From the NCBI GenBank assembly GCA_026025075.1, contig JAPEUI010000010.1, positions 186,001-250,000 of the forward strand: 64,000 bases of DNA. The letters run 5' to 3'. Under the pieces are notes generated by a model. The model had not been told where the DNA came from. It saw nothing but the letters and a program-made list of their open reading frames with translations, and did no database searches. Origin of the DNA: Vezdaea acicularis (taxonomy: Eukaryota). Both the position numbers and the translations under genes were made by a program. Numbering within the stretch: the first letter of the stretch is position 1; each line of letters begins with the position of its first letter. Below, piece after piece: positions 1 to 64,000 of this stretch.

Positions 1-955
1 TTTTAAACTACTTACGTGAGTTTTGCACCTAGACACTATCCCTAGCATCTCTGACACATTAAACAGGCAAGCAGAAGTTCGTAGCCACTCCTATTCTCTT
101 GGGGAGATTTGGTTTGACGAGACTTTTGCTTTTTTACAGCCGACCCTACTCCGTAAGTGACTCACCCAAATTTATCAAGCAGAGCAAATGCTCACATACT
201 TTTGCTTATTGAATAGGCAACAGATATTTCTGCAAACCTGCACAATGCAGTTAACAAAGGTTGGGAGACCGAAAAAGACGCCAATAAGATAGGTCACTGT
301 CCCTGAGTTGGCTGACATATCTGGATATAGTCAATGCAGCGAAGACCTTGAAGGAAATGCATGAGCGGGGTGATATCGAGGGAAAAGCTGCAGGTAAGTC
401 AAATGCTGCCTTTGGGGATTCCAGCTTCAAGAATAGGGGGCCTGACTTGGGCCCTAGGCAAGCAACTGGTTTATCACGCGAAACAGGACCCCAATGACTT
501 TATGAGCCCGGAAGAGCTCACAGCCATGGATCAGGAGATTGAAAGTGTACGTTCAGACATCGTCGCGCGCAAAGCTGAGCAAAAGGTCCTGCAAGCTACA
601 TGTAACGTTCTGAAGTCTACACCGACGACAGATGCTCTTCGTGATTCCGTAAGCGCTCTGGAGGCAGAAAAGGACTCCTTGGAGGCCCGTCTCCGGGTGT
701 TCAGATCTGGCGATGTCGCACCCGTGAATGTAGAGGGAAAGGAGAAGGCAGAGAGGGCTTTGAGGACAATGCAGAGGCAAGCAGGAAACAGGAAGAAGAT
801 CTTTTGGGAGCTCTGGGCTATGGTGACGGAGAATCAACCCGAAGGGATTACGAAAGAGGATTTGTGGGTACGTTGAGAGGCTTTGAGCCGTGGTTCACAG
901 GAACGTACTCTGACATTAGGCGCAGGAACAGCTTGGACTCGAAGCTGACGCTTGA
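1..955 (+). CDS. HOP2: Homologous-pairing protein 2 (Hop2/TBPIP), 5'-truncated at the window edge. Exons ..15, 67-76, 140-152, 217-259, 331-393, 458-867, 926-955
   Basis: Hand splicing at GT-AG sites gives LNYLRKQNRPYSATDISANLHNAVNKVNAAKTLKEMHERGDIEGKAAGKQLVYHAKQ (Hop2 winged helix), then a coiled coil and C-terminal DLWEQLGLE. Confidence 0.88.
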
Positions 956-1565
956 TTTGGGCCCACGAGATGGTGCAGTCTTGGCTCATAAGCCTCATCA
1001 TCCACTCTAGATGCGTATGTGCGATGTGTTGGTTGAGTATAACGGGATGAGAGGTTGCCCACCACTGGCGAAGCTCGGACCCTGAAGTTTTCCATCTTAC
1101 TTTATGTCGAATCACCATGAAAGCTGAAACGAGGCTGCGATCACTTGGGAGATAGACCATACTATTTGGGCGTAAATCTTGCAAAACAATTATGTGATCT
1201 GTCCGTGTAGATAGACGATCCCCCCCAATCAATCACGCCTTCTCACCGCCTTGGCTCTCCGAACAACTCTCCAGCGAGTCGAGCCTGGAAAGCGAGGGTC
1301 TGCGGCTGCCGGCTAGGCTATCGTGCCCAGCGCAGCGCTAAACAACGGCTAAAACGCTGCCACTTGGTGACTCGACCACAGTCCCGCTTGGGCATGGCTA
1401 TCACGCGCGCATTGCAATCTCTTCTCCACCCTCAAACCCACTCTTGTCCCATAACACTCGCACCTTGGAGCGCAAAAGCGTAGTACGACTAGCATTCGGA
1501 CATCTTGTGCAATAGAGTCCCCCAACACATCGAAGGGCGCTGCTTGCGTCACTTCCTCGCAGCAC

Positions 1566-3634
1566 ATGGAAGCTTCGGGGCCTTTTCTGGCTGGCCCGCA
1601 ATTCCCCTCACCTCAACGTCCCTCGAATGTTCACGCCTCGAACACCAGTACAAATACACCACCAGACCGCACGCTGTTCGCTGGCAGTATGGATAATCAA
1701 CCACACACAATGAAACCAACGTCGAACGTCCGAAATGGTCATAACGGGCGAGACAGGGTGCCGGGGGACCATCGTAGGATCGTATCGACAGGTGCAAACG
1801 GTAACGGTGCGATGCCTGTGCCTGCGGGACCTCTCGGACAGATGACGAATGGGCATGGCCGGAATGTGAGCGGAATGACACCCTTCGACGGACCTAGATC
1901 GCCGCCGAGTAGTAAAAGTGGGTTTCCATGTTCATTCCCGTCAGGAAATCGTCGTTGATCGCATCCTGTGTAGATACCTCTCATGTTCCCTGCAAGTTTT
2001 TTAGACAAGGGACCTGTCAAGCTGGCAAAGCTTGCCCGTTCTCTCACAACCTTGAAACAACGACCGACCAGGCTCCTTGTAAATATTTCGCCAAGGTACG
2101 AGTTGGTTTACCATATACATGCTTTGCTAGATCCGAGAATACCCAATGTTGTAATGTAAAACTAATTTGGACACAGGGCAACTGCAAATTCGGCGCAAAA
2201 TGTGCCCTAGCACATCTACTACCGGACGGGCGACGAGTAAACAGACCCAATTTCTCTCATATGAACGGGGGGCATTTGAACCTTGGCGGACGTGTTATTC
2301 CAGACCATTACGCCCATCAGTCTGCCCTAGCCAACTCCCTTCATCAAGCAAATGTAGGGCCTCCATCAGCAGCTTATGGACACCAATACCACTATTCTAG
2401 CAAGGAAGACTTCCCTACTCTTCAACAACACCAGCAGCAACGGGGCAACTCACACATAGACAACGTCCCGAATATTGAGACCGGCTTGTCCTCCAACCCA
2501 GGTTCACCTTATGGCTCTCCACGCGAAGAAGATTACGGGCATCTGTCTTCCAACCACTTGACTGCTCGCGATGCGCCCATGCCCGCCTCTTTCGAAAGCA
2601 ACGGCATATCCTGGAATGCTCGCTATGGACCGGTGGCCGCCTCAGTACCTACGAAGTTTGGCATGGGTTCACCTCCTGCATTCATGACCAAAGACGCGAA
2701 GCCATCAGGGGCTGTCAAAAACCTTCAAGAATCTGCTTATGGTCGCAACAAGATCAGTGCCATGAGCGCCATCGGAACGTCGATGGGATCGATGGGATCA
2801 TCTCCACCTGCCAGCGAGTTCGGTATTCGTCGTACGATGCACTCTCAGCGACTTCCTAAGCATAGCATCACATCTGCGAGCCTTCCCAAGCAACCGGTGA
2901 ATGATGACTGGGACGATGGATTTGCTTTTGAAGAAGAATTGCTGCCTGGTAGTCTCCAAGACTTGCTGACGCCGCAAGAGAAGATGCGAAGATACTCAAG
3001 GACCGAAGAGGACACCGCTGCACAACGACCCAGCTTTAGCGGGTTTGGGACTCCAGGCGAATCGTCAAGCAAGGTTGGATCTCCTACCGTTGGTAGCCCA
3101 TCTCGTTTCGGCGCTTTGTTTTCCCGTCAGAAGAAGGATGAAGAAGGGGGTATGGCAACTTCTGCTTTCGGTCATGTTGGCTCTCCTCTTCGAAACTCGT
3201 CCCTCCATCCCGACGCAAGTCCGAGTATGCACGCTGTCAGCCGACCTACCTCTGGTGAAGTCTCACCTTACTTTGCCTCACCTCCACGCCAGTCCTCGAT
3301 GTCGATGATCTCTCAACAGCTTCAGCGAACCCGCCTATCGAAGTCTGAATCCTACAGTAACGAACAAAATGCTGGGCTTCATCCGTCTTCTGCAGTTACT
3401 AGGCCGTCCTTCAATTCTAGTAGCCGTCTTGACCGTGCAGTATCGTCTACTAGCATTGGTCCACCAAGGATTGAAGAAGAAAAAGAAGACTTCGTGTTCC
3501 CAATGGAAGAGGAGGAGGATAGCAAAAGCAAAAGCAGCAGTTTCTGGACCAATGGAGTTAATACACGCTCCCCGCGACACAGCAGTCTTGGAGTGAGATC
3601 CAGTAATCCAGCAACCGAGGGCACTCCCTTTTGA
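1566..3634 (+). CDS. Tandem CCCH zinc-finger protein, Lee1/Cps3(Scp3)-like. Introns ~1919-1972 and ~2096-2176
   Basis: HVPCKFFRQGTCQAGKACPFSH and APCKYFAK/GNCKFGAKCALAH CCCH fingers, FEEELLPGSLQDLLTPQEK motif, Ser-rich tail. Confidence 0.85.
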
Positions 3635-4260
3635 AGACACAAATGCAATGCAATGATGATTACGGTCTCGATGCGGTGGAGATTCAGCAGAAGGCGCTTG
3701 GTTTTTTCTTAGCAGGGTTGGAGATAACTAAGGCATGAGGATAGAACTGCATCGGATCTCGGCGAATAAAAGCAAAGGATATACCTGGCTTGGCTTTGCC
3801 GTTGGCAAATTGGCGTGTTGGCAGAGGAGTTTTCCGCTTTCTTGTTGGATCTTCCCTAGAGGGTCCGAAAGGGCGTTATCTGCAGTGGATATATGCATCA
3901 GATGCTCTGCAACGGATGCTATTCGCCTGGGCTTGTGCATTTTACACAGCCCGCTGCTAGTTTGACGCGTACCGTTGTGGTCGCTCATAACCTGACGCAA
4001 GGTCTTAATCCCTAGTGAAGAGATAAATGATTTTAGAATCGACTATTTTCTCCTCACACAATATGCAGTACATTGAAAGCTGCAGTGTTGATGGTGCTGA
4101 ATACAAGCGAAATACCTTAAAAGGCAAGGAAGGCTATCCACGTCCACTGTAAGCGAGACCTTACATTCTTGCACTTCAGGCAAGCCACTCCGGTCCTCTC
4201 TCTCACCTTTCCACCACCGCATCATTTTCTCTCCAACACCTCTCCTCACAAACCCTCAAG

Positions 4261-5154
4261 ATGGCGGACAACGAGCTCCAGCACATAATGCACACACTCC
4301 ACCACAACCTTACTCACCACGACTATACGCAATCACCGACGCTCCTCTCCCGCGCCAAACGCCTCCTCCTCACCCTCAATGCCCTAACGCCCACCCCCAC
4401 AACCTCGCCCCACGCCCTGCACCTTGCGCGCGAAACCCTCGAGCTCGGTGCCCTCCTCTCCATCCGCCTGCAAGATCCCGACAGCTTCACGCGCTACTTC
4501 CAGCAGCTGGCGCCCTTCTACGACTTGCCATCGTCCACGCTCTCCCGCGACAAGTCCCAGCAGTCAAAAGTCACTGGGCTATACCTGCTGCTCTTGCTGA
4601 CGAAAGGAGATTATGCGGGCTTTCATACTACCCTGGAGCATCTGATGGTTGGGGGGAGTCATAGGGAGGGCGTCGAGAAGGATCGGTTTATCTCTTATCC
4701 GGTCAAGCTCGAGCAGTGGCTGATGGAGGGAGCGTATGATAAGGTGTGGGAGGCGACGGAGAGGGAAAAGGTTCCGAGTGAGGAGTATGGGGTATTTACG
4801 CCGGTGAGTTTCCCTGTGGGGCCTGTAGTGCTCTTGGCGGCTTAGAAAACTAATTTGTGGCGGCAGATCCTGACGAATACGATACGCTTCGAGATCGCGA
4901 GTTGTAGCGAGAAGGCATATACGTCCCTCCCGCTCTCAAACGCGAAGAGTCTTCTGTTCCTGCAAAGCGAGGGCGCGGTGGTGGAGTTCGCACGGGAGAG
5001 GCAGTGGACGGTTCGGGATGGACGGATATGGTTCGCGGCGGAGGGAAGTGCGGACGATGAGGCTGCGAGGAAACAGGCGGAGGTACTGGCAGCGAGTAGG
5101 CCAGTTATCGAGAGTACGATAGGGTATGCGAGGGAGCTGGAGACAATCGTCTGA
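4261..5154 (+). CDS. RPN12: 26S proteasome lid subunit Rpn12. Intron ~4804-4867
   Basis: ARETLELGALLS, SFTRYFQQL, GLYLLLLL...FHTTLE, YPVKLEQWLMEGAYDKV, TIRFEIASCSEKAY and C-terminal IGYARELETIV. Confidence 0.95.
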
Positions 5155-5253
5155 GCGGACTGGACGAAGGTAGGGGGCTTAGGAAGCATGATGCATGGCA
5201 GCGACAGGAACCTATAGCTCAATGCTGCATCCTAGGCTTAACTATCTACTGTA

Positions 5254-6831
5254 TTATTGCCCGGCTGACTCTCGCTGAGCTTCAAAGCCGTGCGAAGCAG
5301 TAGCTAGCTCCAACCTGGGTTTCCACCTCCAGAAGCAAACTCTCCTATCGTAGAAACTGGTACTCACGATCCCTTGCTCTATATTTGGAGGATTGACTGA
5401 CCAGCCTGTACTGGCATAGCACATGCTCTCATGCTCCTCAAACCGCGCCACCAGCTTGAGTTCCCATTCATCTCTCGCGCCGTCATACGTGCTCTCCACG
5501 ATTGCAGCCCCGGCATGCATAGAGCTGACCAGCCAGTAAGCCTTGATGCTTCCCCATGTCGCGCGATCAGATCTGATGGTGGAAAGCGAATGATTGGATC
5601 CCGGCTTGACCTGCATTGTTGACGGCAATGGCTCGATCTGCCATACTCCACCCCCAAGCCTCAGCTCTGCGCGCACACCTCTGTTCGTCGCCGTATCGAT
5701 AACGCGTATGTGCTCATCATAGCTCCCCGTAATTATCACGGGGTCTTCCTGCTGTGAGGTCATCGAGTGACATCCAACATACGTATCATGGCAGAACACT
5801 CCTGAACTCACCAGATCTCCTTGCCCTAGCACCCGCATGGCACCGCATGTAGTGCAGAAGAAGAGGGAGGGCTGCGCGAGCGCCGTCACGCCTGCGCTGT
5901 GCAATTTCCATTGACGCGTTGCGCCGCCATTCATGCTGGACCAGGACTTGGTCTCGCCGGCTTGGCGCTCATGTTGTGTGGCGGGCATGGTGGTGGGGGG
6001 CCCTGGAGAGCATTTGAGTAGGCTGTCGTCGCCGCCAGAGAAGATGACGGTTGAGGAGTCAGTACGGCAAATAGGTAGGATGCACCAGGCTTCGAGGCCA
6101 GAGTGCGTGGTCAAGGAGCCTCCTAGAGGGACTAGCGGCTCCAGGTGCTTGCCTGGCGCTTTAAGGTGGAAGAGAGTGACTATCGAAGTCGAAGTTGTGA
6201 GGACGACGAGCTGGTGCAGGATGCGTATGGAGGTGATGAGGGTGCTCTCGGGGAACAGCGACTGAGTAAGCACATGTTGGATGGGGGAATAGGAGAGCTC
6301 AGCATCTTGTATGCGAATTGGGTAAATGAGTGTGTAGGTTGAGAAGGTGCCTGTACTAGAAACGACATGGAAACTCCGAGGATTATATGGATTGAAGCTA
6401 ATGTCGAGAACCGCCGAAGGAGTGGGGAGAGTATAAAGTGTCTTGATGTTGTCTGAACGGTCATCCACGCGAATAAGAACTAAGCTTCCCCGCCGCTCTT
6501 GCCTCTGGACCGTTCTGGACTCTGCCTCTTCATGCGGGGAGTCTGTAATGACTGTCTCGTCTTCTTCGATCAGTGATTCCTCGTGAGGAACATTGCCATC
6601 TAGCTGGGTATGGTCGCTTGCCACGTTATCCTTCTCCTCGTGCTCAATATCCGTGGAATGGACGTCTGCGGAATCCTCTAGGTAATATGTGCCAATCACA
6701 AAGTATCCCAAATTGCCCGGAACTTCACGAATACAGCTGGGCGGTAAATCGAGGTATAATGTGCAGCGAGACTTAATATCTTCAACCACCTCCGCAGCTC
6801 TAGCATTTCGTTTTTCGTTCAACGCCGACAT
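5254..6831 (-). CDS. DPH7: Diphthine methylhydrolase Dph7/Rrt2 (WD40)
   Basis: LDLPPSC, VIGTYYL, LEAW, FSGGDDS, HSAGVTA, TGSYDEHIR, LGGGVW, FEEHESMCY and SFYDRRVCFW motifs. Confidence 0.88.
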   Translation of the reverse strand: MSALNEKRNARAAEVVEDIKSRCTLYLDLPPSCIREVPGNLGYFVIGTYYLEDSADVHSTDIEHEEKDNVASDHTQLDGNVPHEESLIEEDETVITDSPHEEAESRTVQRQERRGSLVLIRVDDRSDNIKTLYTLPTPSAVLDISFNPYNPRSFHVVSSTGTFSTYTLIYPIRIQDAELSYSPIQHVLTQSLFPESTLITSIRILHQLVVLTTSTSIVTLFHLKAPGKHLEPLVPLGGSLTTHSGLEAWCILPICRTDSSTVIFSGGDDSLLKCSPGPPTTMPATQHERQAGETKSWSSMNGGATRQWKLHSAGVTALAQPSLFFCTTCGAMRVLGQGDLVSSGVFCHDTYVGCHSMTSQQEDPVIITGSYDEHIRVIDTATNRGVRAELRLGGGVWQIEPLPSTMQVKPGSNHSLSTIRSDRATWGSIKAYWLVSSMHAGAAIVESTYDGARDEWELKLVARFEEHESMCYASTGWSVNPPNIEQGIVSTSFYDRRVCFWRWKPRLELATASHGFEAQRESAGQ

Positions 6832-7034
6832 TTCTAGTTCCAGTTATCGGACCTAATCCATGCACTCGCGTGTTTGTCCCTGCAGATCTTTGCGCTAGTC
6901 CGGGGAAGCTTCAAGAGCTTCCGAGACCTTGTCCGAGACCCGCGAACCGCCACGGACGAGGCAACCATCATGTAGGTACGTCAGGGAGATTCGCTGCAAG
7001 GCGGGCGTGAAAATGCCGTCTATCAGATGTCGAT

Positions 7035-8101
7035 ATGGAAGAGCGTGAAGAGGAAGGATACTTGACGGACGAGTCGAGCTTCTATGGTTTGCGAATTCAG
7101 CATCCAAAAATAGGCACGGTTTGGCTGACGTAAAGATATTTCTAGGGGATGACGACCTTGTTGCTTCATTAGAAGATCAAGTGCTCAGCTTCTCGCCTTC
7201 AGCTTGGTGGTCCGACTGCCCCAAGACTCTCACAGCTATGGCCGAGGAAGGTAAAGCAAGGAATGCTTTACTAGAAGAGCAGAAGCCGAAGACAGAACTC
7301 CACAATCTGGTGGCGAATAAACGCTCCGCAAGACGACTTTCAGAGACGATCAATGAGTTCCTGGCTCGCCTCATGCCCTCCAAATCGCCAAGGAAAGAGT
7401 GCGGGGAGTACATATGGATTTCGAACCCATATACAGAGTATAGTTTGACACTCCAGGAAGATTGGGCTGGCTTCAGAGAGGGTTCGACACTCATCCTAGA
7501 ACAGTGGTCGGAGAGGACGCAAGAGATTGAGCGTGAAAACCTAGGCAGACCGCAAAGTATCATCAAACGCGCCCAGACGAAAGAGAGGCAGGTGGTGGAG
7601 CAATCTATACTGGCGCTTGCAAAATCATGCGGGTGCACCTGTGGCAAGGTCTGTCCCTGGTATCTACAAGCCTCAGACGGTGCTAAAGTTTGTTTCATCT
7701 CAGTGGATGCTATTCGTGCTGCCAGAACAAGTTGACGAAATATGGGCTGTTGTTGCCAAAGCTGTCGCTATGAATGACCTGGGTCATGTCGCCAAGGTGG
7801 CGACGGTTCCAGAGGATTCCAATAATCGCGAGTCACGCCTTATTTGTGTTTCCACTCTTGACTTCAGCGATCTGAACGATGTGAAAAGAGTTCTGAATAA
7901 GCTGAAAGAACTGGGGCTCGTCACTAGGGGACAGAGAGGAGCAATATACTACAAATGCGGTAGGGGAATAGCCCATGAATTGTACTGGATGGACGAATAG
8001 GCTGACTTGAAGCAGATGCTTGGACGAATATGGATCTCTATAAGGGCAACGAGTGGGGCTTCAAGCCATGGCTGTATTCAAGTGCTGAAGTATTGGCTTA
8101 G
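7035..8101 (+). CDS. Bles03/DUF1917 (C11orf68-like) protein, spliced
   Basis: Spliced frame gives CGK|WMLF..VDEIWAVVAKA..LGHVAKVA..RLICV.T.DFSD..DVKRVL..L..LG..IYYKC|DAWT; ATG at 7035, TAG at 8101. Confidence 0.8.
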
Positions 8102-8282
8102 AAGTGACCTGGCTCTTTAGATACTTAGTTTGATGTGGACATTCTTGCATCTTTAGCGGCATTTAATCTTTCAAGAGGAGATACCCTTCAGGCGCGTCTT
8201 TTTGCAGCAACATTGCCAGCAAAGTGTTCGAGTTGGGTTTTATGCATAGAGGAATGTATAGGCATAGATGAAAACGGTAATC

Positions 8283-9120
8283 CTATGGCGGAAGCCCTTT
8301 TCTCCAAACACCACTGAGCACTTGCTCGCAGTCGTGCCTCACTTCGTCAGCCCCTTTGACGCCTTCATCTTCCCACTTCTGTAGCCACTTTGCCAGCATA
8401 TTCCATTCCCCTAATGCTTGGCTAGATTTTTCATCTTTGACTAAAGCTGCGAGTCTTTTCGGTGAGTTCAGAACCCACATAGCGGTCTTTCTTTGGCGCT
8501 CCTTGTCCCCAGAGTACTGAGGTTGTGGCTCTGTCCTGACCGATGATGCTGCTCCGTCTTGCAAGGTTGTCGCGAGAGATGTTGCAGTTTCCGATATATG
8601 AGAAATCGCTGGCGCTAAAGTCGATGTTGTGGGTGCTAGTGGATCCATATTCGATCTCATTTTACGAATGGTGTCCGTAGCTGTAATCAGTTTCGAATAA
8701 TTGTCGTATACCAGTGCCTTCCGTTCTCCATCAAGGCCCCTGATTTCTGCGTCACTCGACCATATGAGCTTCAATTAGTCCGCATTCTCCAGGGTTCGTA
8801 CCATTGACCAGCCCTCCCTCCACCCGAAGAACATGCTGAAGGTTCTCATTTGCAAGAAGATTCCTGACATAAGTCTCAGCGTCAAAACCTTCTTGGTCAA
8901 GTTCCCCCTCCTTGACATCGGTTTCGGCTCCAGATGATGGCGCATCAGCAGCAGCGGCGGCGTCTGTTTTCAATCCATAATAATCTCGCAGAGCCGCTCG
9001 ATTGCGTCGTTGTGGAGGCACGCGTGCAGGCGACGCTGCTTGTGACCGTGTTGTTGTGTCTGTCGATGCTCGCCGAGACGACGATGGTGTCGTGAAGGGT
9101 GGTGAATTAATCGTGGACAT
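8283..9120 (-). CDS. VPS51: GARP complex subunit Vps51 (Vps51/Vps67 family). Intron ~8747-8801
   Basis: RRNRAALRDYYGL, LDQEGFDAETYV and EIRGLDGERKALVYDNYSKLITATDTIRKM. Confidence 0.88.
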
Positions 9121-9301
9121 TTTGAGTGCTTTACGTTACCCGAACACTGCAGCAAGAGTTTCGATTGTTACTTCGACCGGAGCACGACCCATAGGGCTGA
9201 AATAAAGTTTAGCCATTTCGCTAGCTAAGAAAATCTCCTTCGTGTTCGAGAACTTTGTAACCTACCATTGCCAAGCATTTAGAACCAGTTCGGCAGACGA
9301 G

Positions 9302-11610
9302 ATGGGCAAAAAGCCTCAGAAGGCCGGGAAAACGCCTGGGCCAAAAGATGAAGAGGAAGAAAGCTCATTGCAGGCAGTTGTAAGTAGCATAGTCTTCAGT
9401 GATGCGCATTCCCCACTAAATACCATTAGGTTCTGGCCGATTCATTTGAGACGAGGTTTAATCCCTTCACGCTAGAACGACCCCGCGTATGTCGCTATAC
9501 GCCTTACATCGAGACATCACTCATATTGGACAGTGCCTTTTGCCCCTAGCAAATACTCCGCTCATAGAATATACTCTGGAATTCCTCGCCAATGCCGGAG
9601 TAGAGGACATTTTTGTTTACTGCGGGGCGCATACTGATCAGGTGGAGGAATACGTCAAGTAACACAATTTCCTTCCCAAGCTGTTAGAGATGTATGCTCA
9701 TAAGCTTTAGGAAGTCAAAATGGAGTCTCACGTCATCTCCATTCTCGAAGCTACATATCATCAAATCGGCATCACATTCTATCGGCGACATGATGCGGGA
9801 TCTGGATAAGCGCGACGTGATCAAAGGTGACTTTTTGATTGTAAGCGGGGATGTTGTCAGTAACTTTCCTCTTGAAGAAGCTCTGGCGAAGCATCGTGCG
9901 CGGCGATCGGTGGATAAGGCAGCTATCATGACTATGGTCCTGAGGGAAGCCGGAACAATACACCGTACGAAAGCCCAAGGCGCATCACCAGTCTTCGTCA
10001 TTGACCCGACCAAGGACCGCTGCCTACATTACGAGGAGATGCATCCCGGTCAAAATGGTCGGCATATCAGTATAGACCAGGACTTGCTCTCTTCACATAC
10101 AGAAATAGATGTTCGGAACGATCTGATAGATTGCTATATTGACATTTGCACACCGGATGTCCTTGCATTATGGACCGATAGTTTTGATTATGAGTCCCCT
10201 CGGAAGCAATTTCTTTTCGGCGTCTTAAAGGACTACGAGCTCAATGGCAAGACCATCCACACTCACATTGTTAATGATCATTACGCCGCAAGAGTTCGAA
10301 ATATACAATCATATGACGCTATCAGTAAAGATGTTATAACACGATGGGCATATCCAATTTGTCCCGAGAGTAATCTTCTTAAAGGTCAGACCTTCAAGCT
10401 GTCCAGAGGAAATATATACCAAGAAGACGGCGTTATGCTCTCACGATCGTGCAAGATTGGGAGGCGCACAGTCATTGGTAGAGGCTCTAGTATTGGCGAT
10501 GGTAGCGTCATATCCAACTGTGTCATTGGCCGGAGGTGTCAAATCGGAAGAAACGTTAGACTCGAGGGTGCATACGTTTGGAACGATGCCGTTATCGGTG
10601 ACGGATCAGAGGTGACAAGATCAATTATCGCAAGCGAAGCCGTTGTGGGGAAGAATTGTAAGATTCGTGCTGGCGCCTTGCTGTCTTTCGGCGTCCAGGT
10701 TGCAGAAGGGAAGGAAATATCTGGTACCCAGAGAATTACTCAATTTAAGCCGAAAAAAGAAGATCCAGATGAGACTAGCGGGAAAGAGAGCGACCTCAAT
10801 CTAGTAGGTGAAGGGGGTGTAGGTTATAACTTTATAGAGTCTGGTAGCGATGAGGAAGATGAGTTTGAGACGCTCTCATCCCGTCTGGGTAAGTTGGCGA
10901 AGAGCTCATGTCATACATTGTACTAACACGTTCAAGTTTTTAAGCAATCGGATTTTGCTATCTCGGATTCCTCTATATCAACCCTGAGCTCGGATGGTTA
11001 TGACGCACTCAGTGACACCGGGAGATCCAAAGCGGATAGCTTTGCCTCAGTGGCATCTGATGAAGGCATCGCCGAGAATCGCTTCCACCAGGAGCTGGCC
11101 TCGAGCATTCATGACTCACTGCAGAAAGGAGATGACTCGACCATTATCTCTCTTGAACTCCAAGGAATGCGGCTTAGCAACGACGCATCATATCACCAAG
11201 TTAGAAGAGCGATTGCATCAGCCTTCATGCGCCGCGTAGAGCAGGTTATAGAAATCCAGAAAGTTGGTGATACAGAAGCAGTAACGCAAGTCATCAGCCC
11301 CCATCACGAGCTTTTCAACAAGGTGATATTCGATCATGACAAAGCTGAAAAAGATGACCAGGTGGACTTTCTTCTCGCCCTACAGCGAGATCTTTCCAAT
11401 CGAGAAAAAGGTGAGAATATCCTGTTCTCTGTTGCGAAGAAGCTCTATGAAATGGATGTAATCGAGGAGGATGGCTTTAACCAATGGTGGGCCGATCCTA
11501 GATCAATCGAGGGTTCGAATATAGAGAGGGTACGGGCCAAGACATTGCATTTTATAGAGTGGCTAGCGAATGCGGAGGAGGACAGTGATGAGGACGAGGA
11601 TAGTGCATAA
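9302..11610 (+). CDS. GCD6: Translation initiation factor eIF2B epsilon subunit, 4 introns
   Basis: LQAV|VLADSFETRF.PFTLERPR|CLLPLAN nucleotidyltransferase-like domain, hexapeptide LbH repeats and W2 domain (LYEMDVIEED..QWW..FIEWLANAEEDS). Confidence 0.95.
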
Positions 11611-12243
11611 ATTGGAAGGACTCCTCACTTAATGGTCATTCATAGTGCATTGATGACACCCCAGCTGTGCCAAATGACACTTTATCCAGGTGCAAACATA
11701 AGCAAACATATGTTGTGCATTCTGGTTGCCTGACGCTAAACAGCGGGCTAATCCAAGAACCAACCAATGCGTCAGAGGCTCGCCAGTATTCACTTCGCCA
11801 TTCACATGGTTGTGATCCAAGGTTGAATCTCCGTCTCCTCCGTGCACACCCCCGGATCCAGTCCTTTGACAGCTGACTACCCCATCTTTACCTTCTTCCA
11901 GATCCTTGCTGGTAGCTGTGGAGATTTTGAAGCTGGCACCTCGCTCATTTTGCCGCCTGCTTACTCAGAGTCGCCCCCTCTTTTCCTATCCATCAGTCCA
12001 TAACTAGACCACTCGTGGGGTGGCACTGCTGTTGCAACTCGTCGGTGCCTGACGAGTTCGACGCAGCGTTCACTCTCCCATTAAATATCCACGACGCCTA
12101 TTCAATCCTCGAGAAAGCGGCGGGCGATTCAACTTTTGTCTTCGGACGAAGAGACGTCTAGGAAGAAACCTGCCACGGTTGTCACGGCTACCCCGGCTGC
12201 CACGGCCTTGCCAGCCACACCTCTCACCGCCGCAAGCACAAAC

Positions 12244-14018
12244 ATGGACTCCGATGATGAAGTAATGTCAGGCTACTCCAGCGCTGATGACGGTGTATTG
12301 GATGCAGATAGTGATGGCAGCTTTGGGGAGAGTGGTAAGCGCCAGCCTAATGTGACATTTTTTATGAATGCTCGAATCCGCTTACTTAAATCTCCTCATG
12401 GCAGATTTCGATGATGAAGAGCCCGAGGTTGATTTTTCTCAAGATAAAGACATCAAGCCTGAGCGGAAAGCGTTCGAAGTTGATTACAGAGTTTACGGCC
12501 CGAAAGATATCCTTGCCATACAAGACAAACAGGTACAGGAAGTTTGCGATATACTTGGCCAGCCTCCCGAGTCAACTGCAATTCTCTTAAGGCGTTATCG
12601 ATGGAACAAGGAGAAACTCATTGAAAACTACATGGACAACGAAGATGCGGTCTTGGAAGAATCTGGGTTAGGCACAAAAAGCAATGAGCAACCCAAATCT
12701 CGAAAGATGAAAGGCTTTACCTGTGGAATCTGCTTAGACGATGAAGCTGGCGTGGAGACATATTCTATGAAATGCGGGCATAGATTCTGCATGGATTGCT
12801 ATCAGACGTATATAGAAGGTAAAGTGGGAGAGGAGGGCGAGGCCACCAGAATCCAATGTCCCAAGGACGGCTGCAAAAGAATCGTTGATTCGAAAACACT
12901 CGACTTTCTCATTCCAACAGAGCTCAAACCTAGGTACTAGGCATTTCTTATATCCTTCTTACAGCAGAATGCTAACATTATCAAATTCTAGGTATAATGA
13001 GCTGCTTACCCGGACTTATGTGGACGATAAAGACAATATTAAGTGGTGCCCAGCCCCAGAATGCATATATGCGATTCAATGTGGAGTTAAGCCCAAGCAA
13101 CTGATCCAGACTGTTCCTACTGTACACTGCACGTGCAAGCATAGTTGGTGTTTTGGCTGCACCCTCGCTGATCACCAGCCTGCATTCTGTTTCTTAGTCA
13201 AGAAGTGGCTCAAAAAATGCGCTGATGACTCGGAGACCGCGAACTGGTTATCCGCAAATACCAAGGAGTGTCCGAACCAGAATTGCAAGTCCACGATCGA
13301 GAAGAACGGTGGATGTAATCATATGACCTGGTAAGTATTCTAGACCGTGTTTAGAGCTATACTAAGAAGGCCTAGTCGAAAGTGTCATCACGAGTTCTGC
13401 TGGATATGCATGGGTAATTGGGCTGAGCACGGAACTAGTTGGTACAACTGTAATCGTTTTGAAGAAAAGTCAGGTAGCGATGCGCGAGATGCTCAAGCCA
13501 AATCACGCCAGTCTCTTGAACGATATCTCCATTACTACAACCGTTACGCCAATCACGAACAATCTGCAAAACTCGACAAGGACCTTTATATGAAGACGGA
13601 GAAGAAGATGACAAACCTCCAGACCACATCAGGAATGTCTTGGATTGAAGTTCAATTCCTGGATATGGCATCACAATCGTTACAGCAGTGCCGACAGACT
13701 CTAAAATGGACATATGCATTTGCATTTTATCTTTCGCGGAACAACCTCACAGAGATTTTTGAAGACAACCAGAAAGACTTAGAAATGGCGGTCGAGAATC
13801 TCAGTGAGATGTTTGAAAAACCTATAAGTGAGCTAGAACGATTGAGAGTGGAGATCATGGATAAGACATCATACTGCAATAAACGCCGTATTATCCTGCT
13901 TGACGACACGGCAAAGAACCTTAGCTGTGGGAAGCAAGCTAAGGTTGAGAGTCTTCCAGATGGTGGAACGCAGACCATTATCGGCGAATGGAAGTTTCAA
14001 AGCGATATGACACGATGA
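12244..14018 (+). CDS. HEL1: Ariadne-family RBR E3 ubiquitin ligase (Hel1/ARI1-like), spliced
   Basis: RING1 CGIC..CGHRFCMDC..CP..GC, IBR WCPAPEC..C.C.H.WCFGC...H, RING2 TKECP..C...IEKNGGCNHMTC, Ariadne domain RYLHYYNRYANHEQS. Confidence 0.9.
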
Positions 14019-14459
14019 ACGTTCTTGTCATAGAACCTGTTGACAACACTACTGCTCTCTATTTTTAGTGATTTAACAATTGCATTGAGCGCTCTTCTCG
14101 CCTCACAGCAATGGAGTCTTGCGGTTCTGGAATACTGTTTGAGATCAGGCGTTGCGGATGTTTCTAGACACGGGAGGCGGATGGCGGCTATGAAGGCCTG
14201 GCATACTGATGAAAGGAACTGCATACTAGCATGCTACCATTTAGCTATAGCGTTTGAGTTGAGATTATAATGGCTATTTGTTTTCCAGTACACATAGTCT
14301 GCATATATTCCGTGATGTGTGAATATCGAGTAGGTTGGGCCTCGTGCATTGGCGAGCATAAAGTGCAAATGTCAGATGTAAACAATACGTCGATGCTGGA
14401 CCCCAGCAAGATCTCCAATGCTACTCTCACCATCTCGTAAAGCCTTCGTGTCCAGTACA

Positions 14460-15881
14460 ATGGCAGCTACTTCGTCCCCCTTCACTAGGGTGGTCGTGGA
14501 CACAATGAGAAAGCTGTGCGTGCTCTATCATTTGCCCGTAGATGGCTCAACCTAAGTGTTCTGCTCTGAATCAGGTATCCGGAGGCTCTTGCAGATAAGA
14601 GCTTTGATAATACAGGCTGTATGGCTTCTAAACTCCAAGCCGGAGCACTGTGGATTGATACTAACGCTTTGTAGTGCTTCTCGAAGCGCCTTATGATCCG
14701 GACCGAAAGCAGCGGAACTCTGTGCTGTTGACGATAGACCTGACTCGAGGTGTTGCGGAAGAAGCAATTCGGAGACAAGACAGTATAATCATCTCTTATC
14801 GTATGTGGCATATTGACTGTCAGAGCTGTGAGACAAGACCCTCTGATAGTTATATAGACCCTGTTATCTTCAGAGGCCTGAAGTCTATCACGACGGCAAA
14901 CAGCCAACAGCTATCATTACTGAAGCTAGTACAAGAGGGGATCAGCGTAAGCATTGCTCTTCATCTGCATGTGGCAGCGCAGGCCTTAACTCAAGCTTCC
15001 AAGTCTTCAATTGAGTACTGAGAGTCCTTCTAGGTCTATAGCCCCCATACAGCTGTCGACGCCATCCCCGCCGGGGTGAACGACTGGCTCGCAAATATCA
15101 TCATGATCGACCCAGCACTCGCCAAAGAGTCCGTCCCTTGTTTCAAGCTTCCTTCAGTTTCCCGCTCACCCATTCCTCATCCTTCGTGACTAACATTGTC
15201 CTGACAGAGAAGACCAATCGCCGGAAGAACTTAACGCGATCGAGCCCGCCCCCGAAGTTGACGGCTTTGAAGACGCCGGGATGGGCAGGCTGCTTATTCT
15301 TAAGAAGCCAGTTCCGCTTGAAGTACTAATAGAGCGTGTGAAACACGGCCTCGGGTTAAAAGCTCGTACGCCATGCCCCTTCTTGTGCAGATTTCTCTGG
15401 GTCGCGTAGCTGATAAGAAGCAGTGCCAATTGCTATACCCTTTGGCACAAAGATAGAAGATCACAGTATCCGGAAGGTGGGCATTTGTGCCGGTTCTGGA
15501 GGGTCGTTGCTCAGGGGCGTCGATGCGGATTTATTGTTCACGGGAGAGTTGGGCCACCATGATGCTCTCGCGGCGGTGGAGAGTGGGAAGGTAGTTTTCG
15601 CCCGTAAGTCCCCCCTCTTTTGTGTCCCATTCATCATCCCTATCGAACATAGCATGCGTAGCGTATATGAGCATAGGCTCCGAAGAAAAAGGCTGACGGC
15701 GTCTGCAGCTTTTCACAGTAATACCGAGAGGGGCTATCTGACTGTCATGCGGAATGTGTTACGTACTACATTGGTGAAAGAGTGGCCGCGCATCATTGAG
15801 GATGAGAACTTAGGGGACGAGAGCGAGCGGGTGCATGTGCACGTTAGTGATCGAGATCAAGAGCCATACATTATTGTTTAA
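14460..15881 (+). CDS. NIF3: NIF3-like protein (GTP cyclohydrolase 1 type 2 family), about 7 introns
   Basis: Spliced LYPEALADKSFDNTGLLL, LLTIDLT, SYHPVIFRGLK, YSPHTAVDA, GMGR, ICAGSGG, TGELGHH and HSNTERGYL. Confidence 0.9.
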
Positions 15882-16304
15882 GGAGAGGGTCATTATTCAA
15901 GGTGCTGGCTGGGGGGCTGAGTATTGTCATTATTTGTGGCGATGGGCGAAGTCTGGCTGCATTGTCCTTCAAGGGGAGCATGAGAACCCCCAATGATAGC
16001 CTGTTTCCTTTGGGACAGTCCTGCGCCCGATCACTGAGCTTTCTCATATAGATTTTGAGAGTACGTGGACTCATAAGAGGTAGGAATATTACCAACGAGG
16101 GCTATTGCCTAATTCAAATTCTTTTTTCGGGTAAGACCTTAAGATACATGAAGATAACACAAGTTCGAAGTCAAATCCCGAATGAATATACGTCCTTTAA
16201 ATGCAGAGGCTATATATGTCCAGATCTTCAGTTCATCTCGTCGTAATTCATTTCTCAAGAGCCCTTATCCAGGAACCAACAAATCAGCAGCCAAGGTAGC
16301 TAAA

Positions 16305-17859
16305 TTACACGTCAAGCATACTTCGGATCTGCTGCGATGGCCGGGAGCTCATGTTCTGGACTGATCGTTCACCGCTCGAATCTGTAGGAGTAGCGCTAGC
16401 TTCTCGAGGCCTTAAAGCCTTCGCGCTATCGCCCTCTCTTCCCACAGGCCTTTCTCTAATTGGGATACCATCCGCGTCCGCCATGGGTACTCTTGGTAAT
16501 ATGTCAAGTTCGATGTTCCTTTGGGTGCTCCTTGATGTCCCGACTCCGTCTCCAACGGTACTTGACATTGCCTTGAGTCTGTCTTCGTCGCTTTGAAAGC
16601 GGTTCGTTACGTGCTGCGACCACCAGTTTGGTCTCTTATGTATACCCAGTTCGGCATCGATCGAAGCCCCTCGCTCACGGCGAGCACGTATGATTACAAG
16701 ATCTTCATTGCGCTCAATGAACCCATAAACCTCAAATATCGCTATTATCAGCAAGTCGGTGCCGAAGCCAAACCCAAAATACCATCCAGGGTTCGAGGTT
16801 GCTTTCAACGGGCTAATGTCCCAGTCAAAGGCAAGGGCGATGAAGTAACCAATCTTGATTAGAGCAAGGGGGACAATCAGCTTGAACTTGGTTGGTGTCT
16901 CCTTAAGGAAGCCTAAGATTTTGCTTTGGAGACCGCGCCTACGATCTTTGTAGTAGTGGATTGAATGTCGTAATGAATAGACAATGGCGCACCAAGCCAA
17001 AAATGAGAAGATGGCACCGGCCTTGAAGCGAGCATTCGTAGCAGCAGGTCTCGCTATATTCTGCAACTGATCAGGAGAACCTTGATACTCGAATGGAGTC
17101 CAGGAGCGAGGTACAACCATGAAGAAATTCTATGGAGATTGAAGAATTAGTCAGGAATGACGGATTCAGAGAAGTTTGGCTTACGAGGAAGATGAAAAGA
17201 TAGAAGATGAGAGGAAGCCAGAACTCAATCCTCGACCTCCTATCATCTTGCCTCATAGCGAAAGGGTCAACATCGTGTAATTTTCTCTCTTGAAACGACC
17301 CCCAATGTCTAACGCCCTCCCAGACGGCTGCCAACAAAGCGTCCTGCATCAAGAAGAAAAAAAAGTTCTGTAAGATGATAGCAAGTCTTTGTAGGTAATT
17401 TCGATCAATATCAATTCCTGTAATCCCTGCTATCATCCCACAAGCAGCGAGGAACAACATCCAGTACCACTGCCATCGCCTTCCAATTGGTTTAAATCTT
17501 TTCTCGCTGGGTAGATATTTACGGCCATGCTTATTTAGGTTCATTAGAGTGAACATGATCGAGACGGCGAAGAGGGACGCAGCGACAAGACCCAGGATGC
17601 CCCGGGTTTTGATCTGATGTATGGGGTCGTAGCATGATGTCGCGTTGATGAAAGTGCCATTCGAGAGGAGTTGAGCAGGTGTGTATTTATCAAAGACAAG
17701 GAAACAATTCGACCCATTCGACAACGTACTGTTTGACCATAGTGTGTAGTTCCAGTAGTTGAGGACTGTACGATTGAAATGCACACCTTTTATCAAAACA
17801 TCGCTCGAGTTTTCACCAGGAGGAAATTGGAGAAGGTCGCGGACATCAAGCAAAGTCAT
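16305..17859 (-). CDS. Fungal multi-pass membrane protein of DUF2434 type, one intron ~17129-17183
   Basis: HFNRTVLNYWNYTLWSNSTLSNGSNC, GRRWQWYW and WEGVRHWGS motifs; several hydrophobic segments. Confidence 0.75.
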
Positions 17860-18661
17860 TACGCAAGACAATCCAAGAAAGTCCCGTCCAGTGATGAGGG
17901 CGAAAAGGAGAAGACCGTGGACCGTAAGATGTTACGCTCATAGGCAGCGACCTAGGGATACAGGGCAGAGAGCTTCACACGCATTACTCCATGTGCTACA
18001 GCTAATCGCTGTTTTCGAGGTGGTGGGGTTCCGGACCAAGCCGGATGACCTTTGTGGGGGGGACGCGATGCTGAAAGAGAGCCAGCCCAGAGCTATTGAG
18101 TTGGGCACTGAGAATATGTATTTGCTGAAATATGAGAGTAGTTCAGCCCGAAATCTTGGCACATAAAGCGATAGCTAACTCGAGCTTGAGAGAAGAGGCT
18201 GGTGGCATCGGGATCTGGTCATCATCGCCAACGGAAGTTCGGCAAGTCTTACGCCGACGTGGCCGAGTCTTCCGCTGCAGGTGACTACTGTAGCGGAAAA
18301 GCGGAGCACTCTAGGCGCCTTCAAGGCACTTGAGCCATTTAATTCAAGACAAAAGTAAACACATTCGGCTTTTCAACGAAAGATATTTCTTAGTGTCAGC
18401 TCTCAAAAGTGTGCTGTGGATCCATGAGTGGATAACTCGACTATGTGGCTCGCACAAGCCCCTCGGAACTGTGGTATTTACACGATCCCTATACATCTGA
18501 CTAGCTTCATATCTCTAGTCAGGGTGGTATTTAGACGCCGTGTCCTCATCCTCCCATAAACAAAATGCAGAACCTAACTCCATTGGAAGTTATCCGTGAT
18601 GTGAACGCCCGCTCTATTTCCGGAAAAATGTAAAATCTCAAAAGCTCACTAAATGAGTCCC

Positions 18662-20553
18662 TTAATTGGTCCCTGTTCGATTCTCGTACTTGCCCCGCAA
18701 TTCATCAACCTCCCGTTGAAGAGCGGAAAGATCTGCCAAAATATCTTTGCTCTCGGCAGTTGAAGCTAGCGGCGCGATGTCTGATCCATTATCAGTTGAG
18801 TATTCTGAAGCTCGCCTGATGCTTCCTTCATCACTTCTTAGGTAAGTTTCAACACTGCTTTTACTTGAACCTCTTCGCCTTGGTGGCGGCGGCGGAGGAT
18901 CCATGGCTGAATTAGGAGGGGATGATGCTTTTGAAGATTTCAGGGCAGCTGTGACTTGTGTTGGCCGTTTTGTCGAGGATATTGAGGAAGACCTAGACGG
19001 GGGTAGCGGCGGTGCGTTGAGCTTGGTCGTTGCTGACTCCATCGAGCTTTGAACAGGTTCAAACAAACTTGAATGCGTCGATTGATTGCTGTATGTACTA
19101 GAAGCTATTGAAGGAGGAAGGCCTGAGCCTGGACCGGCTTTGCGGGTAGGTGGAGGTGGCGGGGGGATGGAAGCCCGCTTGGGTGCCTTAGTCTCGGAAG
19201 CTTCATTGGAAGTTGACTGAACCCCTGGCTCATTCCCAATAGATGGCCCGAGCGCCACTGAGGAAGCTGAAGGAGCCGGCTTTGACATCTGGCTATGTCT
19301 CCGTGCTAACGGTACGGTAGGAGGATCTCTCCGCCTAGAAGGAGAAGTGGATAGCGGCACATCTTTTAGGGAATATTCGCTTCTACTCTCAATAGATGGT
19401 TCGTATCCTTCTTCTGACTCAGGAGTTGTAGCAACTGGTGGTGCAGGTAATGGCTTGTTCAGGTTCGTTGGTGATCTGGGCGAGAGCATTGATTGAGGAG
19501 GTTCTTCGTCTATAGAAGGCGGACGTGCGCTGGCTATTGAAGTTGGGGATCTCGTAGAGCGGTAAGATGATGGTGGCTGTTGTGAAGCTGCTTTGATGAG
19601 CTTTCCGTGGCGTGTCTTAGGCGGAGGTGGTCTTTTCCTTTTCTCAGGCCCTTGTCCGGCCTCCATGAGCCTTTGAGTATCGTCGTCAGACGGAGTCATC
19701 TCATGTGAAGTTCTCGGGGTATCATAGGATGGCTCTCGAGTGGGATCAAAAATTGACTGGCGGGATATGGAGGATGTATCAGTGCTACTTCCACTATCTC
19801 CTAATATACCTGAGGCTGGGTGTGCATATGCTGGAGGCGTGGTCGGATTCTTTTGCGGTAAGGCAGCTGCGTTACCGGTCATAAGAAGCCGTTTGAATGC
19901 ATCAACATCCATAGAGGCCCTCGAACCGCTCGACGAGGGTTGCACCGATGCTCTCTTCGATAGCTCTGGCTCGGTAGCGTTTATTTGTTTCCTCTGGCCT
20001 CCTTCGAGATCGTCTAGAGTGGTTTGAAAAGGGTTTGGGGGGGTCGGTTGTGCGGAGAGTGACTCTGCCATAGATATTGATTCATTTTTCTTGGTATTCC
20101 GCCGAAGCTGCTCGACGTTCTCTTCATCATCCTCTTCGTCCTCCGACAGTGACTCAAAAGGATCATCAGGTGATCTGCCCCCAGGGGCCACTGGGGAAAG
20201 AGATTCTGGTGGTTCGTAATGTGGAGTTAATTTCGAAGTATGTGGTGTAAGTATGCGATCTCTAATTGACGAGTCCGGCAATTTTAAAGAGGGAGGGGGA
20301 GATTTGATGTTGACTCTCTTCGTTTTTGACCCTGTCTTTGATGACTCTATTGTCGAGGTGGTAAGCATATATTGCAACTAGACCTACGAATCAATCGTGC
20401 CTTACCTAAAACGCGAATGGCATCATCTGCTTCAACTTGCGGTCGGATTTGATCGATAGAAGCTATCAATATGGTATCTGGATTCTCAATGCTTTGGGGA
20501 GCTGACGAAGCTCCGCGCCGGAATGGATTGAGTGATCCCAGGTCGCCGGACAT
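18662..20553 (-). CDS. Pro/Ser-rich low-complexity fungal protein with a C-terminal coiled coil. Intron ~20347-20405
   Basis: Long open frame with N-terminal NPFRR, MDVDAFKRLLMTG, PPPPKTRHGK and DILADLSALQREVDELR. Confidence 0.7.
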
Positions 20554-20856
20554 GATGATCACAGCGAAGGAGGCTTGTCATCTGGAATATTTCAGGAGCG
20601 GATAGAATCGATGGGCAATAAAGGTCATGTATTATTAGTGCAGGTTGAACCATCAACTCCATGGGTGGAGCGCCAGTTCGGAGTTTGGGAAAGTTGCATC
20701 CGGCCCTCGCCAAAGCTCCAGGACCGGGCTCCGCAGCGGACTCTTTCATAAAGTAATTGTTCAGAGGGACTAGATCGTTGGACTACGTGCGATATTGGAC
20801 ATGGGCCAACGCTGGCTTTCAAGACGGTTGAATTTGCAGCTATGAACCATATTTGA

Positions 20857-22065
20857 TCATAGCTCTTTGTATACGAGCCAGCCTTCAGCACCTTCATGCC
20901 AGCCTCTTGCAAGATTCCCTCCGCTCTCAGTGGGCTGACTGAAAGCAACCATATCTTTAGTTATAGTAACGCCATATATAAAACTAGTTCTTGCACAGTC
21001 AAGCAATGTCCGAGCAATACCCTGCCGACGGTACAGCTTTGAGGTCCATATGCGCGAAATGCCTAATATCGCAGGGAAAGCCTCTGTACTAACCGATATC
21101 GAAGAACTTTGACGGATCAGCTCCTCTGCGGAGCCTAGCTTTGCAGAGGACTTAGTTGATGTTGAGGCCTTGTATCCTTCAGATATTCTCTCTGCAAGAC
21201 ATAGTCCGATGCACTTGTTCGCCCGAATGTATAAGTAGACCTTATAACGGTCATGAGCAGCTTCTACTGACTTTCTGCGGCTCCATAGTTTCGGTTGGTC
21301 AGCGTCTATTGCCGAAAGTTCTGTGTTAACAACTTTGAGGACTGTATTTGCCTTATTCCTTTCCGCTGAAGGGCTTTTGCTGTCTATGACTAGCACGAAG
21401 GCTCTTGATTTCCTCTTTTCGCTATCTTGTGCCCATTCTTTCAAGATTCTATCTGCGCTTACTCTTTTCGAGAGAGCCTTTCCAACATCTATCCCACCTT
21501 CGTTCATTGCATGAAACTTCTGATGTAGAAGCGCGTCCTCTACATTCGAGGGTATGTACTCCATGCCGCAGGTCTTGCATGCTTTCTGAGTTTCGCCGCC
21601 GAGATCGATTTGCAATTGTTTCAAACTCTTTTTCTTCCCGTGAAGCGGTAGGGAAGCCCGAGCGTTGAGGTCTTTGAGACTTGAGAGTGATCTAGCACGA
21701 CGCCCGCGGAAAGCTGCTTCTGTTCGCCGACGTATGAGTAGAGAGAATGGCGGTCTATGACATGTCTCTGAAAGAATAGGTGGTATGGCTGGCGATGAGG
21801 GCGGTGTTCGAGAGGTTAAATCGAATTCAGCTTTTTTGAGCTCATTAGAAGAGAGAACACTATATCCTTGGAAGTAGGAATCTCGTGGTGATGGAGAGGT
21901 TGGAACCATAGAAATCTCTAAAAAGGGCTTATTTGAAGCATCCAATTCGGTCTTTTCACATTCATCGAAGATCTTGAAGCGCCTTCTCTTCGCTACAAGC
22001 TCTCCATCGTCTGCGAGGGCGCGTTTGTTTTGCCGGGAGTAGGTTTTGAGATGCATGCTACGCAT
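20857..22065 (-). CDS. ECO1: Cohesin acetyltransferase Eco1
   Basis: PIP-like QLQIDLG, C2H2 finger CKTCGMEY...HQKFH, CLAERI, GISRIW...RRQGIA and AFSQPTESG. Confidence 0.93.
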   Translation of the reverse strand: MRSMHLKTYSRQNKRALADDGELVAKRRRFKIFDECEKTELDASNKPFLEISMVPTSPSPRDSYFQGYSVLSSNELKKAEFDLTSRTPPSSPAIPPILSETCHRPPFSLLIRRRTEAAFRGRRARSLSSLKDLNARASLPLHGKKKSLKQLQIDLGGETQKACKTCGMEYIPSNVEDALLHQKFHAMNEGGIDVGKALSKRVSADRILKEWAQDSEKRKSRAFVLVIDSKSPSAERNKANTVLKVVNTELSAIDADQPKLWSRRKSVEAAHDRYKVYLYIRANKCIGLCLAERISEGYKASTSTKSSAKLGSAEELIRQSSSISVSTEAFPAILGISRIWTSKLYRRQGIARTLLDCARTSFIYGVTITKDMVAFSQPTESGGNLARGWHEGAEGWLVYKEL

Positions 22066-22226
22066 GTCGTTAGTAAGTATTCCGGGGAAGGTGAAGGAAC
22101 AGCAATTATTGACCTCGAAGCTGACGATGATGCCGTAGTTTCCATCTCATCTCTTGTAGTGCCTTGACTTGAATTGCGATGTGATGGGATCTGAGAGTAG
22201 GTTTCTACCTACATCGGGTTTAAAGA

Positions 22227-22267
22227 ACGCGCTTGGGGTGACGCGCCGCGGAAACCTCGGTACGCGT
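22227..22267. promoter_or_regulatory. Cluster of MCB-like boxes (two ACGCG, one ACGCGT) ~160-200 bp upstream of ECO1
   Basis: ACGCG at ~22227 and ~22241, perfect ACGCGT at 22262-22267; S-phase cohesion genes are typical MBF targets in yeasts. Confidence 0.5.
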
Positions 22268-22488
22268 AGCCGAGAACCGCCCTCACCCTTGCGCTACATT
22301 AAGCTCAACACCGCAACAAAGTACTTAATCTTCGCTGATTAGATATTGAAGTCTTCCAATGAGCACTATTTCTCTTGGATACGCATTGAGACCCACTCAA
22401 CTCTAGACTAAGTTATTATACATCTTACAATAGCATTTCGATCCTTGACTCGGGCTCTTTAAGTGAATCATCATTCAGCTAGATTTAC

Positions 22489-24366
22489 CTATATTATGTA
22501 CAGAAACCGGGGAGATTCATCCCCTAACTCTGCGATACGCTCTTCGGATAAGCCGGCCGTCTTATAGTCCTCTTTACCCTCCTTACGATCTTGGTTAAGC
22601 TTATTGAGCCAGTACTATAAAGGAGTCTGTTAATATTCCAGCTGCAAAAGGGCGCATTGCGTCCCATTACTTACCCATATGAAGCCATAGATGCAAATAG
22701 CAAAACCTACCATAGAAAGGGAGACGGCATGTCCTTTCACATAACGAGGCGCATCTGTATCAGGATACAACTGTTCCACCTTCATTAGTACTGTACCCAA
22801 GTAACGGCGTTCAGTAAGTATCAGGAGTCTTACAAATGGGGCCATGACGCCTGAGCTATTTCCGATAGTCAATTGAAGTCCCTGGACTCAATGTTCAACA
22901 AGCTTGATCTTTAGCAAGATGCTCTCTTGCTTACCATTGCGGTCGTCCTCTTTCCATACCGAGGGCTGTTGTTTGGTACCCATGCTTCTGGTAGTCCAAC
23001 TGCGACATATAACCCACAAGCTAGACGTCAAGTAAGTGGTCAGGCATTGTTGCTGGTACTTTGAATAGGTGGACCTACCAACCAAGCAGCAGCCAAAATA
23101 ATGTACGCCACTCGACGAGCTGGATATCAATAGTCCATACCCAATCACAGAAATCGAACCGAATATCACACAGTATAATCCTCTCATCTGGCGTTTATCC
23201 GATATATATGAAACGGCCATGTACGTTATCGCACCCAGCGCATAACATGGTACAGTCAATGCCTGGGCCTGAGCCGTGGACCACTTTCCCAATCCCTTGA
23301 TGATCGTCGGAAGGAATGTGCTAAAACCATAAAGCATGGTATCGACGCCAAATTGCGCAAGGCAGAAAATGATGATTTTCCAGTCCAGAAATGCTTTCCT
23401 AACGTCGTACCAGTGAAACTCCTGAGCTGATGCAGTCTGACCAATCTGGCGATTTCGCCTCTTTATCATCAACAGCTTTTCTTCCTCACTAAGATACTTA
23501 GCGGACTGGGGGGAATCTGCAAGGAGGAACCATGTCGCGACACCGACGACAAACGTAGGCATGCCCTCGATAATGAAAATCCACCTCCAGGCTCTGAGCC
23601 CCGCTTTACCATCCAGATAACTAATTCCATAGGCCAAAAGCCCGCCAAAAGCGCCAGCAAGAGCGGCACTTACGAACAGATATCCAATACGCAAGGCCAA
23701 CTCTCTTCTTGTGTAGAAGAGCGTCAGGTACACCGCCATACCCGGGTATAGGCCACTCTCGACAAGACCCAGGAGTAGTCTACATGCGATGAGACTGCCA
23801 TAGCTATGCACGAGCCCGGTGAGCGTAGCAATAATCCCCCATGAGGTTGCTATGAAGGATATGTAACGCGAAGGTGTAAATTTCTTGAGCACAAGATTGG
23901 AAGGGACTTCGAATGTCTTATGGACAACGATAATTTTAGTATAACTCCTCTTCCGAATGACCTGAGAGATTCAGACTCACCACATAAGTCACGAAGAGAA
24001 GAGAAACAGCAACCTGACATCTAATTAGCCCTCCTTGATTATTTGCTTGTCAGACTTCCTCACCAAATACTGATTCCCTGTCAGACCCAGATCCTTCTGT
24101 AGTCCATATAATTTTGCATTTCCAATATTGACTCGATCCAAAAAGCTTAGCAGGTACAGCAACATAACCATGGGCACAATATGCAGGTCTAACTTCCTGA
24201 CCAGCTTCTTCTCTGCAACATGATCTATCTCCAAGTCCAATGCGCCCTCGTAGCCCATCCCTGGCCCTTGCTTCGTCGTGACAGAAAGGGGGTCTCCGCC
24301 ATGGTCGATATCACTGCTGCGGCGGTATTTGCTGGTGGCCTTTTCATCGTCATGGAATTGGTCCAT
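22489..24366 (-). CDS. MFS transporter of the anion:cation symporter family (Tna1/Dal5-like), multi-intron
   Basis: EKKLVRKLDLHIVP..LYLLSFLDRVNIGNA, RLLLGLVESG, FYTRRELALR, WRWIFIIEG and C-terminal ELGDESPRFLY. Confidence 0.9.
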
Positions 24367-24851
24367 GTTGAGAGCGCAATGCGCAATTGATTGGGAACGT
24401 AGGAAAGATGACGATGGTCTAAATCTACAATTTAATAACGGCTAGCTGGGGGATCAACATGCTAGTCCCCGCTGGATGACGATTGGCCACCATCGTATTC
24501 GGAATGCCACTAGGTGGGGTATTTGAAGCATCATGCGGCATAGTAGGCCTTGTTGCGTAACCTTCTCTCTGAACGGGGATCTGTCGTCGCACATGCTGGT
24601 ACTGGGCATGCGATGCTGCATCCTTAACGATTGTGATAACGTGGCTGCGTCAGTGGCTTGCGCAAGGCGCAAAGAAAGTTTAGCGTGTGCGGGTGGATAA
24701 GCTGGTATTGATAACGTAGCCGAGGGGGAGGGGACGGCGATCCTGGTCAAGTATGGTCAAATAGCCTGAATCTACCGTAGTACAAATGATTGATATCACG
24801 TTGACTAACTTTACAACTAAACATTGTAATAATAGCCAATGAAAATACCAC

Positions 24852-27118
24852 TCAAAATTGGGAACCTCTCCACATGAACTTGCACCCGCCTTGGGAGTAT
24901 GTGTAGCACATCTCTTGCAAGTCTTCTTGTAGTCCCGAAGGACCAGCACAGAACACTCCAGAGGTCCGGGCTCCATGAATACGGCGGAGGGACATGAATA
25001 CAGCATTCCAGTCAGGGCGGCGGTAGGTCACTGGTGCACTCCAGCTATCGAAATCGGATTGATGCTGGTAGGCTATCGATTGGGCCATAAGATTGCGTCC
25101 AGTCATATACTAAGAAGGCATCCTAATGCTTGAGTGTCGCATCCTGGAAGAACGTAGGAAGGTATTGACTTACGATGTGCATCTCGATGTGGCGATCGAT
25201 ATCTTGAACTTCAAGAGCCATCAGCAAACACCTAAACCACTCAAAGGAGCTAAAATCCTTGCAGATCCAGAAGAAGTAAGCTTTACGCAGGCAAGTCTCC
25301 GTTCGCGGAGAACTCAGGCGATAATATATGTCTTTCAAAATGGATGCGAAATGCAGAGCACCTGATCCTGCGCCAACGAGGATCACGACTTCATAATTGA
25401 ATATCTCTGCTGCTGCGCTTCCGAAGGGTCCATCTATGTAGAGAACCGGGAATTGCCGTCGAATCACAGGATCGAACTCAGCGTTACCCATATCCTCATC
25501 TACTGCAATGACTTCAGACATCGTCCGTAAGTCGAGCTCGTCAATGTTGCATCCCAAGGTCTTAGCGACCTCAATTGTGAAGTGATCGATGCAGAGGATA
25601 TGGATTGAAAGGTAATCCTCTTCGGACGCACTTGTTAATATTAGTTTACGAAAGTAAAAAGTTGAGACCTCCGGACAGCAGAGCATGATATGCTAAATCA
25701 GAAGATTATCAGTATAGTTGGAACCGTAGGAGAGCTTGAACTTAAAGATTGGGCATACTTGTCCAGCTTTCACGTTGTAGCTTCCCTTCTTCAGCTGAAT
25801 CTCGATGATCTTGCTTGGATGCTGCACAATCTTTGTGATCAATATTCCGCGCCTAGTGCGCCATGTGCTGGCGATTTGCTCAGTGAGGAATAGGGCGAAG
25901 GAGGGCACCCAAATGTTCCAAAAACTGAAGCCACGAGTATGGCGATAAGACGCGTGCACAGCCAAGTTGACGAACGCAACTAACCCAAGGCTGCCGTAGA
26001 AAGTAGGGGCTAGCAAAGGTGCCCGATAACGTGTTGCTACGCTCATAGCCATCAATCCCGCCATGAGCAGTAAGACATGACCACTCAAAGAAGCCTTGTT
26101 GGTGAAACATATCTTCAGCCAGCCAGAAAAGCCTAAGCTATTAACAGCTACTACTCGTGCAAAATTGGCGTAATGAGAGGTTGTGTGTACCGCAATGAGA
26201 CTCGCAATTGTCCATGTAAAGACTGAAGGAAAGCTGGGTTACTTCTGGGCCCTCCTTGAACAAGCGTCAAAGCACTCACGGGTCGACACTTGAAAAAAGG
26301 GATCTAAGCAAGAGAGTGAGCTCTGGTAAACAACAATTCAGAATAGATTACAAACCTATCGAGAGAAATCGTGGGTAAATTTGCCGTCTTGAGAAGCGAG
26401 AAAGCAGTGCCAGGAGGTTCTGACAAAGAGCTACGCATTGATTAGCAAGACGTTTAGAAGCAGAATCCTTAGACCACCTCGTACGTATTAGTATGAAAGA
26501 GAAATTGATGATAATAGCCCACGCAGAGGCGTCTGCCGTAACGTATGACAGGCCTAGAACTAGTCTGACTGCAGAATGACGAGTCTGTGGTTTATATAAG
26601 GTTATCCGTTGGCCGCATTGTCGGGTCCATACGTTGATACAATGACCTCAGGACTATAGACGGGCTCTTCGGGGGTTATAAGAATTTTAAGCGCATACCA
26701 TTCTCTCGAAGTATGAATAGCAAATTAGAAAGAGCAACAGCTGCGTGACAACAAACAAGAATCTATAAGTACTATTCTTAGAGACCTATGTTGGCATGAT
26801 GATTGGTTCGATTTACCTCTTGTTCAACAATAGCCTGCGAAGGCTGTATAATGTCAGTTTACATAGGAAATCGATTTGCCCGTGGCATTATGGGTTTGCT
26901 GAAGTATTGGATTCAAAGTCCGCCGCTCCAATTCCAAGCAATGAAATCAAACATGCTTACCGTCGGATAGACTTTACCAACTTTGAAGTCGGTCTCCGGG
27001 TCTCTCCAATTATCTCTTCAGAGATGAGTAGACGGGCCAACAAGGACCATTGGGTCAAGTTTTGCTTCTCTATGTTCATAGCAATATCTGGAGGCTCAAT
27101 TCTCTCCATGGCATCCAT
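24852..27118 (-). CDS. Highly divergent NoxB-like NADPH oxidase homologue, ~560 aa. Exons 27118-26961, 26843(or 26834)-26817, 26762-26699, 26584-26485, 26430-26356, 26303-26280, 26222-25759, 25692-25174, 25109-24852
   Basis: Eight GT-AG introns give a stop-free frame that follows NoxB order: QWSLLARLLISEE N-terminus, ILIPLCQN, VHTTSHYANF, IVQHPS..EIQ..AGQ, LTSASEEDY, YIDGPFGS, FFWICKDFSSFEWF, RPDW, VFCAGP. Confidence 0.8.
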
Positions 27119-27724
27119 GGCAAAATCTTGGTCGCCAGGTGCTAACGCAGTGAGACGTGGCTGTCGCCGTAGCTGTGTCTTGAGTAGAAAGGAAGGAGCG
27201 ATAGATTCCTCTCTAGCTCTAGCTAATCTACCTTCCACTTGCGCAGAGGTAAATTGGGCCGCCAAGAACGTGTGCAGGCTAGGTAACCGTTATGGGCGCC
27301 GTGCAAAATTGATCATTCCCTGTTCGTTTTTTTATCACTGTACGAGATGGAATAAGATGGGAAATTGAGAAGCCATGCATTCAATTCGCCACTAACGCGC
27401 GAGCCTTATTCGTCCACCGGTATGCATCATCAGTTGAATAATGGAAAATCAGAACACCCATTCTGAACTGTATAAGTAAGGAAATCCCCGGCTTCTCCCA
27501 CCATGGTCAAGAGACAGACGTAGGTGGATGCATAAATTTCCATCATGCCACAAACCCTGCCCCGCCCTCACAGAATTGATTAGCAACGCCGAATAGAACT
27601 AGTCATCACGGTCTGCAGACAGCTTGCTGGCATATCATAGCAAAAGCCAGACCCAGAAGTCGACGTCACGTCGGGTAGCAGCGGAAACGTATTCTCCTGA
27701 GGCGTCGGACCTGAATAAAAACTC

Positions 27725-28590
<866 letters not shown>

Positions 28591-29295
28591 CTTAGAATAT
28601 GTAGTTTGAGTTGTCTTGGAATGAGTATCCTTGAGAGGGGAGTAAAGTCTTAGAGGAGGCTTTGCAGCGTCTATGAAGCGGGCGATCTTGGAGTTAGTCA
28701 GACGGATAGCGAGAGGCAAAACTTGACACACTTGACAGATTTTAAAGGCTACTGACCAATATGGAAGTGGGAGAACACTGTGTGCAATGAGGGTGGTTAC
28801 TCAGCCCTGCTGTGTTGACAGTGAGGCAAGATGTCGTAGGCGGTTAGTGAGGGAAGGAGAAAGAATCTCGCTCAACACTCAGGCTGTAGCAGCTGAATAG
28901 GCGCTAGACTCCGACTACGCCACCACTTCGGAACTCAGTACCAACACACGTTGAGCTATTCTACAAAGTTTTTCTACTAGGTACCAACTGTAACCAAGTG
29001 ACCATCGTGCACAATTGTATGACTCATTCAAAGGCCTGCCTTTAATATAAATTTCAAATGTTCAGTCCCATCCGGATGTACCCACCAATCATCCATAATC
29101 CCGCTTATCCTTTATGACTTTGATGACAGCAGATTCTGGGCTGGTTGTCGCATGAAAGAGGTTCCTGATTGTGGTATATTTACAGCCCGACCCATAAGTC
29201 ATCATCTCATTTCAGCAAACCATGCAGCAAAGTCGCATGAACCGGACGAACATGTCTGGACTAGCAGTACACCTTGCTGCCCCGACCTTCTATAG

Positions 29296-30765
29296 CTATA
29301 CAAACGCCTGAATGCCGGTGATTGAGCGCCCTAATATTAGACCTACGATTCGACACGCAAGAGTTACTATTGTGAGAGGCCAAAAGGTAGTTAGGCACTG
29401 AAAGGGGAGACTCACTGTGGATATCACTCTGCCCCTCGTACGTCTGCGTCACGAAGAGGTTTGCAACGTGTCTGCCAATTCCGTATTCATCACTTACAGC
29501 GTTTCCCCCAAAGATCTCTTGGAGACTTTGAATGACTTTAGCAGTTTTCCACTTCGGATTTAAGGGCGCTGATGCATACCGCCTTGCATTGATTAATGCC
29601 ATGTCACAATTACGTCTCTTGATCATTGATATCATTTCTGGAGCAGCGTCTCCTTTCTCCTTGAGCCTCCCAACTTGCGTAGCAGCTAGGATGCCATAGG
29701 CAGCATCGGTAACTGCATCAGCAAGTTTCTTTTGTACTAGCTGGTATTTTGCAATAGGGTTCCGCTTAAACTGTTTGCGTTCCAGTGCGTAAGTCCTTGC
29801 CCTGTCGATACAATCCTCCAGCGCTCCTATTGTACCCCAGGCGATACCGTAGCGGGCCGAGTTAAGGCAGCTGAAAGGCCCCCGAAGTCCTTCAACATCT
29901 GGAAACATGTTCTCTTCTGGCACTGGGCACTCATCAAGCTGGATCATTCCAGTGATAGATGCTCTCAGACCGTTTTTGTTCTTGATTGGGGGTGTTTCGA
30001 AGGTACCAGGTGGACAAGTAGACCTCTCGATAAGGAATCCTCTAATCTTGCCACTACTTTCTAGTTTTGCCCATACCATTGCTACATCTGCAATAGGAGA
30101 GTTTGTGATCCATGTCTTTGATCCAGATAATGAAAAGCATCCCTTTTTTGAGGGATGGGGCTTCGCAATAGTCTCTAGTGAGCCCGGATCAGAGCCATGG
30201 TTTGGCTCTGTGAGTCCGAAACATCCTAGAATTTTGCCCTTCGCCATGCCAGGCAGAAATCTGTCCTTCTGTTCCTGAGTCCCAAATTCCTCAATGCCGC
30301 CCATAACTAAAGAGCTCTGCACGGACATTCCTGACCGATATCCGGAGTCAACTCGCTCGACCTCTCTTGTAATTAAGCCAGAAGCAACACTACCAACACC
30401 AGCGCAACCATATCCTTGGATTGTAGCCCCGAGCAATCCCAGTTCACCCATTTCCTCTAAGATTTTCTTATCATAATTCTCCGTCCGATAAGCCTCTGAA
30501 TAGGACGTATGGTCAATCAGTTACGATATGCAACGGGAAAAGGGCGCGGCTATTCCCTACCAAGAACACGCGGAAGCATCTGCTCCTGGCAGTATGCTCG
30601 CGCAGTTTCTTTAATTGCCAATTCTTCTTCGGTGAACAAGAACGTAGAGCCTAATGGATCTTCCCAATTGAAAGAGCCTACAGATGCATGACGTCTCGAG
30701 ATACTATGGAGGCGACCAGCGGACACGAGGGGCTTGCGCAGACTCCTAATAATAACTTGATGCAT
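29296..30765 (-). CDS. Mitochondrial glutaryl-CoA dehydrogenase (acyl-CoA dehydrogenase family), 3 introns
   Basis: FNWEDPL, VERVDSGYRS, GCFGLTEPNHGSDP, KTWITNSP, CLNSARYGIAWG, TYEGQSDIH and LILGRSITGIQAF. Confidence 0.93.
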
Positions 30766-31052
30766 CTCTCAATATCATTGAACTGACAGTGAAGGTGCAA
30801 GAAAGAGCACTGTGGATTGATTTCATGAAGCCATCGCTAGTGGTTGCGGTAGACCCGCAATGATGAGAGAGGTCAAGGAGCCGAGGTTAAATCGGAACGA
30901 TTCCGCATGACGACGAGGGGCTATGAGTGTGGAAATCTAACTTATATAAAATTTATATAGACATCTAGAATCCTCTCAACTTCGGTTTTCACGAGACTAT
31001 GATTGATTTTTTCTATATCTCGAAAACAAGCTGCTCAACATGGTCTATTGAA

Positions 31053-32801
31053 TCAGTCTTGCTTGAGACCAACCCTCCCAATATTACGAAGACCCCATCC
31101 TACAACACCTAAGATCATAGTTGCGGTGCCAAAGCAAGTCCAGAACGTTGCTCTATACCCTTGCAAGAGAGCATCCGGTGAATGTTTATCTTTATATGGA
31201 GAAGATGCCGTGACTGTAGTTGCGATTACGGCTGCGACTGCTAAACCAACGGAATTGCCAATCTGTGAAAGAGTGTTGAACACACCACCGGCGAGGCCAT
31301 GGGTCTTGCTAGGGAAAACAGACGTGATAAGGAGGTTAGAAACTGTAAAGAGGACGTCCGCAGAGATTGGAGATAGCAGATTTGCGAGGAATGCTCCGTA
31401 CCAGTACGGCCAGTCTTTGTGGATAAAGCACATGATGAGAGGGCTGGCTGCCGTTATTGCACTTCCTCCAAAAACAAGCCAATTCGCAGATACACGCTGC
31501 ACAAGTAGTCCAGTACCGATGTTGGTCAGACAGCCGCTCACCACCATGGGTAAGAACCTTAAGCTTGTTTGGAGTGCTGAAAGCTCCTGAACCTCCTGGA
31601 AGTATAGCGTGAGAAGGTACTGTGTGACATTGAATACGGCCCAGGTCAGGAAAACGGTAATACATATACATGTAAAAACTGTATTCTTCCATAGAGAGTT
31701 CGGAATGATAGCTGGGCGCATCAGCCGCTCTTGCCTGCCAACCCATAATACGAAGGCAGGAAGAAGAACAAGAGCAACGCAGAGCAAGGCGATATTAGGG
31801 GGAGCACGCAGATTAGAGACCGCTGCTGTGACCATACTGTATAATGAGATGAATTAGCGACCTTGAAAAGTTCCCGTTAAACCAAGGAGGATCTTACGCA
31901 AAAACGTAAGACAGCATGCCCAGTGATCCACTGGCTAAGAATGCGCCGACCCAATCAATCTCAAATGCGAGTCTTTTCCAAGTGACCGGGGCAGTCGTGT
32001 TGAGCTGCTTGGGCAATCCCCAGACGGCCCCAACAAAAATCAAGGCATTTGCAATCGCCCCCATGAAATAGCCGTATCGCCAGCCGATACTATCCACAAG
32101 CACACCTCCAAGGACCAGGCCTACGGAGAACCCTAGCGGTTGCCCTGCGCCTAGGGAAGCAAATGCGACGTTACGTCGTTGTCCAGTAGGGAAGGTCCCC
32201 GTTATGATACTTACAGCAGAGGGCAAACAAAACGATATGGCAATACCTTGAAATGCACGAAACATTATCAGCTGTATTCCTGTCCTCGCAAGGCCACAAC
32301 CAAGTGTGAAAGCAATGTAAAGGCCACAACCAGTTAGATACATTGGCCGCGTACCGACAACGTCAGCAAGGGACCCAGAGAGAAGTAGTGTACAGCCACT
32401 TGTCAATGCATAAACGGAAGCGGGCCTGTACAAACCTGTCAGCAAATTTAGACAGATCAGTTCTCGTTGTCTGAATACCAAGTTTACCAGAATAGAAGGT
32501 TTTCCGCTAGGTCAAGATCTCTCGCCATTCTCGGCAAGGCGACCGTCAAAAGCCCGAAAAGTAAGCTGTTTAGAAAGGTCATGCTGACAACTGTAGCAAT
32601 AATTACCAGGCCACGGATTCGAGATATTTCAATGTCCTGGCGGGTCAATGCCTCAGAACTAATACTACTCCCATTCTCAGGTGCTGATAGGGGACCATCC
32701 AATTGTGAAGAATCGATGGATTCCGGCCGTGTAACGGCTGCTGGTAGTGAGCTAGGTATGGATGACAGTTCGACAGAGAGTGATGGTCTTGATAAAGCCA
32801 T
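31053..32801 (-). CDS. MFS drug:H+ antiporter (DHA2/EmrB-QacA-like), 2 introns
   Basis: TVALPRMARDL, W|PASVYALTSGCTLL, MFRAFQGI, GWRYG, IDWVGA and SQIGNSVG; many hydrophobic segments. Confidence 0.88.
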
Positions 32802-33211
32802 TGCGGAATGCCAAGTAGTTCCTACCAAGAGCCAGCTCGCGGTGTCTGATACAGGATATAGGACCAGTTGACCCAGCCTCTCAATGGAATGTATGTATTG
32901 ATGTGGGGTTCAAGCGACTAAGTTTCCTGCTAAGAGGGGCCGCAGCTTTTGGGTAGTATTTTATTTCGCTGCTCAAGTAGGTGTGGGTGGCCATAGGCTT
33001 CCTAATGTAGCTTTCAATGATTGGAGTCATATCGTAAACGGATCGCGTAAGGCTAGCGGAAGTGTTCCGCGCGAGATTTCCAAGCTCCATTGGTCCAAAA
33101 GAAAAAAAGTTCGAACCCGTAGGAATATCTGCGAGTTAGTTGTGGTGAGAGTAAATGATCTCCACGAATTTTCAAGTTTCCTTAGATGAGGTCCGCAGTC
33201 CTGCGACACTG

Positions 33212-34292
33212 CTAGACGTCTTCGTCCATAGCTTCCTCCCAAGATGGTTGAGGGACCCAGCCTTCGACGAATGCTTCCGGGTCTACCATGGATTTCAAAT
33301 TCATTTTGCTCTTTGACACCCAGTTCCTGACTTTGATCTTATCTACGACGACGCCATCTGCGCGCTTTCTCGGGGCGAATACGTCCATTTCCTTCAGAGC
33401 CGCCATAACATCATCGTACATGATATAAGTATCATTCGAAATATCCTTGATAGTAATCGTTCTCCGCACGGGAGCTGCGAGTATGCTTTGCGCAATCGCA
33501 GACGACCAGTATGCGAGGTATCCCCGCCGACCTAGGTCGGAAAGTGCTGGAAATATAGTTAGCATCATAAGAAGATCTAGGGAGCTATAGGGGATCAAAC
33601 GTTTCTCTGGCCCCCCTATCCTTCCTTCACATTTACTGATTTCATAGCTCACTCCCATCAAGATCTTGCCAAGGCCCTTTCTCTGCCAAGGGGGAAAGAC
33701 TAGTATACATGCCAAGTTATTATTGTCCCAGCTCATTTTTTCCTTAGAGAAAAAGCCAATAACTTGTCGTGTGGGTAGTGAATTGCTGGTCTCATACGTT
33801 GTCTGGACTAACAAATAGTAAAAGAAAGTCGTGACATCGAAGAAGACTGATTTATTGTCAAGGAAGAGCTTTGCGAAGAGCGACAAGTTTTGACAAAAGA
33901 GCTTGACTTGAATCAGCGTATTTGGCATATACTTGTTTGACATGCGTGCTCACCTTATGCTCCTCTCCATCGACTTCCCATATCGAGTATTCGTCCTTCT
34001 CATATATCATCTGCCCTGGTGGTAGCGATGATTTTGCTGGACACATCTTCACGTGGGCCAAATAGGGTACGAGCTCCTTGGAGTAATTGAAGCACCATTG
34101 ACAGACGCAGAGCCGCTCAGTCTCATGGCCTACGAGCTCCTCTGGATAGAAGGATGGATACCAAGTCTTGAAGAGAATATCACCCAACACAACGTTCATC
34201 ACGTTTCGATCTGTGCGGGGTCTTTTCTGGATTGAAGGAGAGGATCTTATCTTGGATGTAAGTGTGTTTTGTAGTGGAGACGATGCAGCCAT
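33212..34292 (-). CDS. SAS2: MYST histone acetyltransferase, Sas2-like, 2 introns
   Basis: KTWYPSFY, C2HC finger, EVDGEEHK|LFCQNLSLFAKLFLDNKSVFFD, GFFSKEK, NLACIL..PPWQRKGLG and GGPEK..LSDLG. Confidence 0.85.
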
Positions 34293-35317
34293 TTTCTATA
34301 GATTCGGCAAGCCGATATGCGGCTGCCTATGTCAAAGTAATGGGTTACTGCGACGGCTGCATTGTTGATCTGATGCTTCCACGTCCAGGAAGTACCGTCA
34401 AATGGCATTACGCGCGGAAGTGCGCGAATGGCTCGGATCGAGTGCCGTCGTGCCAGATGTTCCTTTCCGTCGCAAAATGCCCCACTACAACCATAACACC
34501 ACCATACGTTGACGATTGGCCATATAAACGGCCCATGGGCGCGACTATTGGATCCAGCTTTATGCAGGTTTAAATTACAGGTACCAGGAAAGGTTTGGTT
34601 CTGAAAGGACAACACATCAATTTTCCTGCGCACGTCAGAAAGCAGTTGAAACCTCCCCTCCACGGTCCAACCTCTTTTTATCTCTCAGGCCCACGAGCCC
34701 CCCCAAGCTAGCGCTGAAAATTGCTTTACTGCAGCAAAGGATTGCTAGTGTCCAGGATTGGTGATGACACTATTTTGATTTGCTTTCTCAGCTTGCATCG
34801 CATCCTTCTTCGCTTTTCATTTCTGCCTTACTAGGCCGCTCTGGACCTCTAATGTTAGCCGCAACCGGGCAATTCTGAGACACTGGTGGACAACTCATCG
34901 CTAGGGTTGCAGGAAAACCCCCGTATACTTCATAAGTAAGGCTTGACTCCCCGCATACTCAAGACGACGGATTTTCCCTTGATTCTTGCTGAATTGTCTC
35001 TGTCGTCTGCACCTTCTCTCTTCCCCGATCACACGGAACTTCTTGACAGCCATCGCGCCTATCGCTCACCGAGCCTGCACGTTCTTCATTCCTCAAGGCT
35101 AGCCCTTGCTCGAAGCTCATCCCTTCAATTCACGGTTCAAGAAAACCATGAATATACGTTATCAACCTCTTCCTCGTTTCCTTTCAAAACCAAACCCGAG
35201 GAGTCGGGTTCCTTGACCTGGCTCCCCCAGAAACAACGTTGTCACTTTGTATAGATACCCTACCGTGCAGAGTGTTTTTCAAAAAAGGTATTCAGAGTTA
35301 CAGTCATCTCCGCAGCC

Positions 35318-36271
35318 ATGGCTTCTCAAAGGCCGAAGCCGCTTAAGTTTAACTTTCCGGCGCGACCGTCATCACCTCCTCAGACCCCGCATTCAAAGTC
35401 AATGCCTCCATTGATACCGAATATGCAACCGGAATTTCAGAGATTCACCGCACCTTCTTTTGATCAGGTTCCACCAGATGAATTCGTTAAAACCACAAGA
35501 AGTGGGCTGAATGCCGTTCACGGTTATTCAGCAAACCTGACAGAGTTGTCCCCTCGATCTTCTAGCCCTGCATCCATGTCGGAAGCTTCGGAGTTCCATC
35601 CAGGGTCATTCCGACGCCGAGTCCATTCTCAGCGCCGGCATAAAACCTCCTTTCTCGAAGACGACTCTGGCTCGGAAAGCGAGGAAGAGTTTACGGTGGA
35701 GGAGCTCCATGAAGATGAGATGGTCACCGAGGATGAGGACAAGATTGTGCGCCCGGATCATTACGAGGATGCAGAATCCGACTCAGAAGGGAACGAGAGC
35801 AAAAGAAGAAAGATTGATGATGAAGACCTTGATAGCAAGACCGGCATCGTAAGCGAGTTTCAAAACTTGTGTGCAGCAGGGTTGGATGGCTTCGGTAATC
35901 TAGAGGAACAAGAGCGAAGATACCAGCGAAGGAACAAAAGGTGGAGTCTGGGACACAAGCGGACGCATACTCAAAGCATTGTGAGCGACAGTAGCGAAGA
36001 AGTGGACGACTCAACCACGACTTTCGGCGCTGTGGGCAGCCCAAAACGACTTCGACGGAAGGGTACGGGGCCTGGGCGCCGCAGTTCTCTAATTTTTGAT
36101 GACCCTATGGGCGAGGACAAGGTGACTGAGGTCTCCGAGAGCGAGGATGACACAATCCCGATGCCTGTTCTACTTCCCGAGGTTTCCCACAAGCCTGTTG
36201 TTGAGGATCTTCTCTCCACTCCGAATGTGTATTCAATGGACGTCGATTACGAGGAGCACGCCTTTTTTTGA
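35318..36271 (+). CDS. Hypothetical acidic, Ser-rich protein, possibly nuclear
   Basis: 317-aa ATG-initiated ORF in good Kozak context (GCAGCCATGG) with basic clusters (KRRK, KRLRRK). Confidence 0.65.
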   Translation: MASQRPKPLKFNFPARPSSPPQTPHSKSMPPLIPNMQPEFQRFTAPSFDQVPPDEFVKTTRSGLNAVHGYSANLTELSPRSSSPASMSEASEFHPGSFRRRVHSQRRHKTSFLEDDSGSESEEEFTVEELHEDEMVTEDEDKIVRPDHYEDAESDSEGNESKRRKIDDEDLDSKTGIVSEFQNLCAAGLDGFGNLEEQERRYQRRNKRWSLGHKRTHTQSIVSDSSEEVDDSTTTFGAVGSPKRLRRKGTGPGRRSSLIFDDPMGEDKVTEVSESEDDTIPMPVLLPEVSHKPVVEDLLSTPNVYSMDVDYEEHAFF

Positions 36272-37232
36272 TGGCATTCAAGAGAGCCGACGGTTTCACA
36301 GGCATTCGAAATGTGGCAGACCAATCTCGATTAGCCATGCATCAAACGATATTCATCCTGTATGCTTGATGCATGCAAAAGTTTATTCTGATTAGAAATA
36401 GTATCGGGCATGGATGGGGCCACTAGCATAGTAAGCGTCATACGAAGCAATGATAAATGTGTCATGAGAAAGGAGAGAGGCATACTATCTCTTGGTTCCA
36501 AGGCGATAGACAGTTCCACAAGCTGATATAACGCCGTGACTCATCCCTTGGTCACCCTACTATCCAGCACTAGTGGCATGTCGCTTTCTGTGATGGCCTC
36601 TTATCGAGCAGCATCATATTGGCGTTATACTAGTGACTTTTCGTGCCCCAATAGATTAGCCGTCACACAAGGGATACCCTGCTGACACGTATCCCGGTCA
36701 TAACATTGCACCTGGCCAACGCCATGCCCTATAGTATACTCATGTCCACCTGATCAGACTAGAAGTAGAGTTTCTTTAAGAATGTTAAAAATACATCATT
36801 TAACAAGTCCAACCTAGTCCCCCAGCACGTGCGAACCCTAATCCATGCTTAGCCTGGATGCAACAAGCGCCGGTCACCACGTAGCAATATCACTAAAGCC
36901 AGTGGTCGAAAAAAATCATGATCGAACCAAAAAGGTAGCGAGATCAAAATAGAGAAGGGGCAAAGCAGGCTGGATTTTAAAGAATGAACCAATCGGAAAA
37001 TTGAATGAGATCTCATTTTGAACCATGAAGGAGGAACTAGCTACGTTGGGATATTGAAGCGAGGAAGCTAAGAAGGAAATCGAGATCGTCAGTATCACTC
37101 AACCTTTACATTCAAATCCCACAAACAAGACCAACTCACCTTGATTGGTTAGGGCTGATCATTCTTTTACATGTTCCCCTTGTTAAGTCTTGCTAGTGGC
37201 ATGTTGGGCCGCAACTTGTATGATTAGCTACG

Positions 37233-38710
37233 ATGCGTCTGCGTCCAGTGCGAGCTTCAAAGCTACTCAATCGCTACATCGAATATACACCATTCGTATG
37301 CTCGCAATGTACTAGACAACAGCAGCTAGTCTATACGGATGGCCCCTCAGTATCCTCACACCACCCGCCTCGGCGGCGGCAGCAGTCTACCCACGCAGCA
37401 ACAGCAGCTTCTCCAGCAGAGACCCTTCTGTCCGTTGATGTGCCTGTGCGAGGAGCTCCAGATGGTGTTTCGATTGATCCTCTACGCACTGTAGCGAAAG
37501 AGATGAAGTTCCTTACGAAGAATATACGTCAATTGCTTGGATCTGGTCATCCAACGCTCGACACTGTAGCAAAGTACTATACGCAGTCAGAAGGGAAACA
37601 TATACGCCCGATGATCGTTCTCCTCATGTCCCGTGCGACATGTAATACCACCCGAATTTCTAGAGACAACAGGCTGAACACTCAGGATGAGATAAGCAAG
37701 TCTATCTCGCCAGCCTCAATACTCTCGGATGTCAATCCCTCTGACCCATTCAACGCTCCTTTAAGCGCAACTGGCTCTGAAGCCGACTATACTACCGAGA
37801 GTTCCGACATTCTCCCATCTCAACGGCGGCTGGCGGAAATCACGGAGCTCATACATACTGCTTCACTCCTTCATGACGATGTGATAGACCACTCGCTGTC
37901 TCGCAGATCTTCCCCCTCGGCAAATATTGCTTTTGGAAATAAAATGGCTGTACTCGCTGGGGATTTTCTGTTAGGTCGTGCTTCCGTAGCACTGGCTAGA
38001 TTGAGAGACGCGGAAGTCATTGAACTTCTTGCGACGGTGATAGCAAATCTTGTGGAGGGAGAGTTTATGCAATTGCGGAACACCGCCATGGACGAGGAGA
38101 AGCCGGTGTGGACGGAAAACGCGTTATCATACTATCTACAGAAAACGTACCTCAAGTCTGCAAGCTTGATTAGCAAATCATGCCGTGCCGCTGCGTTACT
38201 TGGACAGGGAGCCCCTGATGTAGTTGAAGCTGCATACTCGTACGGCCGAAATCTCGGACTAGCCTTTCAGCTGGTCGACGACATGCTAGACTACACCGTC
38301 ACCGCCGAGGAGCTGGGGAAACCAGCTGGAGCTGATCTGCAACTGGGCCTTGCGACAGCGCCTTTGCTCTTTGCGTGGAAAGACCAAGGGGAGCTCGGTG
38401 CCCTAGTCGGGAGGAAGTTTGCGGAAGAAGGAGACGTCGAAAAGGTATCTAGGAAAAAAACTCCTCTCCCCGTTTCCTCTCCCGAGAGACTACGCTTGTG
38501 GCTCTTTTTTCAAGGTGGTTATCTTTTAGCTGACGACGTCGACGGCAGGCACGAGAACTAGTAACACGCAGCAACGGCATCGAACAAACCAGAGCCTTGG
38601 CGCAAGACTACGCCGACAAAGCGATAGCAGCCATCCAACACTTCCCCGACAGCGAAGCCAAGGATGGCCTCATAGAAATGTGTGTCAAGACGATGAAGCG
38701 TAGGAAATAG
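37233..38710 (+). CDS. COQ1: Trans-polyprenyl diphosphate synthase for ubiquinone. Intron ~38444-38548
   Basis: GKHIRP, ELIHTASLLHDDVID, AVLAGDFLL, KTYLKSASL, LGLAFQLVDD and GKPAGADL; presequence-like N-terminus. Confidence 0.95.
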
Positions 38711-39117
38711 ACGGTGACTCCCGCGTAGAGATTAGATAGTGACTCTCGCATGTATCCCTTCTCGAGCGTTAAGCATTTCTGCATGGCATCCACGTTGTGG
38801 GGGTGCCCTTCATAGACCTTTAGACTCCGCTTCGGTGTAGATATATTCTCCTCACTCCATAGGCTCTAGGCCGTTGTAAATTTTCTCTACTATTCACCCC
38901 CTTTTTCAAAGGTTTCGCTAGTCAGATAGCTTAGACGTGCGTGCTCGGCTGGATATGAGAAAGCTGGCTCAGCCGGCTATACAAGCGCTCTGATTGAAGC
39001 GTCGTAAGGCCAGTCAAATTAGCTCATAACACCTCACGGCATTGCATGTTGGAATGTACGCGCTTGATCTTAGGAACGTGAGTCTCCTTGCACGCCTGCT
39101 CCTATGCACTTAATAAG

Positions 39118-39153
<36 letters not shown>
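39118..39153. repeat. Poly-C tract (36 C), G36 on the minus strand
   Basis: Counted directly in the sequence. Confidence 0.95.
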
Positions 39154-39187
39154 TTTCTTTCTTCCCTCCCAACCCCTTCCCCTATTG

Positions 39188-40323
39188 CTACTCCCCCCTC
39201 CCCGCCCTCCCCCTCGGCGTCCCAGGCCTAACCCCCCAAAACTTCCTTCCCTCGCCCGGCGTCCCCGGCCTCTCCGTCGGCGTCCCGGGCCGCTCCAAAC
39301 CCATCCACGCGCGACTGGGCCTAGCATCCCCCACCCCGAACCCCTCCGTCAGCTCCTCCCCTTTCTCCGAGTCACTCACCAACCGAATCCCCCCGCCTTG
39401 CTGCCCCACCTTTCCTGTCCTCTGGCCCAGCCCCACACCCCCGACGTCTCCACCACCCACGACCGTGGCGGCGGGCCCGACTAAGCTCTTGAAATACGCC
39501 TCCGAGGCTTGCGTGGCGCTATACGCCACGGCTGTCCACTGAAACGCGTTCTTCCGCGTGGGATCGGCGCCGTGTTGGAGGAGGAGCGTGAGGCTCTTCA
39601 GCTCGCCGTAGGCGGCGGCGTAGTGGAGGGCGGTCGTCCCGTCTGCGTCTGCGGAATTGGGGTCGGCGCCGGCGCCGGCGGCGGAGGTGGGGAGGAGCAG
39701 GAAGGGGAGGAGGGAGGGGTGCGAGGATATTATCGCTTGGATAAGCTAGGAGGGTGTTTAGTTTGGGGTACTTGAGTGGAAGAGGGGGAAGGAGAGGTGC
39801 GTACGGCATCAACGCCTTTCTCATTCTTCATCTCCACGCAGCCCGGGAACCGCGTCACCAGCAACCGGACCACCTCTTCGTGTCCCCCCGCACAAGCCAG
39901 CATCAGCGGTGTATCCCGGCTCGCGTTCCGACTAACCCCGAACTCCTCGTGTCCCGCATCGACCAGGAATTCCTACCCCCACACCTCTCTATCAGCCCGA
40001 ACTACCCACCCAAGCAAGCCCTCCCCTCCCCACCGGACTGACTAGGGCTCAACCGGACAGAGGAATAGGCAAGCTTACGACTATCTCGACCAGGCCCTCC
40101 CGTGCAGCGAGGTGCAGAGAGGTATTCCCGTTATCGGCATCGTCCGGGTTACGGATGTAAAGCGGGTGGTTCCTGAGGATTCGTCGGACGAGGAGAAGGT
40201 CCCGCAGGGCGATGGCGCGGCGGACGCGCGTGGATACGTCGATCCTGGGAACGAGGGGGTTAGTAAGGCTCACTTGAATGGGGGGAAGGGGAAGGGAGAG
40301 AAGGGAAGGGTGTGGTACTACAT
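39188..40323 (-). CDS. AVO2: Ankyrin-repeat protein, TORC2 subunit Avo2-like, spliced
   Basis: MIDVSTRVRRAI..LLLVRRIL, GNTSLHLAA, DTPLMLAC, GTTALHYAAYGELK and WTAVAYSAT..EAYFK. Confidence 0.7.
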
Positions 40324-40990
40324 CCTGTTAGTGGTGAAGGGTTGGGTTTGTGGGTGGACGTGGAGCTTGGGTGTCGTGGGTGTTTAGGCAGACGCGGGGG
40401 GTGAGGCTCGGGAACGGGTCCTGCCGCGGTTAGGGTCTATTGCCACCACTCTATCTTTTTTTTGGGAGCATGTGGCTCTGCGGGAAATACGGGTGACTAT
40501 GACGCGCATGGGCGTGAATCATTCATCTGCAAAATAATTTGCTTTTTTTCACGACTACAGCGGCTGGTCTTGAGGTTGTGTCAGAACTCATTGCGGTCTA
40601 GAGTGAAGTACTTCATCGACTACCAACTCAATACCTGAACGTACGTATCCCCAATGCAATGGCCTTCGACTCCCTATGCGCGGTCGCTCTAAAACTAGCG
40701 CTGTAAATTGCTCCATCGTAAGGTCGTGAGAAGAATGATATCATGTCATGAGCTCATAAAGTTTTGATTGCCTCAACAGAAGCGCCATCCCCCCTTCTTC
40801 CCCCGATCTTTGATATGCATATACAATTAATCCGGGAATGCGATGCGGGGGTGTATATGTTAATGCGTCGCTGTTGATGCAAAAGTCCGTTGAACACCTG
40901 CATGGCAAGGCCGGTCCAAGTTCGTACGCCCCGCACGCTTGGCGCCTGTAATCTGGTCTCATCCTGAGCATTAGAAGCAAACATTAACGC

Positions 40991-42014
40991 CTAATAGCGA
41001 TAGTCCACTGCACTAGTTTGGTAAGAGGAGTATTTGTAGTCTCGACCTCTGCTTGCGTAATGGCCTGTGGTTGGTGACGAGGTTTGGCTGTATACCATTG
41101 ACCTGGACTGTGGATAGTCGGTAGACGGCGACGAGGCCTCAGAGTATGTTCGCGCCCTCTGCTGCGTATAGCCTGAGGTGGGCGATAATGTGTCGGCAGC
41201 GTAGACACGTATTCTGGGCTGGGAATATGATGCTTCCATTGCGGAGGTGGATTTGGTAGCGTATGCTTGTTGCCGTGACGGTGGGTAGCGCGAAGTAGGA
41301 GACGAGATCTCTTCCTCGTATCCATAGCTACTGTCCCCGCGGGGAGAATATGCTGCTGATGTGGCGTCGTACTGGCTTTGGGGCACGCTCTGAGTATTGA
41401 TGTAAGCCGGTTGGTGGCTCCGTGATGCTTCTCGGCGTGTCATTGATGGGCCCCGGCTGAGACTGTATTCAGCATATCCTTCGTCCTCGGGCAAGTCTGC
41501 CGCTACAGGTGACGCGTAGGAAAGGTTGCTCAGGGCGTCTTCACGCATAGCCGTCTGCATTGCCGCGTCAAGCTTCGTCATCATCGTCCGCATGGCACTG
41601 ATATAACCTAGCATACTGTCGTTATCGTACAGGGCGTCCAGGAAATCCTGAACAAGCTCTTTAGTGCGTGCAGTCGAGGTAACGGAAATGTTGCTAGCAA
41701 GAGTAGCAATTGCATTTTCTGACAACGTGAGCGCCTGCCGGTAATCGTACGTCAAGGACTGGACGACCAATGGAGCTGATATACGAGGGAAGACAGTGGC
41801 CGTCTGACGGATGCTGCGCTCATACTCTTGCCACGTACTGACGAAATCGCCGAGGCGTTGCTCCCGACGGTCGCGCATGTTGTATCGGCCATCTCTACAA
41901 CAGTCAAGGGCACGGTGTAATATCGGGCGTGCGGCCTCTCCAAGGACCAGGACGACCCGATACTCGAAGTCCTGAACCGACATTATGAGGGCACGACACT
42001 TCCAGCGCAAGACC
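40991..42014 (-). CDS. Hypothetical protein with a helical N-terminal part and a Ser/Tyr-rich tail; 5' exon(s) unresolved
   Basis: Open frame of ~340 codons preceded by a pyrimidine-rich CAG acceptor-like site near 42014. Confidence 0.55.
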
Positions 42015-43329
42015 TGAGCGAAAGAGCAGAGGGAGGATATCAAGGCTCAATGATAATTTAAGGAGGAAGTAGTATGCATCTATCTCTCCTTGCTTCAGAA
42101 TATGCTCGCTCGTCTCGTGGCGTTCCAAGGCGTCCAAAACCGGGGCTCCCACAAATAGGGCAACCGGACAGCTTGGGATGGTCTCGCGCAATCCACCCTG
42201 TGAATGCGGGGAAAAACAACGGTCTCCGGCGACTGGCCGCCCAGTGGGGCCTGTCAATTGCTTGCTCGTCAAGTCGTCGAGGTTCCACGGCGTAGCTTCA
42301 TGACGCGGTGGGGTGTTTGCTTCTGATCATTCGAAGCTCGAGCTGGTGGTTTTAGCAAGGGCAAGAGATGGTCGGAGTTTTCGGCGTCACACGAAGCGCA
42401 CGTCCCGAGAAGTTCAGCCTTGGTCACTTAGCCTTCTGCCTATCCGGGGACGCGGGAGGAGGGAAAATGAGTCCCTCTAGATGCATGTTGAGGTGCAGCA
42501 AAGGGGGGTCATTGATGGTTGTCAATTGGCGCGGGGCGGTGGGGAGGGAGCAGACTGCGCGTGGTGCGTTGGTGATGACTCGTCCACGCGGGTGCAAAGC
42601 GGACGGCTCTTGGCGGGAGTCGCTTCTCTCCTTGGCGCGGGGACTAGTGAGCCTTGTCCGCTGCAGTCCCGCGCTGCCTCGCTGAGGCGTCAAGGCGCAG
42701 TCCCGGGCGATGGGGTCGGGGGAGGGTAGGGCTGCGCATGGATGAACGGCAGTGAACGAGAGAAGGAAGACGCGGAGAAGAGCCAATTCTGCGTCTTGAT
42801 AGGCTCGATGGCCGTTGTACAACCAAGTCATATGGAAACCCCCTTCGCACGTAGTTATCCCTAACGCCGGTCGTGACGGCATTGATGTTCGATCCACCTC
42901 TCTGTAGTCGACGAGTTGATATCCCGGATGAGTGCCCGGCCAGCAGGTCGCGCGCCGTTAGCTCTAACGCCATCGCTGGGCAAAAGCCGTCGGGTGGGCC
43001 AGTTTATAATCTGAAAAGGGTGGCCTTGCGGCTCTTCTGATAAGTCAATGCCAGAGAAAGGCGACTACTTGGCTTTTGGGGGGAATCATTTTAGGCTAAG
43101 CGCGCTGCGCACCCGCAGCCGACTTTTTCCACCTCGCGTGTCTTTCTGCACGCGCACTTCTCACCAGCGCGGCTCCGCCTCAAACCCTTCAAGCCTTCAT
43201 TAAGCTAAACTTCACCAACTACGCCTTGCTCGATAGTCTCTCGTCTCTACCTTCCCTCAAACCAGATGGAGACGATCTCCTAGATCAATCGAGCCGCAGC
43301 TTGCGGCCATTGTGGTCGCTGCATGAACG

Positions 43330-46300
43330 ATGTTCACATTTACGCCCCTACTCGGGGCCCTCTCCGACTCTCCGGCTTCACAGTCGCTGCTGGAGCTGGA
43401 CGGAGGGCTGAAGATACTCATTGATGTGGGCTGGGATGAGACTTTTGATGTCAAGAAGCTAGAACAACTAGAGAGGTAAGATTGCTAGGACTGTTCTGAC
43501 CAGCAATCAGTCAGGCCTACGGGTCAACCCTGTCCCTTACTTGCATTCGATTTGTCGATATATACATCAAGTCTTGTTTCTCGTACGATCAAGACGCCCT
43601 CACAAACGCATGCAATTGCTTCATGCCTATATATGATACAGCTATTGATTTCGCTCGAATGTAGGCAAATACCCACTCTGTCGGCTGTCCTCCTTACCCA
43701 TGCGACTATCTCTCACATCGGCGCGTTTGCCCACTGCTGCAAACACTTCCCCCTCTTCACTCGAATCCCGATATTTGCCACGACCCCGGTTGCATCGCTA
43801 GGCCGAACTCTTCTACAGGACCTATACAACTCGACTCCACTCGCATCGACAATTCTCTCATCGTCCTCCTCGTCCGAGACTTCATACGCTTACACGAATA
43901 CGAGCGGAGAATCATCAAACATCTTGCTGCAACCGCCGACAGACGAGGAGATTGCTGGCTACTTTTCACTCATCCATCCCTTAAAATATTCTCAGCCGCA
44001 TCAGCCCCTCTCGGTACCATCGGCGTCGCCCGATGGCCTCACCATCACCGCTTACAATGCCGGGCACACCCTTGGCGGAACCATCTGGCATATTCAACAC
44101 GGCCTTGAATCCATTGTTTATGCCGTAGATTGGAATCAGGCTCGTGACCATGTTCTCGCAAGTGCGGCTTGGCTCGGTGGAACCGGGGCAGGAGGGACGG
44201 ACGTGATTGAGCAGCTACGCAAGCCTACGGCTCTTATATGCAGCAGTCGAGGCGCGGAGCAGATTGCTTTGCCCGGTGGGAGGATCAAGCGTGATGAGAT
44301 CTTGCTTGATACCATCCGGTCTACGGTCGCCAACGGCGGGATAGTCCTTATACCAACCGACTCCAGTGCGAGAGTCTTGGAGCTTGCCTATGTACTTGAA
44401 CGTGCTTGGAGAGAGGCTGCAGCAGATCCGACTTCGAGCAACCCGCTGAAAGGAGCAAAGCTTTATCTTGCGAGCAAGAATATCGGCGCAACGATGCGAT
44501 ATGCTAGGAGCATGATCGAGTGGATGGACGAGGGGATGGAAGAGGAGATTCAAGGGGACCCAAGCCAAAACCGTTCTCGGGACAAAGCACAAAAAGACTC
44601 TCAGACCTCAGGAAAAGCAGGGGCACCTTTCGACTTCAAATACCTAAGACTTATTGAACGGAAAAAGCAGGTCGAACGCCTCCTCGATCGTGCCGCCTTG
44701 AGCAGGGGATCAGGGCCTGGTCGTGTGATCCTAGCAAGTGATAGCACTCTTGAATGGGGCTTTTCACGCGAGATCCTACGGCGGATTGCAGTGGATGACC
44801 ATAACACCATCGTCCTGACAGAGTCTCTTACCATTTCTAGCGACAGCGAAGAACACCATCGGTCCACCATCGGGCAAGACTTATGGGGGCTGTGGGCGAA
44901 TAAATCAGCTAATGTACAAAACGCAATCATGTCAGCCAGTGCGAACCGTGTGCCGGGAGGAGGTGCGCTACTTCAGGTTAGAGACGTCAGTCCAGCTCCG
45001 CTGGCTGAGAATGAGCTGTACAAGTATCAGCAGTACCTTGCAACCCAACGCAAGTTACAAGACACGCTTCGAGCTGGTGATGGTGCCGCCATTACCACCG
45101 CGGACGTGGCCGACGATATATCATCCGCCTCATCGAGCTCTTCCGAAGATTCAGACTCCGAGCATCAAGGAAAGGCACTGAATGTTTCCATGTCATTAGC
45201 TCACTCGAACCGCCACAAACTTGGTCTGAGCAACAAGGACCTAGGTGTAATGGTGCTCATCAAAGGGGAGGGCGTCTATGATTTCGATGTTCGGGGGAAG
45301 AGAGGCCGAGAAAGGGTTTTCCCTTACGTGGCCAAAAGAAAACGTGTGGACGACTACGGAGAGATGATCCGCCCGGAAGAATACCTGAGAGCCGAGGAAC
45401 GCGAGGACTTGGATGGCCCAGCTGAGGCTCGTGCATTGGGAAATACAGAGTCAAGTGGTTCACTTGGCCAGAAGCGCCGATGGAATGAGATGCTCCCTCA
45501 AGGAGGAAGGCGTTTATCAAACGGAACAGCCAAGCGGCGGAGAACCAATGGGAAGGTCGGTGTCAACAGAGACGCCAAAACTCGAGCCAATGGTCATGAT
45601 CGCCAACAGGATGAATCAGATGACGAATCATCAGAGGGCTCTGATGCTGAGGCTGAAGATCCAGTGACGACAGGGCCCAGCAAGGCTGTGTTCTCAACAT
45701 CAACGATAGATTTGAAGCTCGGCATTGCCTTTGTGGACTTTGCCGGTCTTCATGATAAGCGGAGTCTTCAAACCTTGATACCTCTGATCCACCCACGCAA
45801 AGTTATCCTGGTTGGAGGAATGAAGCAGGAGACTATGTCCCTTGCAGCGGACTGCCGAAAGGTATTCGCTGGTAGCGGAGAAAGCTCGAAGTCTGGCAGC
45901 GCTGTCGACGTTTTCACCCCGACGATTGGGAGGAGTGTGGACGCCAGTGTCGACACCAACGCCTGGGCGATCAATCTCAGCGAGTCTCTACTGAAGCGTC
46001 TCCAATGGCAGAAGGTTAAAGGCCTTGGAGTGGTACACCTCATTGGTCGGCTTGCTCTCTCAAGAATAGAAAACTTCCCCAACGACAACTTTGAGATGAA
46101 CAAGAAGCAGAAGCTACTAGAAGACGTCAAGACGGACTCCAAGAAACAGTCCACTACGACAAAGCAAGACGTTTTTCTTGCAGGACCTCCAGTTCTAGAC
46201 GTGATCCCAGCAAATAACGCCGCATCAACTCGGTCAATGTCCCGGCCTCTCCATGTTGGGGATTTGCGTCTCGCTGATCTGCGGCGGACACTTCAGAACT

Positions 46301-46503
46301 CTGGTCACGTAGCCGAATTCAGAGGCGAAGGAACTTTGCTTGTCGATGGTGTTGTCGCTGTTCGGAAGTCGGGGACTGGCAGAGTAGAAATCGAAGGGGG
46401 AGGTCTTAGAGCGGCAGAGGGAGGAAGTTCCAGGAATCGCGAGGGAACCTTCTTCGCTGTTCGGAACAAGATCTATGAAGGATTGGCGGTCGTCAATGGA
46501 TGA
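43330..46503 (+). CDS. CFT2: Cleavage and polyadenylation factor Cft2/CPSF100. Intron ~43476-43664
   Basis: MFTFTPLLGA..LLELDGG..ILIDVGWD, LLTHATISHIGA, YNAGHTLGGTIW, YAVDWN, VDDYGEMI and AEFRGEGTL. Confidence 0.95.
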
Positions 46504-46707
46504 TCGAAATGTACGATTCGATATTCATGGCCCCTGTACTATATCATGTTGGGAATATTGCATTGGGAGGTGTTGATCTATGGCTTGCCCTCATCGGAAC
46601 GCGGAAGTGGTGGGGAATCATATCACATGAAAAACTCGTTTCTTGGCCGGACCGGCTACTGGAGTATCGAGTCTTTTCGTCTGGTATCTTCGGACTGTTT
46701 CAGCAGC

Positions 46708-47395
46708 AGGAGTGAATATCAAACCCGATTCAAGTGGCCGCTTCTTGTCCTCAACTCTGCATAGTGAATCGCTACTTCGGCATAACTCCGGACATCGCTA
46801 ACTGCCATTCATCGTCGATGATCATTAGAGGTTGTTGCAATAAGAAATCCCCGTCCTTTCATCTGGTACCCTCGACCCCTTTTCGCCCAGGAGTGAATAT
46901 CAAAATTGTATCAAGTTATCGCTTCACGTTTTCAGCCATCCATAGTGACTCACTACTTCGGCATAACTCCGGAAATCGCTAACATTCATACATCATCAAT
47001 AACTGTTAGGGATTGCTGCGATATAGTTCCCCGTCTTTTAATCCGTTATCTTCCGCCCCTTTTTGCGCCAGGAGTGGATAATAATTGTTTCAAGTTATCT
47101 CTTCACGTCCTCAACCCTTCGTAGTCACTCACTACTTCGGCATAACTCCGGACATCGCTAACATTCATTCATCGTTGATAACCGTTAGGTTGTTAGGTTG
47201 TCGCGATATAAAAACGCCCCATTCTTCCATTCGGTGTCTTCGACCCCTTTTTCAGTAGTGAATATCAAGATTGTTTTAAGTTACTGCTTCACATTCTCAA
47301 CCATCCACGGTGACTCACAACTTCGGCATAACTTCGGAAATCGCTAATATTTATTCATCGTTGATAACTGTTAGGGGTTGTGGTAGTATAAATGT
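46708..47395. repeat. Degenerate tandem repeat, about 4 copies of a 181-184-bp unit (starts 46708, 46889, 47070, 47254)
   Basis: Each copy has AG(G/T)AGTG(A/G)ATA...CAAGT...ACTTCGGCATAACT(C/T)CGGA(C/A)ATCGCTAA...TTAG at a regular period. Confidence 0.92.
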
Positions 47396-47430
47396 CACAG
47401 CATGGATCAACCAATGAACGTTTCCTTTCT

Positions 47431-47454
47431 TCTTCATCTTCATCTTCATCTTCA
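47431..47454. repeat. (TCTTCA)4 microsatellite
   Basis: Read directly from the sequence. Confidence 0.8.
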
Positions 47455-47595
47455 TCATACTCTCTACAGCCTTGCTTTGTCTCGGTGGCCCCCTTCTGCT
47501 TCGAGGCTCTTCTTTCACGCCTTGCTTATTGATAACTTGCCTCCAGCCCTTTCTTTCTAGAAGTGTTTGCATCTAAGACTCGACCGAATCCCAAG

Positions 47596-48459
47596 ATGCG
47601 GAGAAGTGGGCCACCGTCTGGATGGCGAGTCAACCTGGGCTTCCATCATTGGGGCCAAGACTACAACCAGAGGCAGCCTCAACAACCGCCGCTGCCATCG
47701 GGGCCACCAGGAGCACGCACACCTCCAATTTTTATCTATCCCGGGGGGTATGCTGTATACCCCGTTCTCCCTCCTGTCCTTGGTCCTCCCCCTCCTATCT
47801 TCTATAGACCGCCGCCCGTCCCTCGTGGCCCTCCTCCTTACCCACTTGACTTCCAAGCAGGGGGGAACGGTATGCCTCGTCCACCTGTCATACCACCAAA
47901 TCCCCCTAGAGGTCCCCCCCCCACGGCACCTGCACCTGCACCTGCGCCTCCGCCTCCGCCTCCGCCTTCACGTCTTCCGCAGGCGCCTACTGCCCCTCCG
48001 CCTCCTCCGCCCCCACCACAGCCGCCAACTGCTCCTCCGCCCCCACCACAACAACCCACCGCTACTCCATCACCCGTGGTCCCTGGGGTTTTTGTTGATG
48101 GGAATCCGCACGGCTTAGCACCTGGTATCAACTACATATTCCCGCCTAAACACACATGTATACACCAGATCGTCGGCCGAATACCTCCGTGGGATTGCCC
48201 CAACGACCGTTTACAATTCCACATCCACCGAATACCGTGCTGCATGACGGTCAAGGATTTGATTCTACAGCTCGGAGGCGGCGCGGCAGACGAGAGCAGC
48301 GTCACAGATTGCATTGAGATCGGGGATTCGGCATGGATGAAAGGCATCACAATCTTGGTCAAGGATGGGAAAGCGAACAAAACGCTTCAACAGATCGGGT
48401 GGGATGAGACGCGGGGCACTTCAAACCGGCCTATCTGGATCTGGGTCAAGAAGGCTTAG
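47596..48459 (+). CDS. Proline-rich protein with a ~110-aa globular C-terminal domain of unknown function
   Basis: ATG at 47596, poly-Pro linker, then GINYIFPPKHTCIH...MTVKDLILQLGG...WMKG...IGWDETRG...PIWIWV. Confidence 0.7.
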   Translation: MRRSGPPSGWRVNLGFHHWGQDYNQRQPQQPPLPSGPPGARTPPIFIYPGGYAVYPVLPPVLGPPPPIFYRPPPVPRGPPPYPLDFQAGGNGMPRPPVIPPNPPRGPPPTAPAPAPAPPPPPPPSRLPQAPTAPPPPPPPPQPPTAPPPPPQQPTATPSPVVPGVFVDGNPHGLAPGINYIFPPKHTCIHQIVGRIPPWDCPNDRLQFHIHRIPCCMTVKDLILQLGGGAADESSVTDCIEIGDSAWMKGITILVKDGKANKTLQQIGWDETRGTSNRPIWIWVKKA

Positions 48460-51400
48460 GGAGTAATTGTGATGCACTAGGACATAACGGTTGTGGAAGG
48501 CTGTCGCATGCGGTGACAGTTGCAGTGGTTTGGATAGGTTAATACATTCGACAGATAGATAATAACTAGTTCGAACACCAGCCCATCCGCATTTATCTAT
48601 GCGTGATTGTGAGATGTCATTCCCGCGGTGCCAATTGCCCCGCTAGAGGGGGAGCTGAAGAGTGAGTACCCCTCTCTGCTGCAAGCGCCCAGCCAAGAGG
48701 CGTGGGCAACGAGCAACGGGCAACGGCGGAACCCACGGCTGTGTCAGCCGCCCTGATCACATTTTCCGGCGTCAATAATCACTGACGGGATTTTTCGTGA
48801 GGTAACGGCGCTAATGCCGGCCCCGTCACCCTCCTCTTTTCCTGTCACCCTGTATGTTACACAAACTCGATCACTGGGTTTTACCCTCCCCTGGCCTTGC
48901 TGGTGATTAGACCTGAGCGCCTCCTGTCTATACCCATCTAATTTCTGCCTGCTCGGCGGGGTTGGAGGAGGATATCGCCGGGTTTGGTTAGTTCGTCGGG
49001 CGATGAGGGTAGAGTTTGTCATGCTTCTCTGCTGGTTCACGATTTATGACATCTTCCTCGTCAAGGTCTTGGCCAGGGCGTCAGCTCCGTCATGAGCCAA
49101 CCCAAAGTGGGGGGAACAGCAGAAAAGAGCTGCGTGAATTTCCTCTTTTACTTCCGAAAAAACGCATGTCTTACATTGTTTGTGAAGCCGCAGTGTTTGC
49201 TGTAGGGAGAAGGGCTTGAGGAATGGTCCACCATGATCGCCTGATCATCGTCGCCGTCTGTTGATATCCCAGAAGCCCTACCGCCGGCCCCCACCATCAC
49301 GCGTACGGCACATTCCTATAGGCTGCCACCGTGGACCCCCGCTTCGTCCTTGATTATCTCCACCTCTTCCGACTCGATCAATGGTCTTCGCCTGTCGAGA
49401 GGAAATGCCTCAGTTGGGGGCTTTGATGTGGTGAGGAGGCGGCGTCGCCGAGCCTCTCGCTCTCGCTCTTCTTGTGCTGCTGCTGCTCCGACTGCAGTTG
49501 CGGCGGCGCCCGCTTCGTGACCTTTTTGATCACGACGGATCAACCACGCACCATCTGGCGGCGGCGGCTGCTCCTGCAATGCACACGGTGTCGTTACCAG
49601 ACTTTGAAGCGGCCAACCAGACCGTCTGAAGGCGTCGGCCAAGAGTCTCGAGACGGATCGGCTCTGCGATAAGCTCGTGCTTGCGCCGCCCCATTACTCG
49701 ATTGCTTTTGCCCGGCTTCTCGAGGGATGGCAAGGCCGAGGAGGAGGAGGGGGCGTTGGGAAATGCGATATCACTCTCTAAACTCCAACTCTGTTGACTC
49801 TTTCTCTCCTCTCGTTCGCTTTGGGGCTGCGGTACGAGTACACCCCACCCCCTCGATCAGTCTCAGCCGCGAGTTATCCAGTCCAGATCTTCGGTTCGTT
49901 TTGCCGCATTGGAGGATAGTCGATCCGGACATGACATCGCAACGGCCCCGTTTCGACGAGAAGCAGCACCAAAACCAGCATCAGCACCAGCAAACAGCAC
50001 CAGCGCCGGCGCCAGGAGGGGTCACCAGCAGAGCCGTACTGGAGGAGAGGGGCTTGCCAAGCTGCTGGCCAGTCCACGCCCTCTAGCTCGCCACGGTGCC
50101 GCCGCATTTCTCCCTTTCTCGCGCTCACCGCTCAATCCTTCGACCCGTTCACGGGGGCCGACTGCTGAGATCGAACATCTCGCTTCGAGCAGAAAGCCGA
50201 CCTAGAACCCAGAACTCAGGGCTCGTTGGTCCCCCTTTCTCCGGCGTCGCCGACTCGTCACGAACAACGTAATCCATTCATCATCTCCGTCCTCGTGAGA
50301 AGGCGGCCCTTCTCACGCCCGCTGCTGGTGCTTCGACCATACTGCTAGAGCCGCCCGCTGGCCCTGGCGCATCGGCCAGCCGCGACATCTTGCCGTCCAA
50401 CCCGGTTCACCGAAAGCTAGATCGATCACTCCCGTGTAGATGAGGATACGCATGACCTGTGGATAACACGGTCCTATTCGATGCCCAGCGCGCACCCCCG
50501 TGTGCTCGTACAGTATCGGACCCGTAACCCCCTAGCTCCGTCCTGCCCTCGGGATCACCCTCCTCCCTTGGTGATCCTCGCGACAGGCCGCCAACACGTC
50601 ATACCTTGGCAAGCCCGTCAAATAGGGTTGGAGCCAGCAAGCGCGTCAGGCCGAGTAGCGTGGCGGGTGTGAAGAATTCTGGAAGGAGAAGGGCACCGCA
50701 AGGGCATAGGCACGAGGAAGGGAGGGGGTGAGAAAGAGGGGGGGGAGGATAAGGAAGAGTGGGGGTTTGCGCGCTGCACAATCAACGTCTTTTCGTATCC
50801 CTCGGCCCTTATGACTTGCGCTTACGATCGTCGAAATGTGCGGTTTTCCCTGATGGCCCCGCCTCATGCATAGACAATTGCATTAGGTTCAGGGCAACGG
50901 TCTACTGCCTCTAGCCGCGCCCTAACGCGTTGTGCCGTGTGTAGCAGCAGTAGCAAGGGCAAGTGCCGAACGTCGGTCTTCTACTTTCGAAACTTACAAA
51001 GAGGAGGGGGAGGGTCAGACGGAGGGAGGGCGGGCTAGCTACTCCTGGTTAACATCGGCTATTGTCCAAGATTTCGATTTCACCATCTCTCTCGCCGTCT
51101 CGCTCTCTGCCCACGTTGGGCCCGGCCTAGATAGTTTCAGGACCCGTATCTTAGCACCTTTTTCACATCTTGGGCATCCTTAGCACCCTCAGCCTCTCTA
51201 GCGGCTGACCGCCCGCCATCCTGGGCGCAACCGTCGCCTTCCTTCACGTTCCGGCAACGGGGAACTTTTGTCAAGGTATAACCCGAACCTACCATCTGCT
51301 GGGATTACAACGGGACAGACTGGGCGCGGCGGTGAGGCGTCGTCTCATTGGTCATCCTGGGACCTTCTCGAAGCTCTCTGGTCACCAGCTACCCCTCGCC

Positions 51401-51658
51401 CAAGTCCTCGTTCTCGTGCATGTCGAGTGGCCGCGATTCCAGTGCCTTGGTCTCCCTTCACCCATCTACTCTAGCGCCATGTGTCCTGTACGACTTCGAG
51501 CATGACATACGACGCGTCTGCTTCCCGATCTGTTCATCGAAATAGGGCGCCGAGGCGCACGAGGGAGGAGGGGTGTCCTTAACACCCAATTCGGCGGGTA
51601 GATCATCACCACCCTCACTAGACTCGGCTTCGTTTTCATCGACATCTCGAAAAACTCT

Positions 51659-51674
51659 CCCCCCCCCCCCCCCC
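51659..51674. repeat. Poly-C tract (16 C) upstream of the permease gene
   Basis: Counted directly in the sequence. Confidence 0.9.
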
Positions 51675-51983
51675 TCCCCCACTCGTCCCCTCCCTGCCTT
51701 CTTCACCGGGCAAGACGGGTATGACAGAGCACACCTTACGGAAAGACTACCCTAGCATCACTTTTCTACCAGGGATTGTCAGCCTAGCTGCCGTCTGGCC
51801 CGCCGTCTTTGTTCCGAACGTTTGCTGTGCCCACCAGATTCCCGGATTGATGGCGGTGATACCAGTCGCGCATATTCCGCCCTAGCTTGACCGTTTTTCT
51901 TTTTTGCGAATCCTCTCACTACTAAAAGACCATGTAGGTCCCCCACCTTGAGTCTTCCTTTTCTAAACTTTATACTGAGCGCA

Positions 51984-53817
51984 ATGACTACTATAGGAGA
52001 GACTAAGGGCGCTCCTGCCCATAGCGCATCCAAGCCGGAGAAGGGACCGGAGGCCTTTCCCTCGGCCCCGTATCCTGGCCTCATGGCAACGATTGTGGAT
52101 GACGATGAGCGTTTGCTTGCGCGCATTGGATATAGACAGGTAACGTTGGGAAGCGCATTAAGGCTAGAGGCTCTGCTAACATGTTCAAACAGGAACTACG
52201 TCGATCCTTTACGAAATGGACAACCGTCTCGTACGCCATCTCTATTCTTGGAGTCCTAGGCTCCGTGCCTGCGACCTTCAATGCTCCTCTGGCCGCTGGC
52301 GGCCCCGCAACAGCGGTTTGGTGTTGGTTTATAGGTTCTTTCATGGCGATGTGCATAGCGAGTTCAGGTAAATGTTTTCGCCTGAGAGGCTCTTTGATCC
52401 TTCCTCACTAACGAAAACATCTAAGTCGCGGAGTTGGTGTCTGCATATCCCACGGCGGGCGGCATGTATTTCGTCACAAAAAGTGTAGTTCCCGCGGAGC
52501 ATGTCCCAATATGGGCTTGGATTGTGGGGTGGTGCAATTTTTTGGGTCAGACGGCCGGAGTATCGAGTGTCGCATATACAGTATCGCAGATGATCCTTGC
52601 AGCCGCTTGCATGAACTCGACATTTGACGATGCTACCTCAACCTACTCATATACACCGTGAGTCGGGGGATAAAGCCCATCTTGAAAGCCGAGAGCACCG
52701 TTCACTAATCACGCGTCGGTATAGGACCCCTTTGCAGACGGTCCTCCTTTCCATCTTCCTCCTCATTCTCATGGGCATCATCTGCTCTCTCACCTCTCGC
52801 GCCCTGCATAAGATTATTATCTGGTTTGCTCCGATCAACGTGCTCGCCTCCGTGGGAATCTGCATCGCCTTGTTGTATCTCACGCCTCACAAGCAATCCG
52901 CAAGTTGGGTCTTTACTCACGTCACGGACGGTTCCGGCTGGGGCAGCCGTGGCTTCTCCTTTCTCCTTGGCTTCCTGTCCGTCGCATGGACGATGACCGA
53001 CTACGATGGCACCACCCACATGTCGGAGGAGACGCACGACGCCGCCATCCGTGGCCCACTGGCCATCCGCATGGCCGTCCTCGTCTCCGGCGTCGTCGGC
53101 TGGATGATCACCATCTCGCTCTGCTTCTGCATCTCCGACCTCGACTCCGTCCTCACCTCGCCCACCGGCCTCGCCGCCGCCCAGATCTTCCTCAACGCGG
53201 GCGGCCGCGCCGGCGGCTCCGCCATGTGGGCCTTTGTCATCCTCGTCCAGTTCTTCACCGGCTGCTCCGCCATGTTGGCCGACACGCGCATGGCCTACGC
53301 CTTCGCCCGCGACGGCGCCCTGCCCCTCTCCCCCCTCTGGAGCAAAGTCAACACGCACACGCACACGCCCGTCAACGCCGTCTGGCTCGTCGTCGCCTTC
53401 TCCGCCGCCCTCGACTGCATCGGAATCGGCAGCACCCAAACCGTCGTCGCCATCTTCAACGTGACCGCCCCGGCCCTCGACCTCTCCTACATCGCCGTCA
53501 TCGTCGCGCGCCTCGCCTACGCCTCGCGCGTCCGCTTCGTTGACGGGCCATACACCCTCGGCCGCTGGGGCAAGCCCGTCAACCTCGTCGCCATTTCCTG
53601 GGTCCTCTTCATCAGCGCCGTCCTCTTCTTCCCCACCGTCCGCCCCGTCTCCCCCAGCAACATGAACTACGGCATCGCCATCGCCGCCTTTATCGCCCTG
53701 TTTGCCGTCGGATGGTGGTGGGCCGGCGCCCGCAATTCTTATACAGGCCCCAGGACTAAGAATCTGCTCATCGAGATCCCAACGGCAGATGACTCGGCGC
53801 CTAGCGATGATGAGTAA
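51984..53817 (+). CDS. APC-superfamily amino-acid/polyamine permease (Uga4/Hnm1/Tpo5-like), 3 introns
   Basis: LARIGYRQ|ELRRSF, GGPATAVWCW, AELVSAYPTAGG, YDGTTHMSEET, TRMAYAFARDGALP and TPVNAVW. Confidence 0.92.
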
Positions 53818-54892
53818 AGAGCAGTGTGGTGGCCGGAAGAACCGCGGCAAGCGCGCATGTGCCGACACATCGATCGATAGTTCGGTAAGTCGCTTCGGTC
53901 CGCCTTTTCCCAACGTCGCTCAGAGAGCGCGTTATCGCAGCTTTTTGGCACGAGGATTCAGGTGCCTGTCGACTTGGAGATGGTTCGACCTTTTTTATTC
54001 TATTCATATCTATATATTTTTTATTGTTTCGAACGTTTCCTCATGAAATACATCGGACAAGGGGGTGCAAACCACATCAATTCATAGATGGGGGGAACAT
54101 ACGGCGATATGACAAGCGCGGTCGGGACTCGTGGGGGAGGAAGCGGGCGCGGGTATATATCCACACCAACCAGAACGCCTGAGGGAAGAGAAGGAACGGC
54201 GCGCACGCATTTCCGGGAACTTTTCTCTGCAATATTATCATTCCAGGTCTACATGTCCGTCTGTCAGCCTGCCTATCCATCCGTTCATCTTCTCCACCCT
54301 CCCATCGCATTCCATCCAACCAAAAACCTACATCCTCCAGAATCAACCAACTTTTCCTATCCATCTCCCCATCTCATCATCCCCGCACCAATCCATCCGT
54401 TATGCATACATCCCACAACCCATTAACCTGCCCCATAAACCGGACTCAAACCGGACCATCTCCCGCGCGTAAGAAATTCACAACCACCCCTCCCCACCCG
54501 TTCATCCGTCTATCAACCCTTCCTCTCTGGACCATCGGACCATGCTGCAACTGTGAACAGTGAAAGCTCGTGTTCGCGTGGTTGCGGATGGAGAAGGTGT
54601 GGAGTGTTTCCCTGACTAGAGCACAAAGGTATCTTGGGATCGAGCTGCATGTGGGGAACATGTTTGTGGGGGGGTTGCGCAAGGGTGCGGGGTATGGATA
54701 AGGACTGGGAAGGGGGGGGGAGGGGGGATATATACAAGTCCGCCTGTGTTTCGGTTATTGTGGTATTTACAGATGAGCACCTCCTCTCCCTGACACCACA
54801 AAGCCGGTGTAAGTTTATACAAAGAATCCAACCCCCCCCCCTTCCTCCCCTTTCCAAAAACCACATTACGAGACCGCCGCCGCATCCCATGA

Positions 54893-57800
54893 TCACGAAA
54901 CAACCATCGCATCCACCGTGGCACTCAGCCCCAACCCCCTCGAACTTCCCCCAACCCAAACCCTCGCCCCCATTACCTCTTTCCAATCCTGCAACCCTAC
55001 ATCCCAGCGACTCAAATCCCTCCTCGTAAGGCCCGTCTCCCACACAGTAGACTCGCCCGGCAAAATACTCAACCGCTCGAAAGCGCGGAGTTGCAGAGCC
55101 GGATCGTCGGGCCCGCCGAGACTGATGTAGAGTTGTGCGACTTCCTCGCCTGGGAGAGAGCCGGTATTGCGGATGAGTGCGCGGACGGTGTAGAGTGTGT
55201 CGTAGAGGAGGGCGTTGCCGCCGGGAGTACCGCCTGCGGAGGGGATGGGTTGCGGGGTGGAGTCGTGTGCGTGGGGGGGGATGGAGGAAGAGGAGTCGAG
55301 TCCGCTTGGGAGGGAGGTGTTGTTGAGGTAGGGATAGATGTATGCTGGCACTTTTGTGAAGTTCGCGGGGAACTGGTACAAGCTCAGGTTTGCGCTGGCG
55401 TTTCCGTAAGTGGGTGCGGCGGTCGTCATACCGGGTGGTGAGGGGGGAGGGTAGGACGCGTTAGTCAGACGCGGGGAGATGGTCAGGTTGGAGTAGGCGA
55501 AGGTGGTGTAGGAGAGGCCGAAGCCGAACTCGTAGGCGGGCGTCTTGTTCGCGCGGTCGAAGGCGCGGTAGTCGATGAAGACGCCCTCTTCGAAGTTTGC
55601 CTGCGGGGGACCATTGCCGTTGTTGGGGAGGTAGAGGAGGTCGGAGCCGTAATCTTGGCGGCTGGTGCCGATCGTGAAGGGGAGTTTGCCGGCGGGGTTC
55701 TGGCGCCCGTAGAGCACGTCGGCGATGCTGTTTCCGGCTTGCTCGCCGGGTAGGCCGGCCCAGATGATGGCGGTGACGTTGGGGTTGTCCTTGAAGCTGT
55801 TGACGAGGACGGGGCCGACGGAGGAGATGATGACGATGGTGTTGTTGCACACGCTCGAGATGTTCTGGATCAAGACTTCGCCGCCATGCCACAGAGTCAG
55901 GTTCTGTCGGTCTCCTTCGTTGCCGTCCACACTGATATAGCCCTCGCCGCTATCTGCGCTGACAAAGACCAAAGCTACGCTGGCGCGGCTGGCGAGGGTG
56001 GCGATTTGCGAGCTGGCGTAGTTGTTCGTCACGCTCTCCACAGTGCCGCCTTGGGAGAGTACCTCGTTCTGGATTGCGGTCAAAGGAGTTACAAGGTAGG
56101 GGTAGTTGGCCGTTCCGCTTCCCCAGCCTTGACCTAGGGTGCCATTATCGCAGCCACGGTCGGGACAGCCGTTTGGACCATAGACATTGTCGCCCGCACC
56201 TTGACCAAAAACAGCGGTCAATTTCTCCTTGCCAAGGGGGAGCGCTGAGTTGTTATTCTTCAGGAGAACGGCGGCCTTGGCGCCAATCTCACGGATCAAG
56301 GAAGCGTGTTCCTGGCGCACATCAACGTGTTGGTTGATCAGCCCATAGCCGTACTTGGGCCCGCCGACGGGGTGGAGCGACCCGAAGGTATCGAGGGTCC
56401 AAGAGTCAAAGTTGATGGGAACTTGCGTCTTGTCGCGGCCGACTTTGTACCAGGCGGCCATGATCCGCGTCGCCATATCGTCGAGGCGCCACTCTGGGAC
56501 GGACCCATTCAGCACAGCGATGGTGAGGTTGGCGCCCCAGTATGACATCCCGGAGAAAAAACTCGAGTCGCCCGGCATGGTCATATCGAGGCCGGCAAGA
56601 GCACTGGAAACGCCAGAATGCTGCGCGGCCCAGTCGGACATGACGAACCCTTGAAAGTCAAGTTCATCTTTGAGGAGCTTATTCAGGGTGTATGAGTTTT
56701 GGCAGCCATAAGAGTTGTTGATTTGGTTATAGGAACACATTATCGAGCCAGTGCCAGCACGGACAGCGTCTGCGAAGGGCCTGGATTGACATTAGTCCTG
56801 TTTGCTTTGTAAAATACTGATCCACAAGCCTTCGCGCAATTGCGTAGAGCAGCCTCTGATTTATACGGGTGATGAGAGCTCGCCCACACAGCGAAAGCCT
56901 TTTCATGCAATGAGGGGGGCGCTCATCCGGTAGGAAGTTTCACGTAGTGTTCAAGGCTCCGTGTACAGGACTGCAAGAGCCGAGAAAAAGACTCACCAAA
57001 GATAAAGCTCATGCATAGTGCGATCATCAATATTGGACGATAAACTATCCGTGATGTTATACCCAAACCCCTCCGCCTCGGGCGCCTGGCGGAAGTGTTC
57101 CTGCTCGTTACCGATATAATGCTTCGAGCAGGCAATGACGCCCGCGTCTTGAATACCGCGCACGGTCTCTGCCATGGCAATGCCAGTCAAGACTGGATCA
57201 GGGCTAAAGCCCTCCCAGTTGCGGCCGCCGGCGGGAGATCTGCTGCGGTCAGCGCTGTTTGGTTCTTCCCCCCAACTTCGGTGTTACGCACCTTCCAAGA
57301 GGTCCAGACACAGGGCCCAGCTGAATATCAACGCCTTTGTCGCGGTGCTCGGAACCCATTGCGTTTCCGCGGCGATACATCAGGTCTCTCGACCACGTAG
57401 CAGCAACGGTCATGCCCGCCGGGAAAACCGAATTATAGTCCGCTGCAGCAACACCCCCAGATCAGCCCCTCCCACTTTCACTCAATCGACATTAAAGAAG
57501 CAAACTCACTATCTCGCACCCCCAAGGGCGAATCCTGCAGACATAGACTCCGAAAGTTCATCCGCGGTATCGCGCCGGTCTGCCCAACGCATCTCTCGCC
57601 TTCCCACCCGACGCCCGTCGTCAGGTTGACCTTTTCCAGCAGCGTCAGCTGGCTGACGAAGGCCCTCGCTTTCGCATAGGCGTCCGCCCAGTCGCCCGCG
57701 CCGGAGCCCCATGGTGAAGGGTAGAAGGGTGGAGAGGTCTGGTTCGAGTGCGCGCCTGCTTGGGCGTAGGCGGCGACGGCTTCGGGATAGGTCGTGTTGG

Positions 57801-58006
57801 GGAACTGGGGAAGAGTTCAGCTGACATGTTCGTTCTACCAGTCGTACAGAACGTAAAGCATGGAATTGGCGGCGGAAACTTACGGGTGCACTAGAGTTTG
57901 AAACGCCGGTACTGTTCACCTCCTGGCCTTTGCTGAAGCCGGCAAAAAGGAGCAGCAGCGGAAGAAAAGCGGTACGCGACGGGAGGACCTGCGGCGAGCC
58001 GAGCAT
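54893..58006 (-). CDS. Secreted GH3 beta-glucosidase (BglA/Cel3A-like), multi-intron
   Basis: Signal peptide, [50 protein letters not shown], nucleophile motif VMSDW, SGEGY and a FnIII-like C-terminus. Confidence 0.95.
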
Positions 58007-59032
58007 CGTCTCGAGACAAAATGATGCAATACTAAACCTTATGCGTAAGATATCTAGCATAGCAAAAAAGCAATCGCATAACATCTAGACAATAAAGCGG
58101 GGAAGAAACACAGCGATATACGAAAGCAGGAATGCTCTGCCCCCAACTCAGCAGCGTCATCCATGCTCCACTTGTCCCAAGTGAGAAGGGCTAAGGTACA
58201 TGTACCTCGGGTTCAGCACCTCTTTCGTGCATTCCTGTCGCCATGCCGACGAACACCGGGCGGCGCTTCGAGAAGCGGGACCCCGCCACTCCCGCCTTCC
58301 CCACACCGAGCTAAGATCTCACGCACTTGAAGCGCAGGGAGAACGCACCCCGGATCTGATTTCGAATATGCGCGTTCCATGCAAGTTTCAATGGTCTACG
58401 ATACCTCTTGTCAGTTCTTTGTGATATACAAGAGAAGCTCCATCCACGCCTTCCTCAGCTACTGCTCGACATGCCCATCACCACGCCGTTTTGAGTGCGC
58501 GACACATCAGTACGCAACTGCCGCCACCGGCCTATCTTGATCTCCACTCACTAAAGCCCTAGCCAAGCCTTCCCTAGGCTCTGCAGAAATGCGGGGTAAC
58601 TCTTTTGTTCCTGTAGGTTAGCTCCCGCATCATGTGCCGGAAGCTCTAGCTTCGAGCTGGGATGCAGTCATGACGACGATATGAGCATTTCGGTTCCGGC
58701 GCTTGGCGAGAGACCCTTCTTCGAGCTCGTTCGGGGTTGGAGATGGGGCTGAGACTGGGTTCTTAACCCTGGATTCAATGCTGGGCTTTACGTTGGGGCT
58801 CGGGCAACACTCGACCCTAACCCTAATCCTGGTATCAATAGCTCGCGCACACGTGTGCACTCACTTGCTAGGACCGGCACCGTTAGTCCTTGCGGGATGG
58901 GTTTGAAAGCTTCGTCGTTTTAGATAACGAAAACTGATATGATATGGCACAAAACCCTTCGTTGTATCTCGTTCTATACCCCGACTCGAACTTCACCCCC
59001 CCCCCCCCAACCCCCCAACCCCTTTACCCCTT

Positions 59033-60090
59033 CTACAGAGCCTCCAAATCCCTCCTCCTCCTCCGCCTACCCCCTCCCCGCGCCAAACTCATACCCAGAT
59101 CCAACCCCAACCCAACCTCGCACCTCCGCAACGCGCTCCGATCAGCCACCACCCACCCCATCCCACCCACCCCACACCCCGCCGCCCGGCCAACAAACCC
59201 GCCTGCACCCCCCCTCTTAGGTTTCCTCCCACTCGGTCCGGCCTTAAACCCACTCCTCCTCCTCTCGCGATCCCTCTCCTCCTGCTCCCTCTGCTCCCTC
59301 TCCTCCGTATCCAGTACATCCTTCGTGAATGCGGTCCAGCTATCGACGCTATTCCCCAGATACTTCAAATAGTGCGTATACTCCTCAACCGACGTTTCGG
59401 GGCCGAGCCGCAGGCAGCGGCAGTTGGTCCGGCAGTAGCCCTCTCGCCCGCTGATGGCCCGGTAGAGGACTGCGTCCATGATCTTGCGCGGGCGGCAGTC
59501 CATCTCCCCTGTTGGCAGGCATTGGCAGCCGAAGGAGGGGCTGGAGGGGAGAGAGGGTGGGTTAGCTGGGGTGAGATTCATGGGGTTGATCGGTTTGTGG
59601 AGGGCTGGGCCTCCGATGCTAGAGACTGGATATAACCTCCAGTCCGACGAGTATAAGGGGGGTAAAAGATCCGGGTGAGATAAGGCATGGAAGGAAATAG
59701 GGAGAGGAAGAGAGACGAGAGACGAGAGACGTACTGGTCCTCTGTAGCCTCGCACACATGCTCTGGGTGTGGGGTAAACGTATTGAAGAGGAACTTGACG
59801 ACCTCGCCGTCGCTGTCGGTGAGGGGCACATGCTTCCCATCAAAGCTCGGCCCTGGGCAGATGAAGTTCCACTTCGAAAGGACCTCGGACTCGCTCCCGC
59901 GATCGCGGGTGGTGGATGATGAAGCCGAGTCGCCGGAGGAGTCGCTGGACGAGGCAGCGACGGCCTGGCTGGGGGAGGTGGCCAGAGCTACGTGGGAGAA
60001 ATCAAAGCAGGAGAGGATGAAGAGCAAGATGAATGCGAGCAGGGAGCTGGGTCGAGGAGTGATGTGGAGAAAGATAAGGGAGAGCGCCAT
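59033..60090 (-). CDS. Putative secreted Cys-rich protein, one intron ~59639-59734
   Basis: Hydrophobic N-terminus (SLLAFILLFILSCF..VALA); a GTACGT donor joins two ORFs in frame; Cys pattern C...C...CxC-x6-C...CxxxCxC. Confidence 0.6.
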
Positions 60091-60765
60091 GGCTGGGACG
60101 ATGCAGTGTAGATCATGAGAGCCTGCTTGCGTGCTAAGAGGTGGGGAGCCATGGTCCTGCATTCGGGGGGGGAGACGTTGTTTTTTTATTGCCACGAGCA
60201 GGCTGGGGTACCATTGGGCAGCGGGTGGCCTGTTCGTCGGCAGTGGCGCGGAGAAATAACGCGACGAAGCTGCAATTGCCTCATTGTTAGTATCGAAGCT
60301 GACGAGCGATGATGTGATGTAAGATCAATATGTCAGCCCCGAAGATTAGGTTTTTTTGGCAGGTCAGGCAGATTAAGAGTGGAGAGGAAAGTGTTCTGTT
60401 TTCAGAACGCAAGAATCTTTTGATTGCTGAATCGGGTGTACGTCGCATCAAAACCCACACCGAAAAGTGCAAAGAGAATACGCAAGGCACTCAGCAGCTC
60501 CTCGGCAGCATTACAATCGCGCTCGCGGTCGCCGAAGAGGAGTCGGAAATAAGAATAATGTTGGACAAGTCCTGTGCTTTACGCAGTTGGAGAGTGGATG
60601 ATAGAGCAATCGTAGACTCCGGAACCCAGCCAGGTGATGCAAGCTCTTGAGCCGTGATACCGAGAGGAAGAAAGGGTGGGAAGAGAAAAAAAAAAAAGCA
60701 AGAGATATAATCAACTCCCCGGACCGATGCATTCATTTTTCACGTCCCTTTTTCGTTGCTCGTGT

Positions 60766-62936
60766 TCACGTTGCGAGAAAGTCCCATCCGAACTTCTGGA
60801 TCACCGTCTCCCAATCCCATGACGATTCGTCACCCTTGTTCATCAGATCCCATACTGCTTCCACCACCTTTCTCGCCGGCTCAATGTTGCGAAAGTTCGA
60901 GTATCGCTTCAACGTACCAAGACATTTCTTGATCTCGGGCCGTTGCTCTTCCTTGAACGCAGAACAGCCGAGCAGGAACAGCGGCATCAACAAGATGCTC
61001 TGTGTCGATGCATCAGGCGACAGTTGTCTCAGATACTCTAGTCCTTCGTCGACAGCATCGATGATCTTTTTCGTTGGTGTTGATTTATGAACGGTCCGGT
61101 AGAGATAGATCCAGGTGCATTGTCGATATAGTTGAGCGGCTATGTAGCCTTCCGTACCAGGCTGCTGCACTGGTTGCCAATCCCTTATATAGGCATCTAA
61201 CACCATCGCGTCGCTCATCGTTTGCTCGTCCACGACCGGTTGAATGTTATTCTGGTATCGATATCTGATCTTGTCTCGTAGTCGGGTGATCTTTGAGATG
61301 TACGAAAATAGTCCGTCGAAGACACCCAACAGCGTGCCCGCGCCTGGCTGCACGATGAAAGCAGGCAAGGTGAAGTCCGAGGTCATATCCAGATCTTTGC
61401 GGCTCAGCGAGGTGATGGCGGATAGCATCCAGTGGAAGGCGAAAAACTCGTATATGAAGTTTGCAAAGTCGGCGTTTCCGATCTCACTCTTACTATCAAT
61501 CATAGCCTTGCACGCATCTAGATGCGGACGATATTCCCCTTCCTTCTCCCCGTTGCATATCGACTGAAGGACCAAGACGATCGTTGTCGCCACAATCGGA
61601 TCCTCGATAGGCTCATCACTGGCCCCATCCCGATGCCTCGCCAAGCTCGCATCATCCTTCAAGAGCTTGATGGCCCTATCCAGATGAAACATCCTCCGTT
61701 CTTCGATCGGCCCAGTGTTGTCGGAGCAATGTGCGGATGACAGGCATAAGATGGAGTGCATCAGCCCGGTGTGTCGAGTGGCCATGGGCAGTAGAAGGTT
61801 TTTGAATGGGTTGGAGTCGCCATAGCTGACCGACATGACTTCACTGACGCGTTCGATGAAGTGATCAAGAAGCTGCCGGTCCAGTTCCGTCTCCACGCCG
61901 TCGTAGAGAACGGACAGCTCGCGGGGCTGAGTTAACTGCCGAGCCATTCGCGCTACGAAAAGAAACCAGTCAGTCCCCGCGGAAAATATGTCGTGGTGAT
62001 CAATTGCAAGGCTACCTTCTTCTGCTTTCTGCCGCCCACTCTTCCAGACCTTTCTTTCCATGTAGCCTTCGCATTGGACAGCGTTTTTCTGACAGTTCAA
62101 GCCTAGGCATCGTCAGTGATCGGAACTACCGTACCCCATACAACCTCATGTCACACTCGACGCGAAGGGCGCTCACAGGCAGGCTTCGTCTCGTCGCACT
62201 TCTTCTTCCGTCTACGACACGTTTGACATCCCGTTTTCGATCGACCTTTCGTGACCTTGGACTGTGCGTCGGGTGATGGAAGTGGATGTTTGCGTGGTCG
62301 GCCTCGTGGCCTTTTGGGGTTGACGGGACCGGACGCTTCAATCGACTCGGGTATGGTGGCAGGCGAGTCCTTCGCATCATCATCATAATCCAGCTGGTCG
62401 GTCTCGTCCTCCTCTTTCACCCGATGATCCATCATCCGACTGCCATCTTGGGCTCCAGGCCCGGTCGGCGTAGACATTGGCGATGATCGTTCGGTCGATG
62501 GTGTGTGAATTGATGTCCTCAATCCGACTGACGATGGCCCAATCGAAAATGGGGACGATGCTTGAATCGAGTAAATCAGGTCCGGGGGCCTTAGTAGGAG
62601 TTCGAGGGCAGAGTTGATCAGTGTGGTGGGTGATTGGTGAGGCCAGTAATTCGGTCGCCGAGGTGGATCAATTTCCTCCGCATCCGAATCGTCCTGATCG
62701 ATATCGTTCAGGTCCTGGTGACGAGCGTGTTCGTCGTCACCTTCGGATGGTGAGGAGAGGATGGATTCACCCGAGTACCTTTCGGTGGTTCCTGATAATG
62801 GAGGCACCGGCGAGACGAGCAGCGGTTGGGTCCGATTTCCGACGGTCGGGTGGACGTCGTTTGCGGCGTAGGGCCGGTGGCCTGGAGGATCGAGAAAAGC
62901 AACGGGTGGATTGAGGGGCAATCCGTGGCTCGTCAT
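60766..62936 (-). CDS. Zn(II)2Cys6 transcription factor with an AT-hook and a Fungal_trans_2-type C-terminal domain, Acr-2-like
   Basis: KRPRGRPRKHP AT-hook, GRSKTGCQTCRRRKKKCDETKP|CLNCQKNAVQCEGY, NPFKNLLLPMA, LLMPLFLLGC and WDWE..I...GWDFLAT. Confidence 0.9.
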
Positions 62937-64000
62937 CCGATGGCAAGTACGGGTGAAGACTTGAAGAAGGAGGAAGGGCAGGAGTCGAGGGAACGAGGAT
63001 GGCCTCGGCGCGGTAGCTGGACGACCACTGGCGGTGCTTCCGACACAGAATTTGGCGCGCTGCAGGCCAGGGGCGAGAGAGCAGCGACTGGTTTGAGCTT
63101 GAAAGTCGACTGATGATGGTACGCTCGTCAAGCGGCCTATTCATTGATGGCCCTTCCAACGGACAGCGCGCTCTTCCTTCCGCTCTCTTTTCTCACTCTT
63201 TCTCGCGTTGTCTCCTTCTCTCTCTGAAGCGCGCAACGCCTCGGTGCTGGCCAACGCCTTAAGCTTCCGCACGAGGCAGCGCGATGGCGGCGATAATAAG
63301 GGGGGGGGGTGCGATGGTGGTGGGCGGGGAAAGGATTGGATAGGGAACGGCGGACAAGCGGCGTCTGCTGGCGGGCGAAGCGGATGTGCGGGGTTTGCGA
63401 AAGAAACGCCAATCGCTTTCAGCGCCCGGAATCTCGAACACACAATCGCGACAGTCCGACGCCGGGCAAAGTCAAACCCGGTCGGTCCAGCAGTTTGTTG
63501 CAGCAAGAGCAGCAGCGGTAGTCGTCGCGGAGAATCCAGACGCACTCGGATATTGGAGGGATCAATTGAAGGGTGCCGGTCCTCTGAAATTCCTCTCGTT
63601 CTCCGCCCGGCTTCCGCGCTCGAGTCAACCTCTTTCTCGTCCCCCGAGCGTCGTGCAGCTCAACAACTGCAGGCGTCGCCAGCTGCGTTTTATGAGGGTT
63701 CCGCTCGGCGGGATTCGAGACGCGGATTGGTGGAGCGTTGGTGTCTGCGAGTTGCAGTAGTAGCGAAGTATCGAGCCAGCGGGCAAGCTCCCGTCGATCA
63801 ATCCCCCCAATCAAGGGAGGCCGCGCAGGAGAAGGTCGTTGCGAGGACGTGCAGGCGGATGCACCAGAGCGAAGTTAGATATGACCGTCCAAAGCCCCCG
63901 TCTCGTAGGCCGGGACCAATCGTCTCGTGGCGAAGTTGACAGGACACCAGGGGAGAGAGAAGGGGGAGAGAATGAAGTTGTGGGGAAAGAGGCTCGAGAG

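Follow-up and report, generated by a model that had tools for sequence, protein, structure and literature searches.

The window, that is, the whole 64,000-nt stretch of DNA of the lichen-type fungus Vezdaea acicularis analysed here, carries on its minus strand, at positions 24852–27118, a gene homologous to the fungal NADPH oxidase NoxB. Nine exons joined by eight GT–AG introns of 52–117 nt give a frame of 562 codons, which is free of stops and frameshifts and is closed by a TGA at 24852. This reproduces the preliminary description, which had given nine exons, eight GT–AG introns, micro-exons of 24 and 27 nt, and a product of about 560 residues. The neighbouring genes lie on the same strand. 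Upstream are a ubiquitin-conjugating enzyme E2 with several exons (27725–28800; Pfam UQ_con, 1.4e-27 and 6.2e-9) and a glutaryl-CoA dehydrogenase gene assigned by Pfam (29261–30765), to which P0357 maps. Downstream is an MFS transporter (22888–24441; Pfam MFS_1).

Exon 1 (26961–27118, 158 nt, donor GTAAGC) starts with the first ATG of the frame (27118–27116) and encodes the N-terminal cytosolic extension typical of NoxB, the match to the NoxB profile beginning at profile position 8. Intron 1 (26844–26960, 117 nt, phase 2) lies at about W45 of canonical NoxB, a site occupied in 8/65 canonical loci. It replaces an alternative model with a 36-nt exon (592 residues), which was rejected because it requires an impossible 19-nt intron. 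Exon 2 (26817–26843) is a 27-nt micro-exon equivalent to the canonical MVNEGYRRL exon, and an exon of identical size between introns 45 and 54 is present in the metagenome loci L020, L037, L043, and L047. After intron 2 (26763–26816, 54 nt, phase 2; 41/65 loci), exon 3 (26699–26762) encodes TM1 in 64 nt, compared with 70 nt in the homologous exon of L020. Intron 3 (26585–26698, 114 nt, phase 0; 10/66 loci) precedes exon 4 (26485–26584), which covers loop A and TM2, has Asp101 at the position of NOX2 Arg54, and is 100 nt long, as in L020. Intron 4 (26431–26484, 54 nt, phase 1; 8/67 loci) reads GTACGA...GCTAAT...TAG. It is in frame and stop-free, and is therefore readable as coding sequence too; its removal restores ILIPLCQNL, which corresponds to canonical ILFPVCRNL.

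Exon 5 (26356–26430, 75 nt; 63 nt in L020) encodes loop B and is followed by intron 5 (26304–26355, 52 nt, phase 1; 8/69 loci). Exon 6 (26280–26303) is the 24-nt micro-exon, encoding DPFFQVST in place of canonical DKNITFHK and placing Ser148 at the position of NOX2 His101; its counterpart is present in L020, L044, L045, and L049. Beyond intron 6 (26223–26279, 57 nt, phase 1; 6/69 loci), exon 7 (25759–26222, 464 nt) encodes TM3–TM6 and the first part of the dehydrogenase domain. It retains H162, H166, and H239, has no equivalent of His209, and lacks nine to ten residues of loop E relative to canonical NoxB. Intron 7 (25693–25758, 66 nt, phase 0) follows AGQ at a site used in 23/79 loci. Exon 8 (25174–25692, 519 nt) covers the FAD and NADPH sub-domains with RKLILTS, LCIDHFT, and GAGSGALHF. 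Intron 8 (25110–25173, 64 nt, phase 0) occupies the canonical site between IHT and YLT (39/80 loci), and both intron 7 and intron 8 are also present in the public model P0355. Exon 9 (24852–25109, 258 nt with the stop) completes the NADPH sub-domain with FCAGP and the C-terminal RGSQF.

All eight introns coincide with intron positions of canonical NoxB genes, judged on the metagenome loci spanning each site, and the exon model is therefore not a matter of free splice-site choice. In particular, L020 contains all eight introns with equal phases (2, 2, 0, 1, 1, 1, 0, 0). The exon-length differences from L020 are −6, 0, +12, 0, −30, −6, and −18 nt, each divisible by three. Two donors, GTACGA and GTTTGT, are off-consensus.

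The last 360 residues are identical to a protein annotated in V. acicularis; the public annotation covers these residues only and misses the first 202. P0311 is identical to exon 8 at 186/187 residues, the single difference lying in intron-derived sequence, and P0356, from another assembly, is identical to exon 9 at 76/78. Both frames are open to the same ends as ours.

Descent and genomic position

The product is 32–42% identical to 86 canonical NoxB proteins; the mean identity of the canonical members among themselves is 76%. A profile built from these 86 proteins matches it with 447.7 bits over profile positions 8–570. Exons 1–6 taken by themselves reach 33.5 bits (E 9e-13) with the NoxB profile, the highest score among 200 shuffles being 3.4 bits. 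Exon 8 is 48–55% identical to NoxB of many classes, and its best database matches are all of the NoxB type. Pfam NAD_binding_6 is found in exon 8 (1.1e-13) and exon 9 (6.4e-5), and in P0355 both NAD_binding_6 (85.4 bits) and FAD_binding_8 (30.6 bits) exceed their cut-offs. The frame of exon 7 (TM3–TM6), used alone as the query, gives no match to Pfam Ferric_reduct at E up to 1. The predicted model of the last 360 residues (pLDDT 75.7, pTM 0.70) has human NOX2 (E 3e-27), NOX5, and DUOX1 as its best structural matches, but it leans on the canonical NoxB alignment and so says little on whether this sequence folds at all.

Among 80 canonical NoxB loci, the E2 gene lies upstream in 10 and an MFS homologue downstream in 9, L014 having both; 61 of the 80 have no probe gene in their flanks, many of which are short. 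In Glutinoglossum, NoxB and the glutaryl-CoA dehydrogenase gene are adjacent by locus tags. In the tree, the gene forms a clade with the NoxB of Geoglossomycetes (SH-aLRT 100); NoxA and NoxC sequences are not part of this tree, and the assignment to the NoxB subfamily rests on the source names and the N-terminal extension. The gene thus sits at the ancestral NoxB locus, between E2 upstream and the MFS gene downstream, and its place in the tree is inside NoxB, next to the relatives expected for the species. Therefore, it is the positional orthologue of NoxB. Full-length homology, gene position, and intron architecture all place it by descent in the NoxB/Nox2 subfamily.

This position bears on the preliminary description, which had named, among other possible roles, a dominant-negative regulator competing for NoxD, NoxR, or Pls1; on that reading the gene would be an additional, dead copy beside a canonical noxB. 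Pseudo-enzymes commonly arise when a gene is duplicated and one of the copies is released from constraint, but nothing direct speaks for such an origin here. A dominant-negative role by competition requires a canonical NoxB partner, and the gene itself lies at the ancestral NoxB locus, flanked by the two ancestral neighbours. It branches within NoxB, beside the relatives of the species, and no second NOX is found in the 64-kb window. A canonical copy would have to come from a further duplication into another place in the genome. No canonical Vezdaea NoxB is present among the 120 matches listed, a result of little weight as only 976 word-sharing candidates were scored. An extra regulatory copy is accordingly improbable.

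The only near-identical proteins found are P0311, P0355, and P0356, which form one cluster of the same species. Exon 7, compared with 1.84 billion representatives, gives 70 matches at E≤0.001, 7 at ≤1e-10, and 0 at ≤1e-30, the best matches being 28–39% identical and the full-stretch identities 26–39%. In a metagenome scan, window-specific peptides had matches in 162 stretches, but no relative of the divergent form was among these, and the ESM Atlas returned ordinary NOX/ferric-reductase clusters only. Among divergent NoxB-like representatives, P0122, P0128, P0129, and P0131 keep the four histidine positions, and P0124, which starts inside TM3, keeps the three that it covers; none of the five is a relative of the present form. 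P0122 comes from a Taphrinomycotina yeast.

Cofactor sites and conserved motifs

The register of the motifs was taken from a MAFFT alignment with the 86 canonical NoxB and from HMMER alignments to human NOX2 chains, and every motif change listed in the preliminary description recurs in them. The motif HPFTLTS binds FAD. Here it reads RKLILTS, and the H, P, and F thereby replaced are 100% invariant in the 86 canonical NoxB. The motif (R)xxGDxT is changed to LCIDHFT. In the NADPH loop, GAGIGVTPF is changed to GAGSGALHF; the glycines are kept and P415 is replaced by His. FFCGP reads FCAGP, the C-terminal GKENF reads RGSQF, the conserved TM1/TM2 histidines are replaced, and six to seven residues after YLTAK are deleted relative to canonical NoxB. 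GxGxG, GP, the C-terminal Phe, YIDGPFGSA, and ASILK are kept.

Only H162 and H239 remain of the four heme-ligand histidines, of which two are expected in TM3 and two in TM5. They correspond to NOX2 H115 and H222, and H166 corresponds to H119. The position of H101 is occupied by Ser148 and that of H209 by Gly or a gap, and no replacement His is present in the cytosolic half of TM3 or TM5. We take the lost pair to be that of the inner, cytosol-side heme. A new histidine, His198, lies at the outer end of TM4. The intact frame and the alignments together support the earlier claim of an intact gene in which ligands of the inner heme, FAD, and NADPH have been replaced.

The passages of PMC9568551 on the NOX2 active site name His101, His115, His209, and His222 as the heme ligands, locate His115 at the outer heme, and assign the oxygen site to Arg54, His115, and His119, with Arg54Ser being non-functional. 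For Pro415His, the account in PMC9674757 is of superoxide production abolished at a normal protein level.

Retention of H162 and H239 (the heme pair including NOX2 His115) and of H166 (His119) could be read as the signature of an enzyme that still performs redox chemistry but binds its cofactors in an unusual way, such as a flavocytochrome with one heme or with other ligands. The kept GxGxG, GP, C-terminal Phe, YIDGPFGSA, and ASILK, the new His198, and the FAD_binding_8 and NAD_binding_6 matches of P0355 point in the same direction. However, the second heme pair has no His and no substitute in the cytosolic half of TM3/TM5, and HPFT has become RKLI. In addition, a P415H-type change alone abolishes the activity of human NOX2 as described in PMC9674757, and Asp stands at the position of Arg54, where the Ser variant is described as non-functional in NOX2 (PMC9568551). 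We consider an active enzyme of this kind very unlikely.

The preliminary description had called the losses coordinated. Of 21 selected functional positions, 12 are changed (57%), compared with 128/258 (50%) columns changed or deleted among those at least 95% conserved in canonical NoxB. There is no enrichment, and the cofactor sites are therefore lost about as often as the background of a protein under general relaxation would predict; the losses are not demonstrably coordinated. Motif loss at this rate is as compatible with general relaxation as it is with a specific functional switch.

Rate and mode of divergence

The end branch of the gene is 5.83, compared with a median of 0.16 in the NoxB tree, a ratio of about 36. 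The neighbouring glutaryl-CoA dehydrogenase shows no acceleration (branch 0.15, median 0.12), and the acceleration is specific to the gene. The dN to canonical genes is 0.61–0.63; among the canonical genes it is 0.12–0.19. By the Nei–Gojobori method, each of the ten pairs shows saturation at synonymous sites (pS >0.75), and because of this saturation in every comparison branch omega is not estimable. The divergent form is known from one species only. For another member of the genus, V. minima, axenic cultures are available (JCM 39692; PMC13616976).

Neutral evolution was simulated from a canonical CDS in 300 runs to 70, 60, 55, 47, and 40% identity. At each level, 0/300 runs are stop-free, the mean number of stops being 8.2 at 70% and 15.9 at 40% identity. 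Replaced sites of the gene have a mean BLOSUM62 score of −0.23, compared with −0.79 (sd 0.075, max −0.60) in 200 runs that were neutral except for stops, a comparison somewhat favoured by MAFFT having optimised the real alignment. Columns are kept in 82/123 cases if 100% invariant in canonical NoxB and in 47/128 if 95–99.9% conserved. The codon score is +0.073 in frame and −0.17 and −0.12 off frame; the range for other genes is +0.085 to +0.141, and introns score below zero in each frame. The hydrophobic peaks coincide with those of the NoxB consensus. In the membrane domain, hydrophobic character is retained at 86/117 positions (0.74), which is above the simulated mean (0.66) but within the simulated range (max 0.78). 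A RIP-mutated duplicate is rejected, since TpA/ApT (0.76), (CpA+TpG)/(ApC+GpT) (1.33), and GC content (46%) are like those of neighbouring genes; a processed pseudogene is rejected since the eight introns are present.

The open frame, the in-frame length differences, the codon signal, and the conservative replacements indicate selection on the translated product during divergence, which is the best reading of the data and was also proposed in the preliminary description. Neutral decay is rejected for the history of the branch, though not necessarily for the present. The frame has been kept open and protein-like by selection while the gene evolved several times faster than its orthologues.

The present is where the case for a relic lies, in which NoxB activity would have become dispensable and the gene would now be drifting, or would have died only lately, with no disablement visible so far. 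A recent death after a long, fast-evolving functional period would look identical to what is seen. Half of the near-invariant NoxB positions (128/258) are changed, cofactor sites are lost at the background rate, the membrane domain of exon 7 has no Ferric_reduct match, two donors are off-consensus, and the public gene model is truncated. However, the failure of all 300 neutral runs to stay stop-free even at 70% identity argues that the bulk of the divergence was not neutral. All exon-length differences are in frame, 16/16 splice dinucleotides are kept at canonical sites, replacements are conservative, and the codon signal of the coding frame resembles that of the genes nearby. The frames are also open in two further assemblies. 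Only a death in very recent times would fit these results, and we regard a relic with no present function as unlikely, if less so than an extra copy.

A putative pseudo-oxidase

We think it probable that the gene is a retained pseudo-oxidase, that is, an intact NoxB at its ancestral locus kept by selection. The product would be the species' own NoxB (a Nox2-type NADPH oxidase) of 562 residues, with six predicted membrane helices and a ferredoxin-reductase-like cytosolic domain. Its electron path appears to be broken at three successive stations: the NADPH loop, where the substitution is that of human P415H disease; the FAD motif, with HPFT replaced by RKLI; and one of the two hemes, with both histidines gone. 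With these three stations broken, transfer of electrons from NADPH to oxygen is most likely impossible, and the oxidase-shaped protein would make no superoxide, as far as can be judged from the sequence. Cofactor residues are lost in a retained (model-dependent) fold, and selection acted in the history of the branch; a frame held open by selection together with a putatively broken electron path marks the protein as a candidate pseudo-enzyme.

The protein is presumably expressed and would act without redox chemistry. The role that we infer as most likely is that of a membrane scaffold, the candidate partners being those of NoxB: the tetraspanin Pls1, NoxR, and polarity proteins. The outer heme may still be held through H162/H239. 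A tentative, more specific version is that the gene is the only NoxB of the fungus, catalytically dead and retained as a membrane scaffold, perhaps with a single heme bound by H162/H239.

With canonical NoxB of Pezizomycotina (Nox2), the gene shares full-length collinear homology, the eight intron sites of L020, the genomic neighbours, the N-terminal extension, six hydrophobic segments, the FNR-like domain, and membership of the clade with Geoglossomycetes NoxB. It differs in the replacement of two of four heme histidines, HPFT, the Pro of the NADPH loop, the Arg at the Arg54 position, and the TM1/TM2 histidines, in its identity of only 32–42%, in the deletions in loop E and after YLTAK, and in the missing Ferric_reduct match of exon 7. 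The loss-of-function variants of human NOX2 (gp91phox) with normal protein level, X91+ CGD, affect the same positions: Pro415 is changed to His exactly as here, and the Arg54 position is changed too (Arg54Ser in NOX2). As described in PMC9674757 and PMC9568551, they are evidence that a protein of this kind can be produced and assembled without being active. Each of them is a single mutation that causes disease and is selected against, whereas here dozens of changes are fixed in a wild species with the frame kept.

In pseudo-enzymes such as pseudokinases, pseudophosphatases, and iRhoms, the fold and the gene are retained although residues for catalysis or cofactor binding have been lost, and the sequences evolve faster than those of their active relatives. 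The present gene resembles them in its retention, its predicted fold, its lost cofactor residues, and its faster evolution, a likeness at the level of sequence. No pseudo-enzyme of the NOX/ferric-reductase family was found in the literature searched, which was judged partly by title, in agreement with the preliminary description, to which no fungal pseudo-NOX of this kind was known. If the reading as a retained pseudo-oxidase is true, the gene would be the first candidate pseudo-enzyme in this family.

To go by the accounts in PMC3572182 and PMC6589725, interest in fungal NoxB has been in the superoxide that it supplies to penetration structures and to germinating ascospores. A structural role of NoxB is hard to test because knock-outs remove protein and activity together. 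A retained pseudo-oxidase would be a natural separation-of-function allele, in which the electron path is lost and the frame is kept by selection; if it were also the sole NoxB acting as a scaffold, a structural role for NoxB, as the organiser of Pls1, NoxR, and polarity proteins, would be separable from the making of superoxide. In comparative genomics, counts of Nox genes present can hide inactive members. The exon model given here corrects the public gene model by restoring its missing N-terminal part.

Gene structure of the divergent NoxB

The divergent NoxB-like gene (24852-27118, minus strand) consists of nine exons; the eight introns between them are 52-117 nt long, all GT-AG. The refined model of 562 codons bears out the stop-free frame of about 560 residues in the preliminary description. 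Removal of an in-frame 54-nt intron (GTACGA...GCTAAT...TAG) yields ..ILIPLCQNL.., compared with ..ILFPVCRNL.. in canonical NoxB. A junction set with a 36-nt exon is rejected because it needs an unspliceable 19-nt intron; skipping this exon gives the intron of 117 nt. Pfam NAD_binding_6 is recognised in two minus-strand stop-to-stop frames, 25123-25692 (1.1e-13) and 24852-25109 (6.4e-5), and frame 25693-26238, the expected bulk of the heme domain, gives no Pfam match. In the neighbouring glutaryl-CoA dehydrogenase gene, intron 1 (30496-30560, minus strand, 65 nt) has the off-consensus donor GTAGGG, indicating that bona fide genes of this genome use off-consensus donors.

To locate intron sites, a canonical NoxB protein is mapped onto 80 metagenome loci, each 50-55% identical to exon 8, kept from 294 relatives among 417 pattern-matching stretches. 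All eight introns coincide with canonical NoxB introns, which are used at 8/65, 41/65, 10/66, 8/67, 8/69, 6/69, 23/79, and 39/80 of the spanning loci (introns 1-8). One of these loci, L020, has the full set of eight introns in the same phases. Its exons 2-9 measure 27/70/100/63/24/494/525/276 nt, compared with 27/64/100/75/24/464/519/258 nt in the model, and all differences are multiples of three. Both the 27-nt and the 24-nt micro-exon noticed earlier are present at canonical sites, including those of L020. The shared intron sites and matching exon lengths show the micro-exons to be inherited family features, not frame-fitting artefacts. A profile of 86 canonical NoxB proteins matches the model along its full length (positions 8-570 of the profile, 447.7 bits); exons 1-6 alone score 33.5 bits (E 9e-13), compared with 3.4 bits for the best of 200 shuffles.

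P0355, the public protein annotated in Vezdaea acicularis, agrees exactly with the C-terminal 360 residues of the model. Its start is an internal Met of exon 7, so that exons 1-6, and with them the first 202 residues including TM1-TM3, are missing (25759-27118, minus strand). Two further assemblies contain the same gene: their proteins are identical to the model at 186/187 residues (P0311, with the single mismatch in intron-derived sequence) and 76/78 residues (P0356).

Locus and phylogenetic position

The first gene upstream of NoxB, on the same strand, encodes a ubiquitin E2, beyond which lies the glutaryl-CoA dehydrogenase gene (together 27725-30765, minus strand); the first gene downstream encodes an MFS transporter. 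Among the 80 canonical loci, E2 is upstream on the same strand at 10 and an MFS homologue downstream at 9, counts in which several positive loci are near-identical contigs and not independent; the probe genes are absent from the covered flanks of 61. The canonical locus L014 has both E2 and MFS, and L020 has the dehydrogenase. NoxB and the dehydrogenase have adjacent locus tags in Glutinoglossum. Public gene models from other classes fuse adjacent genes: a Pseudogymnoascus record joins NoxB to the E2 domain UQ_con, and records from Bachmanniomyces, Gyalolechia, Seirophora, and Alternaria join UQ_con to the dehydrogenase. In several Pezizomycotina classes, the three genes appear to keep the order glutaryl-CoA dehydrogenase, ubiquitin E2, NoxB.

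In a 30-row tree (quick search, LG+G4), the model groups with Geoglossomycetes NoxB (SH-aLRT 100) on an end branch of 5.83 compared with a median of 0.16, although the lengths of long branches are approximate. The neighbouring dehydrogenase lies on a branch of ordinary length (0.15, median 0.12). No second NOX is found inside the 64-kb window. The gene is the NoxB orthologue of the species, not an added paralogue: alignment and phylogeny place it in NoxB as proposed, and its position at the NoxB locus makes an extra NoxB-like copy improbable.

No relative of the divergent form is found in a metagenome scan or among 1.84 billion protein representatives. Public data hold other unusually divergent NoxB-like proteins: P0122, from the Taphrinomycotina yeast Savitreella phatthalungensis, P0128, P0129, and P0131 retain the four heme-His positions, and P0124, which starts inside TM3, retains all three that it covers. 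Vezdaea is leotiomyceta incertae sedis in NCBI taxonomy, and is assigned to redefined Lichinomycetes in an excerpt of PMC12238968. Among the dehydrogenase matches listed, the closest named relatives are from Piccolia, Thelocarpon, Sclerophora, and Chaenotheca. These genera are missing from the 120 NoxB matches listed, in which Trichoglossum, Glutinoglossum, and Cirrosporium are present; this may simply reflect the selection of candidates by shared words, or it may hint that NoxB is altered or lost more widely in the clade.

Cofactor motifs and selection

The model shares 32-42% identity (mean 36%) with 86 full-length canonical NoxB proteins, whose mean identity to one another is 76.5%. It retains 130 of the 258 columns at least 95% conserved in canonical NoxB (7 are deleted), and 82 of the 126 invariant columns. 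With the register fixed by HMMER alignments to human NOX2 chains, H115, H119, and H222 of NOX2 correspond to H162, H166, and H239, whereas Ser148 stands at the H101 position and Gly or a gap at that of H209. In NOX2, His101/His209 form the inner-heme pair and His115/His222 the outer-heme pair. HPFT, a motif with a role in FAD binding, is replaced by RKLI, and LCGP by CAGP. The C-terminal Phe, three NADPH-loop glycines, YIDGPFGSA, ASILK, and YFFW.C.D are retained. An excerpt of PMC9568551 gives His101, 115, 209, and 222 as heme ligands and assigns oxygen reduction to a centre beside the outer heme (His115, His119, and Arg54), with Arg54Ser being non-functional; the Arg54 position is Asp101 in the model. 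GIGVTPF is replaced by GSGALHF, with His at the Pro415 position. In NOX2, according to an excerpt of PMC9674757, Pro415His disrupts GXGXGXXPF and gives no superoxide from a normally made protein.

The alignments to canonical NoxB and human NOX2 thus reproduce the motif changes listed in the preliminary description (heme His, Arg54, HPFT, NADPH loop, and CGP), whose observation is confirmed, and sequence supports reading the product as a putative dead enzyme. A "coordinated" loss is not borne out: 12 of 21 functional positions considered are changed, no higher a share than the conserved-column background of 50%, arguing for general rather than targeted loss.

For P0355, AlphaFold2 with an alignment of 32 relatives gives a structure (mean pLDDT 75.7, pTM 0.70) whose best matches are human NOX2 (E 3e-27, TM 0.62-0.66 on query), the NOX5 dehydrogenase domain, and DUOX1. 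With canonical NoxB making up most of the alignment, this weakly suggests that a NOX-like fold is retained.

The gene has no RIP signature (TpA/ApT 0.76, CpA+TpG index 1.33, GC 46%, like neighbouring genes). Neutral simulations from a canonical CDS (558 codons, kappa 2, uniform sites, no indels) accumulate on average 8.2, 10.8, 12.1, 14.2, and 15.9 stops at 70, 60, 55, 47, and 40% identity, with 0/300 runs stop-free at every level; the model is 38% identical to the consensus. Compared with 200 runs neutral except that stops are forbidden, replacements are more conservative (mean BLOSUM62 -0.23 vs -0.79, sd 0.075, maximum -0.60; fraction scoring at least 0, 0.55 vs 0.42, maximum 0.48), although optimisation of the real alignment slightly favours the observed values. 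Membrane-domain hydrophobic retention (0.74 vs 0.66 on average in the simulations, maximum 0.78) is not decisive. Retention is about twice as frequent at invariant (82/123) as at nearly invariant columns (47/128). The in-frame codon score (+0.073) is alike in exons 1-6 and 7-9 and close to that of neighbouring genes, whereas the scores of intronic and intergenic sequence are negative in every frame.

Taken together, these tests of the sequence reject neutral decay as the source of most of the divergence, and several independent ones support retention by selection. The open frame and conservative replacements fit the proposed selection for a protein that makes no superoxide, but they are also compatible with the possible case that the gene died only very recently. 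Of the dN/dS comparison, dN is obtained (0.61-0.63 against canonical genes, 0.12-0.19 among them), but omega is not estimable because synonymous sites are saturated throughout. If retained by selection, the protein may function as a scaffold. In line with the preliminary description, to which no fungal pseudo-NOX of this kind was known, no NOX pseudo-enzyme is described in the titles or abstract beginnings of the papers listed.

Other features of the window

A 199-residue stop-to-stop frame (26769-27368, plus strand) lies antisense to NoxB exons 1-3 and the promoter region; it gives no Pfam match and is probably spurious. GC content rises from 0.45-0.49 at about 8-38 kb to 0.51-0.65 at 39-64 kb. 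Genes are fungal on both sides of the step, and the window includes CPSF100 (43489-46503), an amino-acid permease (52615-53817), GH3 (54893-56791), and a fungal transcription factor (60766-62112). The step looks more like compositional heterogeneity than a chimeric join.
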